Source: Cyanophora paradoxa CCMP329 (taxonomy: Eukaryota; Plantae; Glaucophyta). Taken from it: a stretch of DNA of 64,000 bases. Of the stretch, positions 1 to 64,000 are shown in pieces; the stretch's first letter is position 1; every line of letters starts with the position of its first letter. The stretch is from the NCBI GenBank assembly GCA_004431415.1, contig QPMI01000186.1, forward strand, positions 1 to 64,000, given 5' to 3'. The position numbers and the translations under genes are program-made. The notes beneath the pieces are model-generated. The model saw only the letters and a list, made by a program, of their open reading frames with translations. It was not told the origin of the DNA and searched no databases.

Positions 1-212
1 ACCGGAACCAGTTTCTGCACCGGACGCGTACGACTGCGGCGAGCCCGCGACCGTCGCTCTGGTCCGGCGCCTCTCCCTTTCCAAACCTGGGCGCTGCGGG
101 GCGTGCTCCTGCTCCGCGTGCGGCTGCGGCTGCCACGCCGCCCTCTCCTCGCGGCGCGGCGGCACTCGGGCGGTTCGGCGGAGGTTTGCGAGCCGCCGGT
201 CGCGCCGGCGGC

Positions 213-3200
213 ATGCGCACCCTACTCTCACATCTCCGCCCGCGGCCGCTCGCCGACGCGCGGGCGGCGCGGCTCCTCGCGCGGCCTGGCCATCCCCTCG
301 GCGCCGCCGGTGCCGCCGGCCGCCCCGGAGCGGCGGCGGGGGAGGAGCGGGAGACGCTGCTACGGGCCTGCGGCGGGCGCAGGGGCGCCGCGCGAGTTCC
401 TCGCGCGCGCCGCCGAGCTCATCGCCGGCGCGCTGCGGGCCCCGGCCGCCGAGGTCTGGTCCTTCGATGGCGAGGGCGAGCTCGGCGGGGAGCCCGTCGC
501 CTCGCACCGCGCCCGGGGCCCCGGCCCTGGACGTCCCGGGCCCTCCGGCGCCCTCCTCCGCCGCCTTGTCGCCCGCCCGGGCGCCCCTCGCCGCCGACTT
601 CGAGACGGCCGCGGCCGCGCCTTCGCCCTCTGCGCCCTCGCCGCCGCCGGGCCCGACGCCCCGCCCTCGGGCGTCCTCACGGCGCGCCCTCCCCTCCTCC
701 TCCCCCCCTTCCTGACGGGGCAGCGCCAGGTCTTCTTCCGGAGCGGGCGGGACGGGAGGGGCGCTGGCGGCCTGGGGGCCCTGCCTGTGCGAGGCCGCCG
801 AGTTCGTGGCGGGCGGCATCGAAACCCGCCGCGCCCTCGACGAGGCCGTGCGCCCCCGCGCCGCGCCGCCCGCCCGTGCCGGCGGGGGCGGTGCTGAGGG
901 GCGGGCGGGGCAGGCGGGGCGCAGGCGGGGCTGCTGGCGTCGACGGCGCTCTTCAAGGCGCGGCTGGAGCGGCGGGCGCGGACCAGGAGGCCCTCGCCTC
1001 CATCTCCCGCACCCTCCTCGCCCACCAGGCCCGCCCGCCCCCGCCCCCCCGCCCCCGCCCCACAGAGAGACCCGCTGCGCCGCGCCCCGGGCAGGGCGGG
1101 CGGGGCTGAGGGGCGGGCAGGCCGGGAGGGCCTGGAGGAGCTCTGCTCGCGGAGCGCGGCGGCCCTCGGGCCCATCCTCCGCGTCCACCGCGTGTCCGCC
1201 CCCCCACCCTCCCCCCCTTCAGCCGACGCCTTGAGCCCTCAAGCCCCGCGGCCATGCGCGCTCTCCTCCGCCGCCTCCACCTTAGCCGCCGCGCGGGGGC
1301 CGCAGCTTCGTGTGGGACTACACCGACGCTTCGTACGCGAGCGGCGCCGGGTACCCCCGCGGCGCCTGGACCTCCCCCGCCATCTTCGCCCCGGTACCCC
1401 CGCCCCTCCCCCCCGCCCCAGCGCCCTTGGCTGCGTCTCGGGTGCGAGAGCGGGGGCAGGGGGGCCCGAGGGAGCGGGTCGGGGAGCGGCTGGAGAAGCT
1501 CGAGGCGCCCGTCGTGCGGGCCCTCGCCGCCGCCCTCGACGAGAGCCCCGGTGCCCCCCCCCCTTCTTCCTTTCCTTCTTCTTCTATTTCCAAGCGCCCT
1601 CCTCCTCGTTCGCCAGAGGGCGTCTTCCGCTGCGGCAGCGTGGGCGAGGCGCTGCTGCGGCGGGGCCCCTCGCCGCCCCCGGGCTCGACCTCGCCGCCTG
1701 GCAGGCCGAGCCGGGCGCAGCGGCGTCGGGCGCGGCCACTCCCGCAGCCTCGTCGCCCGCGCCGCCTTCCAGGGCGCCCCGCAGGGCCCGCCCCTCCCCC
1801 GCCCCGCCCCGCCCCGGCGGCCGGCCGGCTGAGGGCGGGGCGGGGCAGGGTTCGTGTGCGTGTCGGTGGAGGGGGCGCGGGGCCGGGGGCGGGGCGGCGT
1901 GGGCCCCGAGGACGTCGCCCTCCTCCGCCAGGCCGCCCACCAGCTCGGCGTCGTGCGCCCCCGAGCCCCGCCCGAGACCCCGCCCCGGCCCGCCCCCGAC
2001 GCCGCGGCGGGGCGGGGCAGGCGATGGCGCACGCGCGGCTTGTGGCGCGCTTCCGCGAGCAGAACGCGCGCCTCGAGGCGCAGCTCAACTACTCCCGCCT
2101 CTTCCAGGCCGTCCGCCCCGCGCCGCCCCGCCCCGCCCCGCCCCGCCCCCGACGGGCGGGGCTGAGGGGGCGGGGGGCAGATCACGCGGGAGATCCACCA
2201 GGCGCGGGGCGTCCGCGAGGTCTTCGAGATCGGCGCCCGCATGGCCCGCCCCGCCCCGCCCCGGCATCCCCAGCGCCCCCGGGGGGCCCACGCGGGGGCG
2301 CCAGGTGCGGGAGGCGCTGCGGTGCAGCCGCTGCCGCGTCACTTGCCTCGACGACTTCAGCCTCGACGCGCGCGCCCCCGCGCCCCCGCGCCCCCGCCCC
2401 CTCACAGCCCGCAGGCCGTGAGCGTGGATCCCGAGGAGAGCGCGAGGGCGGCGGGCACCCCCCCGCCGCCCTCCTCCGAGGTCTACGCCGGTGCGCGGGG
2501 GCCGGCGCCGGGGGCGCGCCGCTGCTCCTGACGGCGGGGGCAGAGGCGATGGGGGAGGTGACGGAGGGGGCCCCGGGCCCCCTCCGCGTCGTCGCCGCCA
2601 TCTTCCAGAAGGGCCCGCCCCGCCCCGCGGCCCGCACCTGAAGTGGACGGATCTGGGGGCCGCTATTTCAAGGGCCTCTTTTTAAGGCCGCTGCTAGTTT
2701 AATGAGGCTTAGTCTAAAACTAAGGGCCGCTGCTAAGGCCCAAATAGGATCTAAGGCGGACCTGGAGGATCTAAGGGCTGCTAATATATACAACCGCCCG
2801 GCCCCGCTCTTGGGGGCCTCACGGGGGGGGGCGCGCTGCAGCGAACCGGGCGGTGATCCCGCTGGAGGACGTGGAGAGCGCCGGCGTCCTCGCCGACTTC
2901 GGCCTGCCCCCCGCCGTCGTCCAGGCGCCGCCCCGCCCCGCCCCCCGCACCCCGCAGCCCCCACGCCTCCCCTGCCCCGCCATAGCTTCCACCAGGCAGA
3001 CGCGGCACGCGAGCGAGCGAGCAGAGGGACGGGGCTGACGGGCGGGCGCAGGCGGTGGTGGCGATGATGCGGCGCTTCGGGAACCGCGCGCTGATGGGCG
3101 CCGTGACGAGCTTTGGGGGGAAGCCGAACGGTGCGCCTCAGGGCCCCCTCGCCGGCGCCTCGCCTCTTTCGCGGCCTCGCCGCTGCCTCCTCCTCGCCCC

Positions 3201-4734
3201 TCTTCGCGGCCTCTGACGAAGGCCGGGGCAGGGTTCATCACGGTGTCGCAGACGGAGGCGCGGCGCTGGACGGAGGACGAGGAGCGCCTCCTCGGCACCG
3301 TCGCCGAGCAGATGGGCCTCGCCATCGGTCCGCCCCGCATCCCTGGCCGGCGCCTCGCCGCAGGCCCCCCGCGCGCGCCGCTGAGGGCGGCGCAGCGCAG
3401 TCGCAGCTGCTGCGGGAGGAGCAGCAGCAGCGCGAGCTCCTCGCCTCCCGCGTGCGCCCCGCCCCCGAAGCCCGCTTGGGCGGACCAGAGCTCGCGCGCA
3501 CGCCAGAGATGCACCTTGCTAGGACTCGAGACGTAGGCTACAGAACGCCTGTAGATCATCTCAGACGGTTTATAGAAACCTTTTGCACATGCCGGCCTGC
3601 CCCGCGGCGCATCCCGCCTCGCGATGGCGGCTGAGGCCTCGCGGGCAGAACGCGGCGCTGGAGGAGGCGCGGCGGGAGGCGGACGCGGCGAGCCGCACCA
3701 AGTCCCAGTTCCTCGCCATGGCCCGCCCGCCCCGCCCTTGCGGGGGATTGAGAGCGAGGTGCTCGGGGGGCGGGGCTGACGGCGGGGGCGGGCAGGTCTC
3801 GCACGAGGTGCGGACCCCGATGAACGCCATCCTCGTGCGCCCGCCCCCCGCCCGCGCCCCGCGCATCCCCGTAGGCGCCGGTTGAGGGGGCGGGGCGGGC
3901 AGAACATGGCCGACTTCCTCCTCGTGCGCCCCGCCGCCCGCCCCGGGGCCTCCGCCCGGCCGGGGCGCCCCGGCTGAGGCCGCCGGCGCCCCCGCAGGAG
4001 ACGGAGCTCAGCGCGCTGCAGCGCGACTACTGCGCCACCATCCAGGCGCGCCCGGCCCTCCCGGGCGGGGCGGCGGGGGCTCAGGGCCGGGGCAGAACTC
4101 GTCGGCGGCGCTCCTCAACATCCTCCGCGACATCCTCGGTCCGCCCGCCCCCGGGGGCGCGGCGGGCGGGGCGGGGGGCGGGAAGAGGAGCCGCGCCCCG
4201 CCCGGCAGCCTGCCGGCGCTGAGGCGGGGCGGGCGGGGCGGGGCGGGGCGGGGGCAGACACGTCGCGGCTGGAGTTTGGGAAGGTGGAGATCCGGCGTGC
4301 CCCCGTCGCCCCCGCCGCCCTCGTCCAGCAGGCCCGCCCCCCGCCCCGCCCCCGCCCCGGCCGCCCCGCCACCCGCCCCCGAGGGCCGGCTCGAGGCGGG
4401 GCCGGGGCAGGTGGTGGACCTGATGGCCCCCTCGGCCGCCCAGAAGGCGCGCCACCCCGCCCCGCCCCGCCCGCCAGCCGCCCCACCCGAGCCCCGCCCC
4501 ACCACGCCGCCTCGGGCGGTCTCTGGAGCGGGCGGCGCCGCGCTGAGCCGGGGCCTCGGGCGCAGGGTTGGACCTCTCGTACCACGTGGCGGCGAGCTGC
4601 CCGGCGATGCTGCACGCCGACGGGCCCCGCCTCACCCAGATCCTCGTCCGCCCCGGCCCGGCCCCCGGCCCTCCTCTTCCCCCCGGCCCGACGCGTTGGA
4701 CGCGCCCGCAGATCAACCTCATCGGGAGTGCGCC

Positions 4735-4765
<31 letters not shown>

Positions 4766-6983
4766 CGCCGCCCCGCGAGGCGGAGCTGAGGCGGGGGCGC
4801 AGACGGCGTCAAGTTCACGCACAGCGGCGAAGTCTCCCTCCGCCTCTCCTGCGAGGCCCGCCGGCCCCCCCGCCGCCCCCCCGCCAGCGGCCTCGAGGCG
4901 GGGGCGCGCTGAGCGGGCGGGGGCGGGGCAGGCGGGGGCGCTGCGGGCGGTGATCCGGGACACGGGGATCGGGATCGCTGCGGAGGACCAGGAGAAGCTC
5001 TTCTCCTGGTTCCACCAGGTCGACTCCTCCCACTCCCGCCAGTACGGCGGCACCGGCCTCGGTGCGCCCCCGGGCCGCGCGGGGCCGGCGGGGCCGGGCC
5101 CGAGGGTGCGGGGGCGGGCAGGCCTCTTCATCTCGCGCAAGCTCGCTCTCCTCATGGGCGGCGACATCGAGGCCCGCTCCGAGGAGGTCCCGCCCCCCTC
5201 CCCCGCCCCCGGCCCCTCGCCGGCCCCGCCCAGCCTCGCGCCCCCGCAGGGCCGCGGCTCCACTTTCGTTCTCACCATCCCCCTCGCCTGCCTTGCCGCC
5301 CCCGAGGGCGAGCCCGAGGCCGAGGAGCCGGCGCACGGGGCGGAGGCGGGGGGCGGGGGGCGGGCGCTGGCGCTGGCGGGGCGCGCGGTGGCGCTGTGGA
5401 CGCGCTCCGAGGCGACTGCCGCCCTCGTGCAGGCGCGCCCCTCCCCTCCACCGCGCGGGGCGAGGGGCCAGGGGAGCCCTCGAGGCGGCCCGCCAGGCGC
5501 TGCGCCCGGAAGCCTCACCGGGGTCGCGCAGGACGCGCTGGCCGCCGCCGGCGCCACCGTCCTCCTCCTCGGCCCGCGCCCGCCCGGCCCCGGCCCCGGC
5601 CCCGGCCACGCGTGGGCGGGTGGAGGCGGCGGTGGTGGACGTGGGGGCGCGCTCGACGCTGCTCGCGGGGGTGCCGGCGGAGGTGGCCGCGCTGGCCTGC
5701 CCCCTCGTCGCCCTCGCCCCGTGGGGACCCGCCCCGAGGAGAGCGCCCTCTTCGAGGTGTGCCCCGCCCGGCGCCGGGGCCACCCTCGCCCCTCACGCCA
5801 GCGCCGCGGCGCGTGGGCGCTGCCGGCAGGCGTGCGCGGGGTGGTGAGCAAGCCGCTGCGCCCCGCAGCCCTCGTTGACTGCGTCGCCGCCGTCGCCGCG
5901 GGGCGCGCCCCCGCCCCTCCTCCGCCCGCCGCCTCGCCGCCTCCTCCCGGCCCCGGGCGATTGCGAGCAGGCCCCGGCCCCCGCCCCGGCCCCGGGCCGC
6001 GCCGCGAGCCCCCTCCGCATCCTCGGTCCGCCCGCGCCCCGTCCCGCCTCGGTCCTCGGGGCCGTGACGCGGGGCGGGCGCAGTGTGCGAGGACGTGGAG
6101 GTGAACAAGCGCATCCTCCTCCTCATGCTCGAGAAGCGCGGCTACCCCGCCGCCGCCGCCGTCCGCCCCCGCAGAGGCCCCGCACCGCCCCGGCCGCCCC
6201 GCCCGCTGAGCCCCTCCCCGCAGGTGAGCAACGGGGCGGAGGCGCTGGCGGAGGTCCGCGCCGCCGCCGCCGCCGCCGCCCCCTACGACTGCCTCGTGCG
6301 CCGCCCTCGCGCCCGCCTGCGCGAGTGACGGCGCCCGCTGAGCCGACAGCGTGCACGTGCGCAGCTCCTCGAGTGCGCGCGGACGGCCCCCCCCCCCCCC
6401 CCCCCCCCTCCACCCCCCCCCCCTCCCCCCCCCCCTCCTCACGGGGCGGCGCAGCGTGATGATGCCGGTGATGGACGGATGGAGGCGGCGGGGCGCATCC
6501 GCGAGGAGCTCGCCCCGGAGCTCCGCCCCTACATCATCGCCCTGTCCGCCCCGCTGCCCTCCCCCTCGCCCCCCGGCCCCGGCCCCGCTGCCCTCCGCCA
6601 TTCGCATCCCGTTGCTGGGATCAGATCTAGAGGATGCGCAGCACGAGGATCTAAGACTGCCTCGCGAGCGGCGCGGGGTGCGGGCGCGGGGCGACCGTGA
6701 CCCCGGGGCGGCGCAGGACGGCGAACGCGATGGCGGGCGACCGCGAGGCCTGCCTCGCCGCCGGCATGCACGACTACATCCCCAGTGCGCCCCCCGTCCC
6801 CGCCCCGCCCCGCCCCGCCTCCGCCCCTTCCTGCCCCCGCGGGCCCGCTGAGCGGGGGCGGCAGAGCCCGTGCGGCCGGACCTCCTCCTCGCCTCCCTCG
6901 AGCGCTGCCGCCGCGCCCGCCGCCCCGCCCCCACCCCCGCCCCGGGCCCCGCCCCGCACACTCCCGCCGGGCCCGAGGCCTGA
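213..6983 (+). CDS. Multi-GAF hybrid histidine kinase (GAFs-HisKA-HATPase-degenerate REC-REC), many short introns
   Basis: Spliced reconstruction gives GAF ends ([16 protein letters not shown]|AMAHARL; [22 protein letters not shown]|AQSQLL), H-box FLAM|[14 protein letters not shown]-box INLIGNGVKF, G1 DTGIGI, G2 GGTGLGL and receiver [43 protein letters not shown], with stop TGA 6981-6983. The 5' start is uncertain, and there is one apparent 1-nt loss near 6478. Confidence 0.9.
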
Positions 6984-7739
6984 GTGCTGCCGCCTGAATC
7001 CGAAGCGCCCCGCCGCCCTGCAGGCGCCTGCAGCCCAGTAACTGTATATCTGTATCCACATCCATACAGTATATGCGAGTAGCCAGTAGCCCAGTAGACA
7101 GGCCACTTTATAGGATTTCTTTTTGATCTGTGTTCAGTGTTGAGCTCCGAATTTTCAATCTCTGAACATGTATACGTAGAGGTGTTCCTCCGTAGCTTTC
7201 GAGCTTTGAGGCTTTTTACAGCATTTGCCTTTCACAGATCCACACTTTTTCTTTAACATTTGATTTTCGTCAGCATCCGTTTTCCTGATGATCAGATTTA
7301 GAATCCTCAGAGCACTCGGGGTGGCGGCCGGGGTGCTCGGGGGCCTCCGGCGCGGGAAGCCCTGAAGAACGCTTCAGGCTCCGAGGCTCCGGGATCCAAG
7401 GCCTCGAGGCTCAGCGGCTCAGAGGATCCGGTCGCGATCGGGCCGCCGGGCCGGGGAACAGCCAGAGCCTGAGAGCAAACGATCAGTCCGACGGTCCGCG
7501 CCCGCCGCCGGCCGCGGGCCGCCCCCAGGGTCCGGCAGTCGTCATGGCCCACTGGCGATGGCTCAGCCCGCAGCCACGGCCTGTGACGGCGTGCACCCAT
7601 ATCATAGAATCCGTGCACGGTGCCCACTTGGCTTGTGGATGGCTGGCCCAGTGCACTGCGGCACGTGGCCGGGCCATGCATATGGGCCCGGGGTAAGAAC
7701 TAAAAAAATCAGTCATCGTGGCATGTTTCAAGTTTCTAG

Positions 7740-7808
7740 ATCTAACGTCATGACCAGCATCTGCATAATTATATAAAAAATGCACTGCCGCAACTAATTA
7801 GAACTAGT
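7740..7808 (+). repeat. 69-bp direct repeat, left copy (target-site-duplication-like)
   Basis: ATCTAACGTCATGACC...TAATTAGAACTAGT is identical to 12346-12414. Confidence 0.93.
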
Positions 7809-7968
7809 CGAACCTATGTGAGCGTCAGCGTAGCATAGGGCAGTGTATGGCTGCCAAATAAAGGCAGCCTTGCTTACGCACATATGTACAAGGGGCGCAC
7901 TTACAAGTTATAAGTGCGCCCCTGGGGTACAAGCCTCAGTCTTGCTTCGCAGCCAAGGCCTCTAAGCT
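7808..7968 (+). repeat. 161-bp element repeat, copy 1 (upstream of gag)
   Basis: TCGAACCTATGTG...GCCTCTAAGCT is identical to 9851-10011. Contains AATAAA, TTATAA and several palindromes. Confidence 0.95.
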
Positions 7969-7974
7969 GAGGTC

Positions 7975-9062
7975 ATGGCTCGCTCGCGGAGGAGCCCATC
8001 GTGGGCCCCTCTGTTCGTAGTCGTCTTGACCATCATTCTGCTCGTCGCCTGTGCCGAGGCGGCGCAGAAACGCAAGTCAACGGCCACTGGTGCGCGCAAG
8101 TCGGCCAAACCCAAGACGGCGACGACCCCGCGCCCCAGGCCCGGAGGTCGTCATCTCGTCTTCAAGCTCCGGCCAACGACAGTGCGGAGGAGGAGCAGCC
8201 TGCACCTCCGCCGACGCGATCTCGCAAAGGCAAGGAGAAAGCCGTGTCGCCGGATCCGGACCAGCAGCAGTCCGACCCAGAAGATGAACCTGAGGACGAC
8301 GTTGCCGTTAGACTGGCACAGCGTGAGCAGTTCGGTGGCGCCTACGACGAGGAAGAGCAAGTGGCTGCGCGCAACTTTCCGAACTTGGCGCAAGTGGATC
8401 CGGGCGCGGCTGGCCCGTCAACCGGCTTCACCCGTCACCTTCAAGGCCCTTATGCTGTACCCGCTGGCAACTCGACTGCCCCAACGTCGACCAAACCGGC
8501 AGCGGGTGCGCTTCCGCCAGCGTGGGCTGAGCTACTTCAGCGTGGGATAGATAGCGCGGTCATCAAGCTTCAAGAGCAGCAGCAGCAGCAGCTCGGCGAG
8601 CAGCAGAAAGACAACCATGAGGCTATGCAGCTCAAAAACCCGTGGCTTCGTGAGCTTGCCCTGCAGCTATCGCAGCTTAAGTTTCAGCTCAAGAGATGCT
8701 CTTCGTGCACTGCGTGCTACGATCACGTAAAGCAGAGCCTCAAAATCCTCGACGAGCTCCGGAAGCGGATCGACATTCGCGACAAGGGCGGCGACAAGCT
8801 TGCCGAGCGGCTGGCAGGTGTGCCAGAGGAGTATCGGGGCACGGCTGCGGCGCTGGCGCACGCGCTCAACATTGCTGGCCCGGAGGCCGCCGGCGGGCGC
8901 CCGTATGTGCAGCACGCCAACCCGCGGCCCCAGCACCAGGGCCGCGATCGCCCGCCGTCGCAGCGCAACAGCGGGATGTGTTTCCGCTGCAACAAGCCCG
9001 GGCATGTCGTGAAGGATTGCCCGAACGAGCCGCGCCCCGGCTGGCGCGACCCCCCCAAGTAG
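7975..9062 (+). CDS. gag: Gag-like ORF1 with C-terminal CCHC zinc knuckle; one apparent frameshift near 8127
   Basis: Knuckle CFRCNKPGHVVKDC and a central coiled coil. The ATG at 7975 (MARSRRSPSWAPLFVVVLTIILLVACAEA..) joins the 8001-9062 frame if one C is added to the C-run at about 8126-8129. Confidence 0.8.
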
Positions 9063-9850
9063 ACGTGCGCGCCCTTGTGTGGACGCGCAGTTTTCGTTTC
9101 GCATTTCGCTAGATACTAGTGTTTCGGTGTGTTTCTTGCAAGCATAAGTATTGCTAGCATATGCAAGTGCAGTCTTCAGAAGATCTAGAGTGTGCGTGTA
9201 TGCTTCCCTAAACATGCAATACATGTATTATGCTTCCATTTCATGTGATGGTGTGGCCGGGTGCGGCATTGTGGCCGGGTGCGGCATAGTCATTACCAGC
9301 CGTGGTGGCGCCGGCGTGCTGTGGCTTTATGCATTGGTCCTGTGTGCATTTGCATGTGTTAACACTGTGAAGTGTGACTGTGATTGTAGTCTACTTTTCT
9401 TTTCAATGCTAGTGGCATATATTGCCGTCTGGATGACTCCAACCTGGCAGAGCCCCAGCTGACTCCCGGCAACTGACCTGTTTCCAGCACAGGTCAGGAG
9501 TGCTGCTGGCTGTCGAGCTCCTGGCCCCCTCCGGCCTTCCCGTGTGTCGCTATCGCATACTGGGCGCTCTGAAATTAACCTAGTGCATTTTGCAGGTGAG
9601 GAGTACACAAGGGTACGAAGATTCCATGATGCCAACTGTTCCCGCTGATATCGCAGGTTGGCGCATTCATCCAGAAAGTCCATGCCTGTGCAAATGTGTT
9701 GTGGCACCGTGGGTGCATTGTGGCACTGTGTGTGCATGTGAGCTCAAGACTTGAACCAACAAGCACATTGACACGCTCACTCTTATATTCTTCATGACAA
9801 GACATGTTGTGCTTAGCTTGCTGTAAGCAAGGCTGCCGTGGCAGCCATAC

Positions 9851-10011
9851 TCGAACCTATGTGAGCGTCAGCGTAGCATAGGGCAGTGTATGGCTGCCAA
9901 ATAAAGGCAGCCTTGCTTACGCACATATGTACAAGGGGCGCACTTACAAGTTATAAGTGCGCCCCTGGGGTACAAGCCTCAGTCTTGCTTCGCAGCCAAG
10001 GCCTCTAAGCT
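9851..10011 (+). repeat. 161-bp element repeat, copy 2 (upstream of pol)
   Basis: Identical to 7808-7968. Preceded by 9823-9850, which is complementary to the repeat interior. Confidence 0.95.
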
Positions 10012-10079
10012 TCTTCCCGTTCGCGTGTCACCATCTTCAAGCCAGCGGCTGCATGGACCATCAGCTGTAGCAGTGCTAG

Positions 10080-12076
10080 ATGGGCACCGCGATAATTGGG
10101 CATGTCTGCCAATGCAAGGCCTCACCTCACTTTGCAGGAGGCTTTGTTGCATCCTGCATTCAAGCTGCAGTCCAACAGTGGAGAGCGATTGGAGCCAATG
10201 ATGTCGTGCTCAACTGGATCTTGCGTGGTTTCCCTTTGTCAGGAGCGAGGCGGCTGCCAGCAGAGCGCCGGGCCAACCACAAGTCTGCGGCTGTGGACCA
10301 TCAGGACTTTGTGAGAACCGAAATTCAGAAGCTTTTGCGCACGGGAGCGATCAGAGAAGTTGAAGAAGCTCAAGTGAACATTGTCTGCTCACTGTCCGTG
10401 GTGCCCAAGAAGACTGGATCCAAGTTGCGGCTCATCTGGGATGGCCGGCCTACCAATAAAGGCCTTCCGGACATCCCCTTCAAGTATGAGACTCTTGAGC
10501 ATGTCGCAGCCATGCTGCGCCAAGGCTGGTACATGTTCACTATTGACCTTGAATCTGGATACCACCACGTGCCAGTCTCACCGCAAGACTGGCGGAACAT
10601 GGGCTTTGAGTTTGACAGCAAATTCTATGTGTACACAGTTTTGCCCTTCGGCCTCAAGCACTCACCGTTTGCATTCGTCAAGATCATGCGACAAGTGGTC
10701 AACTACTTCCGCGTGTCTTATACATACTCTTCTTCTTCTTCCGCCGCTTTGGCATCTTCGTGGTGAACTATGTTGACGACTGGTGGTTTGCTGCTCCAAC
10801 CTACGAGAAGGCCTGTGAATTGCGGGATTTCGTCCTCAAAACATTTGCTGCCCTCAAGCTTGTGGTCAACAGCAAATCTGAGCTCACCCCAGCACAGTCG
10901 GTGGCTTTCTTGGGCTTCATAGTGGACTCCGCCCGCATGTTGTTTGAAGTACCCCAAGACAAGCTTGGTCGTCTGCTTGCTTTGATCAAAGGGCTTCTGA
11001 AGAAAAAGAAATCAGCATCTGCACGTGAAATGGCCAAGGTCGCCGGCACCCTTGTGTCCATGGCACGGGGCTTGGCTCCAGCTCGCATCAAGACCAGGTC
11101 CCTCTTTCGATACATCAATGTCGTGGCAAGAGAATGGCATTGGAATCATCCAGTGGAGCTCACCAATGAGACTCGTCGGGAACTTGAGTGGTGGCTGGCC
11201 AACATCCACCGATACAATGGCCGCTGCCCTATTCGGCCTGAAAGGCTCCTTGTGTTGACTACGGATGCAAGCCATGTTGGTGCAGGAGCCTGGATCACTA
11301 CCCGAATTGGTGATGCTCAACCTGTGGCTTGGGAGCTTGAGCCTGCCCCATTCCAGTGCCTGTGGAACCAAGAAGAAGCTCAGCAAATTTCGTCGTGGCG
11401 CGAGTTAATGGCAGTGCTTCGCGCTATGCAGCACTATCAAGGTTTATTGCGCAATCAGAACATCTTAGTTCGCTCGGACAACACAGTGACTGTGGCCTAC
11501 ATCAACAATGGTGGCGGAAGACATGAATACCTTTGCCGAGTTGCAGCAGCAATTTGGGATATTGCTCTGCTCAATTGCATCAGCATTGAAGCAGAACACA
11601 TTCCTGGTGTTGACAATGAGTGGTCCGATGCTTTGAGTCGCTACTTTTACCCCGCCGACTACTCTTTGAAACCTGGGTATTTTGCCATGGTCAGTCGGAC
11701 ATTTGGACCTTTTGATATTGATCGTATGGCCTCATCAGCCAACACTCACCTAAATCGATACTTTTCCATTGATTTGAATGATCGACATGCTGAAGGATAT
11801 GATTGCTTTACAGCAACCTGGCGTGGTGCTCGTAATTACGTCTTTCCGGACCCAAATGTCCTCTTGCACCTTGTGTCACATGTCCGCCAGTGTAGGGCCT
11901 CGGCAGTTTTTATTGTCCCTCAGTGGCCCTCAGCTCCATGGTGGCCACAGTTGCAGCTTGCCTTGCGTGCACCTGCAATGGTGCTCGGCCCAGCATATGA
12001 CGTGTGCTATCGCGGGCCTCGCTCGGCACAGTTACCTTCCTGGATTCTTGTTGCTCTTTATGTGTCGTGGGAGTAG
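10080..12076 (+). pseudogene. pol: DIRS-type pol: reverse transcriptase + RNase H + DNA adenine methyltransferase-like domain, frameshifted by a 32-bp insertion
   Basis: RT motifs QWRAIGA..VLNWI..GF, KLRLIWD, FTIDLESGYHHV, LPFGL and YVDD. RNase H motifs LTTDAS, WRELMAV, RSDN and HIPGVDNEWSDALSR. MT motifs FGPFDIDRMAS..YVFPD..VPQWPSAPWWP. Removing 10713-10744 restores NYFRRFGIFVVNYVDD. Confidence 0.92.
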
Positions 12077-12232
12077 ATTGAAGGCTCTTGCTGCAGAATT
12101 CAACTCCTGCTCATCTCTGCTCAGCTTACTTTGTCCAGCAACAGGGATAGAAAGCTTGAGTGGGGGGCTTTAAAAAGAAGAAGAAGAAATGTAGTCTGAC
12201 ATACCCTTGACTCTGGTGATGCAGGTGCTCGT

Positions 12233-12345
12233 ATGGCTGATCTGCTCAACCGGGTCACTTTCTACAGAACAAACTCTGTGAGCGAGCGAACCCAAAGCCT
12301 CTACGCCCGCTGGGTCGTCCTCTATGAAGGCCATTGCGCGGTTCA
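12233..12345 (+). pseudogene. N-terminal fragment of tyrosine recombinase, cut at the right 69-bp repeat
   Basis: MADLLNRVTFYRTNSVSERTQSLYARWVVLYEGHCAVQ fits the S..T...Y...W..F..FC pattern at the start of DIRS YRs and lies in the expected position after pol. No catalytic RHRY region remains. Confidence 0.55.
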
Positions 12346-12414
12346 ATCTAACGTCATGACCAGCATCTGCATAATTATATAAAAAATGCACTGCCGCAAC
12401 TAATTAGAACTAGT
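12346..12414 (+). repeat. 69-bp direct repeat, right copy
   Basis: Identical to 7740-7808. Confidence 0.93.
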
Positions 12415-12814
12415 ACTGCCGCAATGCAGATCTGCCCTAAAGCTTGCCCTAAAGCTTGCGCTAGAATCTTGGCGGTCCAGAAAAGGACTTGTCGCTCATA
12501 ATCATGATCAGCGTGCCCCAAGTAGGAATCACGGATGAAGAGCTTCACAGAGGAATCAGCTGCAGAATCTGTACAGACTGGCAACCGCAAGGCAACGAAA
12601 TTTCAAAAGAAAAGCAGAGCGAGGGAGGCGCTGAAACTGGAAAGCCTGACTGCAATCTAATCACTCACATCTGGTAGTTACACAGGACTGCTTATTGAGT
12701 TCAATAGATTTCAAACTAAATTTTCGCCTTCTACAGAAGAAAAAAAAGCGAAGGCGATGAGCGTAGATACTCGAAGAGAAAAGAATGGGCAGCGGGTACG
12801 GTGACGGCGGCGCC

Positions 12815-15048
<2,234 letters not shown>

Positions 15049-16634
15049 CGCCAAGTTGCCCAGCGCCTGTCCCGGTCTCCTGGATGCAGAATCGCCTGTA
15101 CTAATACATGAAGACGGTGCGTGATGAAGCTAGCGCGCGGTGAGTCGGACGTTGACCGCTGCGGTTTGATGGTCGAATCGCTGTGCGGCTTTCACACGTG
15201 CATGGACGCAGCAGCAGCTAGCTTAGTAGCAGCATACGCAGCAGGCTTTGCTGCCCGGCCCTGGCTTTGCTGCCCCTAAGGGATCGAGTCACCGACTCAC
15301 CGTCTTGCGGATAGGGTTGTTGCAGCTTTTCGCATCCTCAAAAAGCTTGCGTGTACCCGGGGCCGTGGCCGATCGCAGCAGCAAGCACAAGCGCTCTGCA
15401 ATGGTGGAGGCCGCTGCCAAGATAGCAGCAAGCTGCTGCAGGGGGCAATGCGCGCACAGGTAACGCTTGCAAGCTGCGGGAGATCAAATGTTGTCCACCT
15501 GCGCCTGTCCCTGACGCTCGCGCTCGCGTGCCTGAGCGGGTTTGACGATACAATCGATCGGAACGGAGATCCGCCCAACCCACACATGAGGCTTTCTTCT
15601 TCCGGCTCCAACTTTTTTAAAAAAGAAAGAGAATGAAGCCCGGCCCGGGGATAGCGGTAGCGAGGATGCGGTAGCGAAGAACATGCGGCAGTGCTGAATC
15701 CGGCAAGCGACCCGAAGTCCCGAGCCCAAGAGAGCCCACGAAGGAACGAGGACGGTTCAGGGAAAGAAACTGCTGCTGGCACTAAGAACAGAAACGACAA
15801 GAAGAGCGCGATACACACGGCACGATGCGACGCTTCCGACGTCGAGGGGCGGGGCAGCGGCGGTACTGGATCTCGTGCGACCCAGATGCTAGACGCGCCA
15901 CTGCCGCGCGCCTCCAACGCAGATGCTGCCGCGGCTGCCAGCTACTTCGCTTCGGGCGGTTCACGGCCCGGTCCTCATGCTGCTCGGTGTCTGGATTACC
16001 GGTGGAACTTGCCCCTGCGCGACGATGCATGAGATGGGCAGAGATCTAGACGAGCGACTCGCGATAGCTGGCGAGGCGCGCGTGTGCGGCGCACCAGATG
16101 TGAAGAAGGATGACGAAACCGATGAAAAGAAGGCTAAGGCAAAGAACGACATTCGGGCCGCTGCGAGGGACGAGGAATGCGCGGGAATGGTGAGGAGTCC
16201 GACAGCGGGGGTGAAAGCGCAGCGGATGCAGCGCGCGCACATCTTGAGCCCCGGCGAGTCCTCCGTGTAGAAGCGAAGAAAGTTGCCGCCGCCGGTATTG
16301 GGACGCGCGACGGCGGTGGAGGTGGGCGCGCGGCGCCTGGGCGGCGGAACAAGTTAGCCGTGGAATAACAGGCCAACATTGGACATAAGGAGCTCTCAAC
16401 GCACACGGTGCGCTGCCGGCCGGCCGACGAGCTGCGGGTCACAACGCCACTGCTGCCACCCGACGGGCGAGCGAGCTGCGAAGACTGTCCAACCGACCCC
16501 CTTTTCATGCTTCGAACTCTGCCTGCCGAACCTCTTCCTGCGCCGCGACGCGACTTGCCGAACTCGTGCTCCTTCTTGCCGCGTACCCCCCGAAGACATC
16601 GTCCATCGCCGCTGTAGCTGATGCGGCTCTCACG

Positions 16635-19600
16635 ATGAACGAAGAAATACAGCGCCTCGCGGGGGTGTTCGACCTGTTCGGCCCCGGGCGCGGGCCCTCC
16701 GCGCTCGCGGGGATCGAGGCGGCGTGCCCGCCTCTCTTGGGCTTGGGCGCGAGGAGGAGGAGGCTCGTGCACTTCGAGAAGGAGGAAGGAATCAGCGAAG
16801 GCGAGTATCGAGACAGCGCCAGCGGCGCGCACTACATGGGCAGCTTGAACGCGCACAAGAAGAAGGTCGCGCGCAGCCCTGGCGCCCTTCTTACCGCGCA
16901 TCGCCCCCTGACGCGGTACGCAGCATGGTCGAGGAGTTCTTGTCGAAGCGTCCGGCACCTTCTGCGGCGAATTCGTCGAGGACGTCAAGCACGGTGCGTA
17001 CGTGTAATTTGATCCCCACCTGTTCGGCTTCTGCCGCGCCGCGTTCAGGCCCCTCTGACCCTGGAATCTCACGTGTTCGAAGGAGAGGGCATCTGGATCT
17101 CATCAGCGGACGGCAGCCGGTTCATTGGTACGTACACGATTGCAAGCGCTCAGGACCAACGCGCTGCGGTCCCAAAGCGAGCGCTTCAGCCATATGCGTT
17201 ACGTCAGCTGACATAAGAACCTCGTAATAGGCACCTGGAAGGAAGGTCTGCCCCCGGATCTCGTTCTTTCCCGTCCTAGATCTCATTCTCATGATCAGCG
17301 CGTGGCAGGGCGCGTCCAGAACGGGACGTGGTACTCGAGGCTTGCGGGGGGCGAGCCGACGTGGATTGCTGGCGCGTTCTCCCGAGCGGACCGACCTGTG
17401 GGGATCTGCAAATGGTCGGGCGCTGGCGGGATAAGCGGATCGTCGGAGATCAGCGCTGCAGGAAAGCTGCACGGTATGACCGAGATCTGTCACGCTAATG
17501 GCACCAAGTGCCGGCTCCGACTCAACAACGGCATCTTACACGGTGCCCCCCGAATCCTTTGCCTACGCTTCGTGTCCAGCCGGCGCCTGAACCTGATCGA
17601 CCGCTGCCCGCGGCCGCGGCCGCACAGGCCAGCAGCGCCGGTGGACGCACAACAGCGTCGAGATTCTGGAGTACGCGAAAGGCGTGCAAGTCGGCACGTA
17701 CATAAGACGACAGTTCTCCGGAGATGGTGGGCCCTTTGGCAATGCTATCAAAGCTTCTGGGACTCGAGCTCGTGTTCTCTGCGCTAGGCAGACCCCTTGC
17801 CCCTTGCACTGACGACGCGGCCCTGTAGTTTTCGTGGAGCCGGTGGGCAGCGGTCGGGGATACTGGCGTCTCCGCGACGGCTGCAAGTATTGGGGTGCGC
17901 GATTCCCCCCTCCTGGAGCTGGCTTTTCTCACGCGCGCGCCCCGCCACCTTCCAGGGCCCTTCGACTACGTCAAGGTGCGCTCGGCACCGCTAACCGCTC
18001 CGCCCTCGTACCCCGCGCTGACCGGCCCCCCTCCGCCGCAGGCGTCGGTGCCCCAGGGCGTCGGAACGCGCCTGTACCCCTCGGGCACGCTCTACGCGGG
18101 GCCCTTCGAGGCGGGCTCCCGCGAGGGCGCCGCCTGCTGCGAGGTCGAGCCGGAGGGCCTCGTCTACGTCGGGTACGCCATTTGTCAACGGGTCGGCGCC
18201 CGGGGGGCGCGAGGGGTGAAGCGGGGGGCGGGGCAGGCCGTTCGGGGGGGACCAGCGGCACGGGCGGGGGATGCACTTCGACGCGCTGGGGACGGGGCTG
18301 GCGGAGGACGTCGCGTACGACCGCGGCTGCCTCCTCTCCGCGGCCGAGCAGGCCCCCGGCCCCCTCGACGCCCTCGTCGTCGGCTGCTCCAACTACGCCT
18401 ACTCGCCCCGCCTGCCCCACGCCCTCCACGACGCCGCCGCCGTCGCCCTCGCCCTCCGCCGCCTCGGCTTCCGCGTCTCCTTCGTCGCCGACCCGACCCG
18501 CGAGCGCCTCCTCGCCGCCGCCCGCCGCGTGCGCCTCCGGCAGCGCTGCGAGCGGCCGGCGGGGCCGCGCGCGGCCTCGACGCTGCTGCTCTACTACGCG
18601 GGGCACGCCCTGGAGCAGGGGGGCGACTCCTTCCTCCTCCCCGTCGAGTACGAGCACGGCGGCGGCTCGCTGGGCGACCTGCGCGCCGCCGCGGCCCCGC
18701 TGCGCTCCCTCCTCGCCCTCGCCGGCTCCATCCCCGAGCTCGACCCGCTCCGCCGCACCGTCGTCGTCCTCGACTCGTGCCGGGACAGCCGCCGCCCCGA
18801 CGAGCCGGCCGGCTCCCGCCCCGTCACCCTCGCCAGCCTCTCCCGCGCCCCCAGCGGCGCCGGCAAGGAGAACGTCCCGGCGGCCGCCTCCTCGGGCTCC
18901 ATCCTGCTCGCCTTCGCCTGCGCCCCCGGCAAGACCGCCTTCGACGGGACCGGCGGCCACAGCGTCTTCACGGGGCAGCTCCTCAGGTCCGCCCCGCGCC
19001 TGCGCCCCCCGCCCGTCCGCCCGACCCGCGCGCTGGGCAGGTGCCTGGCGGAGGAGCAGCGCGCGTGGGCCAAGGGCGGCGCCGCCCAGCCCCGCTCCCT
19101 GCGCCTCCGGGCCTTCTTCTCCCGGGTACGGGACGAGGTCCTCGCCCACTCCACGGGCCAGGTCCGCCAGCTGCCCTGGCCTGGGCCTCGACGCCCCCTG
19201 TGCCCTGCGCCCCGCCTGATCTCGACGTGTACCCCCCAGGAGCCGGAGATCCTGGACGGGCTGGCGCGGCTCCCGAACGGGAGCGAGGACGAGCTCGTCC
19301 TGCCGGGCGACCCGCTGGCGGAGCGGGTGCGGGGCGCCCCGGGGGCCACCGACCGCGCCCGCCGCCCCGCGCACCGCCGCTCCCGCAGCGACGGCCTCGC
19401 CGTCCTTGGGCCCCTCCCCTCCCTGCCCCAAGAGGCTTGCGGGAACATCGCCGCGCCCGTGGCCGACGTCGAGCCGGCGGGCTCCTCCCCGCCCGCCCCT
19501 GCCTCCCCCTCCAAGATCAAGTTCGTCTCCCCGGAGCAAGGGCGCCGCCTCTCTACGGGCGCTGGCGCCGGCCCCGGCGGCGGCAGCTACCAGTGGCTCT

Positions 19601-19770
19601 CCTGGGTGCGCCCAGACCCCCCTGCTGGTGCCTCGAAGCGAGCGGGGCGGTGCTGCGGGCAGGGCCCCCTGATGGAGTCGGAGGGGGATCCGGAAGGCAG
19701 CCAGGACCGGAGCAGCCGGGGGCGCGCCAGCCCGGCCAGCCTCGACTCCGATGGCGTGCCCGACATCTGA
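16635..19770 (+). CDS. MORN-like repeat protein fused to a caspase-family (peptidase C14, paracaspase-like) domain
   Basis: MORN-like units YMGSLNAHKKK|HGRGV..FCGEFVEDVKHG, PQGVGTRLYPSGTLYAGPF and YVG|PFGGDQRHGRG. C14 motifs ALVVGCSNY..L..ALHDA, YYAGH (His 18604), LDSCR (Cys 18778) and AFACAPGKTAFD..HSVFT. Both ends are approximate. Confidence 0.82.
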
Positions 19771-20480
19771 CCGCGCCCGACGCTTCCTCCGTGCCTCAAG
19801 CGAAGCCCGAACTCGAGCTTCACCTTGGCCTACTACGGGCCTAGGCCTGCACCCTTTACCTTCCCGCTATGTATCTTGCCAGGCCCGCCCCCTGTGGCAC
19901 CGCCTGCAGCCGCTGAGGTATCACCGATCCGCAACCCGCATGCGCAGCGTCATGATCAGCGCTGCACAGCTGCAGCTGCAGCTGCATCTGCTGCAGCGTC
20001 CGATGCAGGGGCCTAGGCCTGGGAGTTCTGGATGCGACTCTGGGCTGCGATCGCGAGCTTGCGCATGCGCGCGGCAAGGGCAGTCGCATGCCCGGGCCGG
20101 GGGCGGCCGGCCGCGGCCGCGGGCGCCGGCAAGTGCGTCGGCGAGCTCGAGCCGCGCGGACCGCGGAGCGCGCGCGCGGATTCGGATTAATATTTCGATC
20201 GCGGGGCCCGCCGGGCGCCGAGGCCGCGATCGCAACCGCGGAAGCGGCGCGCGGCCCGCGCGGCGGCGCGGGACCTAGGCCTTATATTTAACGCTGGGCT
20301 AGCGCTGAAGCTAGTGCTAGCTAGCATGCGCGCGCAGCGCTTGCTGAGCTCGTCTCCGTGTAATTTTCGTTTCCGGCGGTGCACCGTGCACGTGCACGTT
20401 GCCGATTGGACGAAAGTTGAGGTTTGATCATCGGATTACGACGTCGACTGGCATGCGCACTAGTACTTGGACGGAAGCTT

Positions 20481-20524
20481 AAGTTGGACGAAAGTTGGAC
20501 GAAAGTTGGACGAAAGTTGGACGA
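20481..20524. repeat. 11-bp tandem repeat (AAGTTGGACGA) x4 with degenerate copies nearby
   Basis: Read directly; further partial copies at about 20406 and 20467. Confidence 0.85.
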
Positions 20525-21683
20525 TTCACGATTGCAGTACCCCTTCACGGCCGTAGAACGGACAGCTGCAGGGCCCTGCGCGAGCCGGCTGCTACGCCGA
20601 CCACGCCGGAAAACAGCGCTACAGTGAGCCTCCCCGCGCACTGCGCCTTTCAACCCCGCTCACGCCCCGCACGGCCAGCCTCCCGCGAACGACCAGGAAT
20701 GAACACGGTGCGCCGCACGAAAGCGCGCGTGCGCATGCTGCGATACAAACGAGCACGTCCCCCGCTAGCGCACGTATGCTAGCGCTCGCCCCGCCCCGCT
20801 CTCGCGCGATCTGGCCCGACGCCATCCCGGCTGCTTTCGCATCTGCCCCTTCGCCGGGGTTTCGTATGGATCTACACGCGCCCCGCTCTGGCAGGCCACC
20901 CAATCCCTCTGTGCGCTCTTCGGCGAGCAGCACTCACATTGGGCACCAGTGCGCCCCCTTCGTCTTCGATTTCGTATGTTTTCTATACGTATACTTAATA
21001 ATTTGATTTCGCGCGCGGCGTCACGCAGGCGATCCGCACGGATTGCGATGGCCCCAGTACCCCAGCTTCGATCCGACGCCCCGCGATGCGGCTCCACCTT
21101 ACGCACCTTCGGGAGCGGGGGAGGCCCCCCGGTACCGGTCTCCCGGTCCGGGGCCCGTGGGGGTTTCGGCCCCCTCGGGCAGCATTCCTCTCCCTTAGCG
21201 GCCAGTCCGTGGCGGGAACGGGCGAGCCTCCGGGCACGGCCCGCACCTTTGATCTTTTGATCTTAAGCCCGTAGGGTAAGTAGACCTAGGTTTCGATCTC
21301 GAGCTTCGGTATTCGATTTCGATTTTCGACGTCGCTTGCCTATCTGACTGAGCCCTTACGATTCGACCGGCGGCCCACTGCTAGCCAAACAGCTGCTAGG
21401 GCTAGTCCAGATGTCGTTGGTCGTGTCTGAAATGCACGTTGTACGTATGCACCGACTAGCGTACCCCCCTTGTGCGCGGTGATTGCGGCGCGGCCGCGGG
21501 GAGACCTCTCCAGGGTCCTTTCGAAGCCTGGGCTTCCGCTCGAAGCTAACAGCGCTCCTGAATGCCCTCCCCGGTCCGGCCTGCACCTGCACACAACGTT
21601 TTACGCCCGCTTCTCACAATTCTACTCAGCCCGCCGAGCGTTCTCGGTCAGACTGGTCTTCCGAAGAGTGTCAGCAAGCGCAT

Positions 21684-23306
21684 ATGGATGTGCGCCGTGC
21701 CCCGCGCCCCGCCCCGCGCGGCGTGACACACCAGTTTCACAGGGACGACGAAACTGGCGGCCTCCTTCCATCTCCGAGGCGGGCGATGCTCCAGCCGAGT
21801 CGACAACGCAGGGCTCGGGCGTCCTGGGTCGCCTGCTGCCGGAGGTATTGCTTCTTGGCTCTTGACACTTGGGCCCTGTCGCCCCGCTCATGGTGGACCT
21901 CACAGGCATGCCTCCGTGCTGCTCAGTCATGCTCGGGACTGCAGCCACCGGGCACTGACTCCCGGCGCTCCTCCGCGGCCGAACAAAGCGAGCTGACCGG
22001 AACCTCGAAGTTCGAGATGCCAAGCCCGACGCCGCCTATGGCCATGAGAACCTCGTCGGTGTCCGGCATCTCCAAAATGTTCAAATCCGCGTCGGGGCTT
22101 TCTTTAGCGGTGTGCCACTGCAGCGCCATCGCTTGCGCAACCGCCTCCCCGCGCGCATCATTCTGCGAACTCACGTTTCCTTTGTTCCTTCGTCAGATGC
22201 AAAGATCGAACTCCGTCTCTGTGGATGTCGGGGCAGGCGGTCCATGCTCAGCGCCAGCGATGTTCTGCTGCTGCGAGGTTCGGGGCCCGTCGCCAGGCAC
22301 CCAAGCGGGAGGCGACCGGCGCTCGCCGGGGAGCGCTGGCAGCGGCGGCGTCCTGCAGGCCCGCGACGACGGTCCCAGCGTCGCGCGGAAATACTCCTGC
22401 GTGAACGACATCCTCAAGGAGCTGAGCCAGAAGAACGCAGCACTGCGGTCGATGAACCTGGAGCTCCAGCAGGCCCGCGAGCTGGTGGACGATAAGGAGA
22501 TCGAGATGCAGATGATGAAGGAGCAGCACGACGAGGAGCTCGCGCTCCTCCGCCGCGAGCTCGCCGCCGTCAAGTCCAAGCTCGCCTCGCAGCAGAGCCA
22601 GCAGCCGCAGCCGCAGGCCGGGCCGGCCGAGGCCGCCTTCCAGTCCGCCGTGCTCTGCGTAGACGTCCCGCCGGCGGCGGCCGGAGCGGGCGCGGCCGAG
22701 GCGGGCGAGCGGCCGCACGCGCAGCGGGCGGGCGGAGAGCGGCGCAACTCGTCCGAGACGTCGTCGGCGTCGTGTGGGACGGTCGGATCGGACCTGCCGC
22801 CACTCATGTGCGCCTCCTCCACAGCCTCGTACTCCTCCATCTCCAGCCCCTGCTCGACCGCCCACATCGGCTCCCCGGAGCTCGAGGCCCGCGGCGGCGC
22901 CCGCTCGGCGCCCCGCTCGCCGTCCCACTCGGGGGCGCCCCCGGCCGTCGCGACGTCGATCTCGGCGCCGGACCTGGCGGTGGCGGCGGCGAGCCCGCCG
23001 CCGACCGAGGCGGGCGTCGTCGCCTCGCTGCTCATGAGCGAGCTCCCGATGTCGAGCAGCTGGTCGATGAAGTTCGCGCGGCGGCCGCCGACGGTGCAGG
23101 ACCTCTTCCAGCGCATCCGCGCCCTCGAGCTCTCCAACGGCGAGCTGCGGACCGAGATCACGATGAAGGACGAGCTCATCACCGTCCTCAAGCGCGGCAA
23201 GCCGGCCAGCCCGGGGCCCTGCGCCGTCTACCGCGCCACCCCCGTCGCCATCAACTCGCCCCGCCCCTACCACTCCAGCGCCAACCCCTCCTTCCCCTGG
23301 AACTGA
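21684..23306 (+). CDS. Hypothetical protein with two coiled-coil segments
   Basis: Three GT-AG introns keep the frame (MD|GRRNW..LLPE|ACLR..LSLA|MQRS). Heptad segments ILKELSQKNAALRSMNLELQQARE.. and LFQRIRALELSNGELRTEI, with host-like codon use. Confidence 0.7.
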   Translation: MDVRRAPRPAPRGVTHQFHRDDETGGLLPSPRRAMLQPSRQRRARASWVACCRRYCFLALDTWALSPRSWWTSQACLRAAQSCSGLQPPGTDSRRSSAAEQSELTGTSKFEMPSPTPPMAMRTSSVSGISKMFKSASGLSLAVCHCSAIACATASPRASFCELTFPLFLRQMQRSNSVSVDVGAGGPCSAPAMFCCCEVRGPSPGTQAGGDRRSPGSAGSGGVLQARDDGPSVARKYSCVNDILKELSQKNAALRSMNLELQQARELVDDKEIEMQMMKEQHDEELALLRRELAAVKSKLASQQSQQPQPQAGPAEAAFQSAVLCVDVPPAAAGAGAAEAGERPHAQRAGGERRNSSETSSASCGTVGSDLPPLMCASSTASYSSISSPCSTAHIGSPELEARGGARSAPRSPSHSGAPPAVATSISAPDLAVAAASPPPTEAGVVASLLMSELPMSSSWSMKFARRPPTVQDLFQRIRALELSNGELRTEITMKDELITVLKRGKPASPGPCAVYRATPVAINSPRPYHSSANPSFPWN

Positions 23307-23777
23307 GCCCCCGGGCCCCGCACTTTTTTATGTACAGGATGATTTCATTCTCCTCTTCTCTGATTTGTGCCAGCCGCGAATCACGTCGAACCGTATAATG
23401 TTGCCGAAACGTTTTATGTCCCAGATCGTATTAGCAGGAGTAGGATCGACTGTAGATACATGTGATTCACTCTGCAAACTCCGATGTGTTTGTGATTAGC
23501 CTAGTAGAGCTGCTAGTGATGGTATGGAGTTCCAGAAGAATTGGATTACTCTGAAGTAGTGATATGAGTTTTTTTAGAGCCGTAGATATTGTAGCATGCG
23601 AAGCATCAATCGCTGTAGTGACTTTCTCTTTCGAACAAGAAACGAACTCCCGAATTCAGCAGCAGAGAATGTCCGATCGTGTGTATTTTTCACTGTTTCA
23701 AACAAGTACTGAGGTCTCATCCGCGCGAGCGCCGCACACGCGCACGCATCGCGATCGGGCCGGGCGCGCGAGCCGCG

Positions 23778-25862
23778 TCACTTGGAGGCCGCCTTCTTCC
23801 TCTGGATCGCGCGGTACTCCTGCGGGGGCCCGGGGCCGGGCGCCCTCGGTCAAGAGAGGGGCGGCCGCGCAGCGGCAGCGTGCCGGGGGCTGACCAGCCT
23901 GCGGAGGATGCGCTTGAGGACGCCGGCGACGGCCTCGCGCTGCTCGGGCCCCAGCCGCCTGCCCCGGCCCCGCCCCGTCGGCCACCAGCGCACCCGCCGC
24001 GCCCCGCCGCGCCCCGCCGCGCCGCGCACCCGCCGTCGGGGCCCGAAACCACGATCCTGTCGTGCACGTTGCCGTCCCAGTCCGTCCTGCGCCGCGGCCT
24101 CAGGCCCGCCCGAGGAGCGCGGCGGGAGCGGGGTGGCGCACGAGATCTCGGCCTGGCGGGGAAGGGGGGACGGGGTGAGGGGCGCCGGGGGCGCGAGCTG
24201 AGACGGGGAGGGAGGGGGGTGGGGGGGGGAAGGGGGGGGGGGTGGGCACGGAGAGGACGGAGACGTCGGCCTCCTTGAGGGCGGAGGTGACCTGCGGGGG
24301 GAGCGTGAGGGGCGCCGGAGAGCGGAAGCCGGCGGGGCGCGCCTCGAAGGCGAGGTAGGCCTGGTCCTTGCACTTGATCTCGACGAGGCCTGCGCCGCGC
24401 CGCTCGGCGGGGGCGGGGGCGAGGGGCGAGGCGCCGGGGCCGCGCACTGAGGCCGGGCTCCTCGGGGTGGTCCCCGACGGTGACGAGGGAGCCGGCGGGG
24501 TCCGGCACCCCCGCCAGCTGCTCCTCCGAGACGTCGCCCCCCTCCCCCAGCTCCCCGTGCGCTGCCCGCCCCGCGCCCCCCGTCGGCCCCGCACCGCCTC
24601 CCGCCTCCCGGGCGGGCCCCGCGCGCACCCGGCGTGTACTGCTTGTCGTTCCGCACCACGGAGAGGAGCGCGTCTGCTCGGCCCCTGTCACCGAGCGCCG
24701 GCCGGCGGGGGGCATTTCTTTCGGAGGCGCCGACGCACCGAAAAGGCGCTGTACCCCGTCCCCGGCGATGTTGAAGGGGGAGCAATCGCCGAAGCGAACG
24801 TAAAAGTTGTCGTGGACGGCGTGGAACTGTGCGGGAGCCCCGGTGAGAGGGGCACACTGGGGCGGGGAGGCGGGAACGGCACCTGGCTGTCCGTCTTGAT
24901 GTGCGCGTGGAAGAGCTGAGGGGCGCGATCAGCGGCGGGGTCAGTGGCAGTACCCGCTGCAGGCGGCGCACTGCAGGGGGCGCCGTCAGCTGGGCCCGAC
25001 TTGGAGATCAGAGAAGCGGAGCAGATGCGCGCACCCGGGTACTGGAAGTCGTGAAGAGTGCCTAGGATGTCAGCGAGGAGCCCGGGCCGGTCCTGGCCGC
25101 GCGCGCGGATGACGAACCTGGCGGGGCCGAGGTGAGAAGGGCGGCGAGGGGCAGTGGGAGGCTCGGGCGGGGCGGACATGTGGCCGTGCCCGCGGACGCG
25201 GCGCTCGACGATTTGGAGGGAGACGCCGGCCTCGTCGTGCGCCTCGTGCAGCGTGACGTCGTCCGGCCTGCGCGCCGCCGCGTCCCGTGAGCGCCCCCCG
25301 CACTTGCGTCCACTTGCGTACGACCGCACTTGCGTTCGCGGAAGCTCCTGAGGTCGTCCACCGGCGGCGGCGTCGGCTTGCGCTCGAACGGGGGCGGCAC
25401 GTTGGGGCGCAGCGGCGAGGACGGGGGCGGGATGATGGGGCTCGAGTTGTCGCGGAGTGAGGCGCGTGCGGCGATTGGGTCCGCGGACGGGCCCGGCGCT
25501 CGGCGGAGGACGAGCCGGGACGACGGGACGAACGACGACGTCAGCTGCACGCTAGATGATGCCTGCGAGCGGAGAACGACGTCAGCTGCACGCTAGATAG
25601 TCCCTGCGTTCGACGTTGACACGGCGCGGTGCGGTGCGGCGAGAGCGGCCAATATGGACGTCTGTACTCGATTGTGGCAGAGAAGGCGGCGCACCCGCGC
25701 GTATCCTCGTGGACCGCGTTTGTGCTGGGCTTGAGGACGCTTCTCGCCAGCGCGGGCGCTGGCAGCGCTGGTCTGAACGACGCATCCGGCTGTAGGCAGC
25801 GAGGCCGGCTCCCCGAGGCCGGGAGCAAGAAGCGTCACCGCAAAGGCCGCGCTCCTCGTCAT
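23778..25862 (-). CDS. ACT-domain repeat (ACR-like) protein, probably plastid-targeted
   Basis: ACT signatures FVIRARGQDRPGLLADILGTL..LFHAHIKT..VHDNFYV and LVEIKCKDQAYLAFE|VTSALKEADVSVL..NVHDRIVV. N-terminus MTRSAAFAV.. resembles a transit peptide. Confidence 0.72.
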
Positions 25863-26269
25863 TGGAGCGGTTCACGCCGACTGCTATACAGGCTGTTCTA
25901 GGCGTTCTGAAAAACTGCAGATCACAGCTGCAAAGCGTGAGGTGTGACTTTTGACCCGTCGAGCTCGTCTTCCTCCGGGTTTTACCCCCCCTCGCCTTCA
26001 TCCCCCATCGCTCCGACCGCGATCCGGAGGAGCGCATCCGAGCGTTTCGACGCGGCCGCCCCGGATGCGATAGATCGGCTAGCACTGCTGCAGCTCGTTG
26101 ATGGGTTAGAGCTTCTCTGCTGCATGACCGATCATATTGGCCCCAAGAGCATCAGCTCTGAGTCCCCCAAGACCAACAACTCTGAGCTATCGTTGAAGCG
26201 TTTCATCTGATCGCTTACGTAGTGTCAAGGCTGCCAGAGCGCACTAGCTTGCACGTAAGGACCAAGGGG

Positions 26270-32402
<6,133 letters not shown>

Positions 32403-33179
32403 TCATTTCGCGGCGCCGGCCGCGGCCGGCGCGCATGCGCAGTCTCTCCGCGGCCAGCGCGCGGTCTCGGCCGTCGACGTCTCGCCGCGGCCGGCGCGCC
32501 GGAACGAGGGCGACGGATAAGAGATACAGCTGGCCCCGAGTTGGGACGCTTCAATCATAAAGTGCAATGCACACGCGCGTCGACGTCACCATCCACATAT
32601 GCATTTAGACTGAACTCCGCGCGCTGACCTCTGTACTTCGAGAAACATGCATATATCCGCAGAACCAGTCTTGGGCCCTTTTATACAAGCTATATATCCC
32701 CAGATCTAGAGGGGATCTCGTCCTTGAGCTCGATCTTGGTTAGAGGGGATCCTGGACTCCCGGGACTCGAGCGCTAGCGCTAGCTGCATCACAAGATAAG
32801 ATAATCAGGCTGCATCCGCCCAGCGCCAAGGCCAATGCCGGGGCGCCGGCGCCAGCGATAAAGCCGCTGAGCTAGCGCCGGCGCCGGGTTAAGCCTCAAG
32901 GAGCTCACTCGACGCCGTACCCCCAGCACAAGTGTCCAAGTCTGTCAAAAGACCCTCACAATTCTCGCAAAGGACCGTAATTATAAAGTCGAAGATTTCA
33001 AAGCCGCTGGCGCTATAGCTAAGACGCGACTCGACCAACAGCGCGAACCCTGCAGCTGCAAAGTGGCGGCGAGCGACGCGCACCCTTGCGTCCGGAGGGT
33101 CCTGTTTTTGAATCTGAGCGCCGCTGTAGGCGCTAGGGAGCCCCGGCTCGGTGCGAGGCGCGCTCCGGCGCTCCGCTCG

Positions 33180-33573
33180 ATGAAGGTCAAGATCGTCAAG
33201 TGCGCCTCGCCGCTGCCCGGCGTTGGAACTAGGCCCTGCACGCTGCAGCGTGAGCGTGCTGAGCGCAGGTGGCACGCGGTGGCCTCCTGGACATGGAACG
33301 TGGACGATGAGGCCTGCGGCATTTGCCGCAACGCGTACGACGGGTGCTGTCCGGACTGTAAGACGCCCGGCGACGACTGCCCTCTCAGTACGAAGCCCTG
33401 CGCGCGCCGCGCCGACCCACCCTCACTCTCCTGGCGCGTCGTGCGCAGTCTGGGGCGAGTGCCGGCACGCGTTCCACCTCCACTGCATCCTCAAGTGGGT
33501 GAACAGCCAGCAGGAGGGCAAGCAGCACTGCCCCATGTGCAGGAGAGACTGGAAGTTCCGCTCGTCGGACTAG
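33180..33573 (+). CDS. APC11: Anaphase-promoting complex subunit 11 (RING-H2)
   Basis: MKVKIVK|WHAVASWTWNVDDEACGICRNAYDGCCPDCKTPGDDCPL|IWGECRHAFHLHCILKWVNSQ..CPMCRRDW; two GT-AG introns. Confidence 0.97.
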
Positions 33574-34133
33574 GCGGCTGTAGGCCGAGGTAGGGGCTAG
33601 GTAGTAGGGCAGGCTCACGATGGTTCTTCATGACGCCCCGCCGCCACACGCGGCGCCGCCTGCTGGGACTCGGGGGGCCCGGGGCCCGGGGGTTGCACCT
33701 TCACTGCAGCTACCAGCTGCCGGCTGCCGGCGGCTCAGCGGCTTGCGCACGCCGGGGCGCCCACGACGTCGACGTCGACGCAGCCCTCCAGGGCGCCGGC
33801 GAGTCCCGGGACTCCCGGCCCTGCCCGAACTTTTGTCTAGCTAGCTATAGCCTGTCCCTCGCGCGGCGCGTCGTTTCGTGTTGCATTGATCTTCTGCAAG
33901 TCAATATTTAGTACTAGCGAAAAGAGAGAATATGAAATACGACAAAAAAGACATAAAGCAAGCAATCACCAAGGTGTTGCCAAAATTTTCTATCTTGTGC
34001 GGCTATGAGACTACTGAAACTGCCCTACCCCTTCTCGACCATATACGAACGGAAGAGCTGCTTGGGAAAAAGATAGCTTGCGCTGCAACTTCTTCTGAGG
34101 CTACTTCTGAGGGGAGCGGGGCTGGGGGCGGGG

Positions 34134-35671
34134 CTAGGGGGTCGCGTGGCGCGCAGGGATCGCGAGTGGGAGAGAGACGGCGCTCGAGACGAAGGGCGGC
34201 TCGAACTGGGCGGTGCCTTGGCCCGGCCGGTAGTACGGCGCGCCCCGCCCCGGCGGAGGCCGAGGGGCCCCGCCCCGGGGCGGCCTCCCACCGGGGCCTC
34301 CGCCAGGGGGCGGGCGGCCGCCCGGGCCGGGGCGGGCCGGGGCGGGGACGTGGGGCGGGGCGCCGGGGCGGCCGACGGCGGCCCAGGCGCCGCGGAGCTT
34401 GGCGGCGAGGGCGGCGGCGGGCCCGTCGGGGTCGTCCTCCCCGTCGTCCTCGTCCTCGGGCGGCAGCAGCGGCCGCCGGCAGTTGATCACGTCCGGCGAG
34501 CCCGGCAGCTCCGTCGGCGTCGCCGCCCCCGAGTCCCCGCCCAGCGCCAGCGACTCGGCGGCCAGGCCGGGGCCGCGCCCGCACGCCGGCGACTCCGAGG
34601 CCCGCGGGGCGGCCGGCGGGAAGCTCGGCGTCCGCCGCCGCCCCCGCGACGCCGTCGCCGCCACGCGCGTCGGGCTGGAGAGGAGCGCGGGGCTCGGGAT
34701 GCCCTGCGCACGCGGGGCGCGGGTGAGGCGGCGGGGGCGCGGGGCGCGGGGGCGGGCGGCGTGGGGCGCGGGCACCGCCTCGTCGTCCCAGTGGAAGGAG
34801 CCCCTGAGGCTGCCGGCCGGGAGCGGCACGGCGGCGATCAGCGAATCCATCGAGGGCGACGAGGGTCCCAGGCCCGGCAGCGGCGAGAGCCCCGCCGCTG
34901 CCCCGCCCGCCCGTCGCCGGGGCGCAGCGCTGCGCGAACGCCGCCGCCGCGGCCATGACCGGCAGCGCCGGGGCCCACGGGAGCTCCTCCTGCGGCGCGG
35001 CCAGTGGGCGGCGCGGCGCGCGCAGGGAGCCCAGCGGGCGCACCAGGAAGACCGGGGTCGGCGCCGCCCGATGGATGGCCGCTCCGGCGCGGGAAGCGCG
35101 GGCCGGAGCCTCAGCGGCCGCGGGAGGCGCCTGCGCGGGGCCTGCAGCCGGCTCAGCGATCCCGGAGCGCCCTCGGCGACAAGGGCGGGGTCGCACGGCG
35201 ACGGGGGCGGCGGCGCTTGGAGAGGCGGCCTCGTGGGTCGGCGGCTCGCCTTGCGCGAAGGCCGGCGGCGACGAGAGGGGGCAGTTGGCGGGGAGGCTTG
35301 GGGGCACAGCCCCGCTGCGCGGGCGCGGGGCGCTCCCCGCGGCGGCCGCCTCGCCCCCGCGAAGCCGGTGACCTCGCCGTCGTCGCGCTGTGAGGCCGGG
35401 CTGCCCCGCTCCTGCGCGCCGGCTCAAACGACGAGGCGCGAGGGCGCGCGGCCGACGCGCGCACCGCGTGCGACTTGGGCGAGGATCCGGCGGACGACGC
35501 GGAGCCGCAGCCCGAGGCGGAGGCCGTGCCAGACGCGTCGCACAGCGGCGGCGGGCACTCTGAAGGCGCCGGCAGCGGCGATCGCGTGAGCGGGGCACGC
35601 GGCGGCGCGGGTTGCGCCGCTCGCACCGGCGCAGGTCGTGCCGGTACCGTCGGCCCTGCACTGGCAGACAT
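34134..35671 (-). CDS. Hypothetical low-complexity Ser/Pro-rich protein
   Basis: Exon-like blocks with host splice signals (e.g. SFHWDDEA|GIPSPALL..EDEDDGEDD..HATP*); no recognisable domain. Confidence 0.45.
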
Positions 35672-36530
35672 CCGCGCCGTTCCCGTTGGAGGACTGGCTC
35701 CGGTCCAGGTGCCCGCGCGCCTTCAAAGAGTGCCCGTCCTGGGCGATCCTGCGACAAGAAACAAGCAATCAACAGGAGGACGCGATGTCAAGGGCGTGGG
35801 CTCTGATCTGACCGACTTAGTTTCCGCGCAATATCTTCTGCGGAAGGCGTCCGCGAGGCTTGCCGGCTGAAGGACATCGCGCATGCTGCGCTTACTTCCT
35901 TATCGCCTGCCGGGCCTCGCGCTTCCCCAAACTCCTGGGCTGCGACGTCGATGCATGCCGTCGGTAACGTTTCGAAAAAAAGCCACATAATGCGGCTCGC
36001 AGGCTGCGCGGGGAGCGAGGCCGACTTACCAGCTGATGCATACATGCCCTGAGCAGAAGGGCACACGACGTCGTCAGGCCGATCGCCCATCCCTTGTGAG
36101 GTTCGACGCGCGTGGGCCGTCCGCACGGCAAACCCGGGTTCCGCGGACCAGGGCGAGTGTCACTACGAAAGAGATAGGCAAGATTAGGCACAAGACAGAT
36201 GGAAGCAAGGGACAGGGACCGCTGGCAGCGGCGAATTCTGAAGGTCTCGGAGACTCGCACCCTCGATCGCGCAGCTCGGGCGCTGGCCGGGCCTCCGGAT
36301 CCACACTCAGCATCCATAGAGCCGGAACAGCTGAAGACTACAAAGGCATGAATGCCCGAGCGGAACTGGCACGGAACTCGAGCAGTGCTGTGTGTGCGAC
36401 AGGGGGGCTGGGCGGAACAGCACGCGACGCCCGACCGACGCCCTACGGCGCTAGCTGGGCGTCCGTGTGGCAGAGACTTGACTGCCGCGGATCTTAGTTT
36501 GGGGGGGTATAGCCCAGTAGTAACTGCTTG

Positions 36531-36666
36531 CTTGGTCCCCTCAGTTCGCAGCTTCTGGGCGCTGCACTACCGGTGCGGACGAGCGAGCCGGAGCGCTCTT
36601 GGTTCCATCAGTTCGCAGCTTCTGGGCGCTGCGCTACCGGTGCGGACGAGCGAGCCGGAGCGCTCT
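36531..36666. repeat. 67-bp tandem duplication immediately upstream of the NEK start codon
   Basis: TCAGTTCGCAGCTTCTGGGCGCTGC..GAGCGCTCT at 36541 and 36608, three mismatches. Confidence 0.9.
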
Positions 36667-36679
36667 AGCTTGCGTCTGG

Positions 36680-39600
36680 ATGGCGTACGAGTTGAAAGAC
36701 AAGATCGGGCACGGCGCCTTCGGCCAGGTGAGAGATGCGTGCGCGGGGGATGCTGCTAACTCGCTGACTTGCTGCATGCAGGTCTATCTAGCCCGGTCGC
36801 GTAAGGACCCCGCGCAGCTCTACGTTATAAAGAAGGTCCGCGCTCCTTCGATCTGTGTCTGTGACATGATGCGCTCTTCCGTGATGCGGTCCGAACGCGC
36901 CCATCCCTCCGCGCAGATTTGCCTAACGTGCGCCGCTCCCGGCCCCTCCGAGAACTCCCCACGCAGTGCTCACACACGCGCCGCAGTGGATTGAAGCCGG
37001 TAGACCAGTCAAATGGTCTGGCGTAGTGCCAGTGCCGTGCGCGCGTTGCCCCGACCGCCCGCGCAGCGTTCCGAGAGGCACAGCTGCTCTCTTCGCTCAA
37101 GCATCCAAACGTGAGTGCCAGTTGTCCTGCGCCGTGGAGCTGCATAGCTGCGGCGCTGTGCTCATGTCGACGCGACGCAGGTCTGCGGATGCGTCGACAG
37201 CTTCCTGGAGAAGGACGGCTCACAGGACTTCTTGTGCATAGTCATGGAGTACTGCGCGGGTAATACCTGCATCTCGCGTGATCCCGTGGGCGTGCCTCCC
37301 GGTGCGACGCCCGTGCGCAGGCGGCGACCTCCACACGGAGATCCGCAACAAGCGCGAGCGCAACGACCGCTTCTCGGAGGCTGAGATCATCGACTACTTG
37401 ATACAGATCCTCATGGCCCTCCAGTACATCCACGATCGCAAGATACTGCATCGCGATCTGAAGAGCAAGAACGTGCGCGGGGCGTGCTTCTGAGCTTCCG
37501 CCGCTTGGCTCTCTTGACCCCCCGTGCCCGCCCCGCAGCTGTTCCTCACCAAGGACAAGCGCGTTATAAAGGCGAGCCGGCTTGCCGCGTCGCGTCGCGC
37601 CGCCGCTCAGCGCGCCGCCAGATCGGGGACTTTGGAATCGCCCGAATCCTCGAGCACACGATGGACATGGCTGAGACGGCGGTCGGAACGCCGTACTACC
37701 TGAGCCCTGAGGTGTGCCAAAACAAGCCATACAACTACAAGAGCGACGTGTGGAGCGTCGGCTGCATCCTCCAGGCGCGCCACAGCCGCAAACGCAACCC
37801 CCGCCGAGCCCTCTCGGCCGCCCCATCGAGCGCCCCCCATTCCCCCCGCAGGAGCTCTGCTTCCTGAAGCACCCCTTTGACGCCACGAACATCTACGCCC
37901 TCTTGTACAAGGTGCTGCACCCTCGCCTCCGCCCTCTCGGCCCCCCCCCCCCCCCCCCCCCCCCCTGTCGTTTCGGCCGTTTCGCCCCGTTTCGCGCCCG
38001 TCGGTCACCCCGCGGCGGCTCGCCAGTCGGCCGCCCCGGGGATCTTTCTCTCCTCGAAAGAGGCGGGCAGAGCAAGCGCGTGCCGTACTCAGGGGCAGCC
38101 CCAGCGTGGGGCGGCCCCCCTTTTCTGGCCCGCACACTACAGCTAGCTGCCCCCCCTCCCCTCTCTGCCCCGAGGCCTGCGTGCCGTGGAGAGACTGCGG
38201 AGGCCGGCGCTGACGCGGGGGGCGGGGGCGCAGATCCTGCAGGACGAGGTGCCGCCGCTGCCCTCGACCTACTCGCGGGAGCTGCAGGAGCTCTCCAAGA
38301 ACATGCTCCAGCGGTGCGCGCGCCGGCCGGCCCCGGCCGGCCCCGAGCCGGCGGGCGGGGGTGCTGAGGGGGCGGGGGGCAGGAACCCGGAGCTGCGGCC
38401 GCGGGTGGCGGAGATCCTGGCCCTCCCCTTCATCACCACCCGCATCCCCTCCCTCATCGAGGTGCCCCCGGCCCGCCCGCGAGCTCCCCCCCCGGGGCCC
38501 GCCCGACGCCCGCCCCTCGCCGCCCAGTCCCTCAGCTCGGGCGCCGACGAGCTCGCGACGTCGCCCGCGCACGCGCCCTCGGAGCCCCCGCGGAGCGCCT
38601 CGTGAGTGGACCCGCCCGCCGGCTCGCCCGGGGCGGGCCGAGGGCCGGGGCGCAGGGGCGGGCAGGCGGAGCCGCTGGGGAGACGACGATGCGGAGGCCG
38701 CTGGGCCGGATGCGCGCGGCGCGCCCCGCGGCCGGGGCGAGGGCGGGGCGGGGCGGGGGCCCCCCGCGGCACTCGGCGGCGGCAGTGCTGGCGGCGCAGC
38801 TCGAGGGGCCCCGCCGCCCCGCGCCCCCGTGCCCATCTCCGACGACAGCGGCGACGACGAGGGGAGCATCCCCAGCGGCGACGACGACGACGGGAGCCCG
38901 CCGCACCGCCCCGCCGCCCCGCCGCCAGCGCCCCCGCCCCGGCCGGCGTGCCCCACTTCATCCGCAACGCGTGCGCCGCGCCGCGTCCCGAACACGCGAC
39001 CGGCGGCGCCCTCCGACGGTGCGCGTCGCGCAGGGGGGCGAACTCGGGGGGCAGCGGGGCGGGGCGGGTGCCGGCGGTGCCGCGGCCGCCCCCCGTGCGG
39101 AGCGCGCTGGAGAGCGACCCGCACTTCAAGCAGCGCGAGCAGAAGGACCTCCGCGACGTCCGCCGCACCCCTCCCCGCCCCCGCCCCCCGCCCCTCACCC
39201 GTCCCCGCCCTCCCAGGTCGCCGGCATCCTCAGGGAGTCCCTCCGCATAGAGACGGCGCGGCAGCCGGCGGCCCCGGCCCCGAGCTCGCCCTTGTCCCTC
39301 GGTGCGGCGGCCCTTCCCCCGCGCCTCCGCCTCGCGGGCGCGGAGGAAACGGGCGGGGCGGGGGCAGCGGAGCCCGAGGCGGGGAGGATCGACATGCGGG
39401 AGGCGTGGTCGAGGAAGGCCGCGCACCTGCGGGCCCAGTGCCAGGCCAAGCTCGGCCCCGACTTCCCCCGGGTGCCTACCCCGCTGAGCGTGCTCCTGCG
39501 GCGCCTGATCTTCACGGGGGTACACGCAGGTCTTCGACCTCCTCCAGAGCCGCCGCACCGCGCAGCTCAAGAAAAACCCCACCGACGACGACGCGGTACC

Positions 39601-39757
39601 CCTAGCCCGTGCCGCGGTATTCCCTGCTTTGGTGACGCTGTACCCCCCGCAGCTGATCCGGGAGCTGGACGCCATCTGTAGCGGGAACGAGGAGAAGCTT
39701 CACGCATGTAACCTCGTAGACCAGCTTATTCTCTGCCAGTGGCGTGCGAACTCTTAG
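36680..39757 (+). CDS. NEK: NIMA-related (NEK) kinase
   Basis: IGHGAFGQ|[33 protein letters not shown]|[13 protein letters not shown]|[43 protein letters not shown]; NEK-type C-terminus ..LVDQLILCQ. Confidence 0.93.
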
Positions 39758-39801
39758 CCGCTGGCCCAGTGGGCCCTTGCCTTTCATGTCACGCTGGACG
39801 A

Positions 39802-39900
39802 ATGGCTGTGACGGAAACGCACATCGGCATCCCTGAAATCCTCGAAGTCGATCGTTGAAATCGAAGCGTGCCAGGAGGATCAGGTCAAGATCTCGGAAGC
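39802..39900 (-). pseudogene. Degenerate duplicate of one SR-protein exon with its intron flanks
   Basis: ATGGCTGTGACG.AAACGCAC.TC.GCATCCCTGAAATCCTCGAAG..GAAGCGTGCCAGG..TCAGGTCAAG.TCTCGGAAG matches 41205-41302. Confidence 0.7.
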
Positions 39901-40274
39901 TTAAGGAGGCCCAGGTCTCGGAAAGAATCCCAGATACGGGGGTAAGAGCCTAGCCCTGGGAGCCTGGAGCAACCTGCGAAGCGTCCGACGCCGTGTGACG
40001 CGAGCTTCGAAATTCGGTCACGCTGACAACGCTCGCGCTCGCTCGCTAGGCCCTGAGGGCGACGCCCTCGTCGCTAGCGCCGCACGCAGGGTGACGCCCT
40101 TTTCCGCCAAGGCACCGATGCTCGCTCCCGAGCTGCGCATGCGCTCCTATGCGGAGTGTGTCTTATACTAGCATTGTTGGAGTCGGAATTTCACCGGGAG
40201 AGCCGTCGGGCCGGCGCACAACTCTCGCTGCCTAAATTGCAGATACAGCGCGCCGGGCCAAAGCGGCGGCGGGC

Positions 40275-41597
40275 CTACTGGCTCGCCGAGCGCTCGCGCT
40301 TCTTCTCGCCGGCATCGCGGTCCTCCTCCGAGCGGCGCGCGCGCTTCGGGCTCGGGCTCCGCTCCCGCTTCTCGTCGCCCCGGTCGCGGCGGTCGTCGCG
40401 GCGGTCGTCACGCTTCTCGTCGCGGCGGTCGTCCCGGCGATCGTCGCGCCGGTCGTCGCGGCGCGGGCTGCGGTCCCGCTCGCGGCGGTCCGGGCTGCGC
40501 CCCTCTCCAGTTAGAAGGCGGGCGAGCGGAGCTGCGGAGGGCGAGTTCGAACCTGCGAGACCTCCGGCGGTCGCCGCGGTCGCGGCTGCGGCTGCGGTCG
40601 CGGCGCGGGCTCCGGCTCCGCCGACGCGGCGACCGGCGGTCGTCGCGATCCCGCGGGCGCCCGGAATCGCCCCTCCCGCACTGTGGAAGCGCAAAGAGGC
40701 CTTTGCGTGAGCTGAAGGTTGCGAAGCATTGCGTATGAAGCTAGGGTGCCTCGGAAGCTAGGGTGTCACGGGTTAGGGCCTGGCTAGAGTTCGGCGGAGA
40801 GGGGAGGATCGTGGGCTACGGGATAGCGCTCGACCAGCTCTGGAAAAATCGAAATGACGCACATCGCGCGCGTAGTGGCCAGACTTTCCGCAAGCGTAGC
40901 ACTTCTTCTCCTCAACTGCGGGCGGACGGGCGTTGGTCACTTTTGAGACGGCGCTGGGCCACGTGAATCATGCGCACAGCGGCCAGAGTCCTTGGTCCTG
41001 AGAAGGGAAATGCCTTCAGTACGCGGCGGGCATTAGCGACGCGGGAACGCGAGTCGCACCACTCGACGACGAGGCGGCTTCCCCTGAAGTAGGCCTGCGC
41101 GGGGGAAGGCTCGAAGGGGCCCCGCGCTCATGCGTGCAGAAGTGCACGCACGCCGTTCATGTCGCGCTTGGCGTCCTGCGTCGATGTGAGAAGAATGGGC
41201 GGGGATGGCTGTGACGCAAACGCACCTCAGCATCCCTGAAATCCTCGAAGCTGCTCGTTGGAAGCGTGCCAGGTACCGAGGCTCAGGTCAAGGTCTCGGA
41301 AGGAGGCCCAGGAACGGGGGAGCGAGGCCTAGGAGCGAGGTCCAAGGTACGAACGTGATGAAGGCCATGTTATTCTTCACCTCGCAGCGCTTCAGCTTGC
41401 CGAAGCGACCGAACTCGTCCTCTGCGAATCCCGGTCGCGGGGCGTCGACGTCGTCGCTCGCGCGGAAGGACGGCGTGGCTCGTCGCTCGCGCCGCATGGT
41501 AACGCTCTAGCGTAGCTTTTGCAGGGGCGTTCCACGCACCGACATCTTCTACCTTCGCATCGAAAGGCACGCGAGCTACGAACAGGCTCGCCGACAT
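40275..41597 (-). CDS. SR splicing factor, RRM + CCHC knuckle + RS/RD domain (SRSF7/RSZ-like)
   Basis: MSASLFVARVPFDAKVEDV|EDEFGRFGKLKRCEVKNNMAFIT|FEDFRDAE|DAKRDMNG|AYFRGSRLVVEW; knuckle CYACGKSGHYARD|C; tail [14 protein letters not shown]. Confidence 0.9.
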
Positions 41598-41907
41598 CCT
41601 GGCGCCTTCTCGACCTCACTCTACCCCTCCGTGAGATCGCCCCCTCACCCAACGTCGCTCCCTGACAAAGTCGCTCTCCGGCGCGCAAGCTTGTCCGCCT
41701 GGAGGTATCAGCAGCCGCACATCTACGTGAATTCAGCGCTGGCAAGGCTAACGGCCCCCGCTATCCGTCCTGAAGGGCAGTCCCAGTGCAGCCTGGCAGC
41801 GCAGTCGAGCCTGAGGGTGCTGGTTTCCGCGTCAGCAGTAGAGTTTAGAAACAGTGAGAACGAGAGCGCGCGCGCCAGGCTCGACAGAAGTAGGAGCTAG
41901 CTAGGAC

Positions 41908-44370
41908 ATGGGGAGGACGATCCAGATCTACTCCGGGTGTAGGGACGGCACGATGCCCAGGAACCTGGTCCGCCGCGCCGGCCAGCCTCGCGGATCATGG
42001 GGCCAACCCGCCGCAGGTGGAGGCGGTCCTGGTCGCCCAGCACGGCGACGTCATAGAGATCCCGGTCCGCCCTGCTCAGGCGGCGCCCCGCGCGGCCTTT
42101 TACGATGTCTCCCTCTCTCCGCCGGGCCGATGGGGTGCGCGGCGCAGGACGGCGTGCACAAGTTCGACGGCGAGGTGGAGGTGCCCGGCCCGCCCGCAGC
42201 CCAGCGCCCCCCGCCGCGCCGCCCCGCGCCGACGCTCCGCCGCGCAGGTCCCGTGGAGCGTCACAATACGATCCGCCTCTGGAAAGCAGAGACACTGCAC
42301 CCTCGAGTGGAACTTTCACGAGCCAGGTAGCCCAACATTCGTCGCGAATTGCCGGCCAAAGCCTCTCTGACACCTGCGCCGCGGCGGCTGCGCAGGCACA
42401 TTCACGTGCCTCAAACTCTCCGCCGCCAACGGGACGTGCGCCCTCTCCCGCGCCCGCCCCGCGCCGCGCCTTCGGCTCGCTCAGCGGGGTGCGCAGGCTG
42501 CAGAATCTGCGGATACGGGTGAAGGGCGTGCGGAACGTCGTCGCCACGGCGGTCGAGTGCGAGCGGCTCTCGTCCTGGAGCCTCGAAGGCGTGGACGGTT
42601 CGCCTCCGGCCCCGCCCGCCCGCCGCCCGCCCGCACCGCAGGACCCGATCGCCGCCCCTGCCGGCAGTGAAGGGCCTGCCCGGAGGCGTCGGCGTGCACA
42701 TGGGCGAGGGGAGCAACGGCTCAGTGAGGCGCTGCGTCGTCCACAACTGCAGCTGGGGCATCGAAGCGCGTGCACCCCCCTTCGCTCCTCCTCCGCCGCC
42801 GCCGCGACCCTCGAGCGTGCCCGGCAGGTGTACAAGTGCGCGGGGCTGATCGAGGACTGCAAGCTGCACCACTGCAAGGTCGGGCTCGCCGTCCGGTACG
42901 GGGGATGGATCCAAGGGGGGGTAGAGCGGCCGCGCCGAGCCGGGCGCCGCGCAGGTACGAGGGCGCCAGGCCCACCGTCAAGAACTGCGAGGTGCGGGGA
43001 GGGCCCGGAGCTGGGTTGTGCACGCCCCGGGGTCGACCATCCGAGTACCCCTCCCCCCCTCAGATCCACGTGACGCGCATTGCCGGAATCCTGGTCGAGG
43101 GCAACGCCGAGGGCGCGCCGCGTACCCCCTCCGCTCCTTCCGCTTTGCCTCCCCACTGAGTCTCCCCGCAGGCTACTTCGAGAAAAACGAGATCTACTGC
43201 TGCGGTGGCTCCGGCATCGAGGTATCCCTCATGGGCTCCAGGTGCCGTACCCCCCTCCCCTCGCCGACGCGCGGCCGACGACCTCGCGCGCAGCCCCGTG
43301 TTCAAGGAGAACAAGGTGCGCCCCGAGCGGCCCTCCCCCGAGGGGGCGGGGCGATGAGGCGGGGCGGGGCGGGCAGATCCACGACGTGCAGGGGAACGGG
43401 GCGTACCTGCACCACGGGGCGCGCCCCGTCCTGGACGAGAACGAGATCTACGAGTGCCTCGAGTCCGGCGCGTCCCTCCCAGGCGGCCCCGGCCGGCCTC
43501 TCTCACGCGGCGGGGCGCGGGCAGGGGTCGTGGTGTACGGCGAGGGCTCTCTCGCCACCCTCCAGGTGCGCGGCGCGGCGCGGCGCGGCGCGGCGCGGGG
43601 CCCCCGGGGCCCGCCCGCGGGCGGCGCGCTCCGTGCGAGACCGCCACCGCCCGCAGCGCAACGAGATCCGCAACTGCAACGGGTCGGGCGTGCGCTTCGA
43701 GCGGAGGGCCGCCGGCAGGTGCGCCGGCCGCCAGGGGGCGGCGCGGCCCGTTGCCGACGGTCCGGCCGGCGCAGCGCGACGGAGAACGAGGTGCACCACG
43801 TGTGGGAGGCCGGCATCGTCACCGACGGCGCCGGCGCCGTGACCGTGCGCGCCTCGCCCCGCACCCCCGGCTCCCTCTCTGCGGCCGCCTCACCCCGCAC
43901 CCCGCACCCCGCAAGCAGAAGGAGTCGAACAAGGTCTCGAGCGAGAACCTGAAGCAGACGGCGCCCAAGGGGGTGCGCCCCCGCCCGAGCTCCATGGGCG
44001 GGGGGTACGGGGCCCGGGCGCTGAGGGGGAGCCCGTGCAGTACTTCCGGGGGGAGGAGAACAAGCCGGCGCACCCCGACCTCAAGGGTAGGCTCGGGCCC
44101 CTCTGGGAGTGCCGCCCCCCGGCCCCGGCCCTCGCCGCCCCGCCGGCCGTCTCCGAGTCGGAGCCCCGCGCGCAGATTTGAACCCCGCGCTCTACAAGCA
44201 GCAGGACGGGAAGAAGGCGTGGGTCCCCGCCGGTGAGCCTCGGAGTGCCCCCGCCAGAGCACACGCAGGCGCCGCTGCACCAGCGTCCGACGGCGCACCC
44301 CCCTCCCCGCGCGCGCGCAGGCGAGCACGTCCTGCGTGTGAAGTCTGTCCCCCGCAAGAAGAAGAAGTGA
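41908..44370 (+). CDS. Right-handed parallel beta-helix repeat protein (FBXO11/NosD-like repeats)
   Basis: Repeats PTVKNCE|IH..AGILV, FEKNEIYCCGGSGIEV, PVFKENK|IHDVQGNGAYL, PVLDENEIYE and RNEIRNCNGSGV; ends PRKKKK*. Confidence 0.8.
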
Positions 44371-45181
44371 GGCCGCGGCCGCGCCGGCGCCGCGGGCCGG
44401 CACCGCGGGCCGGCGCCCGCCTTCTAGCCTCGTAGCTGTAGCAGCGCCCGGCCGCTGCTACATACATGTATAGCTCCTCTCCTCTCTAATCATCCGAGGA
44501 TCTCCTTCATGATCAGCTATGATGTCGACATCGCGATCGAAGCCTAGGCCTTAGCGGCTAAGCTTAAGCGGCTAAGCCTCATGATCACGCGCGTACGCAG
44601 CCGTCGGTTGGTACCCCAGCTCGCGATCGAGCTCCGAGCGCGATCGCGATTCGCGATCGAACGGGCCTCACATGAGTCACATATTCATTTTGGGATTGGA
44701 CGGTCGACTTTCGCCGCCCGGAAACGCGTACGCCCTTTGGACGGGGCCGGCGCCGGCTCCTGATTATGATGCAATTGCGCATGCGAAGAGCACGCGCACC
44801 GCGCCGGTACCATACCCGGTATGCATGAAGCTTTAGGCATCAACGTCCATCCATCCGATGATCTAGCAGGCAACTTGCAGCTATGCATGCGCTGCGCCGC
44901 TAGTTAGTCCAAGCGTTCCAGCCGAGAACTTTCCCCTAGGCCTGCGGAGCCTCTCAGCAGCTCGAGAAGGCTGCGGAGCCCCCAGAAGAGCTCGAGCGCG
45001 AACGTACGTGCTATCACAGCGACTTGGCGATCAGCTGCCACTCGTGCACTGCTCTGCAGCTGTGGTCCCTCTTAAACTGCTGCGAGCCGGCTAGCGTTGG
45101 GCCTGGCACTGTCGATGGATCTGGCGTGAGGCTCCGTGAGCCTCGCCCATCCCGTCACCTGTGCACCGGGATCGCCCAGCA

Positions 45182-48100
45182 ATGCCTCGTACAATAGCCC
45201 CAGTTCCAAGCGGAGGCGCTGGAGGGCTGGGGAGCATCGGGCAGGGGCCCCTCGGAGGCGAGAGCGGCGTGGCGCCCCTGGACCTTGGCCTCGGAGCGGC
45301 CAAGGATCCAGGCCTGGGGGCGTCGGGGCGCCTCTCCACGGAGCCCTCGATGGTCTCCCTCCGCATGCGCCCTGACCGGTGTGGCGCCGCCCAGCGTCGG
45401 CCCTGCGCTGGCGCCCTCGCCCCGCCCCGCCGCACTCGTGCTCATGCGCGGAGCAGGCGCAAGGGAAGAGGAAGCGCCGAGCGGAGGCGAAGAATGTCCC
45501 TCCGCTGGCTTTTCGTATTGCTCTCGATCTTGTATATCACAGTCGCGACGGCGGTGCGCCCCAACGGCGGCCCGGGCGCCGGCCCCCTACTCAACCACGT
45601 TCGCCCCTGGCGCGCTCGCAGGTGACGTGGGCCGTTACGTACGTCTTCGCCCTGCGGAACATCCGGTGCGCGACGCGCAGCTCCAGCCGCGGCCGCCGGC
45701 GCCGGCGGCTCACGCTCGCCGCGCCGCAGGGACGTCACTGCGGCGCTGCTGGACGAGGCGCGCGAGTCGGCCGTCCAGTCTGTCACCGTGCGGCCCCGCC
45801 CCCCGCGGCGCCCCCGCACGCATCGCTTAGCGGGCGCCAGGGGTACATCTCAGCCGCACAGAACATCAACCACCGCACCCGCAGCGGCTTCGAGAGCGTG
45901 CGCGGTCCCCTCTTCGACCCGCACCCCTCTTCGCGCCCTACCCGGACCCCGAGCCCCTGCCCTCCACTGCGCAGGGTCTCCTCACGAAAGCGGCCTGGCG
46001 AAAGACCCTGGAGGTTCGTTCCCCGTGCCCCCCCCCCCCCCCCCCCCCCCCCTTTCCCGCCATTTGTGACGGCTGGCCCCTCCCGCAGTACATTACGGCG
46101 AGCGTGGGTATTCCTCTCCTCCCCGTCTTGAAGCCGGCCGCGGAATTCTGAAGCCGCCCTCGCGATTCCAGGATCGTTTCCGGAAGTGGGCGCCGTAACG
46201 GCCGCCGTGCGATTCGCCGGTGAGCGCGCCGCGCGCCGCCGCGCTCCCCTCGGCCGGCCTCACGTGGACGGGCGGCGGGGCGCAGACTCGACGATACTGG
46301 GCATACGGGTGCGCTCGCGGAGTCCTGCTCCCTTCCTCGAGCTCGAGCTCGAGGTAGAGCTGGGGCGGGGCGGGGCCAGAACTGCCGCCGTGGGGGCCTG
46401 CACGGCTGCACGGACCCCGACGTCTTCACCTCCAACGGTGCCCGCCCCGCCCCCGCAGGCGCTCCCCCAGCCGCCCTCGCCGCTCGGAGAGGAGCCTGCA
46501 AGCTCGGCGCATGAGACTTGATTCTCATAGAGAGCGCTGCTAGAGGAGGCGCGCCGCGCTGGCCGGCTCTTCTCTGACGCCGCAGGGGCGCCGGGGGCCG
46601 GCAGGGACGCACTTCAACTTCTACGCGGGGTCGGACCGGGGGCAACCCCTCGCCTGGCGGGCGCGCCCGTCGCCCCGCCCCGCCCCCGCCCCGTGTCGCT
46701 TTTGACGCCGCGAGCAGGCCGCCGAGCCGGCGCCGACGACCCTCTCCGGCATGTGCGCCACCCCTCGCAGGAGCAGCTCGGCGCGGGGCGGGGCGGCGCT
46801 GAGGGGGCGGCAGGTACGGGGAGGTGGCGGCGAGCGCCGGCCTCGCGAACTGGCACGAGCTCGCCACGCTGCGCGTCTCCGTCGCGGCGCGCCCCGCCCC
46901 GCCCCGCCGCGCCTCGCCGGCCCCTGACGGCGGCTCGCGGGGCGCAGAACTGGGGCCCCCTCAACCGCATCGCCTTCGAGTGCGCCGCCGTACCCTCCGC
47001 GCCGAGGGGCACGGGCCGACGCGGCGCTCAGGTACGGCACGGGCATCCGCCTCAGGCCCGCCCCCGAGCAGCTCGGCCTCGCCGTGCCCGTCGGCATCCC
47101 GGGGGAGGCCCCGGCGCCGGCCCCCGCCGGCGCCGGCGCCCCGACGCGCCGGGCGAGATGATCGGCATCTCCGTGGCGCGTGGCGCCGCCCGCGTCGCTC
47201 TGCCCCCCGCCTGAGGCGCGGGGCGGCAGGTGTCGGTGGGCGTGGGGGCGCTCTCGGCGTTCCTGCGGGGGACGCGGCTGGCGCGGGACGGCGTGGTCCT
47301 CGTGACGACCCCCGCGGGGGCGATGGTCGCCACCTCCACCGACGACCCCGCCCACCTCGTCGACCCCGCCGTGCGCCCCGCCGGCACCCCGCCCCCGCCC
47401 CCGCCCCTCCTCCTCCTCCCCGGGGCGACGGGGGCGGGCAGGGGAAGGCGGTGCTGGCCTCGGAGAGCCCGTCGCCCCTCATCCGCGCCCTCGTCTCCGA
47501 GGCCCGCCCGCCCGGGGGCCCCCGGGGCCCGCCCCCGCTCGCCGGCCCCCGCTGAGGCGGCGCAGGCGATGGCGCGGCCGGCCCCCGGGCGCAGCTCCTT
47601 CCTCACCCTCTCCGCCGAGGGCCGCGTCTACTACTTCTCCCGCGCCTCCGTCTCCTTCGAGCCGAACCTCAGCTGGAACATGTGCGCCCTGCGCCCACGC
47701 GCCGGCGCCGCCGGGCCGCGCCGGGGCCCTGCTGAGCGTTGCGCGCAGCGTGCTGGCGGTGCGGGAGGAGGCGGTGCTGGCGCAGATCAGCTCCTCCATC
47801 ACCGTCATCTCCTGCGCCAACGCCGCCTGGTGGCCCCGCCCCGCCCCGCCCCCCCAGCCCCGCGAGCCCCGCCCCGCCGGCGTCTGAACGGGGTGCAGGC
47901 TGGTGGTGAGCGTGGCGGCGGCGGTGTTCGCGGGGCTGCGCGTCACGCGGCCCCTCGCGGAGCTGCACAGCTCGCTCTCCGTCGTGCTGGAGACGCTGAC
48001 CGGCATGACCCGCGAGGTGCGCCGCCCCCGGGGCCGCCGGCGGGGGCGCGCTGAGGGGCCTCCGGGCAGCTGCGGGCGCACCTCGTGGAGTCGTCGCGCC

Positions 48101-51100
48101 GCGGCTCCCTCGTCTCCTCCACCGCCTCCATCTCCGACGCCGGCGGCGGCCCGCACGAGAGCGGCGGCGAGGAGCCCGGCCCCGACAGCAAGCCCCCGAG
48201 GCCCGCCCCGCACCCCGCACCCGCCCCCCAGCTTCTCCCTGCCATCTCTAGCGGCGTTTCTGCCGATCTATAGGAAAGCGCGCTCCCTGCGCGCCCTCTC
48301 TGAGGCCGGGGGCAGCCTGCGGGAGGCGTCGCCGGCGGCCCCCGCCCTGGCCTCCTCCTTCAGCGAGCTCGCCAGGTGCCGCCTGCCCCGCGCCTCGCGC
48401 CGGGAGGGGGCGGGGGGCCTGACGCCGGCGCTGCCGCAGGTTCGAGCCGCTGCTGGCGCGCGTGCACTCGCGCTTCTCCTCCTTCGCGGGGCTCCTCTCC
48501 CGCGAGAACCAGGCCCGCGTCGGTGCGCCCCCTCCCCCACCGCGGCCGCGCCAGGGGCCTGAGGGGCGGGGGGCAGAGACGCGGGCGCGGGCGGAGGCTG
48601 TCTCCAAGTTCCTCTCCACTATGTCCCACGAGAGCGCGCCCCGCCCCACCCCGCCCCTCTCCCCGCCCCCGCGCCCCGGGCCCGAGCGGGGGCGCGCAGT
48701 GCGGACGCCGCTGAACGGCATCCTCGGCATGCTCGTGCGGCCCCGCCCGCCCCCGGCCGCCGGGTTCGAGGGCGCTGACGCGAGGGGGCCGCGCAGGAGC
48801 TGGCGTCGGACTTCGAGCTGCCGGGGGAGGCGGCGGGGTACCTGGCGGCGGCGTCGCGGTGCGGGGAGCACCTCCTCTTCATCGTCTCCGATCTGCTCGA
48901 CTTCCAGCGCATGGAGGCCGGCGCCCTCGCCCTCCGCCAGGCGCCCCCGCCCCCGCCCCCCGCCCTGCCCCGCCGGGCGGCCGCCTCTCTGAGCGGCGGG
49001 GCGGCAGGTGGCGCTGGACGTGCGCGAGGTCCTCGCCAGCGCCCTCAAGATGCTCGAGGCCCGCCCCGCCCCCGCCTTCGCCCCGTCGGCCCGGCCCGGC
49101 CCGGCCCGGCGCGACCCCCGGGTGCGGGGCGCGCAGGTGCAGTCGGAGGCGAAGGGGGTGGCCATCCGCGCCACCGTGGACCCCGGCGTCCCCGCGGCGC
49201 TCCTCTCCGACCCCAACCGCCTCCGCCGTGCGCCCCCGCCCCGGCCCGCCCCGCCCCGCCCGGCTCCTCTCACCGGCCCCCGCCCCCCGCAGAGGTCCTG
49301 CTCAACCTCATCGGTGCCCCCGCCCCGCCCCCGCCTCTCTCACCGGAGGCGCGCCCCGGCTGACCCCCGCCCCCGCCCCCGCCCTCGGCCCCGCCCCGCA
49401 GGCAACGCGCTGAAGGTCCGCTGCGCGCGCCCCGCGCCCCGCCGGCGGCGCGGCGCCGCTGAGCTGGGGGCGGGGGCAGTACTCGCCGGCCGGCTCGGGG
49501 GCCATTCTCGTGCGCGCCGCCGTCGACCCGAGCGCCACGGCGGCGGCGGCGGCGGCAGCGGGGCGGCCCTCGGTCGAGCGGGCGCGGCGGGCCGGCGGGG
49601 GGCGCTCGGGCTCGAGCGCGCGGGACGGGCCCGTGAGCCCGGGCGGGAAGAAGGCGGGGGCGGGGCCCCCCGTCGTCCTCCGCTTCGAGGTCGTCGACTC
49701 CGGTGCGCTCCGCCAGCCTAGCCCGCGCAAGCCTGGCGGCCCAGGCCTCGCCCCTCTACCAGTCGGTGGGCTAGCAGTCGGGGTCGGGGCGAGTGCGTGG
49801 CAGTACTCCCCCGCCTCACGGGGCGCGGCTGGGCCTGGGGCAGGGCTGGGGATCCCGCCGGAGGACCAGGCGCTGCTCTTCTCGCCCTTCTTCCGCGCCC
49901 GCGTCGCCGAGGGCGGCCACGACCCCGGCGGCACCGGTCCGCCCCGCCCCCGCTCGCCTCCGCGCCCTTCCCAACGGGAGCGGGGCGCCCCGGCAGGGCT
50001 CGGGCTGGCGATCTGCAAGGACCTGGTGCAGGGGGCCGGCGGGGCCATCGGGTGCGCCAGCGAGCCCGGGCGCGGCTCCACCTTCCACTTCACCTGGCCC
50101 TTCCTCCGAGGTGAGGGCTGGGTGGAGGGCCGGGGGGTCCTCGCGGCCCGCTCGCTCGTCGCTGCACCAGGCGAGGCCCCCCCGCCGCCTGCTGCTGACC
50201 CCGCCCCGCCGGCAGCGCCCGAGGAGGCCCCGCCGGCGCTGCTGGCCCCGGCGGTGCCGGTCCCGCTGGCGGCGGCGCGCCTGCCGCCGCTGGAGTCGCC
50301 CTCGGGCGCCTCGCCGCGGGGGCGGCGGCACCGCCCTCGGGCCGCCGCGTCCTCGTCGTCGAAGGCGCGCCCTCCCCGCTCCGCCGCCCCCTCCCGCCCC
50401 TCTCACGCCGCCCCGCAGACGACGAGGTGACGCAGCGCGTGGTGGCGCAGACGCTGAAGCGGGCGGGGCACGCCGCCCTCGTCGCCCGCCACGGCGCCGA
50501 GGCCGTCGAGCTCTTCGGGAGGGCGGCCGAGGCGGCCCCGCGCGGCGCCCGCGCCTTCGACTGCATCTTCATGGGTGCTGCACCCCCCCGCCCCCGGCCC
50601 GGGATGCGCCCTCCCCGCGCGGCCGCTGAGCGCCGGGCCGGGGGGCCGCAGACTGCTCGATGCCGGTGCTGGACGGGTACCGGGCGACGGAGGCGATCCG
50701 GGCGCTGGAGGCGGCGCGGGGCCTCCCCCGCCACCCCATCGTCGCCTTCACCGCCCACGGCGACGCCGACGGTGAGCGCGGGGCCCCTCGAGGGCGGCCG
50801 CCCCGCGGGGGCGAGCGGGGCGGGGCGCAGACGAGGACCTGTGCCGGCGGGCGGGGATGGACCTCTTTCTCATCAAGCCCGTCCGCCGCGCCGCCCTCCT
50901 CGCCAAGGCAGCCCCGCCCCGCCCGACCCCTCCGACTCTAGATCTACTTCACATTGCTTCACCCCATTCCACTTTGCTTTTCCCTGCGCTGAGGGCGCCG
51001 GGGGCGCGCGCGCAGCTCGACGAGGCGCTCCGCGGCCAGCGGCCGCCGGGCCCCGCCCCGGAACCCGCCCCCAGCCTCGACCCCGCCCCCGCCCCTCTCG

Positions 51101-52078
51101 AGCCCGTCCCGGCCCCGCAGTCCCTTCCCCGACCCCCGCGGCGGTGGCCGGCCCGGCGCCGCCCTCGTCCCGCGGCGAGGGCCCCGAGCGGCCGTCGTTC
51201 CCCTTCCCGCCCTCGCCGAGTCTGAAGGCGAAGGCGGGGGCGGCCCCGGATGAGGAGGCGGCGGCCGCCGAGCGCACCGTCCTCGTCGTCGTGCGCCGCT
51301 ACCGCCGCCGCCCCGCCCCGCGCTGGGGGGGCCTCACGGGGCGGGGGGCGGGGGCAGGACGACGTGGAGATGAACCGGCGCGTGCTCGTCGGCCTCGCCC
51401 GCAGGGAGGGCCTCCCCGTGCGCCCCCTTCGCCCCGGCGCGGCCTCGCCGGGGCGCCGAGGGCGGGCTTTTCGGGCAGGTGGAGACGGCGGGGGACGGGG
51501 AGGAGGCGGTGGCGGCCTTCTCCGCGCGGGCCGCCGCCGGCCGCCGCTTCTCCCTCATCCTCATGGACATCCAGGCCCGCCCGCCGGGGCGGGGCGGGGC
51601 GGGGCGGGGGCCGGGGGGCTTACTGGCCGGGGGCGCGGCAGATGCCGAAGATGGACGGGCGGCAGGCGGCGGCGCGCATCCGCGAGCTCGAGCGGGAGGC
51701 CGGCCTCGCCGCCCCCCTCGCCACCCCCATCGTCGGTCCGCCCCTCCCCCGCCGCCTCGCGCTCCCCTCTGCCCTCGTCGCCTGAGGCGGGGGCAGCGTG
51801 CACGGCGTTCAGCGACCGGGGCGCCTCCCTCGAGTCGGGCATGAACGACCACCTCCAGGCGCGCCTCGCACGAGCCGGCGCCGCCCGGTCCTCCCCCTCT
51901 GAGCTTGGGGCGCCCGCAGAAGCCGGTGACGCGCGCCGCCCTCCTGCCCGTCCTCCGCCGCTACTGCCCGGGCCTCGAGGCCCCCGCCGCCCCCGCCTCC
52001 GCCCCCGCTTCCGCCCCCGCACCCTCGGAGGCCGCCGCTGGCGCCCCCGCTGCTTCCGCGGCCGCGGCGCCCGCCTGA
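45182..52078 (+). CDS. Membrane-bound hybrid histidine kinase (TM-Cache-like sensor-TM-HAMP-like-HisKA-HATPase-REC-REC)
   Basis: [20 protein letters not shown]|VTWAVTY and second TM ..[17 protein letters not shown]. Core [25 protein letters not shown]|GNALK|Y, DSG|LGI and GGT|GLGLAI. REC1 VVE|DD..FM|[11 protein letters not shown]; REC2 VV|DD..LMDIQ|MPKMDG..KP. Stop 52076-52078. Confidence 0.9.
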
Positions 52079-52722
52079 GGGATTTATTGGATTATTTTTA
52101 TGTTTTTCAAGCGTGCGCAAATGCTTTTTCTGGACATTCTTCACATATCTTAGGTAACCGAGCTGCTGAGAGTTCTCTCATTTGGTCTCTCATCGCTTGG
52201 TATTTATTGCTCTGCCCTGCTCACGGGCCAGTCAGAGACCGACGGACACAGTGCCGCAGTGATTTATGCGTACATGTAAAGAGGCATTTCTTTTCACACA
52301 TTTCTCCAAATTCGCTTAAGCTTACTTCGAATTCCGTGCTTCGGAATCTTTAAAGCCACATGCTTCGTCTTTCGTGTGGCCGGTAATTCATCATCCAATG
52401 ATTGCAAGCCTCTGAGAGTCCCTGACTCGGTGAGCGTCGGAGTTTTCAAGGCCTGGCAGATTTGATCGCTGAAGTCTTGACTCAGTGAAGCCTGAACTTC
52501 TCGGAAGCAAGAATCACTGAATGGCCCACCCGTGACCGGCCAGTGGGGAGTTCGTTGCATTGCCAACTTGATAAAGCACTAGCACGTACTAGTCACTGCG
52601 ATACTAGGCAAGGAGAGCAGTCTGAAGCAGAAGAGGCGGAACTAGAGCGAGTGAGTGGGCAGCAACTCGAGACAAGAGAAGCATCAGGGCGATGGGCCCC
52701 GCGGCCCCCTCGGCGCTCGAGA

Positions 52723-53909
52723 TCACGCCGGCGGGCCGCCGGGGCCGGGGCCGGGGCCCTCGGGGCGGGGGCCGAGGCTGGCGGGGCGGCGCGGGGCGGC
52801 GGCCTCGCCCTCCACCTCCGCCTCAGCCGCCGCCTCGAAGTCCTCCAGCAGCAGCGGCCCGGGGGCCGCCGCCTCGCCCCCCTCCGAAGCCCGCCCGGGC
52901 CCCCGGCGGGAGGAGGCGGCTCGGGGCGGGGGCCGCCCCCCCTCCGCCTCCCCCTCGGGGGGCCAGAGGGGCCCCTCCTCCGCGAGCTGCCGCGCGGCGC
53001 GCCCCCTCTAAGTATCCCGCGCGCGAGCCGCAGGAGGGGAGCGGGCGGGGGCGCACCGAGACGTCGCCGGGGGAGGCCGCGTCGCTGAGCTTGCGGGGAG
53101 GCCCCTGCCCGCCCCGCCCTCACTCAGCAAGCGAGCCGGCGAGCAACGGCGGAGCGGGGCGGGGGTGCGCCTGCGGGGTCCCCCGAGGAGGGCCGGCGGC
53201 GGGGTTGCGAAGGGGCCGGCGGGGCGGGGGAGGGGCGCCGGGGGCGGGGCGCCAGACGCGGGGGCGTCGGGGCGGCGGCGAGGGCGGGCAGGTGCCCGTC
53301 CCGCGCCAGGCTCTCGAATGCGCCCCGGAAGCTGCCCCCAGCGGCCTCAGGCGGGACAGGGAGGGAGGGCGGGGGCGGGGGCGGGGCGGGCACCGCGGGC
53401 TGGCGCGGATGTCGTACGTGGCCGGCCCGCAGGCCTCCATCCCCGCCCGCGCCGCCCCGAAGGGCGCCGGCTTGGCGGCCTCGTCGGCGGCGGAGACGGA
53501 GGGGGCGCGGGGGCGGAGGCGGGTGCGGAGGCGGGGCGGGAGGAGCGGGGCGAGGCGGCGGGGGAGCTCGAGGGCGGCGAGAACGAGCAGGAGGGCGAGC
53601 ACGGGGGCCGCCGAGACGCGCCGCAGCCGCTGCCCCGCGTTGAGCGCCCCGCCCCCGCCCAGGTACGACTCGTAGAGCGCCGCCCCCGCCGCCCCCGCCA
53701 CCTCCACCCCGATCTCCTCCTGAGGCGGCGGCGGGGGTGAGGGGCGCGCGGAGAGGATGCAGAAGGGCGGGGCGGGGCGGACGGAGGGGAAGATGTCGGG
53801 GGAGGAGTAGATCCAGCAGGCGAAGGCGAGGTGCAGCAGCAGCGCCCCCTGCGCCAGGCCCTGCGCGCGCCCCGCCCCTCGCTCGCGCGGGGTCTGGAGC
53901 GGGGGCGGG

Positions 53910-53947
<38 letters not shown>

Positions 53948-56900
53948 GTGCGCACGATGGCGCGGCGGGCGAGGGCGATGCTGAACGCCGGCGGCTTGAG
54001 GTAGAGCCGGCAGACTGCGCGCCCCGCCGCCCCCCTCAGCGGCCCCGCGCGAGGCGTGCCGGGCGCGGCGCGGCGGGGGCGGGGCGGCACGCACAGGCGA
54101 CCTTCTCGCACCAGTAGGTGACCGTGAACAGCGCGGCGGCGAGGGGCACCAGGATCGGCATCCTGCGGGGGGCGGCCCGCCGCCGTCGGCGAGGGGCGAG
54201 GGGCGCGGGGAGGGGAGGGGTACGGGGGGCCCGGACCCGGCGGAGTAGAGGAGGCAGGTGAAGAGGAGGGCGAGGGCGGAGGCGAGCTGCGAGGGGACGT
54301 CGAACGTGCGGCCCTCGTACGCCCGGTCCAGGTCCCTGCGCCCCTGTCGCCCCGCGGCGCCGGCGCCGGCGGCGGGCGGCGCGGGGGCCGCACCCCTGCG
54401 TGGCGGCCGAGCGGCGGGCGCGCCAGCGGCGGAGGGCCTGCGTGCGCGCGTGCGTGCGTGCGGGGCGTGAGAGGGGCCGCGGGGGCCCCGCGGGCGCGGG
54501 GGCGACCTTGAGGGGGAGGAAGGCGAGGGGAGGAGGCCCGAGGAGAGGGCCGAGGTGGCCAGCTGCGGCGGGGCCGGCGGCGGGCGGCGTCACGGGGGCG
54601 CGGCGGCGCCCTCCGGCGCCCCCGCGCGGCGGCGCACGGCGACGACGATGGAGGCGCCGACGGTGCGGTACCTGCCGCGCGGGGCCCCGCCCTCAGCGCC
54701 CGCCCCCCGCCGCCCCTCGGCGGCCGCGCGGGCGGGGGGCGGGGCGCGCCACGCGGACTCGAAGTCGTCGTAGACGCCGAAGAAGAGGGGCACGCCGGCC
54801 GCCTCCGCCCCGGGGCCCGCCAGCCGCGCGTTCACCGCCTGCCCGCCCCGCTCGCGAGGGGAGGGCCGGGGAGGGGCGGAGTCGGGGGCGCACGAGGGCG
54901 ATCAGAGCGGTGTTGACGAACTGGGCGACTGTGAGCAGCCAGAGGGACTGGAGCGAGCGGCCGGTCGCCGTGTGGAAGCGCCCGAAGGAGGTCAGCCCTG
55001 CCGCCCCGCTAAGGGGGGCCGGGGCGGGGCGGGCGCGGGCGGCGCGGGGGCGGACGCTTGACGGCGCGGACGGTGAGGAGGTTGACGGCCGTCACGACGA
55101 GCACCACCGCCGCCTGCAGGCCTGCAGGGCCCCCGCCCCCGTCTCGCGGGGCGGCGGGGCGGCGTCTCGGGGGGCGGGCGCCGCACCGGTGAGCTTGGCG
55201 AGGTCCTGCAGGAAGGGCGCGCAGCGCGGCTCCCGCACCACCTCCCCCGGATCCAGCTCCTCGCAGTACTCGTTCTGCCCCCGCGGCTCAGGTCGCACAC
55301 GGGCGCACGAGCGGGGAGCGGCCCGGGCGGGGCGGGGCGGGGCGGGCGTGGGGGCGGACGCGGCAGACGGCGACGTGGAAGAGGCGGAGCTCCTGCGAGA
55401 GGCCCTGCGGGGGCGCGCCGGCGTGGCCGTGAGGCGGCTGCGGGCTGCGGGCTGCGGGGGCGCGGGGCGCGGGGCGCGGGGCGGGCGCCTTGCAGAAGCG
55501 GACGGCGCAGTTGGGGTTCGTGAGGGCGCCCGTGGCGGCGTCGGCGACGTCCTCGAGGGCGGGGTACAGCAGCCGGCAGCGGCTCTCCGTGGGGAAGACG
55601 GAGGCGGCCTGCCCCTGCGCCCCGTACACGGCGGCGGCGGTGGCGACCATGAGCGCCAGCGCCGCCGCCACCAGCAGCAGGAGGCGCAGGAAGCGCGAGA
55701 CCGGCCCCACCTGCCGCCGCTCGTGAGGGGGGGCCGGCCGGCGGCCGAGGGCGGAGGGCGGCGGGGGCGCGCCGGCAGGTTCTCCCAGAAGATGTCCGAC
55801 GGCTCCGGCGCCCGCTCCATCCGAAGGGGGTGTCTCCCCCGGAACCTGCGCGGCGAGCGTGAGCTGCGCAGGGGGGACGGGGCCGGGGGCCGCCACTTGC
55901 CAGGAGGGGTCCTCGCTGGGCCCGCAGCAGCCGCAGAGGGCGCGGCGCAGGCGCGAGGGGCCCCGCCGCCCCTCCGCCGCCGCCCGCTCCGCCGCCGCCT
56001 TCTCCCTGCGCGCCGGCCGCCCTCAGCACAGGCGGCGCCCCGCCGGCGAGCTCCCCCGAGGCCGGCGCACCGGAAGATGACGAAGGCGCAGACCACGCGG
56101 GCGCTCTGGCGGGGGCGAGGTCAGGGGCCCCGGGCCGCCCTTCCGGGCTGGGGGGGAAGGAGGACCTGGGGCCGGGCGCGGCGGGCGGCGATGGCGCGGT
56201 CAACCTCCTCCAGCCGCCCCACCGCCCTCGCTGCCCCCGCGGGGTGAGGGGGCCGAGGCCAGGGGCCAGGAAAGGGAGGCGAGGGGGCACCGAGGGCGCG
56301 GGAGGGGGCGGGGGCGGCGGGGGCGGCGCCGTCGGCAGCGGCGGCTGCGGCCTCCTTCTCGGCGCGGGCGGCGAGGACGCGCTCCCGCTCCACCCGCTCG
56401 GCCCGCCCCGCCCGCTGCCGGCCGGCGTCGTGAGGGGCCGGGGCCGGGGCCGGGGCCGGGGTGCGGGGCCGGGGCGGACGGCGCGGTAGAGGGAGAGGAG
56501 GACGGCATCGTTCCGCGCCAGCGCCACCTCCTCCACCTGCAGGCCCGGCTCGGCGGGGCTCGGTTGCGGCGCGCGCGGAGGGGCGCGCCTGGCCGTAGGC
56601 GGCGGCGAGGTGCGCCGCGAGCTCCTCCTCCCGGGCGTCCCCGGGCAGGCCCCACACCTGCGCCGGCCCTGAGCGCTCGCGGTCGCCCCCCGCGCTCCGC
56701 CCTCTGCGGGCACCTGGACGGCGTAGTCGGCGCAGGAGGCCTGCTCGGCGGCCGCCTCGCGCGCGGCGCGCCCCTGCCTCCAGCGCAGGATCGCCAGCGC
56801 GGCGAGGAAGACCAGGCTGTACCCCACGTCCAGGCAGCTGCGGGGGCGGGTGAGGGGCGGGCGGGGGGGCGCGGGGCCGGGGGGCGCGGGCCTCATGGCG

Positions 56901-57725
56901 AGGCCGGCGGTCTTGGCGGTGATGCCGGCGCTGAAGCCGTAGAGGCTCACGCTGTAGTCCGCGAAGGTCGTCGCGTGCTGCCCCGGGGCCCGCCCGTGAG
57001 GCCCGGGGCGGCCTACGGGCCGGCGGAGGGTGCGCGGCGCCGGTCCCCGCGCGCACCCGCTCGCCCAGGTTGCCGACGGTGGTGGCGGGGATGGGGATCT
57101 GCGGGCGCGGGGGGCGAGGCCCTCGGTGCGGCCTCGGGCGCCCCGGGGCGCGGGCGGGGCGCACGCGGTCGCTGTTGCTGCGGATGCGGCTGCCCGAGAG
57201 GTTGAAGTAGAGGGCGGGCACCGTGAAGCTGGGGGGCCCCGGGCCGGGTCAGCGCGCGGCGCCAGGCTAGGGAGGGCGGCGGCCGCCGAGGCGGGGCCCG
57301 GGGGGCGGGGGGCGGAGGGCGGCTCACACAGACATCGCCGCGAAGACGAACGCCATCGCCTTCAGAAACTCAAAGTAGAGCCCGACCTGAGGCGCGCTGG
57401 GTTCGGGCAGGGCGCCGCGCGCGGCACTCGCGCGCGCGCCCCCCGGCACGCACCCCGAGCCCGAATCGCATCTGCGCTCGGCGTGGAGAGCGTCAGATGC
57501 GATCCGCGCGCGGGGCGGGAGGTCCGCACGAGGGTCGGGGCCCCCGTGTGCCACACTCGGAGGGGCTTGAGGGCGCCGCCGCGGGCCTCGCGCGGGTGCA
57601 CCTCGTCCGCGTGCTTCTTCGCCTACGCAACGCGCTCATCAGTGGTTGGATCTCCCGTCGGGCAGAGCGGCAGCGCTTCTGACCAGCTCGACGACGGGTA
57701 AGCGGAAAGCGGCCCATGTCGCCAT
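52723..57725 (-). CDS. OSCA/TMEM63 (CSC1)- or TMC-like multi-pass channel
   Basis: FGLG|VGLYFEFLKAMAFVF, TTVGNLG, SCADYAVQ|VWGLP, CAFVIF, RAPEPSDIFWENL, QFVNTALI, YDDF, TQ|RDLDRAYEGRTFD, LLYSAG|MPILVP..YWCEK. The 3' end is approximate. Confidence 0.8.
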
Positions 57726-57980
57726 CTCTCCGGGAGGTCGGCCGGCCTATAGCTAGCTGCGCAGAGGTCAAGCTCCTGCTAGCCTCCTGGCGCTCCGCGC
57801 CGCTTGGCGGTCCTGGTTGCCAGCGTGCCAGCTGGACAACTGCGAAGCTAGCTCGTTGAGGGTGCCGAGTGTCCCGCGCGCTGATGCACAGTCTGCAGCT
57901 GCCTGAGCCTCGCTCCCCTGAAGTCCCTTCAACGCTCGAATTTTTTGGAGTACTGGGTAGAGCAATTCTCTGTGGAAAAA

Positions 57981-58734
57981 ATGGCCTTCACCATCGCCCC
58001 TGTAGCCTCGATCCGCGCGCGCGCCCTCGGATACATCGGGTCGCTCTCTACGCATGAGCTTCGCCCGGCGCCCCAGCGCCGCCAGCCGCAGCAGACCCCG
58101 CATCACGCCGCACGCGCGGAGCACTTCGACGCTCAGGCGGATGCCAGCCGCCGCTTCACTGTGTCTCGTCGGTCCAGCCTCGCCACCGTCCTGGCGGCAA
58201 TGACGGCCGCGTTTGCCGGCTCGGACGCGGCGCGCGCACGCGACCTCGCGCCTTACTTCCGGGTTATCGGATTCATGCCGGTGCGTCGCCTGCGGTTAGA
58301 CGCAACGGCCCGCACCGATCGCTTGCCGCCGCATGCGCACGTGGCGCCGGCCCGACGAGCCGCTGAGCCGCGCGTCCCGGCAGGTCGTGCTGAAGCAGCT
58401 GCAGAAGGAGCTGGAGGCGAAGGACTACAACAAGGCGCGGGCCCTCCTGCGCGTGCCGCCCCTGAGCGAGATCCGCGGCGCGCTCTTCTGGACGTCGAAG
58501 AGCCTGGAGGGGACGGAGTGGGGCGAGAAGACGGCGGCGCTCTACAAGGCCACGATCGCGGACGTGCAGAAGTTCGACGACCAGATGCTGCGCCTCGAGC
58601 GCGCCCAGGGCGAGGAGGCGGCGAACGCGCAGAAGGCGGCCGAGGTCGTCGCCTCGCTGCAGGCGAACCTCGACTCATTCATCGCCGCCCTCCCGGCCGA
58701 GTACCGCGACCAGATCTCCTCCGGATCCAGCTAG
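57981..58734 (+). CDS. Nucleus-encoded thylakoid-lumen protein, PsbQ-like four-helix type
   Basis: Transit peptide MAFTIAPV.., twin-arginine lumen signal SRRSSLATVLAAMTAAFAGSDAARA, one intron 58281-58383, and helical mature region LQKELEAKDYNKARALLR..EIR..LDSFIA. Confidence 0.7.
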
Positions 58735-59218
58735 CCTACAGTCGCTGTATAGCCTTGTGTGTTCAAGTTCAGGATCAGGAAACTCGTACGACCCAATTCT
58801 CGGGTCCTGCACCGGTACCCGCGGGACGAACGCTGATCATGAATGAGCCGCGATGACGCCCTCCCCCTGGGTTGCGGTTTGCAATTGTAATGCGATGATA
58901 TTGGAACACTGAACAATATGAAGAGCGAAAAGTGAATGATGCGGTCAACGCGCGCGGTCTCTTAAAGAAGCAACTGAGGCCAAGAGCGACAGGACACATT
59001 ACGAAAAAATTTAAAAAGGAGTGAAGCCATAGAGAGCGAAATTTCCTCCTAACAGTTCTCTGCTCTGCTCTGCTCTGCGCGCCTGTGCCGCTCGGCCGCT
59101 GCGCGCGGTCGGCTCGAGTGGCTGCCACCGCACGCCCCTCGCTAAGCTACTAACGCTACCTTACTTAACTTGACTTACGCTACGGTGCCGGCAGAGGGAG
59201 GCGGCGGCGGGCGACGGG

Positions 59219-60344
59219 TCACTGGTCCGGGACGGGGACGCCGTGCTGGCGGAGGAGCTCGAGGCTCCTCTCGAGGCGCTCCTCGAGCCGCCGCTTCTCC
59301 AGGGCGGCCGCCGCAAGCTGGCCGATCTTCTCGAAGAGTGCTTTGGCCTTGCTCTCCCGGTCCGCATCGGCCGCCTTGCGCAGCTGCGCCTCCCGCTCCG
59401 CCTCCGCCTGGCTCTCCGTCGCCGCCTGGCTCGCCTGCTTCCACATCTCCCGCACTGCGCCGACCCGCGTCAGCGCCGCCCTCGCGGGGGCGACTGCGCG
59501 GGGCGGGGCGCACTCTGCTGGAGCTCCTCCTCGAGGGTGCCGGCGCGCGCCTCGGCCGTGTGCAGCTCCTCCTCCAGCGTGCTCACGTGCGCCCCGAGCG
59601 TATCCTGCCCCGCCCCCGTCAGCGCCCTCTGGGACCCCGTCGCCGCTCCGAGCTCGGGTGCGCGCGCACCACGGCCTCGGCCCCCTTCTGGCGCATCCCC
59701 TCCGCCTTCTCCTCGGCGAGCTTGAGCTTCGCCTCCAGCTCCTCCAGGCGCGACCGCAGCAGCGCGCACTCCCGCCGGATTTCGTCCTTGCTCCGGTTCC
59801 TGCGGCGCCCGGTCGGGCGGGGGCGGCGGCGCAGGCGGCGGCCGGCGGCGCACGTGTCCTGGACCTCGCGGTGCAGCCTCTCGTTCTCGAACGAGACGCG
59901 CGAGAGCTCTGCCTTCGACAGGTCGTGCGCCGCCTGCAGGGCCTGCCCCCGACCGGTCAGGCGCCGCGTGCTGGTGCCGGAGGGGAGGAATGCGCGCACG
60001 TCGAGCTCGCGCCTCAGGGCCAAGGCGCTCGCGACGGCCGCGGAGTGGTCCTCCCGCGGCCGGGCGTCGGGCTTGTTGCAGAACCTATTGATTCCTAGGC
60101 ACCCGAACCATCTGATCAACAGAGGCAGCTCTTCCTCGCCCGAGCCGCTGTTGTCGCTGTTATACTCCTTCTTCTCCATGGACACTGTTCGTGCGGCGCC
60201 TGAGTTCGGCGCCGGAGGGCGCGACGCGGGAACGTTTGCACCGGAGGCGGGCAGCGGGGACGGCGGGAGCGGGCGCTTGCACGGCGAGCCCGTCGGCGTC
60301 TGAGAGAGCGACATGCTCGAGGACATGGGCCCGTCGTATGGCAT
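59219..60344 (-). CDS. Hypothetical coiled-coil protein
   Basis: Spliced heptad-rich exons (ELSRVSFENERLHRE, LRSRLEELEAKLKLAEE, LEKRRLEERLERSLELL). Confidence 0.72.
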
Positions 60345-60782
60345 CGTTCTCTCCGATCGTATCCGGCAACGGCAGAGCAAGATCTCCGGCGGATCCGCCC
60401 CCGACGGCTGAACCGATCAAGTGTAGAATGAGCGACAGGAGTCGCGGTGAGAAGCTGCTGCGTGCGAAGCTGGAGGGGACACTCGGGCAGCAGGCTGCAG
60501 GCTGCAGGCTGGTTCTCTCGCACTGCGGCACGCGCGTTCAACGCTGTAGCCGGCTACTAGCGTCTAGAGCTCCGTCAATCGTGCAGAGGCTCGAGTGGGG
60601 AAAGACGAAGACGAGCGCACTGCCAATAACTGCCCAACTGTTGCTCGATTGCCCTACCCCCCCCGGGGCGCCTTCGTTCGCTCTTCGAATTCCCTTCGTT
60701 CGCAGTGAGTGAACACCCAAGTTGAGGCACAACTACTTCTCTTCGCCCTTCCCTGATTGTAAACAGGCGCAGCGGGGCGGGG

Positions 60783-63700
60783 CTAGTAGCGGGCGGCCTC
60801 GGCGACGCGGTTGAGGGAGATGAGGGTGTTGCGGAGGCGGGCGCGGGCCTCGGCGTGCTCCGGGGCGAGCGCCGGGAGGTCCGCCTCGCACGCCCCCACC
60901 GCCTGCTGCAGCGCCGCCACCGCCTCCTCCGCGTTCCCCAGCTCCCACGCCGCCGTCGCCACCCCCGAGAGCGCCACGTGCAGGTCCTGCGCCGCCAGCG
61001 TCCCTGCCGCACGCGCCCGCCACGGTCAGCCGGGGCCCCCGCGAAAGAAGTGAGGCGCTGGAGCGGGGCGCACCCTGCGCGACGGAGCGGCGGAGGGCGG
61101 CGTCGGCGAGCTGCCAGCGCCCGTGCTGCAGGTACAGGTCCCCGATTTGCCTGCTCGGGGCCCCGTCAGCTGCTGCTGCTGCGCCGCCCCGGGCCGCGGC
61201 GCGGCGGGCGCGGCGGGCGGGGCGCGCCTGAGGATGCCGGCGTCGGTGATGTTCTGCTTCAGCGCCTCCTTGAGCGCCATGTCCGCCTGCACGCGCCCGC
61301 CCGCCGTAAGACAGAGGCCGGGCGCGGGGGAGGGGAGATGCGGGCGGGCCTCGTTGAGGCGGGCGAGCTGGAGGCAGAGGCAGCAGAGGTAGCCCCAGAC
61401 GTCCGGCTCCTGGTTGTTGCGCAGGTTCGCCTCCTGCCCCCGCCCCGGCGTGAGCGCCCGGCCGGCGCCGCGCGGCGCGGCGCGGCAGAGGCGGGGGCGG
61501 ACGGCGAGGGCCTCCTCGGCGCCCTTGAAGTCGCGGAGGCAGTACATGGCGAGGCCGACGCCGAGCCAGGTGGTGCAGGACGGCTCGAGCTGGCAGGCCT
61601 CGAAGTACGCGTCCCGCGCCTCCTGGTGCTTCCCCTCCCCCTGGTAGAGGCGCCCCAGCTTCACCCAGAAGGCCGCCTCCCGCGGCTGCCCCACCTTCAG
61701 CACCGACTCCAGGTGCCCCAGCGCCTCCCCCGCCCGCCCCGTCGCCAGCGCCGCGTCGGCGCGGAGCGCCCGCGCCCGCATCGCGATGGCGTTGGCGGCG
61801 GCCGCGGAGGCGGCGGCCTGGGCCGGGGTGAGGGCGGGGGCGACGGGGAGGAGGCCTTGGGCTTGGCGCCGGGCGGGGGCGAGGGGCCGGCGGCTGCTGC
61901 TGGGAGACGGAGGGACGGCGGGCGGCGGCGGCGGGGGTGCCGGAAACCGAGGAGCGGCGGCTGCCGGGGGCGGGGCGGAGAGGGGGGCGGCGGCGGGGGG
62001 CGGGGAGGGGCCCCGGAGCGGCTCGGGCGGGGGCGGGTTGCCCGGGTTGGCGGAGGCGTCGGCAGCGAGGGCGGCGGCGGCGGCCCAGTCGGCGGCGGCG
62101 GCGGCGCAGCGGGCGCGGGCGAGGGCGAGGGCGCCGGACTTGCCGCGCTCGGCCTCGTGGCGGAGGAGGAGCTGCTCGGCGAGGGGCGCGAGGCGCAGCT
62201 CCAGGAGGTACTCCGCCGCCGCCATCTCCATCGACTCCGACGCGCTCGACGCCCCTGCCCCGTCCGCCCGGCCCCCCGCGCCTCAGCGCCCCCGGGGCCG
62301 CGGCGGGCGCCGCCCCGGGCGGGCGCACCGTGGCGCTCCTTGTAGGCGGCGTAGGCGGCGTCGAGGGCGTTCGCGGCGTCGTCGGGGCGCTCGGCGGCCT
62401 CGAAGAGGAGGCCCTGCGGGGGGGGCGGGGCTCGGGGGCGGGCGGGGGCGGCTGCGGGGGCGGGGCGGGCGCACGAGGAGGACGAGGGCGACGGGGTCCC
62501 CCAGGTCCCCCTCCATCGCCCCCTGCCCCGCGCCCCCGTCAGCGACCCCGCCGCCGGGGCGTGCGGGCGGGGAGGGCCTCGGGCGGGGCGGGGCGGGCCT
62601 GGAGGAAGGAGTCGGCGAGGTCGAGGCGGCCCTGGGAGAGGAGGAGGGCCCCGTAGCAGAGGAGCGCCCCCCGGTGCTCCGGCTCCAGGGCCAGCGCCTC
62701 CCGCAGCGCCTCCTCCGCCCGCCCCGCCTCCCCCGCCCGCAGCAGGAACCGGCCGTAGTCGTGCCAGAACCCCGCGTTCGTGTTCCCCTTCACGATCCGG
62801 TCCTTGTGGTACCGGTCCGCCGCCGCCAGCTGCCCCGCGCCCCCGCCCCCTCAGCCCGGCGCGGGGCGATCACGGGGGGCGGGGCGCGGGGGCACCTGGC
62901 CGTTCATCTCCGCCTCGTTGGCGAGGGCGAGGATGGCGTCGGGGAGCCCCGCCTCGCCCACGAAGGGCGGCACCGGCGGGCCCCGCTTGCCCCCCTCCTC
63001 CGGCTTCGGCGAGAAGGTCTGCGGGGCGTGAGGGGCGCCGGCGCGTGCACGGGGCGGGGCGGGGCGGGCCTTGTTGAGGGCGCGGTGCATCTCCTCGACG
63101 AGGTAGACGTAGAGGTCGGAGACGAGGGCCTCCATCTCCGCCGGCTCGCCCGCCCCCTGCCGGTGGAACTTCTCCTTGACGACCCGCACCACCGACTTCT
63201 TCAGCTTCTCCTTGAACGCGAAGTACTTCCCGCTGCTGTTCAGCTCGAAGACGAGCTTCCGCCGCCGCTCCTCTGCCTCCGCCGGCGCCCCCGCCAGCTT
63301 CTCCACCGGCGAGAAGAGGCGCCGGTACTGGTCGCACAGCTCCCCCACCATCGCCTGCCGGGCGGGCGGCGCGCGTCAGAGGCCGGGGCGCCGGGCCGAG
63401 CGCCGAGCGGGCGGGCCTGGATCTCCTTGTGGAACTCCTCGGCGGCGTCCCGCGGGGCCTGGAACTTCTTCACGCGGGGCCGCGGCGGGATGATGTCCCG
63501 CGGCCGCAGCGCCGGCTTGGGGGGCGGCTTGGGCACGAGGGCGCGCAGGAGGGCGACGTCGAGCTTGAGGAAGGTGCCGGCGGTCTGGTACGGCGAGAGG
63601 CCCGACGGGTCCTCCTCCTCCTTCTCGATCGTCGTCGCCTTCTCCTTCTTCGCCGCCGCGGGGGCCGCCCCGCCCTTCTTGTCCGCCGGCGCCCCGCCGG

Positions 63701-64000
63701 CCTTGCTCGCCGCCCGCGGCCCCCCGGCGACCGTCGCGGCCAAGCTCACCGTCGACGGGTCCTCCTCCATCCCCTGGAAGGCCTGGATGCTGCGCGGCGC
63801 GTCAGCGTCGGGGCCGCCGGCGCGCCGCCGGGGCCCGGGGGCTCACGTGAAGGTGCCCGTGGTGGCGAGGCACCCGGGGGCCAGCAGCTCGTCCAGCGGC
63901 ACGCTGAACACCCCGTGGTACTGCGCGGCAGCCTGTGAGCGCGAGTGCTGGCGCCGCGAGACCGGCGAGGGGCGGGGCCGGCGCCGCACCTTGCTCGCGT
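60783..64000 (-). CDS. CFAP70: Cilia- and flagella-associated protein 70 (TPR), 5' part outside the window
   Basis: DIIPPRP, LVFELNSSGKYFAFKEKLKKSVVRVVKEKF, LVSDLYVYLVEEMHRALN, ANEAE, WHDYGRFLL, TWLGVG..AEEALA|EANLRNNQEPDVWGYL. Confidence 0.9.

Follow-up and report, generated by a model that had tools for sequence, protein, structure and literature searches.

Split-repeat tyrosine recombinase (YR) retrotransposons are classified by the position of their internal junction. In the nematode element Pat1 and in Kangaroo, this junction lies between the methyltransferase (MT) and the YR, and a Gag zinc-finger motif is the Pat1-like criterion within PAT (PMC4157794). Ngaro and VIPER carry A1 at the 5' end, followed by B1-A2-B2 (PMC6681497), and in DIRS1 the termini are rebuilt from an internal region (ICR) whose sequence complements the ends (PMC3266345). 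The element described here lies in a 64,000-nt window, the whole stretch of Cyanophora paradoxa DNA that was analyzed. We consider it probable that the locus holds a very young but defective copy of a multi-copy YR retrotransposon, PAT-like and of the DIRS order, whose family layout is A1-gag-spacer-B1/A2-pol(RT-RNaseH-MT)-YR-B2. The type of element would then be known and only its layout unusual, rather than the element being made of two parts.

The 5' terminal repeat A1, also termed R, occupies 7808..7968 on the forward strand and forms a structured leader ending 6 nt 5' of the gag ATG. Its internal copy, A2 (9851..10011, forward strand), ends 68 nt 5' of the pol ATG. The two copies are identical at 161/161 positions and spaced 2043 bp apart, which bears out the description in the first-pass annotation of one 161-bp repeat at these distances from both start codons. 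Directly 5' of A2 is B1 (9790..9850, forward strand), a 61-bp segment that would represent the 3' terminal repeat inside the element. The leader had also been described as structured, in agreement with the folds obtained for R by itself (-74.5 kcal/mol, z -5.4) and for the B-A junction region (-114.6 kcal/mol, z -8.4). A long imperfect hairpin spans the B1-A2 junction (9819..9922, forward strand), predicted by folding to pair the final ~32 nt of B with nt ~38-72 of A. The single match in an Rfam search was a sub-threshold miRNA-precursor that reflects this hairpin. Direct repeats alone bound the element, on which no terminal inverted repeats were found; the inverted repeats that are present form hairpins, local to A or to the B-A boundary. 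Each A copy also contains a 13-7-13 palindrome (7891..7923 and again 9934-9966, unstranded), giving two matches in all and zero in shuffles. The palindrome was rejected as an integration crossover site; it sits 83 nt inside A, too far in for a crossover there to set the element end, and the flanks of different copies diverge exactly at A base 1.

Evidence at the family level came from contigs of public sequencing runs, two of DNA (X1 and X13, dating from 2019 and 2024) and two of RNA (X15 and X17). Family word depth, which is summed contig word depth and not a copy number, is ~25 times the flank depth: in X1 the element reaches about 1300-1500 versus ~57 in the flanks, and in X13 about 410-480 versus about 12-14. 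Bins containing R and B rise further, to 2960-4420 in X1, and stand at ~2x gag and pol in both DNA runs. The R-gag-R-pol arrangement reported earlier thus appears to belong to the family and not to this copy alone. Breaks between contigs fall precisely at positions 7939 and 9982 (R end) and 9819; the last of these lies 30 nt into B, which places the B start at 9790. At that position, a contig in both DNA runs enters B from a second upstream context. Given this second context and the ~2x depth of B, complete copies would carry B2 3' of the YR. Loose contig ends before 7805 and 9850 indicate that A begins at its first base in other copies too. Read from depth and contig breaks, gag, B, A, and pol are probably physically linked in other copies as they are here. 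This copy differs from the family by 3 substitutions in 4.5 kb. Exact-protein look-ups with P0027 and the pol C-terminus found no other copy, a metagenome pattern scan for other copies gave no match, and the sole match of a metagenome protein scan was a 29% relative. The second B context went unmentioned in the first-pass annotation, as did the two frame-disrupting lesions described below for gag (1-nt deletion) and RT (32-bp insertion).

Such depth also bears on a locus-specific origin of the second R, whether by solo or nested insertion or as an assembly artefact. A solo insertion had been proposed as an alternative from AGCTT at 9815-9819 and 10008-10012, and this copy does show other visible damage. 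The motif is present at both places, but it occurs 116 times in the window. As the target duplication of a solo R it was rejected; the repeat begins at 9851, 31 nt past the first AGCTT, and the stretch between 9819 and 9851 is part of B, with its own second family context. R and B each stand at ~2x the gag and pol depth in runs separated by years (2019 and 2024), and the contigs of the closest relatives break just 5' of pol. A one-off origin is therefore highly improbable. Those relatives' pol-YR contigs (L001, L002, and L004) begin 62-165 nt 5' of pol and lack gag, as expected if a repeat is located there. No repeats were found in the relatives' contigs, because the contigs end at repeats. 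In a more distant relative (L005-L007), gag, pol, and a third ORF are contiguous, with a gag-pol gap of 68 nt.

The gag gene (7975..9062, forward strand) encodes a C-terminal CCHC zinc knuckle, matched by Pfam zf-CCHC at 26.1 bits versus a cut-off of 20.8. The frame is broken by a 1-nt deletion in a C run near 8125, where family contigs have one extra C behind 8125. An intact C. paradoxa model, P0030, matches separate frames of 7975..9062 with residues 1-52 and 52-361, and the second gag frame is identical to it at 310/310 positions. Among C. paradoxa EukProt models, the gag cluster has 14 members, and several sequences occur on three or four contigs each. Downstream, a non-coding spacer (9063..9789, forward strand) separates gag from the junction; no ORF in it has a family match. 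The spacer contains a MITE-like segment of 247 bp (9429-9675), with 9-nt terminal inverted repeats and its own flanks in other contigs. From the gag stop (9062) to the pol ATG (10080) the distance is 1017 nt, in keeping with the ~1 kb given earlier, and 22 ATGs lie in between.

The pol gene (10080..12076, forward strand) begins with an ATG immediately after a TAG and encodes RT, RNase H, and a Dam-like MT domain. RVT_1 is matched at E 1.1e-10, and in 19/20 aligned relatives. RT_RNaseH falls just below the Pfam cut-off (E 4.8e-5). The Dam domain gives a weak match here (PF05869, E 0.0055, residues 308-397), and the corresponding region holds a Dam-like domain in 8/20 aligned relatives, with a best E of 1.5e-6. 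A 32-bp insertion at 10706-10737, with CTTCCGC at either side, frameshifts RT; it is private to this copy, being absent from family contigs and from L001. After pol comes the stump of a YR gene (12233..12345, forward strand), the first 37 codons of which are 41% identical to the N-terminus of the L002 YR ORF (E 1e-6). Complete YRs in the family of that relative (P0041 and P0042) have PF00589, whereas Pfam detected no integrase domain in any ORF here. A 1508-nt family contig, one per DNA run, extends 368 nt beyond 12345; the first 30 nt past the cut, the portion compared for frame, lie in the YR frame, and no catalytic domain of the family's own YR was seen. The first-pass annotation had named a DIRS-type retroelement, which is supported by the CCHC motif of gag, the RT, RNase H, and Dam-like MT domains, and the match of the stump to a YR N-terminus. 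The gag and pol that it listed are both present, but both are frameshifted in this copy, and its YR survives as a stump that resembles the N-terminus of a relative's YR and is cut at 12345. With a 1-nt deletion in gag, a 32-bp insertion in RT, and a stop at YR codon 37 without B2, the copy is immobile, a dead member of its family.

The arrangement of repeats admits a bipartite reading, which the first-pass annotation had raised as a possible segmented element: A-gag-B (2043 bp) and A-pol-YR-B would each be a complete unit, circularised, resolved, and inserted separately by the YR, and the joined form would be a co-integrate. Either half does have A at its left end and B at its right, like the whole element, and pol comes with an ATG and a leader of its own. 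Were the whole element circular, the circle would also carry two identical B-A junctions in direct orientation. Were this reading true, the YR would fuse and resolve the halves at the B-A junction, and the family would be a two-component retroelement in which a gag unit that is not autonomous travels with the enzyme unit or apart from it. Against it, gag and pol are nearly equal in depth in both DNA runs (1205-1305 versus 1448-1494 in one and 408-434 versus 421-476 in the other), and the joints and contigs listed include none from a free module, short-read contigs being unable to link across B. The layout matches what split direct repeats would give with the B1-A2 junction shifted to between gag and pol. 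The segmented reading is not supported, and we regard the bipartite form as quite unlikely.

A single PAT-like element with an internal junction would instead operate as in the published split-repeat model. The full-length element RNA would be reverse-transcribed, the internal B1-A2 junction would act as the template joining the B end of the cDNA to its A end, and the circle would be inserted by the YR, opened at the B-A boundary. The place of the junction within the RNA would be irrelevant to this templating role, so its placement may be free provided that it falls inside the RNA. It is plausible that A2 additionally acts as the leader, or the promoter, for a pol-YR message of its own, since the same leader precedes pol, and pol has its own ATG after a stop, 1 kb and 22 ATGs past gag.

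In two RNA studies, the pol region yields only antisense RNA, with 13 spliceosomal introns of 50-171 nt located between 9726 and 12291 on the reverse strand. All are minus-strand GT..AG introns whose joints occur in contigs of X15 and X17 and are absent from the DNA runs. Introns 1-5 lie at 9726-9780, 10049-10125, 10291-10342, 10589-10665, and 10801-10887; introns 6-9 at 10997-11049, 11104-11163, 11360-11530, and 11673-11749; and introns 10-13 at 11818-11869, 11973-12035, 12107-12204, and 12242-12291. No sense transcript over the element was seen in the RNA runs. A coding antisense gene was considered and rejected: the longest stop-free stretches of the joined exons (158-186 aa) are no better than those of the unspliced strand. 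In L001 (72% identical), the antisense splice sites are partly conserved, at a level not clearly over background. GTGAG is in excess on the antisense strand of pol (8 versus 2), an excess not common to related families. An antisense-only RNA with 13 introns bears on the handling of transposons by Cyanophora.

The insert is bracketed by a 69-bp direct repeat of host DNA, with 69/69 identity between the left copy (7740..7808, unstranded), whose final T is the first base of R, and the right copy (12346..12414, unstranded). The flanks are at single-copy word depth (~57, versus ~1400 for the element in X1 contigs), and RNA contigs span the 12345/12346 junction (records 20 and 25). Neither this repeat nor the cut in the YR at 12345 appeared in the first-pass annotation. 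Target duplications are normally not produced by YR elements. A complete element might have been inserted normally by its YR, and a later event might have removed the YR gene and B2 along with some host DNA, with the 69-bp repeat arising from its repair. The exact left end, with A from its first base as in other copies, agrees with such a history, as does the usual lack of target duplication in YR elements. However, a deletion does not on its own explain why 69 bp of the left flank recur without mismatch at the right end, and the duplication together with 3 substitutions in 4.5 kb relative to the family indicates a single recent event. Normal insertion followed by loss is therefore unlikely. 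A left end exact to the first base of A, a truncated 3' end, and the duplication of 69 bp of unique host DNA suggest instead that a staggered break took up an incomplete linear cDNA or DNA without insertion by the recombinase, a mechanism that we offer as a guess; the 3' cut could alternatively stem from a later rearrangement. That a copy truncated at its 3' end sits in a 69-bp target duplication is a hint of recombinase-independent entry into DNA.

Judged by repeat geometry and the MT domain, features of the sequence itself, the Cyanophora element fits a PAT-like rather than a DIRS1-like assignment. With DIRS1-like elements it shares the domain set, including the MT, and the complementarity of B and A recalls the ICR; DIRS1, however, is bounded by inverted repeats and carries its ICR toward the 3' end, whereas the Cyanophora element has direct repeats only. 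Ngaro and VIPER have split direct repeats and a YR, as the Cyanophora family would, but they lack the MT, which the Cyanophora element has, and their internal repeats lie 3' of the YR. PAT-like elements (nematode-form Pat1, Kangaroo of Volvox, and Toc3 of Chlamydomonas) have RT, RNase H, a Dam-like MT, and, judging by the stump, a YR in common with it, and Pat1 also shares the CCHC gag. The split direct repeats A1...B1A2...B2, with B2 expected from the family contigs in the Cyanophora case, would be a further likeness to the PAT-like group, as would an internal junction away from the 3' end. Gag:pol dosage in other retroelements is set by frameshifting or overlap. In the Cyanophora family, gag would be uncoupled from pol with an identical leader before each, a different answer to the dosage problem. 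No description of a junction between gag and pol was found in the literature searched, which lay outside the original PAT and Kangaroo papers. Two features thus set the Cyanophora element apart from PAT-like elements: complementarity between its B and A produces a ~100-nt hairpin at the junction, and this junction lies between gag and pol, so that gag is ~1 kb from pol and a full copy of the 5' leader precedes pol. This position would widen the known range of internal junctions, which comprises the MT/YR interval and the region after the YR.

The element at 7808-12345 has a G+C content of 51-64%, versus about 80% for the coding DNA of the window. It contains a 161-bp repeat (R, or A) in direct orientation, with copies at 7808-7968 (A1) and 9851-10011 (A2) that are identical at 161 of 161 positions and spaced 2043 bp apart. 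A1 ends 6 nt before the gag ATG at 7975 and A2 ends 68 nt before the pol ATG at 10080, itself directly preceded by TAG, confirming the first-pass annotation, which had placed the repeat ahead of both genes. Domain matches assign a C-terminal CCHC knuckle to gag and reverse transcriptase (RT), RNase H, and a Dam-like methyltransferase (MT) domain to pol. The MT match is weak in this copy (E 0.0055) but recurs in the same pol region of 8 of 20 aligned relatives (best E 1.5e-6). A third ORF starts at 12233, and its 37 residues are 41% identical (E 1e-6) to the N-terminus of the ORF located after pol in a related contig; in that related family, complete proteins carry the PF00589 phage-integrase catalytic domain. 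Together with the tyrosine recombinase (YR)-like N-terminus, these domains support assignment to the DIRS order of retrotransposons. Presence of the MT domain rules out Ngaro and VIPER, and direct repeats without inverted termini point to placement in the PAT-like group. Separately, gag residues 1-32 (7975-8070) form a signal-peptide-like start, with basic residues, a hydrophobic run of ~16 residues, and AEA, also seen in intact annotated models such as P0030. Such an N-terminus is atypical of gag.

Contigs from two public DNA runs (X1 and X13; years 2019 and 2024) and from two RNA runs belonging to separate studies were mapped onto 7600-12900. Contigs break at 7939 and 9982, in each case 30 nt 5' of the end of R; a k=31 graph has to split at precisely these points if two contexts share R, indicating that R-gag-R-pol is a family-wide layout. 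Bins holding R reach a word depth of about 2960 (X1) and 990 (X13); once overlaps are allowed for, R is about 1.8-2.5 times as deep as gag or pol. In both DNA runs, the gag-side contig stops at 9819, and a second contig enters at 9790 with different upstream sequence. The 61 bp at 9790-9850 (B) are therefore also a repeat with two left contexts, and the bin over B and the start of R (about 4420 in X1, 1400 in X13) has the depth expected with both at twofold. Flanks diverge exactly at the first base of A (loose ends before 7805 and 9850). We read the family layout as split direct repeats, A1-gag-B1/A2-pol-YR-B2, in which B2 would follow the YR gene. Contig breaks, R depth, and the two contexts of B support the R-gag-R-pol structure across the family. 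The suggestion that the second R is a solo insertion between AGCTT motifs is rejected; the idea of a segmented element with separate gag and pol-YR modules found no support.

Among the closest relatives having contigs, all three, L001, L002, and L004, begin 62-165 nt 5' of pol and lack gag, as would be expected from the effect of a repeat just 5' of pol on short-read assembly. One of these contigs (L004:108-3154) encodes a 654-aa pol and a 334-aa YR (PF00589), gag being absent. In three distant relatives (L005-L007), a single contig holds all of gag, pol, and the third ORF, gag and pol lying 68 nt apart, and no internal repeat was found in these contigs. Such contiguity is the ordinary arrangement. 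These relatives come from three metagenome assemblies, with contiguous ORFs of 585, 593, and 313 aa (L005:1110-5684).

The family is multi-copy. Gag matches a cluster of 14 proteins that includes 11 Cyanophora paradoxa models from EukProt; for several of the cluster sequences, annotations exist on three or four different contigs. The stretch is present in 20 public runs, all of one organism. Word depth is about 57 (X1) and 12-14 (X13) in the flanks and about 1200-1500 (X1) and 410-480 (X13) in the element; the ratio of about 25, although word depth of contigs does not equal copy number, fits the many gag models.

The copy in the window is dead. Its gag is split over two frames, with P0030 residues 1-52 in the ATG frame and residues 52-361 in another (310 of 310 identical). 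Its RT carries a 32-bp insertion (10706-10737) bounded by a 7-bp direct repeat, CTTCCGC. The family contigs and the close relative L001 lack these 32 bp; part of the inserted sequence resembles CTT runs of low complexity at other sites (loose ends at 10711 and 10741). The YR gene proposed in the first-pass annotation is present at its start but cut at 12345, leaving a stump alone. Each DNA run has a family contig of 1508 nt that extends 368 nt beyond this point, and the 30 nt shown keep the stump frame, so the family YR is longer and this copy truncated. Family contigs otherwise differ by 3 substitutions, an extra C behind 8125, and, in the spacer, one 6-nt and one 1-nt indel. Few differences and unique damage mark a young, privately damaged copy. 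The spacer also holds a 247-bp segment (9429-9675) that has different flanks in other contigs and carries 9-nt terminal inverted repeats (TCTGGATGA / TCATCCAGA); this segment may represent a MITE-like passenger. Both DNA and RNA runs contain a form without 9570-9651, whose RNA depth exceeds that of the element.

The insert lies between two genes facing each other, a HATPase_c ORF (4284-6101, plus strand) and a protein-kinase ORF (13394-14083, minus strand). A perfect 69-bp direct repeat surrounds it (7740-7808 and 12346-12414), the last T doubling as the opening base of R. The combination seen here, in which A is intact from its first base, the 3' end falls inside YR, B2 is lacking, and 69 bp that are single-copy by depth are perfectly duplicated, is not what a tyrosine recombinase produces. 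Neither junction shows poly(A)/poly(T) or useful microhomology, and nothing therefore points to a LINE-type event. Our best guess is that an incomplete linear molecule, cDNA or DNA, was captured where a break had left long staggered ends; missing B2, the captured molecule would not have been circularizable. Later deletion is a rival explanation for the truncated 3' end.

In RNA contigs of the two studies, the pol-YR region (9725-12292) appears solely as spliced antisense RNA, a statement that holds for contigs, which lose rare forms, rather than for all sense RNA. Within this region the two RNA runs have 13 joints that the DNA runs lack. All 13 skipped pieces (50-171 nt) are GT..AG on the minus strand, 8 with GTG donors and all but 2 with CAG acceptors. 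Intron signal is about zero by bin depth, the bin at 11317-11493 being fully accounted for by 43 exon bases. The spliced contig continues unspliced over the spacer and gag to 8205. Stop-free stretches of the joined model revealed no long ORF, the splice sites are partly kept in a 72%-identical relative, and an antisense-strand GTGAG excess is not shared among related families; we therefore interpret the antisense transcript as non-coding and its splicing as opportunistic processing. Abundant antisense small RNAs have been published for Cyanophora paradoxa (PMC3700990). RNA contigs of both studies also cross the 12345/12346 junction at low depth like the flank (12316-12900), which fits read-through between this copy and the minus-strand kinase gene side. 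One X17 RNA contig omits 67 nt of A (9863-9929) between two TATGT motifs, losing a hairpin arm, probably through a reverse-transcription skip in library making rather than splicing.

Pol begins with an ATG of its own that follows a stop codon, and 1017 nt with 22 ATGs separate it from the end of gag; ribosomes scanning a full-length RNA are therefore unlikely to translate it. The simplest route to pol translation would be a message that begins in A2, and the earlier proposal of separate transcription may be right for pol, limited to such a message. R alone is strongly structured (fold z -5.4). When B and A are folded together (z -8.4), a hairpin of ~100 nt forms in which nt ~38-72 of A base-pair with the final ~32 nt of B. 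A 13-7-13 palindrome follows this hairpin; it was rejected as an end-defining crossover site, as the flanks of copies diverge 83 nt upstream, at the first base of A. Following the published model, the internal B1/A2 junction would serve as the template joining the two cDNA ends, and YR would then open the circle at the B/A boundary. Given such a template role, the position of the junction within the RNA would be free.

In split direct repeats, A1 is 5'-terminal and B1-A2-B2 lie toward the 3' end (PMC6681497), and translocation of the internal part is treated as a character that changed several times (PMC4157794). None of the papers searched describes a junction placed between gag and pol, although the original reports on PAT and Kangaroo, outside that search, may do so. 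Within the PAT-like group, where the Cyanophora paradoxa element probably belongs, its layout is a new variant. Nematode Pat1 and Kangaroo carry the internal repeat part between MT and YR (PMC4157794), whereas here the junction separates gag from pol. In Ngaro, VIPER, and the echinoderm form of Pat1, it lies 3' of YR (PMC4157794), in contrast to its position before pol in this element. In DIRS1, an internal complementary region brings the ends together (PMC3266345), and the B:A complementarity of the Cyanophora paradoxa element could likewise bring RNA or cDNA ends together.
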